Shown here one piece after another: positions 1-64,000 of a DNA stretch of 64,000 bases. The translations under genes were made by a program, and so were the position numbers. The stretch's first letter is position 1. Each line of letters starts with the position of its first letter. The notes below the pieces were generated by a model. That model worked only from the letters and a program-made list of their open reading frames with translations. It was not told the DNA's origin and did no database searches. Origin of the DNA: Mustelus asterias (lineage: Eukaryota); the NCBI RefSeq assembly GCF_964213995.1, contig NW_027590191.1, positions 310,001 to 374,000 on the forward strand, read 5' to 3'.

Positions 1-864
1 AGTTTGGATGGTGGCAATAAATCTTCAATTCCTGACCAGTAATCTAAACAGCAGCGAAAAAGTCAAACTCTAACCACCAGCTCACAGCGTGTTTTAGAAT
101 TTAAATTATCCAGGCTGCTTTTGTTTTCACGCCAGACCAGTTTCGCCACAAACAGCTTTCTCCTGCAAAATGGCAACTTGTGGTTCAACACCAGTGATGT
201 GCTCAGCCAATGATAACATACAACGGACACTCCACTGCATTTATCACTTTTGCTTCCGACTGTTCGGAACCGGACAGAAATATTTCCAAATGCTTTTCAA
301 TGCAGGGTGAGGGAACAGTTTCATAATTCAGTGTCACTGTAAACAGTAAAATCTGACCCATTACCAGACAGATTTTACCTTGCAAAAACGTCTCAACCGT
401 TCGTAGTTTGCTGCCTTACACTTTCCTTCTCTTTCTGTATTTATTCTTGAAGTGTTGCACATGTGAAATTTCCAGCTCTGATATAAACTTGCAAACCTCA
501 CTCGGCTGATTCTAGTAGACCTGTATTCGATCGGAGAGTAAATCAGATCATTATTGATGGTTTGCTGAGAGCAAATAGTCTTATTTTCCTCAGCGGGAAT
601 TGAAACAAGTTATCCCATGGGGAGTGTTGAACACAAACACTGAACTACCAGGGAAACTAGTGAACTGTGTTTTTTAAACTGACTTAACTTATGTCCCTTG
701 CTTATTATTTCTATCTCAGATCTTTTTCACTTGTGACATGTTTCTCCTTCAAAATGTTCTGTTTGGATAGAACATAAATGCCTCCTTCAGCTGATGACAA
801 CACGGATTGAATTCGTTGGGACATGGAACTGAGGGTGAGGTGAAATAATCCCACAAGCTGCTGA

Positions 865-1278
865 AGCTTAGAAGGATGAAGGAGAATCTGATCGAGATAT
901 ATAAAACTCTAAATGGATTGATAGAGCAAAGGTAGACGAAACGTTTCTTCCTGTGGGGCAATGTCGAACAAAAGATCACGTCTATAGTTTGAGAGCCGGT
1001 ACATTGAACACTGAGATGAGGGGGAACTACTGCTCGCAGAGGGTGGTGAATTGGTGGAACTCGCTGCTCCATAGCGCGGTCGAATCTGAATCGTTCAATG
1101 ATTTCAAGAAAGGATAGATTTAGTTCTGGTAAAGAAAAATGCATTAAAGGATATGGAGAACAGGTGGAGAGGTGGATTTCAGATCAAGGAGAGGTCAACA
1201 ATGATCTGATTGAATGGTGGTGCAGGACCAAAGGGCTGAATTTGCCGACATCTGCTCCCAATTCCCATGTTCCTATGA
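865..1278 (+). mobile_element. Degenerate CR1 LINE 3' fragment
   Basis: Decayed RT C-terminal motifs (cagagggtggtgaattggtggaactcgctgc; KGYGEQ) and a CR1-type 3' tail (ttcccatgttcctatg), similar to the younger CR1 ends in this window. Confidence 0.75.
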
Positions 1279-1719
1279 TTCGATGTGTAACGTTCAATTT
1301 TCAAGCCCACCAACCTCATCACTGCAGTTCTGTTGAAGTATATGTACAGTACGTCCTCTGCTTCCCCTACACCCACAACACATGTGAGTCGTGCAAGTAA
1401 CGTTGTAATCGTCTCATTCTGTGGTGTAATCATTCTGTCATTCTCTGTTTCCCTCATTTATTTTCTCCTGGCTTCCACGCTACCAGATGTTGTTATGATT
1501 CCTCCCTGCTCGATTTCACTTTTTAAAACTTCTTCTATTTCTAAACATTCCCAATGTTAATGAAAGGTCATGGAGGTGAAGGTTTAACTTTGTTTCCATC
1601 TGCACACACGCCGGTTAACTTCCTGAGTTTTTCCAACCTCAACACATTTCAGTGCAGATGTCGGATCCGCTTTTACATGGCAGTGAAAATACATTTGGTT
1701 GACATGTTATTTGAGAGAT

Positions 1720-1809
1720 GGCTTGATGGACTAGGGGTGTGGTTCTCGCTTCGGATGTTAAAATCCGCAAACGTGCGAGCGGTCCCGGGTTCAAATTGTG
1801 GGCAAGCCT
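1720..1809 (+). pseudogene. tRNA-Pro(CGG)-like pseudogene with an 18-nt intron-like insert
   Basis: Matches the vertebrate tRNA-Pro consensus (GGCTCGTTGGTCTAGGGGTATGATTCTCGCTTCGG...GTGCGAGAGGTCCCGGGTTCAAAT). Anticodon CGG at 1752-1754 is followed by an 18-nt insert; the 3' side of the T-stem is degenerate. Confidence 0.75.
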
Positions 1810-2394
1810 TTGTTCCGAAATGGACAAGTAGCGGATTCTGTTTGTTTATTTCCCGTGATATGTTGGAATTGGTTCACATGGGGTAGGACTTGATAACCCG
1901 AGCACTGACTGCAAGGCTTCTGTTAGCACAGCACACTCACAGCGAATCTAGACATTTTCAAAAAGTGACAATTTTTGCGGACATTCACTTAATTCTTATT
2001 CACCCAATCAGAGCATCCCATGCTTGTGGGTTCAGAGAGTTGTTGTTTGTATATTGGGTTGTGGGTGTCTGCCTCACTCTCTGTCCCTCTCTGTTGCTGA
2101 AAACCTGTCTCAGACTCTTTCACTCTTTCAGTCTCTCTGTCTGTGCATCGATCACTGTTCCCCCTTTTGCTCTTTGCTCCCTCTATTCTCTACGTTTAAC
2201 AAAGGTTCACTGGATTTAATCCTATAATGAGGCAGTTGTTCTGGGAGGAGTGATGCAGTGGGATGAGACTGTTCTCTCGTTAGATTAGAAAATTGAGAGG
2301 TGAGCTGATTGAAACGACTGAAAATGGGGCGACAGTTTGACTTCGGACATGCTGAGACGCCGTTTACCCACCTGGTTTGAGTGACAAGCAATTT

Positions 2395-2606
2395 ACTGTG
2401 AAATTCTCCGAGTCACCACACTCCAGCGCCTTTTCGGGTCAGTGCACCTAACCAGCACCTTTTTCAGACTGTGGGAGGAAACCCACGCATTCACGGGGAG
2501 AACTTGCAAACTCCACACGGGCAGTGACTCAAGCCGGGAATCACAACGACACGGTCAGTGTCGCTGTAATGAAGCAGTGCGAACCAGCGTGCCACCCTGC
2601 TGCCCT
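2395..2606 (-). mobile_element. HE1-type (V-SINE) shark SINE, degenerate
   Basis: Reverse complement of the HE1 core (gtggagtttgca...ctccccgtg...gcgtgggtttcctccca...ggttaggtgca). Confidence 0.75.
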
Positions 2607-2838
2607 ATTAATCTCACGGTTCCTGCTTTCTGAGTTAACCCTATCTCTGCTTCCCCGGCATTCGAAGAGTTTGTGCTTAATTCAGCGGGAAGTTTTCTTC
2701 TCATTTTGCGTGAGATTTGAACGAGGATCCGGGAGATTGTGTCTGTGGGAACAACAATCATCCGCAATGTCATTCAATCACTCCAGCCTTGCATCTTATC
2801 ACAAGGTCCTAAATAGAGTTCTCTCCCTGTATTTGCCG

Positions 2839-3245
2839 TAACTTCAGTGTATTTTTTTCTAATTCCATTTAGATTAGTTTTCTTTAACTGAACTTTGCCT
2901 CCTTACGTAGTTAAAGGGTAGATGTTTTAATTAATAATAAGATACAACAATGTGTCACCCTGTTTGACATGAAATAATACAAAGTGAGGATTAATCATTT
3001 CAAAATACGTTCTTAATTCAATATATATTTTGGAGGGGGTCTACCTCGGGGTGCCATTCACTCACTCATCTGTCCTAATTTAAACAAGAGGTGGGATGAC
3101 GAGAGTCCAGATTGCGAAGAGTCACACCATGGAAACGACAGCACTCTGACCTTTGACATTCGGCCTTTCTCCCAAAAGACATACACACACACGCACACAG
3201 ATACACACACACGCTTGCTCAATAATTGCCAGTCTCCAGTCGAAT
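2839..3245 (+). repeat. Local direct duplication, copy 1 (copy 2 at about 5300-5705)
   Basis: Colinear blocks taacttcag...gattagttttcttt...gtgtcaccctgtttgacatgaaat...gtgccattcactcactcatctgtcc...ccagtctccagtcgaatggtt occur in both places. Confidence 0.8.
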
Positions 3246-4216
3246 GGTTGTTGGTGTGTAACACCAAATGTTCCTTTCTTTCAACAGAGGAGTTAACGAG
3301 TAGTGAAAGATTTAAAAAAACACATTGTTGATGCAGGCATCTGTCGCCAGTGGCTCAGCAATGTGCAGTGTAATAGAAGTTGAACTGGCTGACAAATTGT
3401 CACCCCAATTCCTGCTTTGTGAGGAATTTAAACAAAAGGTCCTTCAACAAATCCATCCTCAACAATGGCAAAGAAGAGCAAGGATCCGCCTAAATTTAAA
3501 TTCGGTTCGCTGGATTCATATGCTCACCATTAGACCAGAGATCCTACAACAGAGCAGCCAGCTGATATCTGCAGCGATGTTGGGTTTGCTGAAGGGTATT
3601 TCATTTTAAATTCGCAGAAAGTGGAAATCTAAACACTGAGGGAAATTTCATCAAATTCCACCGCAGTCACATTGCAGATGATGCAGCGAATGACTCTCCT
3701 GGCGTCATTGCATCAGCCCCAGAGGGCAATTGCTCATGAATACACAGCGCTGAAAGGCAGGGAAGCCATAGTGGGCAAGGGGTCCACCTACATGTGGCAT
3801 TCAGTCACTCATCTGTCCCAATTTAATCAAGAAGTCGGAGCGAGAGGCCAGAGTGCGTTACACCTTAGAATCGGCAGCACTCTGATCGAAGACAGGAGAC
3901 TTTTCTACCACAACGCAGACACACACCGCCACACGCACACACACGCGCGCGCGTGCGCACTTACGCACGCACACACATGCCGAACTCCAGTCAATTTATT
4001 GTTCTCCGACACCAACTGCTTCCCTCTTTCAACTGAGGAGTTAAAGAGTAGCGAAAATATGAAAAGCATTGACGTTGCAGGCATCTGGTGCCAGAGGTTC
4101 AGCAATGTGCATTGTGATAGTCGTTGAACTGGCTCGTAAATTGTCTTCTCGGTTCGTCCTTTTTAACAAATTTAAACAAAATGCCCTTCAGTATATCAAT
4201 CATCTGTACTTGCAAA

Positions 4217-4566
4217 AGGCTTCTCGGCCTTTTGGCTAAGATCAAGTGTAGTTTGGATTGGATGCTGCACTTGGTTGAGGTCATTAGGTTACATTGAAGC
4301 TTCATATGTTTCATATGAAGCAATTTTTAAAAGCGGTATCTCGGCCTTTTGGCTAAGATGCAAAAGAGATCAAGTCTTGGAGGAGGTATTGCTTTCCCTC
4401 CTCCAATCAGCTTGGCTCATGTAGATCGGGCCCAGGACAGGGTAAATGGTCGCTTGCCCTGTCTTGCCAGCCTGGATCGGAAATGTCTCAACTTGTTGAG
4501 ACTCTGAATTGGACTTGATTTGATTGAATTAGAAAAGTATATTTAAAAAAAAATATATATAAAAAA
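4217..4566 (+). mobile_element. U2 snRNA-headed insertion, unit 1 (candidate SINEU-like or non-autonomous Keno-like retroposon)
   Basis: U2 nt 4-37 at 4219-4252, a second U2 piece (nt 7-27) at 4339-4359, several hairpins, an A-rich 3' end, and atctgtacttgcaaa on both sides. Confidence 0.65.
4219..4252 (+). pseudogene. U2 snRNA 5' fragment (nt 4-37)
   Basis: GCTTCTCGGCCTTTTGGCTAAGATCAAGTGTAGT is identical to the vertebrate U2 5' end; the rest of U2 is absent. Confidence 0.92.
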
Positions 4567-4581
4567 ATCTGTACTTGCAAA

Positions 4582-4898
4582 AGGCTTCTCGGCCTTTTGG
4601 CTAAGATCAAGTTTAGTATGGATCGGATGTTGCGCTTGGTGGAGGTCATTAGGTTACATTTAAGCTTCATTTGAAGCAATTTTTAAAAGCGGCATCTCGG
4701 CCTTTTGGCTAAGATGCAAATGAGATCAAGCCTTGAAGGAGGTGAGTTTGCACCTACTCCAATCAGCTTGGCTCATGTAGATCAGGCGCAAGACAAGAGT
4801 GAAGGCCCTGTCTTGTCAGCTTGGATCGGAAATTTCTCAACTTGTTGAGACCATGAATTGGACTTGATTTGATAGAATTGAAAAAGTATTTTTTAACA
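4582..4898 (+). mobile_element. U2 snRNA-headed insertion, unit 2 (tandem, 365-bp period)
   Basis: U2 nt 4-39 with one mismatch at 4584-4619 and a second U2 piece at 4695-4715; body is a diverged copy of unit 1; followed by atctgcatttgcaaa. Confidence 0.65.
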
Positions 4899-4921
4899 AT
4901 CTGCATTTGCAAATTGAAGCA

Positions 4922-4993
4922 AGGTCCCGCCGAGGTTTGAACTCGGATCGCTGGATTCAAAGTCCAGAGTGCTCACCATTACACCACGGAACC
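4922..4993 (-). tRNA. trnaq-uug: tRNA-Gln(TTG), intact
   Basis: Reverse complement GGTTCCGTGGTGTAATGGTGAGCACTCTGGACTTTGAATCCAGCGATCCGAGTTCAAACCTCGGCGGGACCT, 72 nt, all stems pair. Confidence 0.93.
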
Positions 4994-5978
4994 CACCACA
5001 CGACAACAAGCTGCAAATGGTCGCTCAATATTTGTGCCAATTTGGACAGCCGGGAGCAATATCAGTCCCATTGCACAAGCCCGTCAATTACCCACAGCAA
5101 TTCATATTTACATTGCCCTTGTTGGTTCCTCCTGAAAAAAAATGAGTAAGCTGTCTTCAAATGCATTAAATTTCATGCAGCTCACCACGTGCAAAGAGCA
5201 ATGCTGGTATCGAACTGTTATAAACCTGACTGCGGTAAAAAAATTCTGGTAAAAATGGATGGATGGATGGATTAAATGTTCTGGTAAAAATGATTTGCAT
5301 TAACTTCAGCGTCTTTTTTTCTCGTTCAATTTGGATTAGTTTTCTTTGACTGAACTTTATCTCCTTACGTAGTTAAAGGGTTGAGATTTTTTTTTAAATT
5401 AGATACACGGATGTGTCACCCTGTTTGACATGAAATGAAATAAAATGAGGATTAATCATTTCAAAAGATGTTATCAATTGAATATATATTTTGCAGGGGG
5501 TCCACCTACGGGTGCCATTCACTCACTCATCTGTCCCAATATAAGCCTGAGTTGGGACGGCGAAAGTTCAGATTGCTAAGCATGACACCATGGAAACGGT
5601 CGCACTCTGACCTACGACACGAGGACTTTCTCGCAAAACACACACGCACACACACACACACATACACACTCTTGCTCAATAATTGCCAGTCTCCAGTCGA
5701 ATGGTTACTTACTGCCGAGGAATGGAGAGCTGGAGTTCATCCAGGAAAGCAGCAAAGTTTATAAATAATGAGAACCAACCAATGTTGACCTGGTCCATCA
5801 TTCCTTGTGTCAGTCAATCCATTCTGTTATGCTCTCCATCACAAACCTTCCCTTTTAATCTAATTATTGAGTGATTCCCGTCTTCAATGCCGCAGGAACT
5901 CATTAGCTTAATTAATGTTTCGTGAGAAACGAGATCGTTCTGAAATTTGAATCAATTTGAAATAAAACCGGTTGGAAA

Positions 5979-6051
5979 CGCTCCTGGCTGGTCTCGAAAG
6001 GTGGATTTTCAGCATGTGAAGCAAACGTGCTAACCACGACACTACAGAAAC
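5979..6051 (-). pseudogene. tRNA-Val(CAC) pseudogene
   Basis: Reverse complement GTTTCTGTAGTGTCGTGGTTAGCACGTTTGCTTCACATGCTGAAA... resembles vertebrate Val-CAC with many stem mismatches. Confidence 0.7.
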
Positions 6052-6254
6052 AGTTCATGTGCATGGAGTAGTTTCGGCTTACTGCTGGAGCAACCACGCT
6101 CATTCGACAAGCCGGTCAGTTGCTCACTTTACATTCTGTCTGCTGGTTCCTCTAATCAAAATGAATGATGATGCATTCTACTGCATTCAATTTTAGGAAT
6201 CACATCTTTGACCAAAGATGTTCACAACGTTTATAGTAATATAAGTGAAAATCT

Positions 6255-6319
6255 GACAGTGGAGGGATTTGATCCACTCCTCTACAAATATCGCTATCCT
6301 AAATTTAGTGCCTTCGACC
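6255..6319 (-). pseudogene. tRNA-Leu-like relic interrupted by a Penelope insertion
   Basis: tgacagtggagggatttgatcc...cctaaatttagtgccttcgacc resembles the reverse complement of tRNA-Leu; paralog at about 33025-33090. Confidence 0.4.
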
Positions 6320-7330
6320 AAAAGATAAAACGCTGGAAAATCTTAGCAGGTCTGGCAGCATCTGTAAGGAGAGAAAAGAGCTGATGTTTCGATTCCAGAT
6401 TACCCTTTGTCAAAGGTAAAATGCATACAAAATGGGAGATATTTATGCTGCAGGGGGATGGAAATGAAGGATGGGTCATAGCTATAGAAACCAGGGGTAA
6501 ATACTGCTAATAGCTATCCACAGAGAGAATAAAGGGTGTATATGGCTAAATGGCAGAGAAGCTGCAAGCTGTATCAGATGAAAATGTTGGGGGGGGGGCG
6601 GCTGTGGTGGCGGGGTGATCGGTGGGATGGGACAGAGGTAGAATGTTGAAAAGGGGAAGTGGTGGGGGGGGAAGAAGATAAGGGGAGGGGGATGAAGTAG
6701 GGGGACAGTAGGAAGAAAAAATGAAGAAAGACAATAAAGAAATAAAAGTTAGAGAACAGTAAAAAATTAAATAAAATAGAGTGAAAACATAGGGGGACGA
6801 GATGGGGTAGAGCAAATCATCTGAAGTTGTTGAATTCGATGTTGAGCCCGGAAAGCTGTAAAGTGCCTTGCCAGAAGATGAGATGCTGTTCCTCCACTTT
6901 GCGTTGAGCTTCACTGGAATATTGTACCAAGCTAAGGATAGACATGTGGGCATGAGAGCAGGATCGCATGTTAAAGTGGAAAGCAACCAGAAAGTCAGGA
7001 TACTGATTGCGCACATGACGAAAGTGCTCAGCAAAGCAATCACCCAGTCTACTCTTGTTCTCTCTGATATAGAGGAGACCACATTTGGAGCGGCAAATGC
7101 AATGCACCAAATTGAAAAACGTGCAAGTGAAACGCTGCTTAACCGGGAATGTATGTTTTGGAATTCGGATGGTGAGCAAAGAATAGGTAAAAGGACAGAT
7201 GTGACACCTTCTGCGATTGCAATGGAAGGTGATGGGGGAGGAGTGGACCAGGTTATCCCAGAGGGAACGGTCTCTGCGGAATGTTGACAGAAGGAGTGAA
7301 GGGCAGATGTGTTTGGTGGTGGCATCATCA
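6320..7330 (-). mobile_element. Penelope-like element 3' fragment with GIY-YIG endonuclease remnant
   Basis: ORF 6817-7563 contains CNRRRCHICP...FTCTFFNLVHCICRSKCGLLYIRENKSRLGDCFAEH...HFN...GLNIEFNNFR; PLE terminal motif at 6320-6420. Confidence 0.85.
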
Positions 7331-7349
7331 TACACATCATTCGACGGTC

Positions 7350-7567
7350 TTAACAAAAAACTTTTTCCTGTTTCTTGCAGATGTAAAGAAACACAAGCTA
7401 TCCCATGCGCTGCCATTTGAAGACACTCGACATCTGTCTCCAGCAATACTGTCTTACTCTCTCTCAACGCTGTCCCTGTTCCCATTTTCATTTCATCCTC
7501 TGTATCATTCAACATATTAACAAAAAAACTTTTCCTGTTTCTTGCAGATGTAAAGGAACACAAGCTT
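7350..7567 (+). repeat. About 50-bp direct repeat (7350-7399 and 7517-7567)
   Basis: ttaacaaaaaa(a)cttttcctgtttcttgcagatgtaaag(a/g)aacacaagct occurs twice. Confidence 0.8.
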
Positions 7568-7946
7568 CATTCGATGCGCCTTAGTGTCTTAGACTTCCCA
7601 TCAATGACACCAGCAGAAGTCATTGCTATCAAACCGATATTGGCAGTGAACAGAATCAATGGAGTTGGATTAGATCACACTGGATTAGATCGCCATTTAA
7701 AATCAGGGCGGATCCCCAGCTCAACAACCGCCTCATTTCAGGAATCAACTCAATTTCTCTTTTGGTCCACCCAGACAGGAAGAGCATAGAAGGAACAAAA
7801 ACAAAAGAGGGGAATGAATAGCTGGACGGAGAGAGGGAAGGACTGAGGCAGAACTACAGAGGGAAAGAAAGACAGAGCCAGAGTGGGATTGATACTCAAA
7901 GAAACAGATACACTTCACTATTCCATATGTTTTCAAGAAAAAAACC

Positions 7947-8195
7947 TTGAAGGCATTGGAAAGAGCAAATACTATGGCCCTGAAAAATATTCTGACAATG
8001 GTGCTGAAGAATTGCGCGTCAGAACTCACCGCAACCTTCGCGAAACTGTTCCTAAGCTGTAGTACTGGCATCATCCGCCAATGCTACATTTTGCCCAACC
8101 TTCCCGGTTTGCATAAGTCAGGTCAAATCCAACGCTGCCAATTACCACCAGTCTACTCTTAATCGTCAGTAACGTGACGGAAGGGGCAATAAACA
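7947..8195 (+). mobile_element. Degenerate CR1/L2-clade LINE RT N-terminal fragment (paralog about 33452-33705)
   Basis: KNILTMVLKNCASELTATFAKLF, then KSNAANYH.SLLLIVSNVTEG, a decayed GPDNIP...YRPISLL region. Confidence 0.65.
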
Positions 8196-8204
8196 TCAGG
8201 AGGT

Positions 8205-8797
8205 ACTTGAACGCAGACTGGAGGAACATCGCCCGATTCAGCACTTCCTGCGTTATGGACTTAACATTGAGTTTAACAACTTCAGAACATCTCCTCTCCT
8301 CCATCTTCACCCCATTTCCATTTATTTTGTTTTAATAAATTTCATCTTATTTATATATTTTTATTATTGTATATTGCTCATACATATATTAATTTCCATG
8401 TTTTGCATTGTTTAATTAAAATCTCACTTTCGATCTTGTAGCTCCCTCTCCCTCCACCCCACTCGGGCCATCCCTTACATATTCTTTGTCCTGCCATTTA
8501 CACATTCTGATCTCTAAATGGGCAGTCAGCAGCACCCTTCTTAGCCATGATTAATTCCCTTTGTTTTTTATTTATTTATATGTGACACCTTGGTCACCCA
8601 CCCCACACCCATATCCCTCACCATTACAGTATAAATCTCGTCCAAATTTATTTGTCTTCAGCTCTAACGAAGGGTCATCCAGACAGTGAACGTTCACTCT
8701 ATTCTCTTTTCACAGGTGCTTTCAGGCCTGTTAAGATTTTCCAGCATTTTCTGTTCTTGTTTCAGATTCCAGCATCCGCAGTAAATGTTTTTATATC
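8205..8797 (+). mobile_element. Penelope-like element 3' end, degenerate (paralog about 33725-34334)
   Basis: ggacttaacattgagtttaacaacttcaga (GLNIEFNNFR) and terminal ctctaacgaagggtcatccagac...ttttccagcattttctg. Confidence 0.7.
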
Positions 8798-9524
8798 AAG
8801 GGGCACTTGTTAGACAGACTTGCTCCTGGTGTACAAAAAGTAAATGTTGGAATAGAAGCAAAGCGCCAAGTTAGCATGAGTAGTTTAGATTAAAAACCTT
8901 GGAGGCAGTTTCCTGGTAGTCCAGTGATTAGGATTTGGCGCAATCATCACAGTTGTTAGGGATTGCGGTTTCGGAAGATGCTGTGAAAGAAGGTTTGACC
9001 AGTGTATTGAATCAAATAGGTTTAAATGCAAACAACAATTTTCAGTGGAAGCCTGTGGCTCTGTTAGTTAATATTAAGTTATTGAAACATAGTTATTTTT
9101 AAAGGAAGAAACCTATAAATATTTCTAAATAACATCTCACTCCAACATCACTGAGCCCGTGCGTTGAACACACATGCCCATTCTGCGCATATGCATCAAA
9201 CACACAATGAACTCCCTTCAATCATTTATTTCATTTACAATGTGGCGTTTATCTATTTAACACATTGTTCTATTCCAATCCCTCATGACTCCCGGGCTGC
9301 AGCTTACGGCTGTGGAGATATTTCATCGTTGGAGAGAAGCTAATTTAATTGAGACCTCAGGCACAGGTACTGAAAAATCAAACGCTGTTTCCTTCCGTTA
9401 TCTTCACCCGAGTGATTGGAAGGGTTAAACAGCCAAAAATCCTTTCAATTCCTGTCAAATTCCCTGTCGTGCGATAAAGAAATTCACTTTGTCCCTTTCG
9501 TCCCTCCACCAATAGAACTAACTG

Positions 9525-10996
9525 GAGATAAACGGTTAATGTTACGCCGCTGTTTAAAAAAGGAAGGAGACAAAAGGCGGGTAACTATAGGCCGGTCAGC
9601 TTAACGTCTGTAGTAGGGAAAATGCTGGAATCCATTATTAAAGAGGAGATAGCAGGGCATCTGGGTAGAAATGGTTCGATCAATCAGACGCAGCATGGAT
9701 TCATGAGGGGAAAGTCGTGCTTGACGAACATGTTGGATTTTTATGAAGATGTGACTAGGGCGGTTGATGGAGGAGAACCGGTGGATGCGGTGTTTTTGGA
9801 TTTCCAAAAGGCGTTTGATAAGGTGCCCCATAAAAGGCTACTGAAGAAGATTAGGGCACACGGAGTTGGGGGTAGTGTGTTAAAGTGGATTGGGGACTGG
9901 CTATCCGACAGGAAGCAAAGAGTCGGAATAAATGGGTGTTTTTCCGGTTGGAGGAAGGTAACTAGTGGCGTGCCGCAGGGATCGGTACTCGGGCCGCAAC
10001 TATTTACCATTTATATAGATGATCTGGAGGAGGGGACGGAGTGTAGGGTAACGAAGTTTGCAGACGACACAAAGATAAGTGGAAAAGTGAATCGTGTGGA
10101 GGACGGAGAAGATCTGCAGAGAGATTTGGACAGGCTGAGTGAGTGGGCGAGGATATGGCAAATGGAGTATAACGTTGAGAAATGCGAGGTTATACACTTT
10201 GGAGGAAATAATAACAAATGGGATTACTATCTCAATGGAAACAAATTAAAACATGCTACCGTGCAAAGGGACCTGGGGGTCCTTGTGCATGAGACGCAAA
10301 AGCCCAGTCTGCAGGTACAACAGGTGATCAAGAAGGCAAATGGGATGTTGGCCTATATTGCGAAGGGGATAGAATATAAAAGCAGGGATGTCTTGATGCA
10401 CCTGTACAGGGCATTGGTGAGGCCGCAGCTGGAATACTGTGTGCAGTATTGGTCCCCTTATATGAGGAAGGATATATTGGCATTGGAGGGAGTGCAGAGA
10501 AGGTTCACCAGGTTGATACCTGAGATGAGGGGTTTGGATTATGAGGAGAGGCTGAGGAGATTGGGTTTGTACTCGTTGGAGTTTAGAAGGATGAGGGGGG
10601 ATCTTATGGAGACTTATAAGATAATGCGGGGGCTGGATAGGGTGGAGGCGGAGAGATTCTTTCCACTTAGTAAGGAAGTTAAAACTAGAGGACACAGCCT
10701 CAAAATAAAGGGGGGTCGGTTTAAGACAGAGTTGAGGAGGAACTTCTTCTCCCAGAGGGTGGTGAATCTCTGGAATTCTCTGCCCACTGAGGTGGTGGAG
10801 GCTACCTCGCTGAATATGTTTAAAGCGCGGATGGATGGATTCCTGATCGGTAAGGGAATTAAGGGTTATGGGGATCAGGCGGGTAAGTGGTACTGATCCA
10901 CGTCAGATCAGCCATGATCTTATTGAATGGCGGGGCAGGCTCGAGGGGCTAGATGGCCTACTCCTGCTCCTATTTCTTATGTTCTTATGTTCTTAT
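9525..10996 (+). mobile_element. CR1 LINE, 5'-truncated, young
   Basis: RT ORF (GVPQGSVLGP, FADD) and tail tatttcttatgttcttatgttcttat; empty site in the paralog at about 42900. Confidence 0.95.
9622..10896 (+). CDS. CR1 ORF2 reverse transcriptase, partial open frame (424 aa)
   Basis: QHGFMRGKSCLTN, DFQKAFDKVPH, GVPQGSVLGP, KFADDTK. Confidence 0.85.
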   Translation: MLESIIKEEIAGHLGRNGSINQTQHGFMRGKSCLTNMLDFYEDVTRAVDGGEPVDAVFLDFQKAFDKVPHKRLLKKIRAHGVGGSVLKWIGDWLSDRKQRVGINGCFSGWRKVTSGVPQGSVLGPQLFTIYIDDLEEGTECRVTKFADDTKISGKVNRVEDGEDLQRDLDRLSEWARIWQMEYNVEKCEVIHFGGNNNKWDYYLNGNKLKHATVQRDLGVLVHETQKPSLQVQQVIKKANGMLAYIAKGIEYKSRDVLMHLYRALVRPQLEYCVQYWSPYMRKDILALEGVQRRFTRLIPEMRGLDYEERLRRLGLYSLEFRRMRGDLMETYKIMRGLDRVEAERFFPLSKEVKTRGHSLKIKGGRFKTELRRNFFSQRVVNLWNSLPTEVVEATSLNMFKARMDGFLIGKGIKGYGDQAGKWY

Positions 10997-11189
10997 AAAG
11001 GAGCTGTGAAATTATTGGTTGAATTCAGGAAAACAGGAGCTTGAGTCGATTGGATGCCACGTGATGACGTTGTTGGCAATGAACCAATCAGCAGGAGCCA
11101 GGATGTGACTCAACTTCTCCCCATTTCTTGCCGCAAACAATTTCAGCTTCAACCAGCTCTGGTCAAATCCGTCCGAGCTCCCTTCAAAC

Positions 11190-12409
11190 ATGTCTCCTGT
11201 TACGCTGTACTTATTCCTCACAGCGTCAGCTCTTTTAACCCGTAGGTTCACAAGTTACTCAATTCTGTGTTTCACATCTTTACCACACATTATATTCTGT
11301 TGAGCTCAATGGGGTCAATGCAACGGGCGAGGGGTGGGTGATCGGGGAAATGGATTGATCCCAAATTCGAAAAGTCATTCGGATCTCGCTGGTCTCAAAA
11401 CAGAACACTGTTTGTTGGGAGTTGGCACATTTACCCCAGGGAATGAGAGAGGAATAGTTGGGCTGAGATTCAAACTCCTCTGGTGCCAGTGAATGTCTTT
11501 GCAAACGCCAGACTTTTAAACACAGAGAGTGAGCAGTTCCTGTTACAGTAACAGAGGAACTGATCTCGTTAGTAAGTGTGGAATGTTTATGATGGAAGTT
11601 TTATTCGATCACCACAAGCACCTTCCCGTTCCAGCGAATATACTGTGAAAAATATCTTTCTGTTCAGTTGTCTGATTTGTCTTTGAGGTTATTATTGTGG
11701 GCGGTACGGTGAGACAGTGGTTAGCATTGCTTCCTCACAGCTCCAGGAAACTGGGTTCGATTCCCGGTTTAGGTCACTGTCTGTGTGGAGTTTGCACGTT
11801 CTTCCCTCTGGTTTCCTCCCATTCCAAAGATGTGCGGGTTAGTTGCATTGGCCATGCTAAGTTTGAGAGTTTGAGACCCTTTGTGCCCTGGGATACGTAG
11901 GTTAGATGGATTAGCAGGGTAAATATGTGGAGGTACGGGGATAGGGCCTCCGTAAGATTGTTGTCAGTGCAGACTCGATAAGTCGAATGGCCTCCTTCTG
12001 CACTGTCGTGACTTTATGACTTTGTTGTTCAACATGGCGGGCAGATTCTGGGCCGAAACAGTCAAGTCGCATTGTGTAAGTTAATATTTATTTGTACCCT
12101 TACAGGACATTCCCGAGAAGATTCTGTTACACAGACACCGACTGCAGTCACTGTCACTGAAGGAGATGATGTTTGGTTGTTCTGTAATTATACAACGACA
12201 AGCAACCACATTTATCTATTCTGGTACCGTCAGTATCCCAGCGGGTCCATGGAGTATCTGGTGCAGACAAATAAATACACCGGGAACACAGACAGGTCTT
12301 CAGAGTACCGTTTTTCTGCGGAGCTCAATGATACAGCCCGCACCGTCCCACTGAAGGTGTCTAAAACAGAGCTGGCAGACTCCGTGGTGTATTACTACGC
12401 ACTGAGACC
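11190..12409 (+). pseudogene. TCR alpha/delta-type V segment, open frame but second Cys replaced by Tyr (leader 11190-11241, V exon 12106-12409)
   Basis: Leader MSPVTLYLFLTASALLT with a phase-1 GT donor; acceptor ttacag; DSVTQ...LFCNY...FWYRQ...DSVVYYYALRP. Confidence 0.88.
11699..12023 (+). mobile_element. HE1-type SINE in the V leader intron
   Basis: tRNA-derived head (ggcggtacggtg...gggttcgattccc) and HE1 core; absent from the paralogous intron. Confidence 0.85.
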
Positions 12410-12448
12410 CACAGAGACTCACAGCTGGGCTGAACCTGTACAAAACTG
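12410..12448 (+). other. 23-RSS
   Basis: CACAGAG - 23 bp - ACAAAACTG. Confidence 0.88.
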
Positions 12449-13364
12449 TCAGAGCCTCATTCAACATAACAGCGCATTAGACGAACGTTGTGATCAGAGT
12501 GAGTCTTGTTGGCATCTTAAAAATTTAATTCTAATACACTTTTTTATTATTAAATATATTACCAAACTAAAACAATGGGGGCAGTTTAGAGAATGGGCAT
12601 TAGAATATTTCTAGAGTTTGATCTCCCAAACTGTTTCCCTGTCACTGTGGGAAACACAGCAGCCAATTTGGCATCAGCGTGTCATTTCATTCAATAATAT
12701 TGTAGCGTTCTGACTGTTTCAATAATTGTGATTGGTGAACAGATATCAAGCAGGACATTTCGCCTACTCTTCTTGAAAACAGTGAACATGTGATATGTCA
12801 CCTCCACCTAAGAGGAAAGACGGAAGATTTCACAGGTCATCGAGAGGCTGGCAGCTCTGACGGTGCAGCATTCCTTGAGCACTACAGTGTCCCTTCGGGA
12901 AATTCCCGGATTCTCATTCCTGCCAGACTGCCGATGTCCTCTGGAGTGCAAAGAGTTTCTGAACAGACTGCAGACAGAACCCGGGAAATCAGAGGAGGTG
13001 GTGAACATTCATTAACCCAATTCGGGAGACAAACGGACTGAACTAAAGAAAATGAAATTAAAAATAAACTTTACTGGGACCGTGGAAGCATATGGACAAT
13101 GAAGTTAATCTCCAGAAAGAAATTTCACTCGAAAACAGAAGGAAATACTTTTATTGACAGTCTTTTACAGACTTCAGATATCCCAAAGCACTTTCTCACC
13201 CAAGGAAACTCATTTGTACTGTAGTCGCTGTGGTGATGTTAGGAACGTTATTAACACAAAAATCAGTGGGAATGTTTAATTCTCTGTCCAAAAGGGTTGC
13301 TACACTGATCCTGGAGTAAAGCCGTTGAGGAGTCCAGATATTTTCCGATTACTTTGAAATATCT

Positions 13365-13374
13365 CTCTCACACA

Positions 13375-13409
<35 letters not shown>

Positions 13410-13435
13410 TCACACACACACCGCACTCACACACT
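13365..13435. repeat. (CA)n microsatellite
   Basis: Visible CA tract. Confidence 0.9.
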
Positions 13436-13657
13436 ATCCTTCTCTTTATGATTCATTGAGGGACCACATTGATTAGAAATAATGTGCTAAACGTCTTATT
13501 CAAATTATCCAGTGACACTGAAATGCAATGATCAATAGAGTTCACTCTCTAAGTTCTCTGTGCCTCCATCCTCATCCTCCAATTACATACCCTGAGGTGG
13601 CACTAGTTGACCAGGGACTTAATTAGATTGGTGCATGATCATGCATGACAAAGTGCT

Positions 13658-13949
13658 AAGTTTAAAGATTATTTATTAGTGTGACAAGTAGGCTTACATT
13701 AACAATGCAATGACGTTACTGTAAAAATCCCCAAGTTGCCACACTCTGGCGTCTGTTGGGGTACACTGAGGGAGAATTTAGCATGGCCAATGCACCTAAC
13801 CAGCACATCTTTCGGACGATGGGAGGAAACCGAAGTACCCGGAGGAAACCCACGCAGACACGGGAATAACGTGCAGACTCCGCACAGACAGTGACCCAAG
13901 CTGGGAATTGAACCCGGGTCCCTGGCGTTGTAAGGCAGCAGTGCTAACC
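13658..13949 (-). mobile_element. HE1-type SINE
   Basis: Reverse complement of the HE1 head and core, with tail aataaataatctttaaac. Confidence 0.85.
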
Positions 13950-14849
13950 TGAGTGCTTTCTATTAACTCGTGCAATATCTGTGACGTGGGAACTCACCAG
14001 ATCTTGTCACCTGTCATTAGGCATATTGGAAGAATTTGCAGGCTGATAATCGGACCGGATCACTTCTCCTGTAAGTATAAAGCCTCGAAGTGGGTTTAAG
14101 TCCGAGAGCTTCTGGTCCAGAAAACCTGTTTCTGTGCCGGAGCTTCTGAAATTCACATATAAATTCTTGTCCGAAATGCACTGTGGTTTGCGGTGGCATG
14201 AAGACGCACAGATACCTCCTGTAAGTCCAGCTGTCACCTGTGACAGGGGTACTGACGGCTTTGCCGGTTTTAACGAAAGATGAGGTCTGGGACCGTCATC
14301 TGTGAAACAGCAATTCTCAATTTTGTTAACATTGCTGCATGATATTGCGGGATTTTTAGTGTAGCAGTTTATTATGGGTTTTATTAGTTTGATGATAGTG
14401 CTACTGCATCTGATAACTTTCTCATTATTATAATGTAGCTACATTTGCTGTTTAGTATTGATACCAGATCATTTGCCTCCGTTTCCGGAGGCGCCTGCGC
14501 CATTAGCACAGTACCTGTTTAACTGAGTCGATGGATCAATTTCATTTTAATAAACTCATACACCCACAACTGATAAGTCTGTGTTGTTCATTTCGAAAGA
14601 ACGTAAGCTTTGGACGCTGGCTGATAATCAAACAAGTATGCCAACCAAATTTCAATAAGCAAATGTATCAAAGAGTGAGTTATATGCTTCTACTGAGGGT
14701 TAATCTGCAAGTTTTATTACGATAAATAATAAAATATGTTTTAATTCCATCATATTACTCGCAAGAAGAACATTTTGTATCGGTATTGCTTGAATCATGC
14801 TCACCTCTAAAGTGATTGTGTATTGTGTCCACAGTCCCCATGTCGAGCG

Positions 14850-14882
14850 AGTTATTGTGCAGTATCCTTCTCTCTCACCGTG
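14850..14882 (-). other. Defective RSS (17-bp spacer)
   Basis: CACGGTG - 17 bp - ACAATAACT. Confidence 0.65.
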
Positions 14883-15163
14883 CCTCATTGCCCGGTAATA
14901 CACTGCAGCGTCTGACAGCTCAACCGTGTTAACAGGGAGAGTCGTGGAGCCTTTCTCACGGTCCACAGATACTTGAAACCTTCCCACAGCTGTTTCATCT
15001 CTGAATGTGGATAAAAGATACTCTGTAGTTTGATCGGTGAATTGCCAGTACGAGAATACAAAGTCACTTGCAGTGACAGTAATATTGTGATGAAGAAAGA
15101 TGATTTTTCATTGCTTTACCCGATACATCGATATCTGAACTGTCTCCGAACGACAAGGAACAG
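14883..15163 (-). pseudogene. TCR V pseudogene exon
   Basis: Acceptor gttttgacag; ...YWQFTDQTTEYLL...GRFQVSVDREKGSTTLPVNTVELSDAAVYYRAMR (Cys replaced by Arg); decayed 5' half. Confidence 0.75.
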
Positions 15164-15611
15164 CTGTCAAAACAAGAATAAAATCAGCATTAAGGTTTAT
15201 ACAGGGAAAATTAAATAAAGAGTCTGTGTACATAGACGGAAGTAATTAATCTGTGCGTCTATCTATCGATCTGTCTGCCTATCTGTGCCTCTATCCATTC
15301 ATCTAATTATTATCGACATTTTCATATTTCTATATTCTTGTTTAGAATTTTCTCTCGCACACCTATCTGCCTAGATATCTGAAAGGTAGTTATTCTTTCC
15401 TATCTGCATTTTACGTTGTGTGTCTAACAACGAATCAAAATAGATGACTGGATATGTTTCGCACATTGCATCTGTAATGACAGTTATAGGACGTGGTAAA
15501 TCTATCCAATTGGAGGTTAAACGTGGGATGTCCCAGCTTCTAGTATCACCGACATGACTTCCCCTGATTTGGGGAAAGTTTCAAAATGCTGTGGAGACAG
15601 GCCAGAGAACA

Positions 15612-15650
15612 AAATATTGTCCAGCTGGATCCGCTCTCTATCTCACTGTG
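15612..15650 (-). other. 23-RSS
   Basis: CACAGTG - 23 bp - ACAATATTT. Confidence 0.75.
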
Positions 15651-16076
15651 TCTGCTTCGCACAGCGATACATTCCGGAGTCCTGGGCAGCCGTGTCATCG
15701 ATAAATATGGTGCTGGAATTCTTTACTTGGCCAAAGGACAGTTTTGATCACATTCGATCACATTCCCATCGTAAATGGAGACGATAAATATCGCAGCCCC
15801 GGCAGCATTTGTCTGCACCAGGCCACAGAATAGCCAGATCCAATGGAGAGCTCACACATCAGTGCAACACATGTCCCTTCCCGAGACTCAACCTGCTCGG
15901 GGTGGGAGCTCGGACCCTGACACTGAACGGCTATGAAGGAAAATAATCACCCACAAATTGCACGGTATTAAGAGATTATTAGAAACGGCACATCTGATTA
16001 GAAAAATAAACTCACACAATATCAGCAGTAACAGAGCTCCAACAGGAAGCAGTTCTTTGCTTGGGTTTCGCTTCAT
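15651..16076 (-). pseudogene. Divergent V pseudogene (leader 16016-16076, V exon 15651-15930)
   Basis: Leader MKRNPSKELLPVGALLLLIL with GTGAGT donor; 85-bp intron; SVQCQGPSSHPEQVESREGTCVALMCELSIGSGYSVAWCRQ...(frameshifts)...DSGMYRCAKQ. Confidence 0.75.
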
Positions 16077-17764
16077 GATGATGAGGATGCACGAGAGGAT
16101 CAATCCGAGTCTGATTCCGAGACTGGGACTTGATGCCGAGTCCAGGACTCTGAATGGTGGGGAAGGGACTGGGAGGAGTGAGCTGTACTTTCTCCTCTTG
16201 AATGCGACATTGGAGGTCCATATTATCACCGATTGGGCTCTTATGGGATGTCGGTACCTGACGTTACTTACGGTGCCACTGAGCGATTAGTTGTTTCTCA
16301 AACCAGAGACTAATTGAACCGTCACTGCTTCCGAACTTCTTCCCTTCCTGTGTGTAGCAACAGCGTAAATTGTTTCACGAGGTTGGTGCTCTGTTCTCTT
16401 TCAAAATGAAAAGAGCCGTTCATAATCTTAGAATCGTTGTAGCACTAACAGAGATCATTCTGGCCATTGCTCACGTACTTCTGTATTGATGGATTATCCA
16501 CTTATTCTTGATACGCAACCTGCATTCAATAAATCTTATATTCTTAAAATTTCCGTTTGCGAGTCAAACAGTTATCCACCTGCCTCTGACAATTACTGGT
16601 AGTCTCTCTCTCTATTACAGATTGGCATGGACCATTGCAACCTCTCACAGTCGACTGCTCAAAACACAAAAGTCTTCTAATCGCTCCCTCCGTTTCATAA
16701 AGATCACCAGAAATGCCGCCATCCAGTCACGCACTGAGAGACCAGCCGATTAACTCTCTTTCTTTTCAACCTTTCTCAAACTTGATTGGATACAAATCTG
16801 CCAACTACTTCTGAGCAGAATTACTGCTCCATTGAAAATATCCCCAGTTGCTCAAGTCTCCGCTGAGCACTGTGCTCTCTCATCCCCACTGTGAGAGGAC
16901 TCCTTCCCAGTCTTTCTTACTCACTGTCTCTGAGGTTAACACGAATCGGTTGACGAGCCTCCGCTTAATATGGTGCTCGCTCATCCCCACTTCATCTTTC
17001 CCAGTAACTCTTCCACACTGTCACTGAGATTAACGCCAAAGGAACGAAAAGTCGCGACACGGATCTAAGTATTTGAACTGCGTTCTCAACAATGATGTGT
17101 ACAGCCTTACACGTGTCCCCTTGTGTTCTGAAATCTGCGTCCATGATAATAAACCTCAGGTGCTGTATCTGTTCAATGCCATCTGTAGCTTGTTCTCCGT
17201 TTTATATTTTAAAGCTTATTGATCATTGTCACAAGAAAGGTTACATTAACCCTGCAATGAAGTGAATGTGAAATCCCCCAGTCGGGATAATGAGTAAAGC
17301 CCAAATTTACCGGTCGGGCAACTTGCAGTGGCCGGTCTTTCGGTGGCATGTTTCAGAACATTCAACTATTTAAATAGCAAGTAAATATTAGTAATGTTAA
17401 AGAGAAAACACATGCTACTTTATTAAAGCTTCTCTTTATTTATGATTTAACCTTATCTTCAACCCGTTTATCACTCTCAGTGCTTTTCAGTCTCTTCAAT
17501 TTCCCTTTCGATAGTTCCCTCATTTTCTGTCCATCTCTCCTATGAAGATTGAACGGTTCTATTTCTATTTGCTGCTCGCTCATTGTGGTTTACATCTTCC
17601 TTCTTTTTTCTTCTCCATCTCTGTTTTCATCCATCTTCATTTCTGACGGAATTATAATAATTAGATTCTATATTTTATTTTGTGTTGTGTTAATGGACTT
17701 TTTATAATTCCATTCACTCTGCCGACACTCCGGACTCAGCAGAGCTGCTCTCGCAGTCTGTGCA

Positions 17765-17803
17765 TGTTTTTGTATGGGCTCACCCTATGTTTGTCACACT
17801 GTG
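17765..17803 (-). other. 23-RSS, near consensus
   Basis: CACAGTG - 23 bp - ACAAAAACA. Confidence 0.93.
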
Positions 17804-18136
17804 GCTCACGGCGCAGAGATAGGTGGCAGTGTCTGTAACTTTGGCGTCTCTCACAGTCAGGGCGCTGAATTTGCTGCCTCCGCCGATTAAGGCAGTGATC
17901 CTCTCGCGTTGATCGGTTTCTGTTCTGGCCATCACCAGATACTGGGGTGGCTGATTCGGAGACTGTCTGTACCAATATACGTTGCTAAATGTAGTGGTCG
18001 TGGTGCAGTTCGTGGATACGGTTCCCCCTTCACGAACAACCTTCCGCCGAGGAAGCTGCATCACCTCATCTGCTCCAGTCACCCCATTGCATGTCAGAGC
18101 GAAACACAGCAAAGAGAGTCTGTAAATTCGGAGCAT
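17804..18136 (-). CDS. TCR alpha-like V segment, intact, leader and V in a single exon
   Basis: ATG-initiated MLRIYRLSLLCFALTCNGVTG is contiguous with ADEVMQ...TNC...YWYRQ...DTATYLCAVS and abuts a consensus RSS. Confidence 0.9.
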
Positions 18137-18413
18137 TTTTCAGATCATATGAAATTTCTGCTGAAGCAGTTGTCCAGGGAGTTCAGATTAGAACCAGGAC
18201 CTGGGTTTAATATTCGGAAGAATTTACAAGGAGTCAAACGCCTGCTTCGTATCCAACTGAGGCGTCTATCTGTCGAACTGACCAAAGAAGCTGAGACTCG
18301 GGTTTTATCCGCCCACATTCACTGGCATCGATTCTACTGGAATCGGAGATGAAGAATTGAAGCCGGAATAAATAAACCCCATCAGTGACCCCATGTTTCC
18401 GGTTACAAATCTC

Positions 18414-19548
18414 TTCCCACATGGCAGGTTGGTTAAGAAGGTTAAGGCTCATGGGATACAAGGAGAAGTGGCTAGATGGGTGGAAAACTGGCTTGGCCAT
18501 AGGAGACAGAGGCTCGTGGTCGAAGGGTCTTTTCCGGCTGGAGGTCTGTGACCAGTGGTGTTCCGCAGGGCTCTGTACTGGGACCTCTGCTATTTGTGAT
18601 ATATATAAATGATTTGGAAGAAGGTGTAACTGGTGTTATCAGCAAGTTTGCGGATGACACGAAGATGGCTGGAATTGCGGATAGCGAAGAGCATTGTCGG
18701 GCAATACAGCAGGATATAGATAGGCTGGAAAATTGGGCGGAGAGGTGGCAGATGGAGTTTAATCCGGATAAATGCGAAGTGATGCATTTTGGAAGAAATA
18801 ATGTAGGGAGGAGTTATACAATAAATGGCAGATTCATCAGGAGTATAGAAACACAGAGGGACCTAGGTGTGCAAGTCCACAAATCCTTGAAGGTGGCAAC
18901 ACAGTTGGAGAAGGTGGTGAAGAAGGCATATGGTATGCTTGCCTTTATAGGACGGGGTATAGAGTATAAAAGCTGGAGTCTGATGATGCAGCTGTATAGA
19001 ACGCTGGTTAGGCCACATTTGGAGTACTGCGTCCAGTTCTGGTCGCCGCACTACCAGAAGGACGTGGAGGCGTTAGAGAGAGTGCAGAGAAGGTTTACCA
19101 GGATGTTGCCTGGTATGGAGGGTCTTAGTTATGAGGAGAGATTGGGCAGACTGGGGTTGTTCTCCTTGGAAAGACGGAGAATGAGGGGAGATCTAATAGA
19201 GGTGTACAAGATTATGAAGGGTATAGATAGGGCGAACAGTGGGAAGCTTTTTCCCAGGTCGGAGGTGACGATCACGAGGGGTCACGGGCTCAAACTGAGA
19301 GGGGCGAAGTATAACTCAGACATCAGATGGACGGTTTTTACACAGAGGGTGGTGGGGGCCTGGAATGCGCTGCCAAGTAGGGTGGTGAAGGCAGGCACGC
19401 TGACATCGTTTAAGACTTACATGGATAGTCACATGAGCAGCCTGGGATTGGAGGGATACAAACGATTGGTCTAGTTCGTCCAAGGAGCGGCACAGGCTTG
19501 GAGGGCCGAAGGGCCTGTTTCCTGTGCTGTACTGTTCTTTGTTCTTTG
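18414..19548 (+). mobile_element. CR1 LINE, 5'-truncated (RT frame 18548-19474)
   Basis: GVPQGSVLGP, KFADDTK; tail gtactgttctttgttctttg. Confidence 0.95.
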
Positions 19549-19777
19549 TGTCTAACTAGGAAACTGTTTCGTCCGATCGGAACTCTGACTGAACCCAGCA
19601 CGGGGTGAATCCACTCACTGGCAGACAGCTCACCAGCTACCAACCCCACAGCACCACCGCGGATACAGGGAAATGCAGTGAGAGCATCCCGAGACACGAC
19701 AGCAAAATATACAGGGTGAAGTTTGGAAAGGGTGTCTTCAAATATCCAACTCCACTTTTACAGAGCAGACAACAACG

Positions 19778-20235
19778 ATGCTGCTACTCAGCTTCTGGAT
19801 TGTGCGGGGCACATTCCTGACAGGGAATTATGGAAGAAACGCATTTCATATCTACTTTAATTTTACAACCTTGTTTTTGAACTGATTTTTACGTATTCAG
19901 TCGTTCTGATCTGTCTGCGTTCGAACATGTTTTTCAGATCTGAGTCATGGAGATTCTGTTACTCAGTCGCTGTCCTCAGAATAACAGACAGAAGGAGAAA
20001 CGGTGACTTTACACTGTACCTATGATACTAGAATGAGCAACTACAATTTACACTGGTACCGGCAACACCCTTTGTTACAATGGGGAAGAACTCGATGTTT
20101 GGTGAAGATGTAGCAGATTTTGCTGAAAGCCGTTTCTCTGGAGAACTTCAGGTATCGAGTAAATTCACCAGTTTGACCATCTCGGGTCTGCAGCTGACTG
20201 ACGCTGCCTTGTATTTCTGCGCTCTCGCTGAAACT
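19778..20235 (+). pseudogene. TCR V pseudogene, inverted paralog of the intact V at 24198-24652
   Basis: Leader MLLLSFWIVRGTFLT with donor GT changed to GG; exon from 19938 DLSHGDSVTQSLSSE* with a stop and a frameshift; ends DAALYFCALAET; RSS CTCAGTG-23-ATGAAAACT at 20236-20274. Confidence 0.88.
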
Positions 20236-21092
20236 CTCAGTGATGGAAAGCAGTCAGACTGCTGCATGAAAACTGTCTTTAACTATAGGTTGAAAACCCT
20301 GTCTGCTGCGGGTTGCTCAGAATCGCGGGCAGATGCAGCCATAATGTGACTGTCAGTTATGCAAGATTGCTCATTAACCTGTGATCAGTCCAAGTGTTTC
20401 CAGTATCCTGCCACTTCAATCATTGTGTCTCTATGAGTCTGTGTGATCTCTCAGTTGTGAGCTGGCTGATATCGAAAGGAAATCCTTCGAGCCGAGCTGA
20501 TTTCAGCACCTCGATAGGGGAACAGGTGCACTTTTCCGGATGGGGTTGCGGGGATGAAACCCTGCTCTGTTAATTAGCAGTTGCAAATTCTGGGTTGCTA
20601 ATAGTAACAAACATCATTGAGGAAACATTCTGAAGTTCACTGGTCATTGGGGGAATTCTGTGCTCAATGTCTATTTAAAAGATCACAGTCACTTCATTGT
20701 GAAATTTCTTCATTGTGTATACACTTTCTCGGAAGCAGCACATCTCTCGGATCAAATAAACCCAGTGACCAGGCCGCGGTGATAGACATCAGCAACCTGC
20801 CAGGGGAGATGGGGATCGAGTTGCTCAATATTAGAGACACGGAAACTGCATCCAAGGGCAACAAGTGAACTAACAAAATGGAATAGATTTAAGAAGATCG
20901 GCGATAGCACAAATGCAAGTTAAAATAAACTAATATAACTCCTCAAATGTTGCTCACCTCTTGTTGAGGTTGTGATTTTCTTCTGATCTCTTGGGAAGGT
21001 CCCTGTGACTCACATGGAGAGTGAATTATTGATTATGTTTATCAGCGTAAGACCGCCCTCTAGTGGTACCTAACTGGAACTCCCATGTGTGG

Positions 21093-21265
21093 GCTTATTG
21101 TCTGGGATCCGCTCTATCTCTGCAGCAGTGTGGGCTCCGTGGCACAGAGATACACGGCGGTGTCAGAGAGAAGCATCCCGGCAACATTAAAAAGAACAGT
21201 TTTATATCCTTTGCGCAAAACAGCAAGAACATCTGTCCGGTACATCTTGAAACGTATCTCCCGTG
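21093..21265 (-). pseudogene. 3' remnant of a TCR V pseudogene with RSS (same family as 40766-41276)
   Basis: ...LSDTAVYLCATEP, then CACACTG (21126-21132) - 24 bp - ACAATAAGC. Confidence 0.75.
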
Positions 21266-21497
21266 CCATATCTCTTCAATAATATTTATTTTAAATATTA
21301 ATGTACACAATAATCCGAACTGCAACTCCAGACAATATCTCCCATGGGGAATGGGTCACAAAATTCTTATTCAGTGCCTGGTGACAAATAGGCGAATGCA
21401 CCACGCGAGCACCTGTTGCAAATTTTCATTCCAATTTAGGAATGAAAGTTTGCAATATGGAATGAACAATGCTAATCCATAATGGCACTTCATCAAC

Positions 21498-21845
21498 GGG
21501 CGGCACTGTAGCACAGTGGCTAGCACTGCTGCTTCACAGCTCCAGGGACCTGGGTTCGATTCCCGGTTTGGGTCACTGTCTGTGTGTAGTTTGTGCATTC
21601 TCCTCGTATCTGCGTGGGTTTCCTCCGGGTGCTCCGGTTTCCTCCCGCAGTCGAAAGATGTGCGGGTTAGGTTGATTGGCCATGCTAAAAAATTGCCCTT
21701 AGTGTCCTGGGATGCGTAGGTTAGAGGGATTAGCGGGTAAATATCTCGGGATATGGGAGTAGGGCCTGGGTGGGATTGTGGTCGGATCAGACTCGATGGG
21801 CCGAATGGCCTCTTTCTGAGCTGTAGGGTTTCTAAGATTCTTTAT
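21498..21845 (+). mobile_element. HE1-type SINE
   Basis: Full head (gggcggcac...gggttcgattcccgg), core and CR1-like tail. Confidence 0.9.
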
Positions 21846-22433
21846 AACCGGATGCCAGTTCCAACCATCCAGTGACTGAACTTCCCCGAGACTCACAGAG
21901 GCCAGCGCCTGCCGTAAGTGCAAGTCACCACCAGATGGTGATATTGTATTACTTTCATCGCAAGATAGTGAAACTGCAGTTTGAATTCACAGCTGAGTTT
22001 GGTTTTCTTGATATCAGCTTGCCTGGAAGAGGGCAGCCCCAACATCATCACCACCATTTAAAAAGCAATTAGGAAATACAATACATTCTGGACTCAGCAA
22101 TGATGCCCACACTCTGTCAAATTAATTTTAAAATGGTTGTTTTGGAGATATCTTTGGTGTCTCGTCCCCCAGTGACCTGGAGTGGTGCGGAATTGCTATC
22201 AGTTTTACGCTGAATGAGCTGACCATATTTGGAGAGCTCCCTGATCACAAATACCATTCCAATAAATCTCCTTCCGGCCTGTCAAGGTCAGTTGTGTGCA
22301 GAGTAATATAGCATAGTGTTAAAGATACAAAAAAAATACATAACCTATTTGAATAAAACAGAAAAAATCCGTATCATTCATTCCTGGAATTATACTGTTT
22401 TTTCCGTTATCATCGCTGGGTCAGTATAGAATG

Positions 22434-22739
22434 GTAAGAAGTTAAAAAACACCAGGTTAAAGTCCAAATGGTTTATTTGGTAGCAAAAGCAACACAAGCT
22501 TTCGGAGCCCCAAGCCCCTTCTTCAGGTAACTGGGAATTTTGTTCACAAACAGGGCATATAAAGACACAGACTCAACTTACATGAATAATGGTTGGAATG
22601 CGAATACTTACAGCTGATCAATTGGGGCTCCGAAAGCTTGTGTGGCTTTTGCTACCAAATAAACCTGTTGGACTTTAACATTGTGTTGTTAAACTTCTTA
22701 CTGTGTTTACCCCAGTCCAACGCCGGCATCTGCACATCA
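22434..22739. mobile_element. Short Penelope-derived element with 80-bp inverted arms and TSD
   Basis: Arms 22434-22513 and 22622-22701; PLE terminus cccagtccaacgccggcatctgcacatca; direct repeat tcagtatagaatg at 22421-22433 and 22737-22749. Confidence 0.8.
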
Positions 22740-22749
22740 GTATAGAATG

Positions 22750-23110
22750 TGCAGAGGTTAATTCCAAACTGAAAGGATGTTTCTTTTGTGACAGGGACAA
22801 AAACTTGGGAGATAATGTTAATAAACTCCTCAAGGTCTCCTCAGAAATGATGAGATTATGCCTTTTTGTCACCATGATGTTCCTTGGTCTGTGATATCCT
22901 CTTCCCCAGAAATCAGTGGTGGCAAGTTCATTGAAAACAATTAGGACGGGGTGGGGTCGATTATTGAATGACCAGGGAGTCAGAGTGTACAGGGGAAACA
23001 TGGAAATACAGATGTCACAATTCAATCCGCCAGGATCTTAACAAATGTCGGACAGTCTCGAGGTGGCACAGTTGCCTACTCCAGCTCCAAATTTGTATGT
23101 TCACATGGCC
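22750..23110 (+). mobile_element. Old CR1 3' fragment
   Basis: cttccccagaaatcagtggtggcaagttcattgaaaac...gcctactccagctcc...tgtatgttc. Confidence 0.55.
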
Positions 23111-23625
23111 ACAAGTGGACTTATTACATTAGTTGATTACAAGTCGCCTTTATACAGAAGTTAAACGTCACAAATACACTCATGATATTTTAATGTGCTT
23201 TTTGTCTCCTTTACTATCCTTTCCCCGCCTGCCCGCCTATGAAACAACCATTTATCATCTCCTCTCTCACTCTCCAGCAGCTTACAACTGGCCTGTTCAG
23301 AGGTATATTTAATCAGTGCGTGTTACTGGATCAGAAACAGCGTATCTGCAATCAACATGTTCCACAAAGTAGTAACTGAGAATTGAGAATGAGCTGCCTG
23401 TGCGTCAGGGTGTCTCCTGAGGCTAATCTTGTTTCCCCTTTTCCTTTAACTATTGTTTTTCTGATGATCATTAACAAACCAACCCACACAGCAGAACGCT
23501 GTCTCCCACCAGGACATTGGCTGCAGCACAGATCGAGGTGTTTCCTTTCACTGACATCCAGCTCACACAGGACGTCGGATCATTGAGGGCGGGGATTACA
23601 ACGGGTGGCTTCAGTTATGGAGTTG

Positions 23626-23960
23626 GGGCGGCACGGTAGCACAGTGGTTAGCACTGCTGCTTCACAGCTCCAAGGTCCCGGGTTCGATTCCCGGCTTGGG
23701 TCACTGTCTGTGTGGAGTTTGCACATTGTCTGCGTGGGTTTCCTCCGGGTGCTCCCGTTTCCTCCCACAGTCCAAAGATGTGCGGGTTAGGTTGATTGGC
23801 CAGGTTAAAAATTGCCCCTTAGAGTCCTGGGCTGCGTAGGTTAGAGGGATTAGCGGGTAAAATATGTGGAGGTAGGGCCTGGGTGCGATTGTGGTCGATG
23901 CAGACTCGATGGGCCGAATGGCCTCCTTCTGCACTGTAGGGTTTCTATGATGATTATGTG
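23626..23960 (+). mobile_element. HE1-type SINE
   Basis: Near-consensus head, core and tail. Confidence 0.9.
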
Positions 23961-24158
23961 ATGTTTCTCTGTTCCACTGCAGTTATGCAGTTCATTTTCT
24001 CAGTCTCTCCTGCTAACTGTTGGGTGACGGTTTGATCCGAGATTAATTTGGTTTCCTCTCGGTGTGTATCTGAGCGCCTGCGAGCGCCGCTGCACTGCAA
24101 CAGCTGCAGTCCAACTTAAGGCTCAACAGAACAGAGCTCGCACCAACAATCCAAAGGC

Positions 24159-24197
24159 AGTTTTTGTGCAGGGGTGAGACTGCTTTCCATCACTGTG
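24159..24197 (-). other. 23-RSS, near consensus
   Basis: CACAGTG - 23 bp - ACAAAAACT. Confidence 0.93.
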
Positions 24198-24652
24198 ATA
24201 GCTGGAAAGCGCAGTAATACACGGCGATATCAGTCAGCTGCAGATCCGAAACGGTTAAACTGGTGAATTTAGTCGATGTATGAAGCTCGATAGAGAAACG
24301 GCTTTTGGCAAAATCTGCTTTATCTTCACTGTTGTATGTATTTCTCCACACGATAAACTCGGGATGGTTTCCTGGGAGTTGCCGGTACCAGTGTAATGCA
24401 TAGTTTCTCTGTGTAGTTTCATAGTTACAGGTTAATATGAGCGCTGCTCCTTCTGCCTTAACATCTGAGGGCAGCGGCTGAGTGACAGAATCTCCATGAC
24501 TCAGATCTGGAATATAATAAATTAATCAGGAAAAGTATAGACCGGTGGCTGGTTGGAATTTGATTCCAATCAAGCTTGGGGAATGAAAGAACGCATCCAC
24601 ATTTACCTGCCAGAAATATTCCGCACACAACCCAGATGCTGAGCAGCCGCAT
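24198..24652 (-). CDS. TCR alpha/delta-type V segment, intact (leader 24607-24652, V exon 24198-24506)
   Basis: MRLLSIWVVCGIFLA, GTAAAT...TTCCAG intron, then DLSHGDSVTQPLPSDVKAEGAALILTCNYETTQRNYALHWYRQLPGNHPEFIVWRNTYNSEDKADFAKSRFSIELHTSTKFTSLTVSDLQLTDIAVYYCAFQL. Translated by hand; the V exon is not in the ORF track. Confidence 0.93.
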
Positions 24653-25199
24653 TGTCTCTGTCCGCTCTGTGAAAGGGGAGGGGGTTGGATATTTAGCCAA
24701 CCGTTCTAAACCCCGCCCTCAATAATCTGCTGCCGTGTCTCAGGCTATACTCACCTCACCTCCTTGCTTTTCCATTGGTGCTGTGAGGCCGGCAGATAGC
24801 AAAGAGAATCACCCCGAGCTGCATTACAGTCACTATTCTTGCAGAGAAAATGCTTCCCGAATTATCCACCGGAGTTGGGGAAGGAACACCTTCACCTTAA
24901 TTGTACTAAAGAAAGTAAATATTTTTTGAATGAATTTGTCACTTTGTTTTCACGGATTTTGCTCCACTATCAGCGTAGTGATAACCATGACTGCAGTGAA
25001 ATTCCTCTCACGGGCTTTAATTATTATTAATACATGAAGTAATGTCAGCGTTACTGGGAAGTCTAGATTTCAACTCCATTCCTAATTACCCTTGAGAAGG
25101 AGAGGGGGTGTGCAGGTTCTTAAACTGCTGTGGTCTCTCGGGACTATTAATATGGTGAAAGAGGATGTGTAGCACATCTAGCTTTTCCAGTAATAGAAA

Positions 25200-25440
25200 G
25201 TTCCTCCCGGTGCTGCTGTTTCATCCCAAACTCCAAAGATGTGCAGGTTCGGTGGATTGGCCAAGCTCACTTACCCCTTTGTGTACCAAGATGTGTGTGT
25301 AGGTTAGGGGAATTAGCGGGCTGAATGTGCAGGCTTCTGGGGATAGGGCCTGAGTGGGATTGGTGTCAGGGAGTCGGTGAAGGTTCAATGGGCCAAATTG
25401 CCTCCTTCTGCACTGCAGGGATTCGATGGTTTTATGATAT
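25200..25440 (+). mobile_element. HE1-type SINE, 5'-truncated
   Basis: tccaaagatgtgcaggttcggtggattggcc...cctccttctgcactgcagggattc. Confidence 0.7.
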
Positions 25441-26620
25441 TCAGGCCAGAAGATTTGAAAAAATGGAAAAGCATTGACTGTAGGAACCTGCAGCCGACAT
25501 TGGAGCATGGTCATTGTCGCATCACACGTCACTATAGGTAAAACACTCCAGTGTATTCGACCGTTCTGCTCTCAATGTTGAAAATGTTTTAAAGGCGAAT
25601 GTTTTATTGAGAATGTCAATATCGAGACTGAGCTGCCGACCAGTGCTGTTGCTGAGGAACTTTTGGTCATAGTTCCGTAGATGCCTGTTCAAATACCTAT
25701 TTTTGGTTGCATTGAACTGCGTTGCAATCATTAATGTCCATTTATGTTAGGTATGAAAGTAAGTATCTGGCATATATTCACTGAGAGCGAGTCAATATCC
25801 CAATGCTAAAACTCGAGTAAAGCTGAAACGCCCTCTGGTGGCATTTGTTCGAATTATGAGCCTCAATGTTCCACTTCTCCCTGAGAGATTGCACAGGACT
25901 GTGTTGTGGTGTGGGAGATCCTCATACTTGGACAGTGTGCCTCGTGCAGTGGGGAAGAGAGTTATATTTTACTCTGAGAGATTTGGTTTGAAGCGCAGAT
26001 TGGACACAAGGATGGATATCCATTTTGCCGGATGGGGAAAGGAGTTTGGCAAAGTGATAATTTGTTCATATTTTATTCAAGATTCATTTTAAAAATTCAG
26101 AGAACATTTCACAGAAACTTTTTTAAAAGTTCACAGAAGAGGACATAACGATTGATTTTCATATTGAGAACAGAGCACGTGTGCTCTGAGCTGCCCAATA
26201 TATGTAGAACTGTGACAGACACCAAAAACAGAAAACAGGAGCTCAACATAAAGAAAAGGAAACAATTGTGTATGTTGCGAAAAGATGAAAACAAAACATT
26301 GATGTTGCAGGCATCTGTCGCTCAGCAATGTGCAATGTAGGAGAAGTTGAACTGGCTGACAAACTGTCCTCCAGATTCCCACTTCATGATAAATTTCAAT
26401 AAAAGGTCGTTTCACAAATCAATCCTCAGCAATGGGAAGGAAGAGCATGGATCCACCGAAACTTATACCTGGATCGCTGGATCCAGAGTGCTCACAGTTA
26501 GACCAGCAATCGGCTTCAAATTGTCGCTCAAAGCAATTGACCCACTTGTTGTTGCTGCCGCATTGAATGAAGGAGGTCACATGCTTTGAGTGACCATTTG
26601 CATCTGGCGGCTCTGTTCCT

Positions 26621-26692
26621 GGTTAAGTGGTGCGATGGTGAGCACTCTGGACTCTGAATTCAGTAATATGAGTTCGGATCTCGGTGAAACGT
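26621..26692 (+). pseudogene. tRNA-Gln(CTG) pseudogene
   Basis: ggttaagtggtgcgatggtgagcactctggactctgaattcag...; broken acceptor stem. Confidence 0.7.
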
Positions 26693-26892
26693 TCCTTTTA
26701 TTTGCTAAAGCCGGTGATTGGTTTGCTGAAGGACATTTTATTTGAAATTCTCAGAAAGTGAATTTTAGACTCTGAGGAAATTTCAGCAAATTCCAACGCA
26801 ATCACATTGCAGACGATGCAGCGAATGATTCTCCTGGTGTTATTGCTTCAGCCCTCGAGGACGATTGCTCAAGAAAGCAAAGAGCTCGGGGG

Positions 26893-27190
26893 CAGAATCA
26901 AAAATTCCCTGCAGTGCAGAAGGAAGCCATTCGGCCCATCGAGCCTGCGCCGATAACAATCCCATCCTGAACCTATCCGCATATACATACCCTCTTAGTC
27001 CTTCTGACACTACGGGCAATGTAGCATGGCCAATCAACCTACCCACACACCTTTGAATTCTGCGCCGGATGCCCAGCGTCCTTCCACACACGCAGACACG
27101 GGGAGAATGTGCAAACTGCAGAAAGTCACTCGAAGCCAGAATTGAAACCCGGTGCCTAACACTGTGAGGCAGCATTGTGCAACCGTGCCG
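26893..27190 (-). mobile_element. HE1-type SINE
   Basis: Reverse complement of HE1; same position as 28310-28605 in the next array unit. Confidence 0.75.
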
Positions 27191-27281
27191 GAAATGCCAC
27201 AGAGGGCAGGGGTTCCCCAACCGGTATCATTCACTGAGCCCTTTCTCCCAATTTAAACAAGACTTAGAACGGAAAGAATAG

Positions 27282-27353
27282 TGGCTCCAACGAAATTGGA
27301 ACTCAGTTTGCTTGATTCACAGTCCAGAAAGCTAACCAGTTCACCATAGAACC
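27282..27353 (-). pseudogene. tRNA-Gln pseudogene
   Basis: Degenerate reverse-complement Gln ending caccatagaacc. Confidence 0.6.
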
Positions 27354-27410
27354 CACAGGCCGCTGGTTTGAGGCAGCAGGCCATTTTCCCAGATCTTTTT
27401 CTTAGTCACA

Positions 27411-27447
<37 letters not shown>

Positions 27448-27528
27448 TTTCTGCAATGTGCATTGTCATTGAAGTTGAACTGGCTGTCAAATTGTCCTCT
27501 CGATTCATACTTTGTGAGAAAGTTAAAC

Positions 27529-27876
27529 CTCGGTTGCCTCGGGAAAGCAGCCAACATAATTAAGCACCCCTCGCACCCCGGACATTCTCTCTTTCACCTT
27601 CTTCCGTCGGGAAAAAGATACAAACGTCTGAGGTCACGTACCAACTGACTCAAGAACAGTTTGTGCCCTGCTGCCGTCAGACTTTTGAATGTACCTACCT
27701 TCTATTAAGTTGACCTTTCTCTGCACCCCAGCTATGACGGTGACATTACATCCTGCACTCTCTCATTCCCTTCCCCATGAACGTTATGCTTTGTCTGTAT
27801 AATGCGCAAGAAACAGTACCTTTCACTGTATACTAATACATGTGACAATAATAAATCAAATCAAAATCAAATCAAA
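27529..27876 (+). mobile_element. Rex1/Babar LINE 3' fragment
   Basis: KAANIIKHPSHPGHSLFHLLPSGKRYKRLRSRTN and an (aaatc)n tail. Confidence 0.85.
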
Positions 27877-27919
27877 CATCATCTCGCAAATCAATCATCA
27901 GAATTGGCAAAGAAAAACA

Positions 27920-27991
27920 ACGTTCCAAGGAGATTCGAACTCAGATTGCTGGATTCAGACTCTAGAGTGCCCACAATTTCACCACAGAACC
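27920..27991 (-). pseudogene. tRNA-Gln(CTG) pseudogene
   Basis: Degenerate reverse-complement Gln, head-to-head with 28034-28105. Confidence 0.65.
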
Positions 27992-28033
27992 AAATGCGTT
28001 TGGTGACGATTTGCAAGTGGCGCCCGTGTTCCC

Positions 28034-28105
28034 GGTTGTGTGGTGTAACGGTGAGCATTCTGAACTCTGAATCCAGTAATCTGAAATCAGATCTCGGTGG
28101 AGCCT
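28034..28105 (+). pseudogene. tRNA-Gln(CTG) pseudogene
   Basis: ggttgtgtggtgtaacggtgagcattctgaactctgaatccag...ctcggtggagcct; B-box mutated. Confidence 0.65.
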
Positions 28106-28309
28106 CGCTTTCCTTTACTAAAGCCGATGATTGGTTTGCGGAAGGGTATTTTATTTATAATTGGCAGAAAGTGAAATTTTAATCTCTGAAGAAATTTCAG
28201 CAAATTCCACCGCATTTACATTGCAGACGATGCAGGAAATGATTTCCGAGCTTCATGGCTTCAGCCACAGAGGACGATTGCTCAAGAAAATGAGGAGTTC
28301 GGAGGCAGA

Positions 28310-28605
28310 ATCATAGAACCCTTATGGTGTATAAGGAAGCCATTTGGCTCATCTACCCGGCACCAGCAGCAATCGCACCCAGTCTCCATCCCTGTAATCC
28401 CGCATATTTACCCAGTTAATCCCCTGACTCTAAGGGTAACGTAACATGACCAATCAACCTAATCCGCACATTTTTGTCTTATAGGACGTGTGCTCGGTTT
28501 TCTTCCGCACATACAGACACGGGGAGAATGTGCAACTGCACACAGTCACCCGAAGCCAGAACTGAACACGGGTCCTGTTACTGGGAGGCAGCAGTGCCAA
28601 CCACA
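28310..28605 (-). mobile_element. HE1-type SINE
   Basis: Reverse complement of the HE1 head and core. Confidence 0.7.
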
Positions 28606-28675
28606 GTTATTCTACCGATATAATTCGCTGAGTCATCTGCCCCAAGTTAAGCAGGAGTTCGGGCGTTGAGAATAG

Positions 28676-28747
28676 TGGTTTCATTGAGATTCGAGCTCGG
28701 ATTGCTGGATTCAAAATCCAGAGTGCTCACCGTTACACCATGGAACC
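28676..28747 (-). pseudogene. tRNA-Gln(TTG) pseudogene
   Basis: Reverse complement GGTTCCATGGTGTAACGGTGAGCACTCTGGATTTTGAATCCAGCAATCCGAGCTCGAATCTCAATGAAACCA; T-arm defects. Confidence 0.75.
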
Positions 28748-29045
28748 AACTGGGCGCTGTTTTAATGCGGGAGGTCTTTCACCCAAATCTCACACAAACA
28801 CACTCTTGCTCAATTATTGCCAGGCTCCAGTCGGGTTTTTGTTTGACACCAACTGCTCCTCTGATTCGACAGAACGTCAAAGAGTAGCGAAAGATGAAAA
28901 AAGAAAAACACTGATGCTACAAGCATCTGGCGCCAGAGTCTCAGCAATGTGTATTGACAAAGTGCCCTCTCGATTCGTACATGGTGACAAATGGAGAATA
29001 AATGTCATGGAGAAAATCAATTATCAGCATTGGTAAAGGAGAGCA

Positions 29046-29117
29046 AGGCTCCACCGAGATTTGAACTCAGATCGCAGCATTGAAAGCTCAGCGAGCTCAC
29101 CACTACACCACGGAACA
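29046..29117 (-). pseudogene. tRNA-Gln pseudogene
   Basis: Gln-like acceptor and T arms, decayed anticodon arm. Confidence 0.6.
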
Positions 29118-29353
29118 CAGAGCACCGCAATGACTTGCAAATGACCTGCGAAACATGGCTATTTCTGGAGATATCTCCCGATAGGTCTTGCGATGAAATA
29201 ATTTGAGATTTGGGGCACTCTGCCTTCTGAGCTTTTCTGATATCAACGGTGGCCTATAACGACCCATTGTTATCATACTTGCTGTTGCTGTCACATCGAA
29301 TGAAAGAGATCAAATTGTTCGAGTGATCATTTGCCGGCAATGGGCGTGTTCTG

Positions 29354-29425
29354 TGATCTGTGGTGTACCGGTGAGCGCTCTGGAATCTGAATCCAGCAAT
29401 TCGAGTTCGTATCGTGGCAAAACCT
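29354..29425 (+). pseudogene. tRNA-Gln(CTG) pseudogene
   Basis: gtggtgtaccggtgagcgctctggaatctgaatccagcaattcgagttcg. Confidence 0.6.
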
Positions 29426-29811
29426 TGAGTTTTTTTGCTAAAGCCGATGATGGGTTTGCAGAAGGGCATTTTATTTTAAATTGTCAGAAAGTGGAAATCT
29501 AAACACTGACGAAATCTCAGCAAATTCCACGGCATTCAAATTGCAGACGCTGCAGCGAATGCCTCTCCTGGCGTCATTGCATCAGCCCCAGAGGATGATT
29601 GCTCAGGAATACAATGCGCTGAGAGGCAGGGAAGCCACTGTAGACAGCGGAGTCCATCTTCATGTGTCGTGTCATTCACTCACTCATCTGTCCCAATTTA
29701 AAGAGTTCGGAGGCGAGAGGCCAGAGTGCGATCCGTTACACCATGGAATCGACAGCTCTGTGACCGAAGACACTAGACTTGTCTCCCAAAACACACACAC
29801 GTACCTACACT

Positions 29812-29849
29812 CGCTCTCTCTCTCTCTCTCTCACGCGCGCGCGCGAGCG

Positions 29850-29890
<41 letters not shown>
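29812..29890. repeat. Compound (CT)n(CG)n(CA)n microsatellite
   Basis: Visible tract; related CA/CG tract at about 3918-3978 in the paralog. Confidence 0.9.
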
Positions 29891-29894
<4 letters not shown>

Positions 29895-30142
29895 CCAATA
29901 ATTGCTGGACTCCATTCGAAGGGCTGTTGCTCCGGCACCAGCTGCTCCTTTCTTTCAACAGAGGAGTTAAAGAGAAGATAAAATATGAAAAGACATTGAC
30001 GCGGCAGGCATCTGGCGCCAGAGGCTCAGCAATGCGCATTGGAATAGCAATTGAACTGGCTGACAAATTGCCCTCTCGATTCGGACGTTGTGAAAAAATT
30101 GAACGAAACGCCCTTCGGCAAATCAACCATCAGCGTTGACCA

Positions 30143-30214
30143 AGGTTCCGCCGAGATTTGAACTCAGATCGCTGGATTCAGAGTCCAGAGTGCTCACCAT
30201 TACACCACGGAACC
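30143..30214 (-). tRNA. trnaq-cug: tRNA-Gln(CTG), intact
   Basis: Reverse complement GGTTCCGTGGTGTAATGGTGAGCACTCTGGACTCTGAATCCAGCGATCTGAGTTCAAATCTCGGCGGAACCT, 72 nt. Confidence 0.92.
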
Positions 30215-30544
30215 AAACACACAATACCCGCCTGCAAATAATCATGCAATACCTGTGCCAGTCTGAACAGCAGGGAGAAAAATCATTCCCATTCCACAAT
30301 CCCGTCAATTACCCACAGCAATTCATACTGACATTGCCCTGCTGTTTCCTCCGAAAATAATGAGTACTCTACCTTCAACTGCATTGAATTTCACTGCAGC
30401 TCACCACATTCAAACAGCAATGTTAGCATCGACCTGTTACAAACTCTGTTGTGGTAAATCTACTGAACAGCATCAGCTGTTCACCCTCTATTTTCGTCGC
30501 ATTGGAAGCCAGTGTGAAAATGTGAACAATTTCTAACCTTAACA

Positions 30545-31140
30545 GACAGGAAGGAGAGTGTGACTGTGGATAATTGGCACTGTGCACATTGCTGTAATCA
30601 GTACCTGGGAGAATCGGGCAGGTGGGATCCTGGTCATCGAGTGGTGAGGGGTCGGCGTTTTCAGGGTCGCAGACTGGCTTCGATGTACTAAGATTTAATG
30701 GTTTTGATTTTTAAAAAACTTGAAGTACTTCCTGATCGATAGCAGCTCTGTCAGAATCAGTGGAGTGAGATTTGTAGTTGGCTTGCGAGCTGGAAATGTC
30801 ACATGTGCAACAGGTAAAGGACAAACACAGATAGTGAAGGACAGTGATAGATTGTAAGGTTCTGCCGATAGAGATCGTGATACAACGTAACGTCTGGGTG
30901 CTAATGGGCCAGATTTACCCGTTTACACTGACAAAAATATCACGTATTTCTGGATACAAATTCCCAGGCGAAGAAGAAAACTTCTCACCGAATGAACATT
31001 AAACTCTTTCACCTTTATTGATTGCAGTTTTCATTCCTTCACTGAGATCAACAAAGCGGGATGGAGAAAGATTCAGTTTGATTGGTGACGCTGCCGGAGG
31101 GATGGAGAGCTGGAGTTCACCCAGGAAAGCAGCAAAGATT
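30545..31140. repeat. Inverted segmental duplication arm (partner at about 35180-36310)
   Basis: ggtgacgctgccggagg...ggagagctggagttcacc...agcagcaaag and gataattggcactgtg occur reverse-complemented in the partner; a Glu relic at about 30628 corresponds to the intact Glu gene. Confidence 0.7.
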
Positions 31141-31751
31141 AAACACGATGGAGTCTAACGTGGGGCTGCAATCAACGATTCTGAAATTACATCTGATATG
31201 CTGCGACTAAGCTAACCGTCCTCCTGCTGCAGCGATGCTTGCACCCTTTCTTAACATACGTGAAGCCAAACGCTGTTTCCATCTGGTGCCTCAGCTTGTT
31301 CTGAATTCAAAGTTTACAGTTAACCGATCAATAAAATCCCCACCGTTACAATGCATTCCTCTCAGTCAGCAGTAACATCATTCCCATCTTCTATTTATTT
31401 GCTGCACCTCCTTCCAAACATTACAAACTCCTCTTACATCTTTCACTCTGATCTTTTCTCTGAAACATTTCATGATTAAACTTTTGAACTATTGTGGATA
31501 ATTTTGTGACGCTAAAAAGCTGTTCATTTCCAAGGGGGAGCTAAAGCACATTGACGCACACAGAGAAACCCAGACACATACACGCACCCAGCGTGACAGA
31601 GGCCGAAGGAGAGACAACACACTGAAAACACAACCTGGTTCCGTCTCTGTTCCATTTCTGACTGCAGGTTCCGTGATGCTTTTGTGAATGAACGGAAATG
31701 TGAAACCGCCCGATTGTTTGGGTGGATTTGATTCAATTCGCTCTGTGGACA

Positions 31752-31834
31752 CAGAGTTAAAACCAGGAATAATCAGAAGCGGGAAATCCCAATGGATTCA
31801 AACTCCATCACGTTAACCAGCCAGCCACGATGAC
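31752..31834 (-). pseudogene. tRNA-Ser relic
   Basis: gggaaatcccaatggattcaaactccatcacgttaaccagccagccacga resembles the reverse complement of tRNA-Ser. Confidence 0.5.
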
Positions 31835-32749
31835 TGGCGCTCTGAGCTATGAAGCCAACCGCATGCCCATTTTAACAGTTACTCTTCTATAATCAGTGGA
31901 ACGAGCATCAGAGCGAAGATTTTGTGGGTAATATTTGATTCATAGGAAATGTCTGAAATGGACAATACGAAGTTCAAAGATGTTAATGGAAATCGGCAGA
32001 ATTTGAAATGTGTCAGTTACTTTCAGTGATCACTGTCTGCCATGTGTTTGCCGTGTGATTCTTCGTCAGAGCTTATTGCTGATGTTATATGTCTGACTTT
32101 TCCAACTCTAGTGCAAGTTCATCCAGCTGGAAGATTAATCTTGCTTCGCCCTTCTCAGATGCTGTGAGGTGTGTTTGCATTCAATGAAGAATTATAGAAA
32201 GTTATTCAGTTCTTGGGTGGAAATCAAACTCGAACCACCGTACTGAATCCTGACCACGAAACTTCCAGTGAAGCTGATTTAAGAGATTTGCAATTAGTTG
32301 ATCATCATCGCTTTAGTTATTGCTTCATTTCAGGCCACTTTCGCCTGAGACACATTCACTCAATCATGATATCAATTTATGATTCCAGTAAAACGCACCT
32401 CTTTCCTTGTGTTCAGATCCAATTATCCCCATAAACGGAGCAAATTCAAGATGTTCTACTTAGTTATCGATTGTTATAAACCCCGGGCCCTGGCGGTGAA
32501 AACACTGATTCGGCACCAATAGATCACCCGGACTCCACCATCACCAGCTCAATGTTGCACTTGTCCATCATTCCTTGTGTCAGTGAGTCCATCCTCTCTT
32601 GCTCTCTAACACATAGCTTCCGTTTTGTTCCCAGACAGAGCAATTCCCGACTTAAATGCTGCAATAACTCAACAGTTCAATTAAAGTTTCGTGAGAAACG
32701 AGAATAATTCTGAAATATGAATCAATGAGCAATAACAAGCATTTGGAAA

Positions 32750-32822
32750 TGTTTCTACGCGGTCTTGAACCAGGAACGTTTCGCGTGTGAAATGAACGTG
32801 ATAACCACTACACTGCAGAAAC
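32750..32822 (-). pseudogene. tRNA-Val(CAC) pseudogene
   Basis: Reverse complement GTTTCTGCAGTGTAGTGGTTATCACGTTCATTTCACACGCGAAACGTTCCTGGTTCAAGACCGCGTAGAAACA; stem mismatches. Confidence 0.75.
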
Positions 32823-34445
32823 ACAGCAGTCCTTGCAGCTGAAGCAGGTTTACTGGAGAAGCAACAAAACTGCTTCCACAATCCCGTTAGTTTCTCATTT
32901 TACATTGCCTCTTCTGGTTCCTCTAATCAAAATGAATGATAATACATTCCACTGCGAAACATTTTGGCGATCACGTGTTTGACCAACTTTATTCTTAACG
33001 TTTAAAGCAAATTAAGTGAGTATCTGACGGTGGGGGAATTTGAACCCATTCCTCCACAAATAGCGCTCTCCTCAATTTAGTGTCCTCGAATTCTCATCAG
33101 TGACACCATCAGAGGTGATTGCTACCAGAGCTGGTATTGGCAGTGAACAGAACCAATGAGGTGGGATTGGATCACATGTCCCGTTGAGTCTCCTCCGCCA
33201 CTGAAGATCAAGATGGGTCCCCAGCTCAACAACCACCTCATCTCAGGAATCAATTCAATGAAGCTTGGTTCCACCCAGACATGGAGAGAATAGAATGAAT
33301 AAAAAAGAACAAAAGAGGGGAATTGGATGGAGAGACTGAGCGAGGGAATAACCGACGCAGATCGACAAAGAGAAAGATAGAGACGGAGTGGGGAAGACAC
33401 TGAACGGAAAAAATGCCAATTCCATTTGATTTAAATTAAAGAAAAAGAAAGTTGAAAGCATTGAAAACAGCCAATGCTATGGCCGTAAAAATATATTCTG
33501 GCAATGGTGCTGAAGAATTCAGATTCAGATCTTACCGCAATCCGAGCGAAGCTGTTCCTACGCTACAACACTGCCATCTAACCGCCAATGCTTCAATTTG
33601 CCCAAGATTGCCCGGTTTACAAATATCAGGTCAAATCCAACGCCGCAAATTACCATCAGTCTACTCTTGATCATCAGTAACGTGACGGAAGGGGCAATAA
33701 ACAATGGTATCAGGAGGAACTCCAATGCAAACTGGAGGAACATCGCCCGATCTCCCGATTCGGCACTGACTGCATTCCAGAATTAACACTGAATTCAACA
33801 ACTTCAGAGCATCTCCTTTCCTCCATCCTCACCCAATTTCCATTTATTTTGTTTTATTTCGTTTTATCTTATTTATTTATTTTTATTATTTTATAACTTC
33901 TTATATATATCTATATATATATAATTTCCATGTTTTCCATTGTTTATTTAAAATCTCACTTTCCATCTTGTTGCCCCCTCTCCCTCCACCCCACTCGGGC
34001 CGTCTCTTACATTTCCTTTGTCCTGCCATTTGCACATTCTGATCTCTTAATGGGCAGCCAGCAGCACCCTTCTCAGCCATGATCACCACCATTAAAATTC
34101 TCTTTTTCTTAATTTATATGTAACACCTTTGTCACCCACCCCACACCCATATCCCTCACCATTACAGTATAAATCTCGTCCAGATTTCTTTGTCTTCAGC
34201 TCTGACGGAGGCCATCCAGATTTTGAACGTTAGCTCTATTCTCCCTTCACATGTGCTTTTAGACCTGTTGAGATTTTCCAGCATTTTCTGTTCTTGTTTT
34301 AGGTTCCAGCATCTACAGTAAGTGTGTTTATATCAAGAGACACTTGTCAGACAGACTTGTCCCTGGTATACAAAAAAAATGCTAAAATGGAAACAAAGCG
34401 CCAAGTTAGCATGGCTCGTTTAGATTAAAACACTTGCAGGCAGTT

Positions 34446-34511
34446 TCCTTGGTGATCTCGTGGTTAGCACTTGGCGCTTTCACCGCAGCGGTTCGATTCC
34501 TGGCCAGGGAA
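34446..34511 (+). pseudogene. tRNA-Glu(TTC) pseudogene with a T-arm deletion
   Basis: tccttggtgatctcgtggttagcacttggcgctttcaccgcagcggttcgattcctggccagggaa; 66 nt. Confidence 0.7.
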
Positions 34512-34719
34512 TCAAGATTTCTTGTTTTTTTGCAGCACATGATTTAAGTGGAATTGGAATTACTTCCTGATCGAAAACAGGAGTGATGTTGGTGCCAGTT
34601 TCAACAGTACAGAGAAAACTCCGTCGCATTCCACAAACCCGTCAATTACCCACAACAATTTGTATTTGCATTGCCTCTTTTGGTTCCTCCAGTCAAAATG
34701 AATAATGATATATTCAAGT

Positions 34720-35012
34720 AGAATCCCTATTGTACAGAAGGAGGTCGGTCGGCCCATCGAGTGCGCACCGACAACAATCCCATCCACGCCCTCTTCCCGG
34801 AAACCCACATATTTACCCTGACAATCCCGCTGACAAGCATAGCCAAGCAACCGAAATCACACATGTTTGGAAAGGAATCCGGAGCACACGGAGGAATCCC
34901 ACGCAGACACGGAGAGACCGTGCAAACTCCACACAGAGTGCCCAGAGAAATTTAACCTGAGCCACTGGCGCTGTGAGGCATCATTGCTAACCACTGTGCC
35001 ACCGTGCCATCC
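34720..35012 (-). mobile_element. HE1-type SINE
   Basis: Reverse complement of HE1. Confidence 0.8.
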
Positions 35013-45797: not shown

Positions 45798-48725
45798 CTA
45801 TCTATAGCCCTCAATCCCATTAAATCCCATGTACTCATCCAGAAGTCTCTTAAAAGACCCCAACGAGTTTGCCTCCACCACCACCGACGTCAGCCGATTC
45901 CACTCACCCACCACCCTCTGAGTGAAAACCTTACCCCTGACATCCCCCCTGTACCTACCCCCCAGCACCTTAAACCTGTGTCCTCTCGTAGCAACCATTT
46001 CAGCCCTTGGAAATAGCCTCTGAGAGTCCACCCTATCCAGACCCCTCAACATCTTGTAAACCTCTATCAGGTCACCTCTCATCCTTCGTCTCTCCAGGGA
46101 GAAGAGACCAAGCTCCCTCAACCTACCCTCATAAGGCATGCCCCCCAATCCAGGCAACATCCTTGTAAATCTCCTCTGCACCCTTTCAATGGCTTCAACA
46201 TCTTTCCTGTAATGAGGTGACCAGAACTGCGCGCAGTACTCCAAGTGGGGTCTAACCAGGGTCCTATAAAGCTGCAGCATTATCTCCCGACTCCTAAACT
46301 CAATCCCTCGATTAATGAAGGCTAGTACGCCATACGCCTTCTTGACCGCATCCTCCACCTGCGAGGCCGATTTAAGAGTCCTATGGACCCGGACCCCAAG
46401 GTCCTTCTGATCCTCTACACTGCTAAGAATGGTACCCTTCATTTTATACTGCTGCTCCATCCCATTGGATCTGCCAAAATGGATCACTACACACTTATCC
46501 GGGTTGAAGTCCATCTGCCACTTCTCTGCCCAGTCTTGCATTCTATCTATGTCTCGCTGCAACTTCTGACATCCCTCCAAACTATCCACAACACCACCTA
46601 CCTTGGTGTCGTCAGCAAACTTACCAACCCATCCCTCCACTTTCTCATCCAGGTCATTTATGAAAATGACAAACAGCAAGGGTCCCAGAACAGATCCCTG
46701 GGGCACTCCACTGGTCACTGACCTCCATGCAGAGAAAGACCCCTCCACAGCCACTCTCTGCCTTCTGCAGGCAAGCCAGTTCTGGATCCACAAGGCAACA
46801 GCCCCTTGGATCCCATGCCCTCTCACTTTCTCAAGAAGTCTTGCATGGGGGACCTTATCGAACGCTTTGCTGAAGTCCATATAGACCACATCCACCGCTC
46901 TTCCTTCGTCAATGTGCTTGGTCACATTTTCAAAGAACTCAACCAGGCTCGTAAGGCACGACCTGCCCCTGACAAAGCCGTGCTGACTACTTTTGATCAT
47001 ACTAAACTTCTCTAGATGATCATAAATCCTGTCTCTCAGGATCCTCTCCATCAACTTACCAACCACTGAGGTTAGACTCACCGGTCGGTAATTTCCCGGG
47101 CTGTCCCTGTTCCCTTTCTTGAATATAGGGACCACATCCGCAATCCTCCAATCCTCCGGAACCTCTCCCGTCTCCATCGACGATGCAAAGATCATCGCCA
47201 AAGGCTCCGCAATCTCCTCCCTCGCCTCCCACAGTAACCTGGGGTACATCCCATCCGGTCCCGGCGACTTACCAACCTTGATGCCATTCAATAGTTCCAA
47301 CACATCCTCTTTCTTTATGTCCACATGCTCGATCCTTTCTGTCCTCCGCAATCCAGCAGTACAACCACCCAGATCCCTTTCCACCGTGAATACCGAGGTA
47401 AAGTATTCATTAAGCAGCTCCGCCATTTCTAACGGTTCCGCACAAACTTTTCCCCCTTCACCTTTTAAGGGTCCTATGCCTTCACATCTCATCCTTTTAC
47501 TCTTGACATATTTGTAGAAAGCCTTGGGATTCTCCTTAATCTTACCCGCCAAGGTCTTCTCATGACCCCTTCTCGCTCTCCTAATTTCCTTCTTAAGCTC
47601 CTTCCTACATCGCGTATACTCCTCTAAATCCTTAACACCTCCTAGCTCTCTGAACCTTCTGTACGCCTCTCTTTTCTTATTCACCAGGTTCATCACAAGC
47701 TTCGTGCACCACGGTTCCCGTACCCTACCAACACCCCCCTGTCTCATCGGAACGTTGTCATGCAGAGCTCCAGACAAACATTCCTTGAAAATCCTCCACT
47801 TTCCTTCGGTACTTTTCCCCAAGAATGCCTCCTTCCAATTTACCCGTCTAATTTCCTCCCTGATGACACTGTATTTCCCTTTACTCCAGAGAAACACTTT
47901 CCTAGCCTGCCTGACCCTATCTCTTTCCAATGCTATCGTGAAGGAGATAGAATTATGATCGCTATCCCCAAGATGCTCACCCACCGAGAGATCCTCCACC
48001 TGTCCAGGTTCATTAGCCAGCACCAGATCAAGAACAGCCTCTCCTCTAGTAGGCTTATCCACATACTGTGTCAGGAAACTCTCCTGGACACACCTAACAA
48101 ACTCCTCTCCATCCAAACCCCTAGCCCTAGGGATATTCCAATCTATGTTTGGGAAATTAAAATCTCCCATCACGACAACTCTGTTATTCCTACATCTCTC
48201 CAGGATCTGTTTCCCCATCTGCTCCTCAACATCTCTGTTACTATTGGGCGGCCTATAGAAAACACCCAGCAAAGTTACCGACCCCTTCCTGTTCCTAACC
48301 TCCACCCACAGAGATTCCGTAGTCAGTCCCTCCACGGCGTCCACCTTCTCTACAGCCGTGACACTATCCCTGATCAACAGTGCCACTCCCCCCCCTCTCT
48401 TGCCTCCCTCCCTGTCCTTCCTGAAACATCTAAAACCCGGCACCTGAAGCACCCAGTCCTGTCCCTGAGACATCCAAGTCTCCGTAATGGCCACCACATC
48501 ACAATTCGAAGCAGCAATCCACGCTCCAAGCTCATCCACTTTATTCACTACACTCCTGGCATTAAAATAGACACATCTCAGACCTTCAGCCTGAGCACTT
48601 CCCTTCTCCCTCGCTCGTCTAACCTCCCTCTTACCCTGTCTACATTCCTTATCTATTTGCGAGCTAACCTCCTCGCTCTCAGTCCCCTCATTTCGATTCC
48701 CTCCCCCCAACCTTTCTAGTTTAAA
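45798..48725 (-). CDS. CR1 ORF2: APE endonuclease + reverse transcriptase (about 970 aa, no upstream AUG)
   Basis: YFNARS, ITETW, GDFNFP, SDHN, YRPVSLTS, KFADDTK; uninterrupted. Confidence 0.95.
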   Translation of the reverse strand, partial: FKLERLGGGNRNEGTESEEVSSQIDKECRQGKREVRRAREKGSAQAEGLRCVYFNARSVVNKVDELGAWIAASNCDVVAITETWMSQGQDWVLQVPGFRCFRKDREGGKRGGGVALLIRDSVTAVEKVDAVEGLTTESLWVEVRNRKGSVTLLGVFYRPPNSNRDVEEQMGKQILERCRNNRVVVMGDFNFPNIDWNIPRARGLDGEEFVRCVQESFLTQYVDKPTRGEAVLDLVLANEPGQVEDLSVGEHLGDSDHNSISFTIALERDRVRQARKVFLWSKGKYSVIREEIRRVNWKEAFLGKSTEGKWRIFKECLSGALHDNVPMRQGGVGRVREPWCTKLVMNLVNKKREAYRRFRELGGVKDLEEYTRCRKELKKEIRRARRGHEKTLAGKIKENPKAFYKYVKSKRMRCEGIGPLKGEGGKVCAEPLEMAELLNEYFTSVFTVERDLGGCTAGLRRTERIEHVDIKKEDVLELLNGIKVGKSPGPDGMYPRLLWEAREEIAEPLAMIFASSMETGEVPEDWRIADVVPIFKKGNRDSPGNYRPVSLTSVVGKLMERILRDRIYDHLEKFSMIKSSQHGFVRGRSCLTSLVEFFENVTKHIDEGRAVDVVYMDFSKAFDKVPHARLLEKVRGHGIQGAVALWIQNWLACRRQRVAVEGSFSAWRSVTSGVPQGSVLGPLLFVIFINDLDEKVEGWVGKFADDTKVGGVVDSLEGCQKLQRDIDRMQDWAEKWQMDFNPDKCVVIHFGRSNGMEQQYKMKGTILSSVEDQKDLGVRVHRTLKSASQVEDAVKKAYGVLAFINRGIEFRSREIMLQLYRTLVRPHLEYCAQFWSPHYRKDVEAIERVQRRFTRMLPGLGGMPYEGRLRELGLFSLERRRMRGDLIEVYKMLRGLDRVDSQRLFPRAEMVATRGHRFKVLGGRYRGDVRGKVFTQRVVGEWNRLTSVVVEANSLGSFKRLLDEYMGFNGIEGYR

Positions 48726-49633
48726 GTCTCACCAGTAGCCTTAGCCAACCTTCCCGCCAGGGTATTGGTCCCCCTGTGATTCAAGTGCCACCCGTCTTTT
48801 TTAAACAGGTCACACCTGCCCCTAAAGAGGTCCCAATGATCCAAGTACCCAAATCCTTGTCCCTTGCTCCAGTCCCTCAGCCACGCATTAATTCTCCACC
48901 GATTCCTGTTCTCACTCTCCCGCGGCACAGGCAGCAATCCCGAGATTACTACCTTTGCATTCCTCTTTCTCAGCTGTCTACCCAACTCCCTGTATTCTCT
49001 TTTCATGACCCTTTCCCTCTTCCTACCTATGTCAGCAGTACCTATATGCATCACGACCTTGGGCTCCTCTCCCTCCCCCTTCAGGATTTCTGGGACTCGA
49101 CCAGAGACATCCCGGACCCCTGCACCAGGGAGGCAAACCACCATCCGAGAGTCCCGTCTGTGTCCGCAAAAACGCCTATCTGACCCTCTCACCGTAGAGT
49201 CCCCAATTAGCACTACCCTCCTTTCCTTACCCCTTTGCACTACTGGGCCAGGCTCAGCTCCAGAGACACTGCCACCGCTGCTTCCCCCAGGTGGGCTGTC
49301 CACCCCAGTAGTACTCAGACAGGAGTACTTATTATTAAGGGGCACATCCACCGGGGTGCTCACCATCACCCGAGCTTTCTCCTTCCTCACTGTTACCCAG
49401 TTACCCTCCTCCCGTGGTCCCGGTGTGACCACCTGCCGATAGCTCCTGTCAATGACCTCCTCACTATCCCTAACCCGGCGAAGGTCCTCGAGCTGCAATT
49501 CCAGTTCCCTAACATGGTCCCTTCGGAACCGCAGCTCAACACACCCAGCACAGATATGGTCGTCTGGGAGGCTAGGAGCCTCCAGGACCTCCCACATCCT
49601 ACATTGGGAACAACATACTGGCCTGACAGTCAT
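48716..49633 (-). CDS. CR1 ORF1: zinc-finger/leucine-zipper + SGNH/GDSL esterase
   Basis: CSQC...CAGC, coiled coil, LIGDSTVR, HIGTADIG, DGWHLN; first ATG at 49633. Confidence 0.92.
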   Translation of the reverse strand: MTVRPVCCSQCRMWEVLEAPSLPDDHICAGCVELRFRRDHVRELELQLEDLRRVRDSEEVIDRSYRQVVTPGPREEGNWVTVRKEKARVMVSTPVDVPLNNKYSCLSTTGVDSPPGGSSGGSVSGAEPGPVVQRGKERRVVLIGDSTVRGSDRRFCGHRRDSRMVVCLPGAGVRDVSGRVPEILKGEGEEPKVVMHIGTADIGRKRERVMKREYRELGRQLRKRNAKVVISGLLPVPRESENRNRWRINAWLRDWSKGQGFGYLDHWDLFRGRCDLFKKDGWHLNHRGTNTLAGRLAKATGETLN

Positions 49634-51339
49634 ACTTGCCCTTTTAAACACAGGGAAAAAAGTGAATGAAGATTATTCCTCTCTGTTCCAAATTATTTCT
49701 ACCAAGGTACCCGGAGAAAAGTAACTTATAAATAAATTTTTTTAAAAATAAGAAACTCACCCCTGCTCGCCCTTTCTGCCTGAGCCCGATGAGCCAAAGC
49801 CCCTCAGTTCTCACTCAGCTCCCTCTCACTCCGCTGCCCGCTCCCAACGCTGCCCGCTAGATAGTGGGACCTGCCTTTTAAACCTCCTGTGCACTAAAAA
49901 AAAAACTCAAGAGACCCTTCCCAGTAAACCCCGCGGCCACTGCCGGTTGCGCGCCAAAATTTAAAACTAAATTAAATAAATAAATAACACCCGCGGAAAA
50001 GTACTTAAAACTAATTCTTACCCCAAAAATCCTGTCACCAGTCACAGCTCTGCCTTTCTCCACAGCAACAAGATTGAACTGAGAACATTTATCACAGTTT
50101 CTGACGCGCCTACTTGGATCGCACAGTACGTGTTCATTTCGATAAATAGATGAACTGAATGAAGTCACAACTCCACATGTGGCAATTTTGTGTTGTTCAT
50201 TTCGGAAGAATGGAAGTTCCGAAAGCTCCTTAACATCAAACATAGATGCCGACCAAATAGCAATAAGCCAATTTACCAAAGAGCGATTTTTGTTTCTCAC
50301 AGTGGTTTACATTAGAAATAATAGCGACCAGACGGACTAACCGGATTTCCTTCCAACCGTTTCCAAACTTCCTTGATTGGGAACAAATCTGTCAGACCAT
50401 TTCTGGACTTTCCCTCCCCTGGTGAAACGGTTTCCATTGTTGAAGCGTCTGTTCGGGATTACCATCTCCCCACCCTGCTTCATCTCGCTCGGTCTCTCCT
50501 GTCTTTGATCTTAACCAGAAACGAAAGAAGATTCAGGAAACCGAACCAACTGCTTGAACTGTGCACTCAGCAATGATGTGTGTAGATTTATTCATGTGTT
50601 CTATAATCCATGTGACTGATGATAAATATTGGATTTTTAAACTGTTTCACAAGAACAATAATAGACCCTCATTTTCTGCATCTAAGCCCTGGATTATTTT
50701 TCCTTCTTGTCTCCTCTAAATTAATATTTCGTTCTCAGTTTCTTTCGCTTCTCCACTATACAGTTTGCATATTTATATTTCTCGGAAAAAAGATACGGCG
50801 GTTTTTGGTTGTACTTCAGACAGAGCAGAATATTATGGGTGTCCTCCACCAGTCCCGTAGCATCAGAGGAAAATACACTGACAAGACACGCTGTGAATTT
50901 GCACTATTTTATGTTTTTTTTTTCAGGCCAACCATTAGTTCAACGAAGATAAACGCATTAATGCATTGAGAGCAGCCTGGTGTCCCCAGGGAGTGAGTGT
51001 TGGGGAAGAGAGATCACTGCGCTAAATATCGTTTAAATTGGTTATGGAAATTACAGGAAATAATCCAAAGAAAAAATAAGTAAGAATGGATCCGTCCCCA
51101 ACACACCCATTCCCAGTTACCCCATTCTTTTACCATGACCAATCCACCTCGGCTTTGAATGGTCCTACTTTATATAAAGCTGTCCTTTCTCTTCATCCTA
51201 GCTATGACTGTTACACGATATTCTGCACCCTCTCCTTTCATTTCCACCCCCCGCCCCCTCTACACTATGAAAAAGGCATGCTTTGGCGGTATAGCACCAG
51301 ACACAGTGCTTTCACATTGGAACCCGCACACTGGTTCTG

Positions 51340-51480
51340 GGACTTGCCCTGCCAATCGGTCCTCACTTAGGGCACTAATGTCAATGTTGAAACGCCTGAG
51401 CTCCCAGGCAATGTCAGCACAACACCATTCCGGTCTGTCCCTGTTGGGATTGTCCATGAGGGCCCTGACATTTCAGATCC
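51340..51480 (-). mobile_element. RTE-clade LINE endonuclease N-terminal fragment
   Basis: NVRALMDNPNRDRPE...ELRRFNIDISALSE. Confidence 0.65.
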
Positions 51481-51736
51481 AAAGCTTATTTCATTTTTGC
51501 AAAAATGTACTTCATTTGTAAAATATCTGGAAGAAGATTACAAACATTTCAAACTGGCCATCACGCGAAGTATAATAATATAAAGTTTCTATACATATAT
51601 CATATTGCAATCTGAGCTGCTTCAATACAGTCAAATAAATATTGCTGACATTGCAAAATGGTCATTACGAATGGTACAAAGGTATTTCAGTTTTTTACAC
51701 TCTGTTCTAGATGGTGGTGATTACCCCCGTGTTCTC

Positions 51737-53320
51737 TTGATTTGATTTGGTATGATTATTATTGTCACTTGTAATAGCATGCAGTGAAAAGTATTGTTTC
51801 TTTCGCACTATACAGACAAAGCAAACCGTTCATAGAGAAGGAAGCAAGAGTGTGCAGATTGTAGTATTATAGTCATAGCAAGGGTGTAGAGAAAGATCAA
51901 CTTAATGCAAGTTCAGTCCATTCACAAATCTGACAGCAGCAGGGAAGAAGCTGTTCTTGAGTCAGTTGGTACGTGACCTCAGACTTTTGTATCTTATTCA
52001 CGACGGAAGAAGGTGGAAGAGCGAATGTCCGGGATGCCTGTGGTCCTTAGTTATGCTGTCTGCTTTGCCAAGGTAGCAGGAAGCGTAAACAGAGTCAATG
52101 GATGGGAGGCTGGTTTGCGTCATGGACTGGCTACATTCAAAAACTTTTGCAGGTTCTTGCGGTCTTGGGCAGAGCAGGAGCCATACCAAGCTGTGATACA
52201 ATCCGAAATAATGCTTTCTATGGTGCATCTCTAAACGTTGGTGAGAGTTGTAGCTGACATGCCAAATTTCCTTAGTCTTCTGAGAAAGTAAAGGCGCGTA
52301 TTTCGTAACTGCAGTGTCAGCATGGAAGGACCAGGACAGTTTGTTTATGACCGAGACACCTAGAAACTTGAAGCTCTCGACACTTTTCTATTTCATCCCC
52401 ATTCATGTAGACAGGGGCATGTTCTCCTCTACGCTTCCTGAAGTCGATGACAATCGCCTTCATTTTGTAAACATTGAGGGAGAGATTATTGTCACCGCAC
52501 CAGTTCACCAGATTATCTATCACATTCCTGTACTCTGTCGCGTCATTGTTTGAGATCCAGCCCATTGTGGTGGTGCCGTCAGCAAACTTGAAAATCGAGT
52601 TGGAGGGGAAGTTATCCACACAGTCATCGGTGTATAAGAAGTATAGTGAGGGGCAGAGAACACAGCCTTGTTGGGCACCGGTGTTGAGGATGATTATGGA
52701 GGTGGTGTTGTTGCCCAGCTTTACAGATTGTGGCCTGTGCGTTAGGAAGTTCAGGATCCAGTTGCAGAGGAGGAGCCGAGGCCCAGGCCACGGAGTCTGG
52801 AGAAGTGTTTCGTGGGAATAATGGTGTTGAAGGCTGAGCTGCAGTCAATAAATAGGAGTCTGACATAGCTGTCTTTGTTATCCAGGTGTTCCAGGACCAG
52901 AGAGATGCCGTCTGCTGTGTACCTGTTGCGGCGGTAGGCAAACTGTAGTGGATCCAGGTAGTCCGGGAGGCTGGAATTGATTCCTGCCACGACTAGCCCT
53001 TCTGAACACTTCAAAATGATGGATGTCGGAGCCACTGGACGATAATCATTGAGGCACGCTGCTTGGTTTTTCTCAGGTATCGGGATGATGGTTGTCTTCT
53101 TGTGGCAGATAGGGACTTCAGATTGCTGTACAAAGAGGTTGAAGATGCCTGAGAATACCCCCAAAGATCAATCCCGGTTCAAGCTGATTCGCGCAGGATC
53201 TGAGTGCTCGTCCGGGATCCCCATCAGGGCCAGTCGCTTTCCGTGGGTTGACCTTCGAGAAAGCTACTCTGACATCTGCAATGGTGACCTCAGATACAGG
53301 TTCATCCAAGGCTTCTAGGT
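51737..53320 (-). mobile_element. Rex1/Babar LINE, 5'-truncated and frameshifted
   Basis: KATGPDG, LNDYRPVA, DPLQFAYR, VRLLFIDCSSAFNTIIP, KFADGT, HPGHSLFHLLPS; (aaatc)n-like tail. Confidence 0.9.
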
Positions 53321-53334
53321 GGAGGGAACGCATT

Positions 53335-53403
53335 GTTTCTGTAGTGCAGTGATTATCACATTCACCAAATGAAAGTTTCCCGTTTCGAAAGCGGGCAGAA
53401 ACA
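53335..53403 (+). pseudogene. tRNA-Val pseudogene (anticodon arm deleted)
   Basis: gtttctgtagtgcagtgattatcacattc...ttcgaaagcgggcagaaaca. Confidence 0.6.
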
Positions 53404-54313
53404 TGTGTGAATGCTTTTAACCTCAGAGTGAGGAAAAGAACAATAATTCACGTTTACTTTTGAATATTAACTGAATACTTGATCTTACACTGTGTTACAT
53501 TTACCCTTCCCCTTCACAGTTCTGCACACGTTCAAACTGACACAAAGTTTTTCACTGACTCTCGTTTCCAGCTGTGACCATTCAGAAAGTTTCCCTCAAA
53601 CCTGCACATTCCGGCTGATTGCAGTTGATTTGTGTCGGATTATTAAAGTCTCCTGCAGCAACACCTCAGTTAATAACAGTCACTGGAAGCCCCATTTCAG
53701 ACGGGGAAACACGCCCAACAAAGATGTTCTCTTCTCCGGTTCCACAGTGGGACAGGGACACGAGCAGGATTTTACCCCGCACTCTCCAATCACCCGCTGC
53801 CAGCAGAAATTCGCGACTGCAGATGCATCTGTACGTTGTTTTAAACTCAGAATGTGGATCAATCATTTATTGTTGAAAATTAACTGAATGCAGTATTTTG
53901 CCCTTAATGTTGCATTTCCCCATCCCTCTGCAGTTCTGTGTCCACTCAAACCCAATATTTTTAACTCAGACCCGTTTCCAGCTCTGACAGTTCAGAAAGC
54001 TCATCTCAAACATGCACATTCCGGCTCCTTCTTTCGTTCGTTCGTGGGACATACGAGTCATTGACCAGTATTGATCGTCCGTCACTAGTTGAGAAGCAAC
54101 TTTGCTGTGGCTCTGGAGTCACGTGTAGGCCAGACCAGCACATTCACTCCACTAAAGGGCATTAGTGAATCGTGCTTTTCCAACAAGGGACAGTGGTTGC
54201 ATGGTCATCAGTGGATTATTAATTTCAACCTTCTTTATTTTATTTAACTTCCACCAGCTGTCGTTGCGATCCCCAGAATAATACCACTGGGTCATTATCT
54301 CACCTGAAGCATC

Positions 54314-54407
54314 TGCGTCCGGGGAAACTCGAACTCAGAACCTCGGAATAACCCGCTGACTTCACTGCTGAAAAAGTACCGCGAGCTAACGGTTGCGCCA
54401 CTGGAGC
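54314..54407 (-). pseudogene. tRNA-Ile(TAT) pseudogene, intron-containing paralog of 38214-38308
   Basis: Reverse complement GCTCCAGTGGCGCAACCGTTAGCTCGCGGTACTTTTTCAGCAGTG... Confidence 0.75.
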
Positions 54408-54728
54408 ACTGTTTTCGACTGATTTGCGTCCGGTTATTAATGGCTTCAGCAGTTTCATCTCCGTTAACAGTCACGCAAAGTCATATTTCAGTCTGGGAAT
54501 CAAACCATCAATGATTCGCTCTTCCACGTCTCCACAGAGAGTGAGACAGGCAGAAGCAGCAGGATATCAGTCCGCATTCTCCAATCACCCAATCGTTACC
54601 AGCAGAAAATGACGACTGCAGCTTCAATCAGCGGGTTGCTGCCCATCCCTGGGACACAAGACTCAACCCAATTCAAACCTCCCAATACACCGAACACACG
54701 CTCAGCAAAAAATACATAGATTATACCC

Positions 54729-55413
54729 TGTTGTAGGTAAAAATACCTCTGAGTCTATTCGTCGATCAAAATACAGTGGTTCATTTGCACAATTGTGGGA
54801 GACTGTCCGATACCTAACATGGCCTCAGACTTTTCAGCAAATACAGGTTAAAAACATATATTTATACCCTCCCTGTCAGGTCCGCAATTTCCCAGGCCTC
54901 ACACGTTCCCAGGCTGTGGCTTGTCTTCCATCGTGTGAACCGTGCTGCCTTGGCAGTTTCTTCGCGGTTGTCTTAAGGCCGTCACTGTTGTTCTCTGAAC
55001 ACAGGTGGGTTATCTTACTAATGTACAAGGTTATAGTCTCGCACAAACAAGTTAACGGGCATGCAACAATTTATATATGTTCGTAGGTGCTTGTATAATG
55101 TATATCGGTACAGGTTATGATGAATATATATGAATGTATCATTATACAATCACAGAAGGCCTACATGTAGGCTTCTACTGTTACACAGCGGTACATATTA
55201 GGCTGGGTTAGCCACATTCCGGAACAGATTAGCCGGGCACAACATATTCTTGTATACCACAGCTGCTACCCTTATCTGTGCTTGGATACATGAGCATGAA
55301 AACACCCTAATGTAAACATGAGTTCTACAGTGTTTCTCACACAATCTCTAAATAGCACAGAATTCACTTTGGCACTTTGAGTATTAGAATTCATTAACCC
55401 ATTCCCGTCTTCA
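54729..55413 (-). repeat. Putative ERV 3' LTR (about 685 bp)
   Basis: Minus strand begins TG directly after a polypurine tract (GGGGGGGAG) and ends ...CAACA. Confidence 0.6.
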
Positions 55414-55569
55414 CTCCCCCCCGATTGGTCAGGTGCCAGGTGGTCCACACATGGCCACATGACCAATTTAGAATCAAAAGTTACCAGCATATGGGCCCAG
55501 CTCCTTGTTCCGGAGGTCTGCCCCCTCTGCCTGTATAATGTATAATTATAATAAGAATTATAATTCGGG

Positions 55570-56900
55570 CTGTTGCCGTTTTACAGCAGGTGTTCAATCA
55601 TGCCATACAAACATAGCAAACAATTACAATTACAATTAATACAATCAATCCATGCATCAGCTATGCACCCCACGACCCAAACCATTGCCCCAACCATCCC
55701 GGAGGGTTCTAATTGTGATACTGGCTCCCCTCATCCTGTATTGTTTCTGCCGCGTGTTTAATATGATCTGCTAAGCGAGATATATTCTCCAAAGCATCGG
55801 GAATGTACGTACAGCATTCCGAGCCAACTGTGGCATATGTTCCTCCCTGGGAGGCTACCACATAATCGAGTGCCAATCGGTTCTGTGCTGCCACAGTGTG
55901 AATAGCTACGACCTCTGCTGATATCTCAGAGACGGCCGTGCTCACCTCCTCGAACCCATCCTTAGTCTCATTCGCAATTCTCTCTAAGGTCGAGGCCATT
56001 CGTATAAGTTCTTGGGCTGCCTTTGCTGTCCCATAAAGTGGGTAGGCTATCATGAAGAACCATTCTGTCTCACTAATGGCTCGCCTAGCCGTAAGCAGGT
56101 GTATCTCGGTGTGGTCCCGTAAGTCAGTGTAATGGTGAATATGAGGCACCGCATATGCCAAATAACACGATCCTGCCCAATTCCAGGGAAGGCATGGATA
56201 GGCATTGCTTCCACAGATAAAATAGGTACCATTATATGCAGTCATCGTGCTTACATAAGCGCGGAGAGACTAACCGGGATGATGGCTTTGGGGCACTGGA
56301 TTGTGACCTGTACCATGGCCCAAGCGTCATTAGTGATATCAATCTGCTATATACAGTAGCTACGGTCAACAGGTATGGTTCCATTTCTTATCAGGCTGAT
56401 AGATCCCCTTTGTTTATTTTTCACAACGAAGTAGGGTGGGGATTCTGATCTGTCATAGCTGGGCTGGTAATGTTTCTTAAAGGTCGATCAAGTACACCCT
56501 CCGCCCCCTAGCTTTAACACAACATCACTGTTGCTAACATTAAACGTACCCTGCATCGTGGTACCCAATGGGGTTTTGAATGTCAGTTTCCTTGTCCCTT
56601 TCTGGGTTCCATTCTGATTTAAAACCCATTCAATTACTTCCGGAGCTGATAAAGGGATAGGGCTTAAAGGAATTCCTCCCTTTCTTCCGTGCGTGGGAAT
56701 GTGTGAACAGACCCAGTACTTGCTCAGATCCGATTGTGATGCATACAGATAAGACATATACACAAAGGTGTTCATACAATAGACAGAGTCATCATTACAG
56801 AGATGTTCACTGTGTCCCATCCCTAAATTCTCATAGTTCCATCTATACTTTCCCGCTACGGCTAACAGGGCCAGGGTCGTGAGAAGCAGCATGAAAATCA
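55570..56900 (-). pseudogene. env: ERV env remnant (SU 56488-56922; TM 55709-56245)
   Basis: Signal peptide MIFMLLLTTLALLAVAG; WVCSHIP; CLPWNWAGSC; ARR-AI cleavage-like site; ISD QNRLALD; CX6CC remnant TYATVGSECC. Confidence 0.85.
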
Positions 56901-57039
56901 TCTTATCTCTTACTAATAACACGCGCGACCGTTATACAATGGTCCAAAGGCTATACCGCCCGCGCGCAACTGTCCACAAACCCGTTCAGCTTGCTTGAAG
57001 GTCAGTCGTTGTCTGTACATTCCTGCAATGGGAGTATAT

Positions 57040-57428
57040 CACATATTTTCCCAATTAGTTTCAGCATATTCTTTCAACTGAGTTTAATGCTTAATATTGC
57101 ATATACTTATCACTCATATCTTTACAGGCACAAGTCTCTCCACTAATTACAACTTCATACAGCCCATCCCATTTTCGTGCAAACCCTGATTTGTCAGGTA
57201 GTGTTTTCACGAGGACGTCCCACTGTTGGGACGTCAGGGAGCATTTCAAGCTCTCTCTGCGTCTCTTATCTCCTCATTGTCTTGTACCAATTTGCGCATC
57301 CCTTTTAGTTGGGTGCTGAGTTCCAAAACATATCTCCTGATTTTATCTTTCAGTGGACTTACATCGGTCCCACCTGTTATGATGCTGTCTGGTAATTGCA
57401 TCACCTGTCCTGTTATTAGCTCATAAGG
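57040..57428 (-). pseudogene. pol: ERV integrase C-terminal remnant, copy B
   Basis: PYELITGQVMQLPDSIITGG...KTLPDKSGFARKWDGLYEV (GPY/F-like). Confidence 0.75.
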
Positions 57429-59924
57429 GAAACTAATTGGGAAAATATGTGATATACTCCCATTGCAGGAATGTACAGACAACGATTAGTATGGTGGGCA
57501 ATACCTTTGGCCACAAAAGCCAGTGCATTATACATTCAACGACATACACCCCCCCTCCCCTCCCCGTCTCCCCTTGCATAGAAAGCTCAGTGCAAATCAA
57601 ATAACACTTTGCACATCCATTCATTTGGATCTAATTCTATCAAAAGGCATCGCTTCCCTCTTTACAATCACATGCCATACAGCTCCGATCTTTATATGAT
57701 GCATTCTTACATTATATCTAATTTGGTCATTTGTTTGCCCACATTTGAAAGTGCGCTGTTTAAGCAGAAATTATCCTTCTAGAGACATATTGTCTCATAA
57801 GGTAAACAACAGTGTTTCCTGGTCACAGATGTGTATGCTGCCGGACACAGCTCTTTAAAAACACAGATAACCGAATGAGCTATCTGTTGTGTTCAGTCGA
57901 ATGCTGCAAGATTTTTGAGTCTGGCTGCAAATCCAGTCTCCAACTCTTTCTCTCTCTCTCAAGTAATCCGGTTTCACTTCCTGTCATGTTAATGCTAATT
58001 GTGCAAGTTATTACAAATTATGGCGAAGAATGGCTAGATGTGTGGAATAAACAGCCTTTTCTCCTACAGAATTATGTTTTATCAATACACAATATATAGA
58101 AATATATAAAATTGGTTAAGGCTCTTCAGGATTTGATATATCCAAACCCTCTTAATTTAAGCCGTGTCCATTTTTAAACTGCTCCAGATCAGAATACCTG
58201 CATTTTAGAACAATAACAAGCACAATACATATAACAATAACAATAGTTACTTGATTAGAAATGTTTTGGTTTGATTCCTAGCTGGCTAGGTGCTAAACCT
58301 TGAATAACATGCAATCCCAACGGTAATATATAATTTGAACATCATACTAACCTTGAAAGTCACGTTATTATCATGTTACTTAAAACGAACTGGCAACACA
58401 AGTTCCAACAATTCATGGTGTTCGATGGTTAGCAACTAACACAGATTAGAAATATTCAAGGCCAACATCTGTGTCTGTATTAACAACTGAGGTTTTAACT
58501 GATTAATCACTGCTGTAACTTGGGGTAATCAGAACTACGATTCACTAATTTGATAGACTTTAAACTGACTCACAGACAGTATTTTCACCTCATTCTTTTG
58601 TTCCTGCTTTTCTATTTTTTTTCACAAATTTACTTATTTTTAACTTCTCGACTATATTCGTATACTTTCAACTTCAAGGCGAGGAAAAAACACATGGTCC
58701 TTCCAAGTTCTAACTCCTTTCTTAACATTAAAACAGTGAAGCAAACAACAACAAAACATTCACGCAACCACTTTGGTATTATAGGCGGGCACTCCCTTTT
58801 AGCCCGTCTGGCATTTAATACAGTTTCACGGTTGATCCATGTAACACATTTTAATTAGAATGCATTATGGCAGTATAATAATTCCCAGCATAACACACAC
58901 ACGCCCATTCTACCTTATGTAACTCCCTTCTCTGTTAAATTTTGACTCTATATCTTAAAATTACTGCAAGTCTTATAACAGTATAGGACAGGATGGATTT
59001 GTTCTCTGCTTGTTTCAGCAGAGAGGCGGAGGGGTAAATTCACTCAGCTGAACATTAACAAGTGATTAATCATCACTTCAGATATGCAGAATGATTCTGT
59101 CCATTTATCTTTTCAGTTTCAGTTCTATCAAGAATACATTTTACATTTAACAAAAACCTAATCCAAATCATCCACTTATTTTGATCACTTTTAGATATCC
59201 CTACTAAATTAAGACATTTACACTGTCTTACAGACTCTCCGGTCTGCCTTTGTAATCAACACAGGCAGATACAAGACCGAATCTACTGTGTGCTTAAATG
59301 GTTAACTCTCCTTACGGCTCTACAGATGTAATGTGATGCTATTTTTCCCGCATTCCCCAAATCTCTGTCCGATGCACTATCGTAAAATTTCAACTTTGAT
59401 CTGATATACCCTATTCCACCACATGAGGCTCTCGATCGCACACTTTCATCTCTCTCTCTCTCTTTTCCTTTGTCAAGAGAGAGAGGGAGAGAAACTTACA
59501 GCCTGCTGGTGTTTAACCCTTTAATATCACGCTTCAAACTAACCAAGTGAGCCTGATTTGAGTTCCTTCTGTCTTTGCAGCGGCACCGGCACTGGTGTCT
59601 GTCATATTTATCGGGGCAATGACGGCTACCTTAGATTTTTGGTGATTATCTACACTGGGTCGATTCCACCACTTCTGTTCTCCCGTATCGGTATTTTGGA
59701 AGAACATTGGCAAGCCAGATACCTCCATATCTTTCCTTTGTTCGGCTTGCCGTACTAATCCTTTTCTCTCGGTCTCATCTTTCCTTTGCAGTCTTTCCTG
59801 TTCTGCTCTATCTCTTTTCTCTTTCTCATACCTCTCACATTCCCACTTCAACCTTTCCCAAGTCTTAGGGTTTTCCTCATTATCACATACATTGATTCCT
59901 CTTCTGCGTGTATTCTTCACCCTC

Positions 59925-60705
59925 TTAACTGTTTTGTTGCACATTACATGTTTTCCGATTGCGACCAGTGTATTCTTTCAACTGGGTCCAGTGTTTCCAG
60001 ACACCCCTGCCTTGCATATCTATGCAGGCACAGATGTCTCCACTGATGATAACCTCATAGGGGCCTTTCCATTTGGGGGCGAATCCAGATTTTCCAGGTA
60101 ATGTTTTTACCATGACCTTGCTGCCCGCCGGGGGTATCTCCGGGGTCTGTTTAGTTCATTGTACTCATCTACCGCTATTTGTTTGTCCCGTACTGTTTGC
60201 TGTATATCTTTTAATTGGGAGCTTAATTCTAGTACATATCGTCTAATCTAGTCCCGTAATGGGCCTACAACTGCCCCTCCGGTAATGATGGACTGAGGCA
60301 GTTGCATAGCCCTTCCGGTCATTAGCTCATATGGTGTCAGTCCAGTGGTCCGATTTGTGGTGGCTCTGAGTTTCATTAATATGGCGGGTAATACTTCTGT
60401 CCATCTCTGTCCTGATTCCTGCATGGACTTTGCCAAGGAGGTCTTAAGAGTCCTATTCATACCTCCCACCCGCCCCGAGCTTTGAGGGTGGTAGCGTATG
60501 TGAAATTTCTGACTTATCCCCATCAGTTTGGTCATCAGAATGGTCTAGTGGGCACATGAGCGGCGCAGGCTTGGAGGGCCGAAGGGCCTGTTCCTGTGCT
60601 GTATTGTTCTTTGTTCTTTGTTCCATTTAGGAATGGTCTTTACAACCTTCCCCGTAAAGTGCGTGCCTTGTTCGGTGTCTATGTGCAAAAGCACCCCCAT
60701 CTTGG
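59925..60705 (-). pseudogene. pol: ERV integrase core and C-terminal remnant, copy A (continues at 61807-62109 and 63831-64000)
   Basis: HHGLSH...CITC, HLQIDFT, IDTEQGTHF, YHPQSSG, LTPYELMTG, PKWKGPYEV. Confidence 0.85.
60536..60623 (+). mobile_element. CR1 3'-terminal fragment inserted in the integrase
   Basis: gagcggcgcaggcttggagggccgaagggcctgttcctgtgctgtattgttctttgttctttgttc. Confidence 0.85.
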
Positions 60706-60706
60706 G

Positions 60707-61806
60707 ATAAGACCATAAGACATAGGAGCGGAAGTAAGGCCATTCGGCCCATCGAGTCCACTCCACCATTCAATCATGGTTGATTTCAACTCCATTTACC
60801 CGCTCTCTCCCCATAGCCCTTAATTCCTCGAGAAATCAAGAATTTATCAATTTCTGTCTTGAAGACGCTCAACGTCTCGGCCTCCACAGCCCTCTGTGGC
60901 AATGAATTCCACAGACCTACCACCCTCTGGCTGAAGAAATTTCTCCTCATCTCTGTTCTAAAGTGACTCCCTTTTATTCTAAGGCTGTGCCCCCGCGTCC
61001 TCGTCTCCCCTGCTAATGGAAACAACTTCCCTACGTCCATCCTATCTAAGCCGTTCATTATCTTGTAAGTTTCTATTAGATCTCCCCTCAACCTCCTAAA
61101 CTCCAATGAATATAATCCCACGATCCTCAGACGTTCATCGTATGTCAGGCCTACCATTCCTGGGATCATCCGTGTGAATCTCCGCTGGACCCGCTCCAGT
61201 GCCAGTATGTCCTTCCTGAGGTGTGGGGCCCACAATTGCTCACAGTACTCCAAATGGGGCCTAACCAGTGCTTTATAAAGTCTCAGAAGTACATCCCTGC
61301 TCTTGTATTCCAAGCCTCTTGAGATAATTGACAATATTACATTTGCTTTCTTAATTACGGACACAACCTGCAAGTTTACCTTTAGAGAATCCTGGACTAG
61401 GACTCCCAAGTCCCTTTGCACTTTAGCATTATGAATTTTGTCACCGTTTAGAAAATAGTCCATGCCTCTATTCTTTTTTCCAAAGTGCAAGACCTCGCAC
61501 TTGCCCACGTTGAATTTCATCAGCCACTTCTTGGACCACTCTCCTAAACTGTCTAAATCTTTCTGCAGCCTCCCCACCTCCTCAATACTACCTGCCCCTC
61601 CACCTATCTTTGTATCATCGGCAAACTTGGCCAGAATGCCCCCAGTCCCGTCATCTAGATCGTGAATATATAAAGAGAACAGCTGTGGCCCCAACACTGA
61701 ACCCTGCGGGACACCACTTGTCACCGGTTGCCATTCTGAGAAATAACCTTTTATCCCAACTCTCTGCCTTCTGTCTGACAGCCAATCGTCAATCCATGTT
61801 AGTACC
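60707..61806 (-). mobile_element. CR1 LINE, 5'-truncated, inserted in the integrase
   Basis: RT frame with GVPQGSVLGP and KFADDTK; tail ctatgtcttatggtcttat. Confidence 0.95.
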
Positions 61807-62109
61807 TTCTTCAGCGAGTATTCTGGCCATTGTAGTGGCAGCAAAATTTTTCATTGGGAATGCTTCTACCCACCTGGTAAATTAGTCAATTATTACCAAG
61901 CAGTAGGTTCTCCCGTGTGACTGCGGAAGAGGTCGTGTAAAGTCAATTTGCAGGTGTTCCCAGGTTCCCTTAGGGCGAGGTTGGTGCCACCTCTTGATTT
62001 GCACGGGTCTTCCGGGGTTGTGCTGTGGACAGGTTATGCACCGGTGATAATATCGGGCAATGTCCCGTCCCATTCCTTTCCATCACCATTCCTTCCCCAC
62101 ACTGGTCAT

Positions 62110-63830
62110 CATAGAACATAGAACATAGAACATTACAGCGCAGAACAGGCCCTTCGGCCCACGATGTTGCACCGACCAGTTAAAAAAAAAAACTGTGACC
62201 CTCCAACCTAAACCAATTTCTTTTCGTCCATGAACCTATCTACGGATCTCTTAAACGCCCCCAAACTAGGCACATTTACTACTGATGCTGGCAGGGCATT
62301 CCAATCCCTCACCACCCTCTGGGTAAAGAACCTACCCCTGACATCGGTTCTATAACTACCCCCCCTCAATTTAAAGCCATGCCCCCTCGTGCTGGATTTC
62401 TCCATCAGAGGAAAAAGGCTATCACTATCCACCCTATCTAAACCTCTAATCATCTTATATGTTTCAATAAGATCCCCTCTTAGCCGCCGCCTTTCCAGCG
62501 AAAACAATCCCAAATCCCTCAGCCTCTCCTCATAGGATCTCCCCTCCATACCAGGCAACATCCTGGTAAACCTCCTCTGCACCCTCTCCAAAGCCTCCAC
62601 ATCCTTCCTGTAATGTGGGGACCAGAACTGCACACAGTACTCCAAGTGCGGCCGCACCAGAGTTGTGTACAGTTGCAACATAACGCTACGACTCCTAAAT
62701 TCAATCCCCCTACCAATAAACGCCAAGACACCATATGCCTTCTTAACAACCTTATCTACTTGATTCCCAACTTTCAGGGATCTATGCACACATACACCTA
62801 GATCCCTCTGCTCCTCCACACTATTCAAAGTCCTCCCGTTAGCCCTATACTCAACACATCTGTTATTCCTACCAAAGTGAATTACCTCACACTTCTCCGC
62901 ATTAAACTCCATCCGCCACCTCTCGGCCCAACTTTGCAACCTGTCTAAGTCTTCCTGCAAACTACGACACCCTTCCTCACTGTCTACCACACCACCGACT
63001 TTGGTGTCATCAGCAAATTTGCTAATCCACCCAACTATACCCTCATCCAGATCATTAATAAATATTACAAACAGCAGTGGCCCCAAAACAGATCCCTGAG
63101 GTACACCACTTGTAACCGCACTCCATGATGAATATTTACTATCAACCACCACCCTCTGTTTCCTATCCGCTAGCCAATTCCTGATCCAATTTCCTAGATC
63201 ACCCCCAATCCCATACATCTGCATTTTCTGCAGAAGCCTACCATGGTGAACCTTATCAAACGCCTTACTAAAATCCATATATACCACGTCCACTGCCTTG
63301 CCCCCATCCACCTCCTTGGTCACTTTCTCAAAAAACTCAATAAGGTTAGTAAGGCACGACCTACCTGCCACAAAACCATGCTGACTATCACCTATCAATT
63401 CATTACTCTCCAAATAACTATAAATCCTATCCCTTATAATTTTTTCCAACATCTTGCCGACAACAGAAGTGAGACTCACCGGTCTATAATTCCCGGGGAA
63501 GTCTCTGTTCCCCTTCTTAAACAATGGGACAACATTCGCTAACCTCCAATCTTCTGGTACTATACCAGAGGCCAACGACGACCTGAAGATCAGAGCCAGA
63601 GGCTCTGCGATCACTTCTCTTGCCTCCCAGAGAATCCTTGGATAAATCCCATCCGGACCAGGGGATTTATCTATTTTCAGACCCTCCAGAATATCCTGCA
63701 CATCCTCCTTATCAACTGTAATACTGTCTATTCTACTCCCTTGCAACCCAGTGTCCTCCTCAGCTATATTCATGTCCCCTTGCGTGAACACCGAAGAGAA
63801 ATATTGGTTCAATGCTTCACCAATCTCCTC
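62110..63830 (-). mobile_element. CR1 LINE, 5'-truncated, inserted between the integrase HH and CC motifs
   Basis: Uninterrupted RT frame (ORF 62208-63875); tail (ttctatg)n. Confidence 0.95.
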
Positions 63831-64000
63831 CATGGCATTACTTCCCACATGTGACAGCCCATGATGTAACCGCATCAGAGTATGCTGGATACATTCTGGG
63901 GCTAGGACTTTATCATTTAATCTCCATATCTCCCCCCCCCCCCCCCCCGACCATCCCCATCATGTGTAGCTCCTTGAGCTTTCCACCTCACACGTTCTTC

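What the first reader, a model, noticed from the sequence alone, without database searches (positions are those of the whole stretch)
4202..4913. Tandem U2-snRNA-headed retroposon-like element: candidate new shark SINEU or non-autonomous Keno partner
Seen: two diverged units with a 365-bp period. Each starts with U2 nt 4-37 (4219-4252; 4584-4619), contains a second U2 piece (nt 7-27, then agatcaag again), has a non-U2 body of about 300 nt and ends A/T-rich. The units are bracketed by atctgtacttgcaaa (4202, 4567) and atctgcatttgcaaa (4899), like target-site duplications. Five paralogous sites (about 3450, 26416, 27889, 29017, 30121: aatcaatcatcagcattggcaaa...aagg-tRNA-Gln) are empty, so this is an insertion. 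The flank ATCTGTACTT resembles U2 nt 38-47 (ATCTGTTCTT), the sequence that should follow the head. Established: Tx1-clade Keno and Utopia elements insert specifically into U2 genes near this position, and snRNA-headed SINEs (SINEU) are described from crocodilians. Inference: a U2-promoter-derived non-autonomous element mobilised by a U2-targeting LINE into a U2-like off-target site.
Basis: partly seen in the sequence, partly recalled or inferred. Interest (0 to 1): 0.85.

Follow-up and report, generated by a model that had tools for sequence, protein, structure and literature searches.

The report
SINE that nests in U2 genes
These are two copies of a short jumping element with over 4,000 copies in this genome (likely a shark's); it starts with a piece of the U2 splicing RNA, also sits inside real U2 genes at the site used by its likely helper retrotransposon, and likely borrows those genes' promoter, which would explain how such promoterless elements get transcribed.

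Summary
Both units belong to a dispersed ~330-bp family with a U2 nt 1-39 head, an A-tail and target-site duplications (4,207 exact tail hits). 49 of 72 sampled sites start at U2 nt 1-15. The likely helper is a Tx1-type LINE that also has a U2 head and inserts at the Keno site (U2 nt 38); SINE copies abut it at 6 of 20 loci. Seven SINE tails run straight into U2 nt 38-52. Two copies sit directly behind U2 upstream DNA in U2 arrays, and four dispersed blocks carry that upstream DNA along, so some source copies lie in U2 genes. Transcription from the U2 promoter is inferred; no RNA was examined. Corrections: most copies are not at U2-like sites, and the 'non-U2' body is U2-derived, including an antisense arm predicted to fold over the head (79 of 79 copies). 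A second, older U2-derived family exists. I found SINEU described only from crocodilians; Repbase/Dfam were not checked; 'shark' is weakly tested. The scan earlier noted an analogous spliced-leader system in another genome (e1-7803915), not this family.

The parts
4202..4216 (+). Target-site duplication, left copy
   Evidence: Identical to 4567-4581; 3 differences from 4899-4913
4219..4252 (+). Unit 1 head, U2 nt 4-37
   Evidence: 100% to this genome's U2 gene
4264..4302 (+). Antisense arm complementary to the U2 head; predicted to fold the head into one long hairpin
   Evidence: MFE fold of the unit; antisense similarity reached by 1 of 2000 shuffles; 79 of 79 family copies against 13 of 79 shuffled controls
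4333..4422 (+). Module 2: second U2 piece (nt 7-27 at 4339-4359) plus hairpin; homologous to the 5' half of the older family B (borders approximate)
   Evidence: (E 3.6e-8)
4423..4523 (+). Module 3: homologous to family B, and through it to U2 nt ~45-100 (borders approximate)
   Evidence: E 3.3e-12
4524..4566 (+). 3' end and A-rich tail; shares only a short AAAGTAT(A)TTT-type motif with the LINE tail
   Evidence: longer 3' similarity to the LINE not significant (105 of 1000 shuffles)
4567..4581 (+). Target-site duplication, middle copy, between the two insertions
4584..4898 (+). Unit 2: copy of an older subfamily, likely inserted first; its MFE does not show the head hairpin
   Evidence: tree position; fold
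4899..4913 (+). Target-site duplication, right copy; closest to the empty paralogous sites
4921..4994 (-). tRNA-Gln(TTG) gene; the insertion lies in its 3' trailer. Context, not part of the element

Best explanation
The window holds two stacked copies of a U2-headed short retroposon with over 4,000 copies, which is likely moved by a Keno-like Tx1 LINE and likely transcribed from the external promoter of the U2 genes in which some of its copies sit. SHOWN: the family, its duplicated target sites and A-tails; the LINE with its own U2 head; insertions of both at U2 nt 38; copies directly behind U2 upstream DNA; dispersed copies that carried U2-array DNA with them. INFERRED: (1) LINE proteins nick U2 at nt 37/38 and, more often, loose look-alike sites. 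(2) When the element lands in a U2 gene, its head replaces or follows the gene's own first ~38 nt, so Pol II starting at U2 +1 makes head + body + tail. (3) This RNA is copied to thousands of dispersed sites that lack a promoter, and only rare re-entry into U2 genes renews the sources, one per subfamily. (4) The antisense arm folds over U2 nt 4-39 and would hide the U6-pairing and branch-point-recognition region, either making the RNA harmless to splicing or serving as a signal for LINE proteins. In the window, unit 2 likely inserted first and unit 1 later into the left duplication.
For: Copy number: 1,814 exact hits of a body 33-mer and 4,207 of a tail 21-mer, controls 0. 28 of 30 sampled U2-head loci carry this body. 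Duplications scoring >=9 at 29 of 67 sites (null 3 of 150) and 22 of 41 further sites. 5' ends at U2 nt 1-15 in 49 of 72 sites. LINE: ORF1 with ZCCHC3-type RBDs and CCHC knuckle, ORF2 with APE, RT and zf-RVT; a homolog is named TX1 149 kDa protein; its 3' flank equals the Keno target quoted in PMC6136364. Seven SINE tails are followed by U2 nt 38-52 (control 0); of 33 A-tail + U2 38-52 joints, 7 are this SINE, 23 the LINE (15 one amplified unit), 1 family B, 1 another element, 1 unexamined. SINE abuts the LINE at 6 of 20 LINE loci examined, of 44 found. SINE directly behind U2 upstream DNA at G000:C24:43060542 and C21:28.064 Mb. Dispersed blocks carrying variant-U2 upstream DNA plus SINE on C1, C6, C8, C14, three with duplications of 10, 16 and 18 bp. 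The 9 U2-flanked copies fall in several separate clades of a 94-copy tree. Double-headed copies end their first U2 piece at nt 49-58, where the in-gene duplication ends. Hairpin: 79 of 79 copies against 13 of 79 controls; LINE 10 of 10 against 6 of 40; G-U-keeping changes at 9 sites against 2 pair-breaking.
Against: No RNA-level evidence was obtained, so start site and promoter use are untested. Only 2 promoter-adjacent SINE copies were found in the arrays, and the C24 one is decayed. The transduced blocks prove read-through from upstream in the array, not initiation at the copy's own +1. The variant U2 array may not be active; its upstream DNA is not significantly like that of the main array (136 of 2000 shuffles). 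SINE and LINE share no significant 3' homology. About 99.8% of copies are outside U2 sequences. None of 20 LINE copies has an unbroken ORF2 (longest stretches 1,063 and 1,067 aa). The hairpin counts are of related copies, not independent events; family B lacks the hairpin (0 of 4) and still spread; window unit 2 does not fold it.
Confidence: 0.65

Rival explanations
1. Same family and same LINE partner, but sources are ordinary dispersed copies transcribed by read-through from whatever promoter lies upstream, as Kojima proposed for SINEU; the in-U2 copies are a by-product of LINE targeting.
For: Read-through RNAs clearly were retrotransposed. PMC4494074 reports flank-derived 5' extensions in SINEU-2. 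In-U2 copies are few.
Against: 5' ends pile up at U2 nt 1-15 (49 of 72). The upstream extensions I identified come from U2 arrays or U2 itself; I did not search systematically for shared non-U2 extensions.
Confidence: 0.17
2. The head is not inherited; reverse transcriptase switches to free U2 snRNA at each insertion, so the copies are a sum of chimeras.
For: Template switching to snRNAs is established (PMC4494074 discussion). Extra U2 pieces precede some copies.
Against: Head-body junctions are fixed within subfamilies (16 of 94 copies share one). The body carries an arm complementary to the head. Two sister copies share a head substitution (L054 and one L114 copy). Head-less copies are 5'-truncated at scattered points.
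Confidence: 0.07
3. The element has an unrecognised internal promoter and behaves as a conventional SINE.
For: Copy number is high for an element with few sources; the strong conserved structure (z -3.4 to -8.5 in 5 copies) could hold unknown signals.
Against: No tRNA, 5S or 7SL part. T-runs inside the unit would stop Pol III (sequence). PMC4494074 states that no internal snRNA promoter is known.
Confidence: 0.08
4. A one-off truncated U2 pseudogene chimera.
For: 3'-truncated U2 retrocopies exist in vertebrates (PMC5322556 passages); 1 of 30 U2-head loci here is one (L093).
Against: Thousands of copies with the same body and tail.
Confidence: 0.01

Closest known systems
SINEU-1/2/3 of crocodilians (Kojima 2015, PMC4494074; parts 1-4 of 5 read)
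   Same: U2-derived head, more than one snRNA piece, under 500 bp, poly-A tail, target-site duplications, tandem copies sandwiching a duplication, Tx1 partners that also carry snRNA heads, no internal promoter, no clear 3' homology to a LINE.
   Different: The paper found SINEU only in crocodilians, targeting Mariner-N4_AMi via Tx1-Mar, and left transcription open. Here the host is likely a shark, the shared target is U2 nt 38, copies sit behind U2 upstream DNA, and an antisense arm folds over the head (not mentioned in the parts read). Sequence homology to SINEU could not be tested.
Keno (Tx1 clade, U2-specific; passages in PMC4640811, PMC6136364, PMC4494074)
   Same: The partner LINE has APE + RT, and its 3' junction is at U2 nt 38/39 with a duplication ending at nt 52-58.
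   Different: Specificity is loose: many copies are dispersed (320 exact tail hits; 23 joints at the U2 site). No non-autonomous Keno partner appeared in my searches. The finding itself is non-coding.
Utopia (PMC4640811, passages)
   Same: Same U2 site; 20-bp duplications in reptiles; relaxed targeting in crocodilians.
   Different: Utopia has a restriction-like endonuclease; the LINE here has an APE.
R2 in 28S rDNA (as discussed in PMC4494074)
   Same: Relies on the promoter of the multicopy RNA gene it targets.
   Different: R2 is autonomous, co-transcribed by Pol I and freed by a ribozyme; here the host gene's own first ~38 nt would stay on as the head.

Membership tests
SINEU | 5' head from U1 or U2 snRNA | tested here: met
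   U2 nt 1-39
SINEU | Short (<500 bp), non-coding, 3' poly-A, target-site duplications | tested here: met
   ~330 bp
SINEU | A retrotransposing unit with shared structure, not a sum of chimeras | tested here: met
SINEU | Tx1-clade partner with shared target preference | tested here: met
   trans-mobilisation itself is inferred
SINEU | Sequence homology to crocodilian SINEU-1/2/3 bodies | not testable with these tools
   No Repbase/Dfam access; the paper's figures are not held and its supplements were not opened
SINEU | Preference for Mariner-N4_AMi | not tested
   No reference sequence; flanks of sampled copies are unrelated to each other
Keno (partner LINE) | Tx1-type ORF1/ORF2 with APE endonuclease | tested here: met
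Keno (partner LINE) | 3' junction at U2 nt 38/39 | tested here: met
   target as quoted in PMC6136364
Keno (partner LINE) | Insertion confined to U2 genes | tested here: not met
   Most of 20 examined full-head copies are dispersed, with unrelated flanks
Keno (partner LINE) | RT phylogeny with named Keno elements | not tested
   No sequence labelled Keno was returned
Utopia | Restriction-like endonuclease | tested here: not met
   APE domain found
Canonical Pol III SINE | tRNA, 7SL or 5S head with internal promoter | tested here: not met
Tailless U2 retropseudogene | 3'-truncated U2 with no body or tail | tested here: not met
   Constant body and tail in thousands of copies

The most novel reading that the evidence does not exclude
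A promoterless retroposon that lives by re-entering U2 genes: the U2 gene supplies promoter, cap and head, the Keno-like LINE supplies the enzymes, and an antisense arm, present in both SINE and LINE in different registers, hides U2's splicing-active 5' end so that the hijacked transcript neither poisons splicing nor is handled as an snRNA. This would explain how snRNA-headed SINEs are transcribed and why they keep gaining snRNA heads.
Probability: 0.35. Interest if true: 0.86.

Novelty: new variant of a known kind. Interest (0 to 1): 0.72.

Why it matters
How snRNA-headed SINEs are transcribed was left open in 2015 (PMC4494074) and was still called undemonstrated in 2018 (PMC5786205 passage). 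This genome names candidate source loci inside U2 arrays and shows retrocopies that carried U2 upstream DNA, so the borrowed-promoter model can be tested directly. It would also extend SINEU-type elements beyond crocodilians, give a Keno-type LINE a non-autonomous partner, and point to an RNA fold that may neutralise a spliceosomal sequence.

Tried and rejected
No reads were laid, so expression and insertion polymorphism stay open. Direct pairwise alignment of the body to U2 nt 40-191 was not significant (440 and 465 of 1000 shuffles; 3 of 1000 for one stretch against variant U2); the U2 origin of modules 2-3 rests on family B as a bridge. SINE versus LINE 3' UTR and 5' UTR: not significant (63-126 of 1000). 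U2-like target consensus in dispersed copies: rejected beyond G at -2 (20 of 46, p 5e-4) and A at -3 (21 of 46, p 0.012), uncorrected, and the A-tail blurs the duplication start. Shared promoter motif between the two U2 arrays: inconclusive. The tree's label-change statistic was uninformative because only two groups were labelled. The first hairpin count (47 of 47) selected copies by a motif in the arm and was redone without that filter. Alignment folding found only 4 of 50 pairs with double-sided change, so covariation support is thin. Host identification by protein search gave 1 unnamed hit and 1 named shark hit of 6. Literature searches listed no shark SINEU or Keno-dependent SINE; most subscription papers and Repbase Reports are outside the library. 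PMC5499810 (shark SINEs) has no mention of snRNA, SINEU or Tx1 (term search). Look-ups of earlier scan notes by place and by sequence were empty.

Full report
Observation. The two units, the three flank motifs, the U2 pieces and the five empty paralogous sites are all present as described. The insertion lies in the 3' trailer of a tRNA-Gln gene. The whole locus was later duplicated: eight other places carry the same tandem pair with the same flanks, and one carries a single recombined unit (L027).

It is a family. The body search gave 2,317 candidates, of which 40 were scored, mostly at 97-100% and on many chromosomes. Exact counts are 1,814 for a body 33-mer and 4,207 for a tail 21-mer, with reversed controls at 0. 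Of 2,850 exact U2-head hits, 30 were read: 28 carry this body, 1 belongs to a second family and 1 is a short U2 pseudogene. Duplications scoring 9 or more flank 29 of 67 sites (3 of 150 in swapped-flank controls) and 22 of 41 further sites. Tandem stacks occur at 7 of 31 and 5 of 41 sites. 49 of 72 sites begin at U2 nt 1-15 by BLAST start. In 94 near-full copies, mean identity is 90% and nearest-neighbour median 97.3%. Unit 1 falls in the youngest clade and unit 2 in an older one, which fits unit 2 inserting first.

The partner. True U2 genes lie in arrays on C24 with 1,833-bp and 8,035-bp periods. The longer unit holds a LINE with a U2 nt 5-35 head, ORF1 with ZCCHC3-type and CCHC domains, and ORF2 with APE, RT and zf-RVT. 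Homologs include a TX1 149-kDa protein. Its tail joins U2 at nt 38 with a duplication of nt 38-58, which is the Keno target quoted in PMC6136364 (passages) and the site shared with Utopia (PMC4640811, passages). The LINE is also dispersed: 320 exact tail hits and 44 head junctions. Of those 44, 20 were read: 6 have a SINE directly abutting, and none has an unbroken ORF2. SINE and LINE share only a short tail motif; longer homology was not significant. Mobilisation by this LINE is therefore inferred from shared sites, not from a shared tail.

Copies in U2 genes. Seven SINE tails run into U2 nt 38-52 (control 0). Of 33 A-tail/U2-38 joints, 7 are this SINE, 23 the LINE (15 of them the amplified unit, one read in full), 1 family B, 1 another element and 1 unexamined. 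One SINE copy sits behind 300 bp of main-array upstream DNA (C24:43060542; decayed). Another sits behind upstream DNA of a variant U2 array on C21 (448-bp period, ~90% to main U2), among several LINE copies at the same site. A search for variant-U2 upstream DNA gave 10 hits: 5 in that array and 5 dispersed. Four dispersed blocks hold the SINE and one holds the LINE; three SINE blocks have duplications of 10, 16 and 18 bp around the whole block and one has none. These are retrocopies of RNA made in the array. The 9 U2-flanked rows scatter over several clades, which suggests repeated sources. Five double-headed places have a first U2 piece ending at nt 49-58, where in-gene duplications end; an insertion into a pre-existing U2 pseudogene could also give some of these.

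Targets elsewhere. Dispersed copies do not show a U2-like target: 0 of 46 reach 12/20 identity, and the mean is 8.15 against 7.74 for random sites. G at -2 (20 of 46) and A at -3 (21 of 46) echo U2 nt 35-36. The window's second target scores 12/20 and its first 10/20.

Anatomy. The ~45 nt after the head are an imperfect antisense copy of U2 nt 4-39 (1 of 2000 shuffles). The head is predicted to pair with it in 79 of 79 copies, against 13 of 79 shuffled controls; the real U2 gene scores 0.03 on the same measure. Common departures from perfect antisense keep G-U pairs at 9 sites and break pairs at 2. The LINE 5' end makes a similar hairpin in another register (10 of 10, control 6 of 40; 5 sites against 0). 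These copies share descent, so the counts are not independent. Family B (0 of 4) and window unit 2 do not fold it. That U2's 5' end pairs with U6 and the branch point is partly from PMC4494074 and partly recalled. Family B (2,857 candidates, 40 scored, 88-92% apart from the query itself) is a diverged U2 nt 3-155 with a short insert near nt 35. Its profile matches two successive modules of the body (E 3.6e-8 and 3.3e-12), so the body is U2-derived by duplication.

Mechanism and rivals. I commit to the borrowed-promoter cycle at 0.65. Read-through from arbitrary promoters (0.17), a hidden internal promoter (0.08), per-insertion template switching (0.07) and a one-off pseudogene (0.01) are the rivals. 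No RNA was examined, only two promoter-adjacent copies were found, and transduction shows read-through rather than initiation at +1.

Comparison and novelty. The element meets the four SINEU features I could test; homology to the crocodilian families could not be tested. It works like a SINEU and is best filed as a new variant. PMC4494074 (parts 1-4 of 5 read, supplements not opened) found SINEU only in crocodilians and left transcription open. PMC5786205 (passage) repeats that; PMC8010984 and PMC8143547 (passages) add no shark family. Eight searches listed no such family, but Repbase and Dfam were not checked, so it may be catalogued. An earlier scan note (e1-7803915) describes an analogous spliced-leader-headed LINE/SINE system in another genome; I did not check it, and my reading was formed before seeing it.

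Noticed in passing
L094 (G000:C1:9699504-9699710) and L169-L183: Family B: a second, older U2-derived SINE (~240 bp, diverged U2 nt 3-155 with an insert resembling the LINE's 5' end); 2,857 candidates; one copy sits at the U2 nt 38 site (L209).
   Followed up: partly
G000:C21:28.045-28.082 Mb (L126-L130): Variant U2 array (448-bp period, ~90% to main U2) packed with LINE copies at nt 38 in both orientations; activity unknown.
   Followed up: partly
G000:C24:44.81-44.94 Mb (L073): An 8,035-bp unit (intact U2 gene plus a LINE-disrupted U2 gene lacking its upstream DNA) amplified about 16 times in tandem.
   Followed up: partly
L213 (G000:C17:61749595): A third A-tailed element joined to U2 nt 38, with a tail resembling older copies of the family.
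   Followed up: no
heads of 79 copies: A>G changes (7 of 395 A) but no T>C (0 of 553 T) in the head, 4 at one site; could be editing of the hairpin or shared descent.
   Followed up: partly
L025, L031, L046, L248: Stacked copies whose later units begin at U2 nt 29, suggesting a second favoured insertion point inside existing heads.
   Followed up: no
window 12105-12404 (+): T-cell-receptor-alpha-like V segment that lacks the second cysteine; likely an orphan pseudogene.
   Followed up: partly
window 55709-56269 (-): ORF fragment resembling a retroviral env protein (resemblance recalled, not searched).
   Followed up: no
window 2800-5700 and 26200-30500: Decaying tRNA-Gln/Glu gene cluster in both orientations; the insertion locus recurs on at least nine other places, one with a single recombined unit (L027).
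   Followed up: partly
window 38214-38309 (+): tRNA-Tyr call of 96 bases, likely intron-containing.
   Followed up: no
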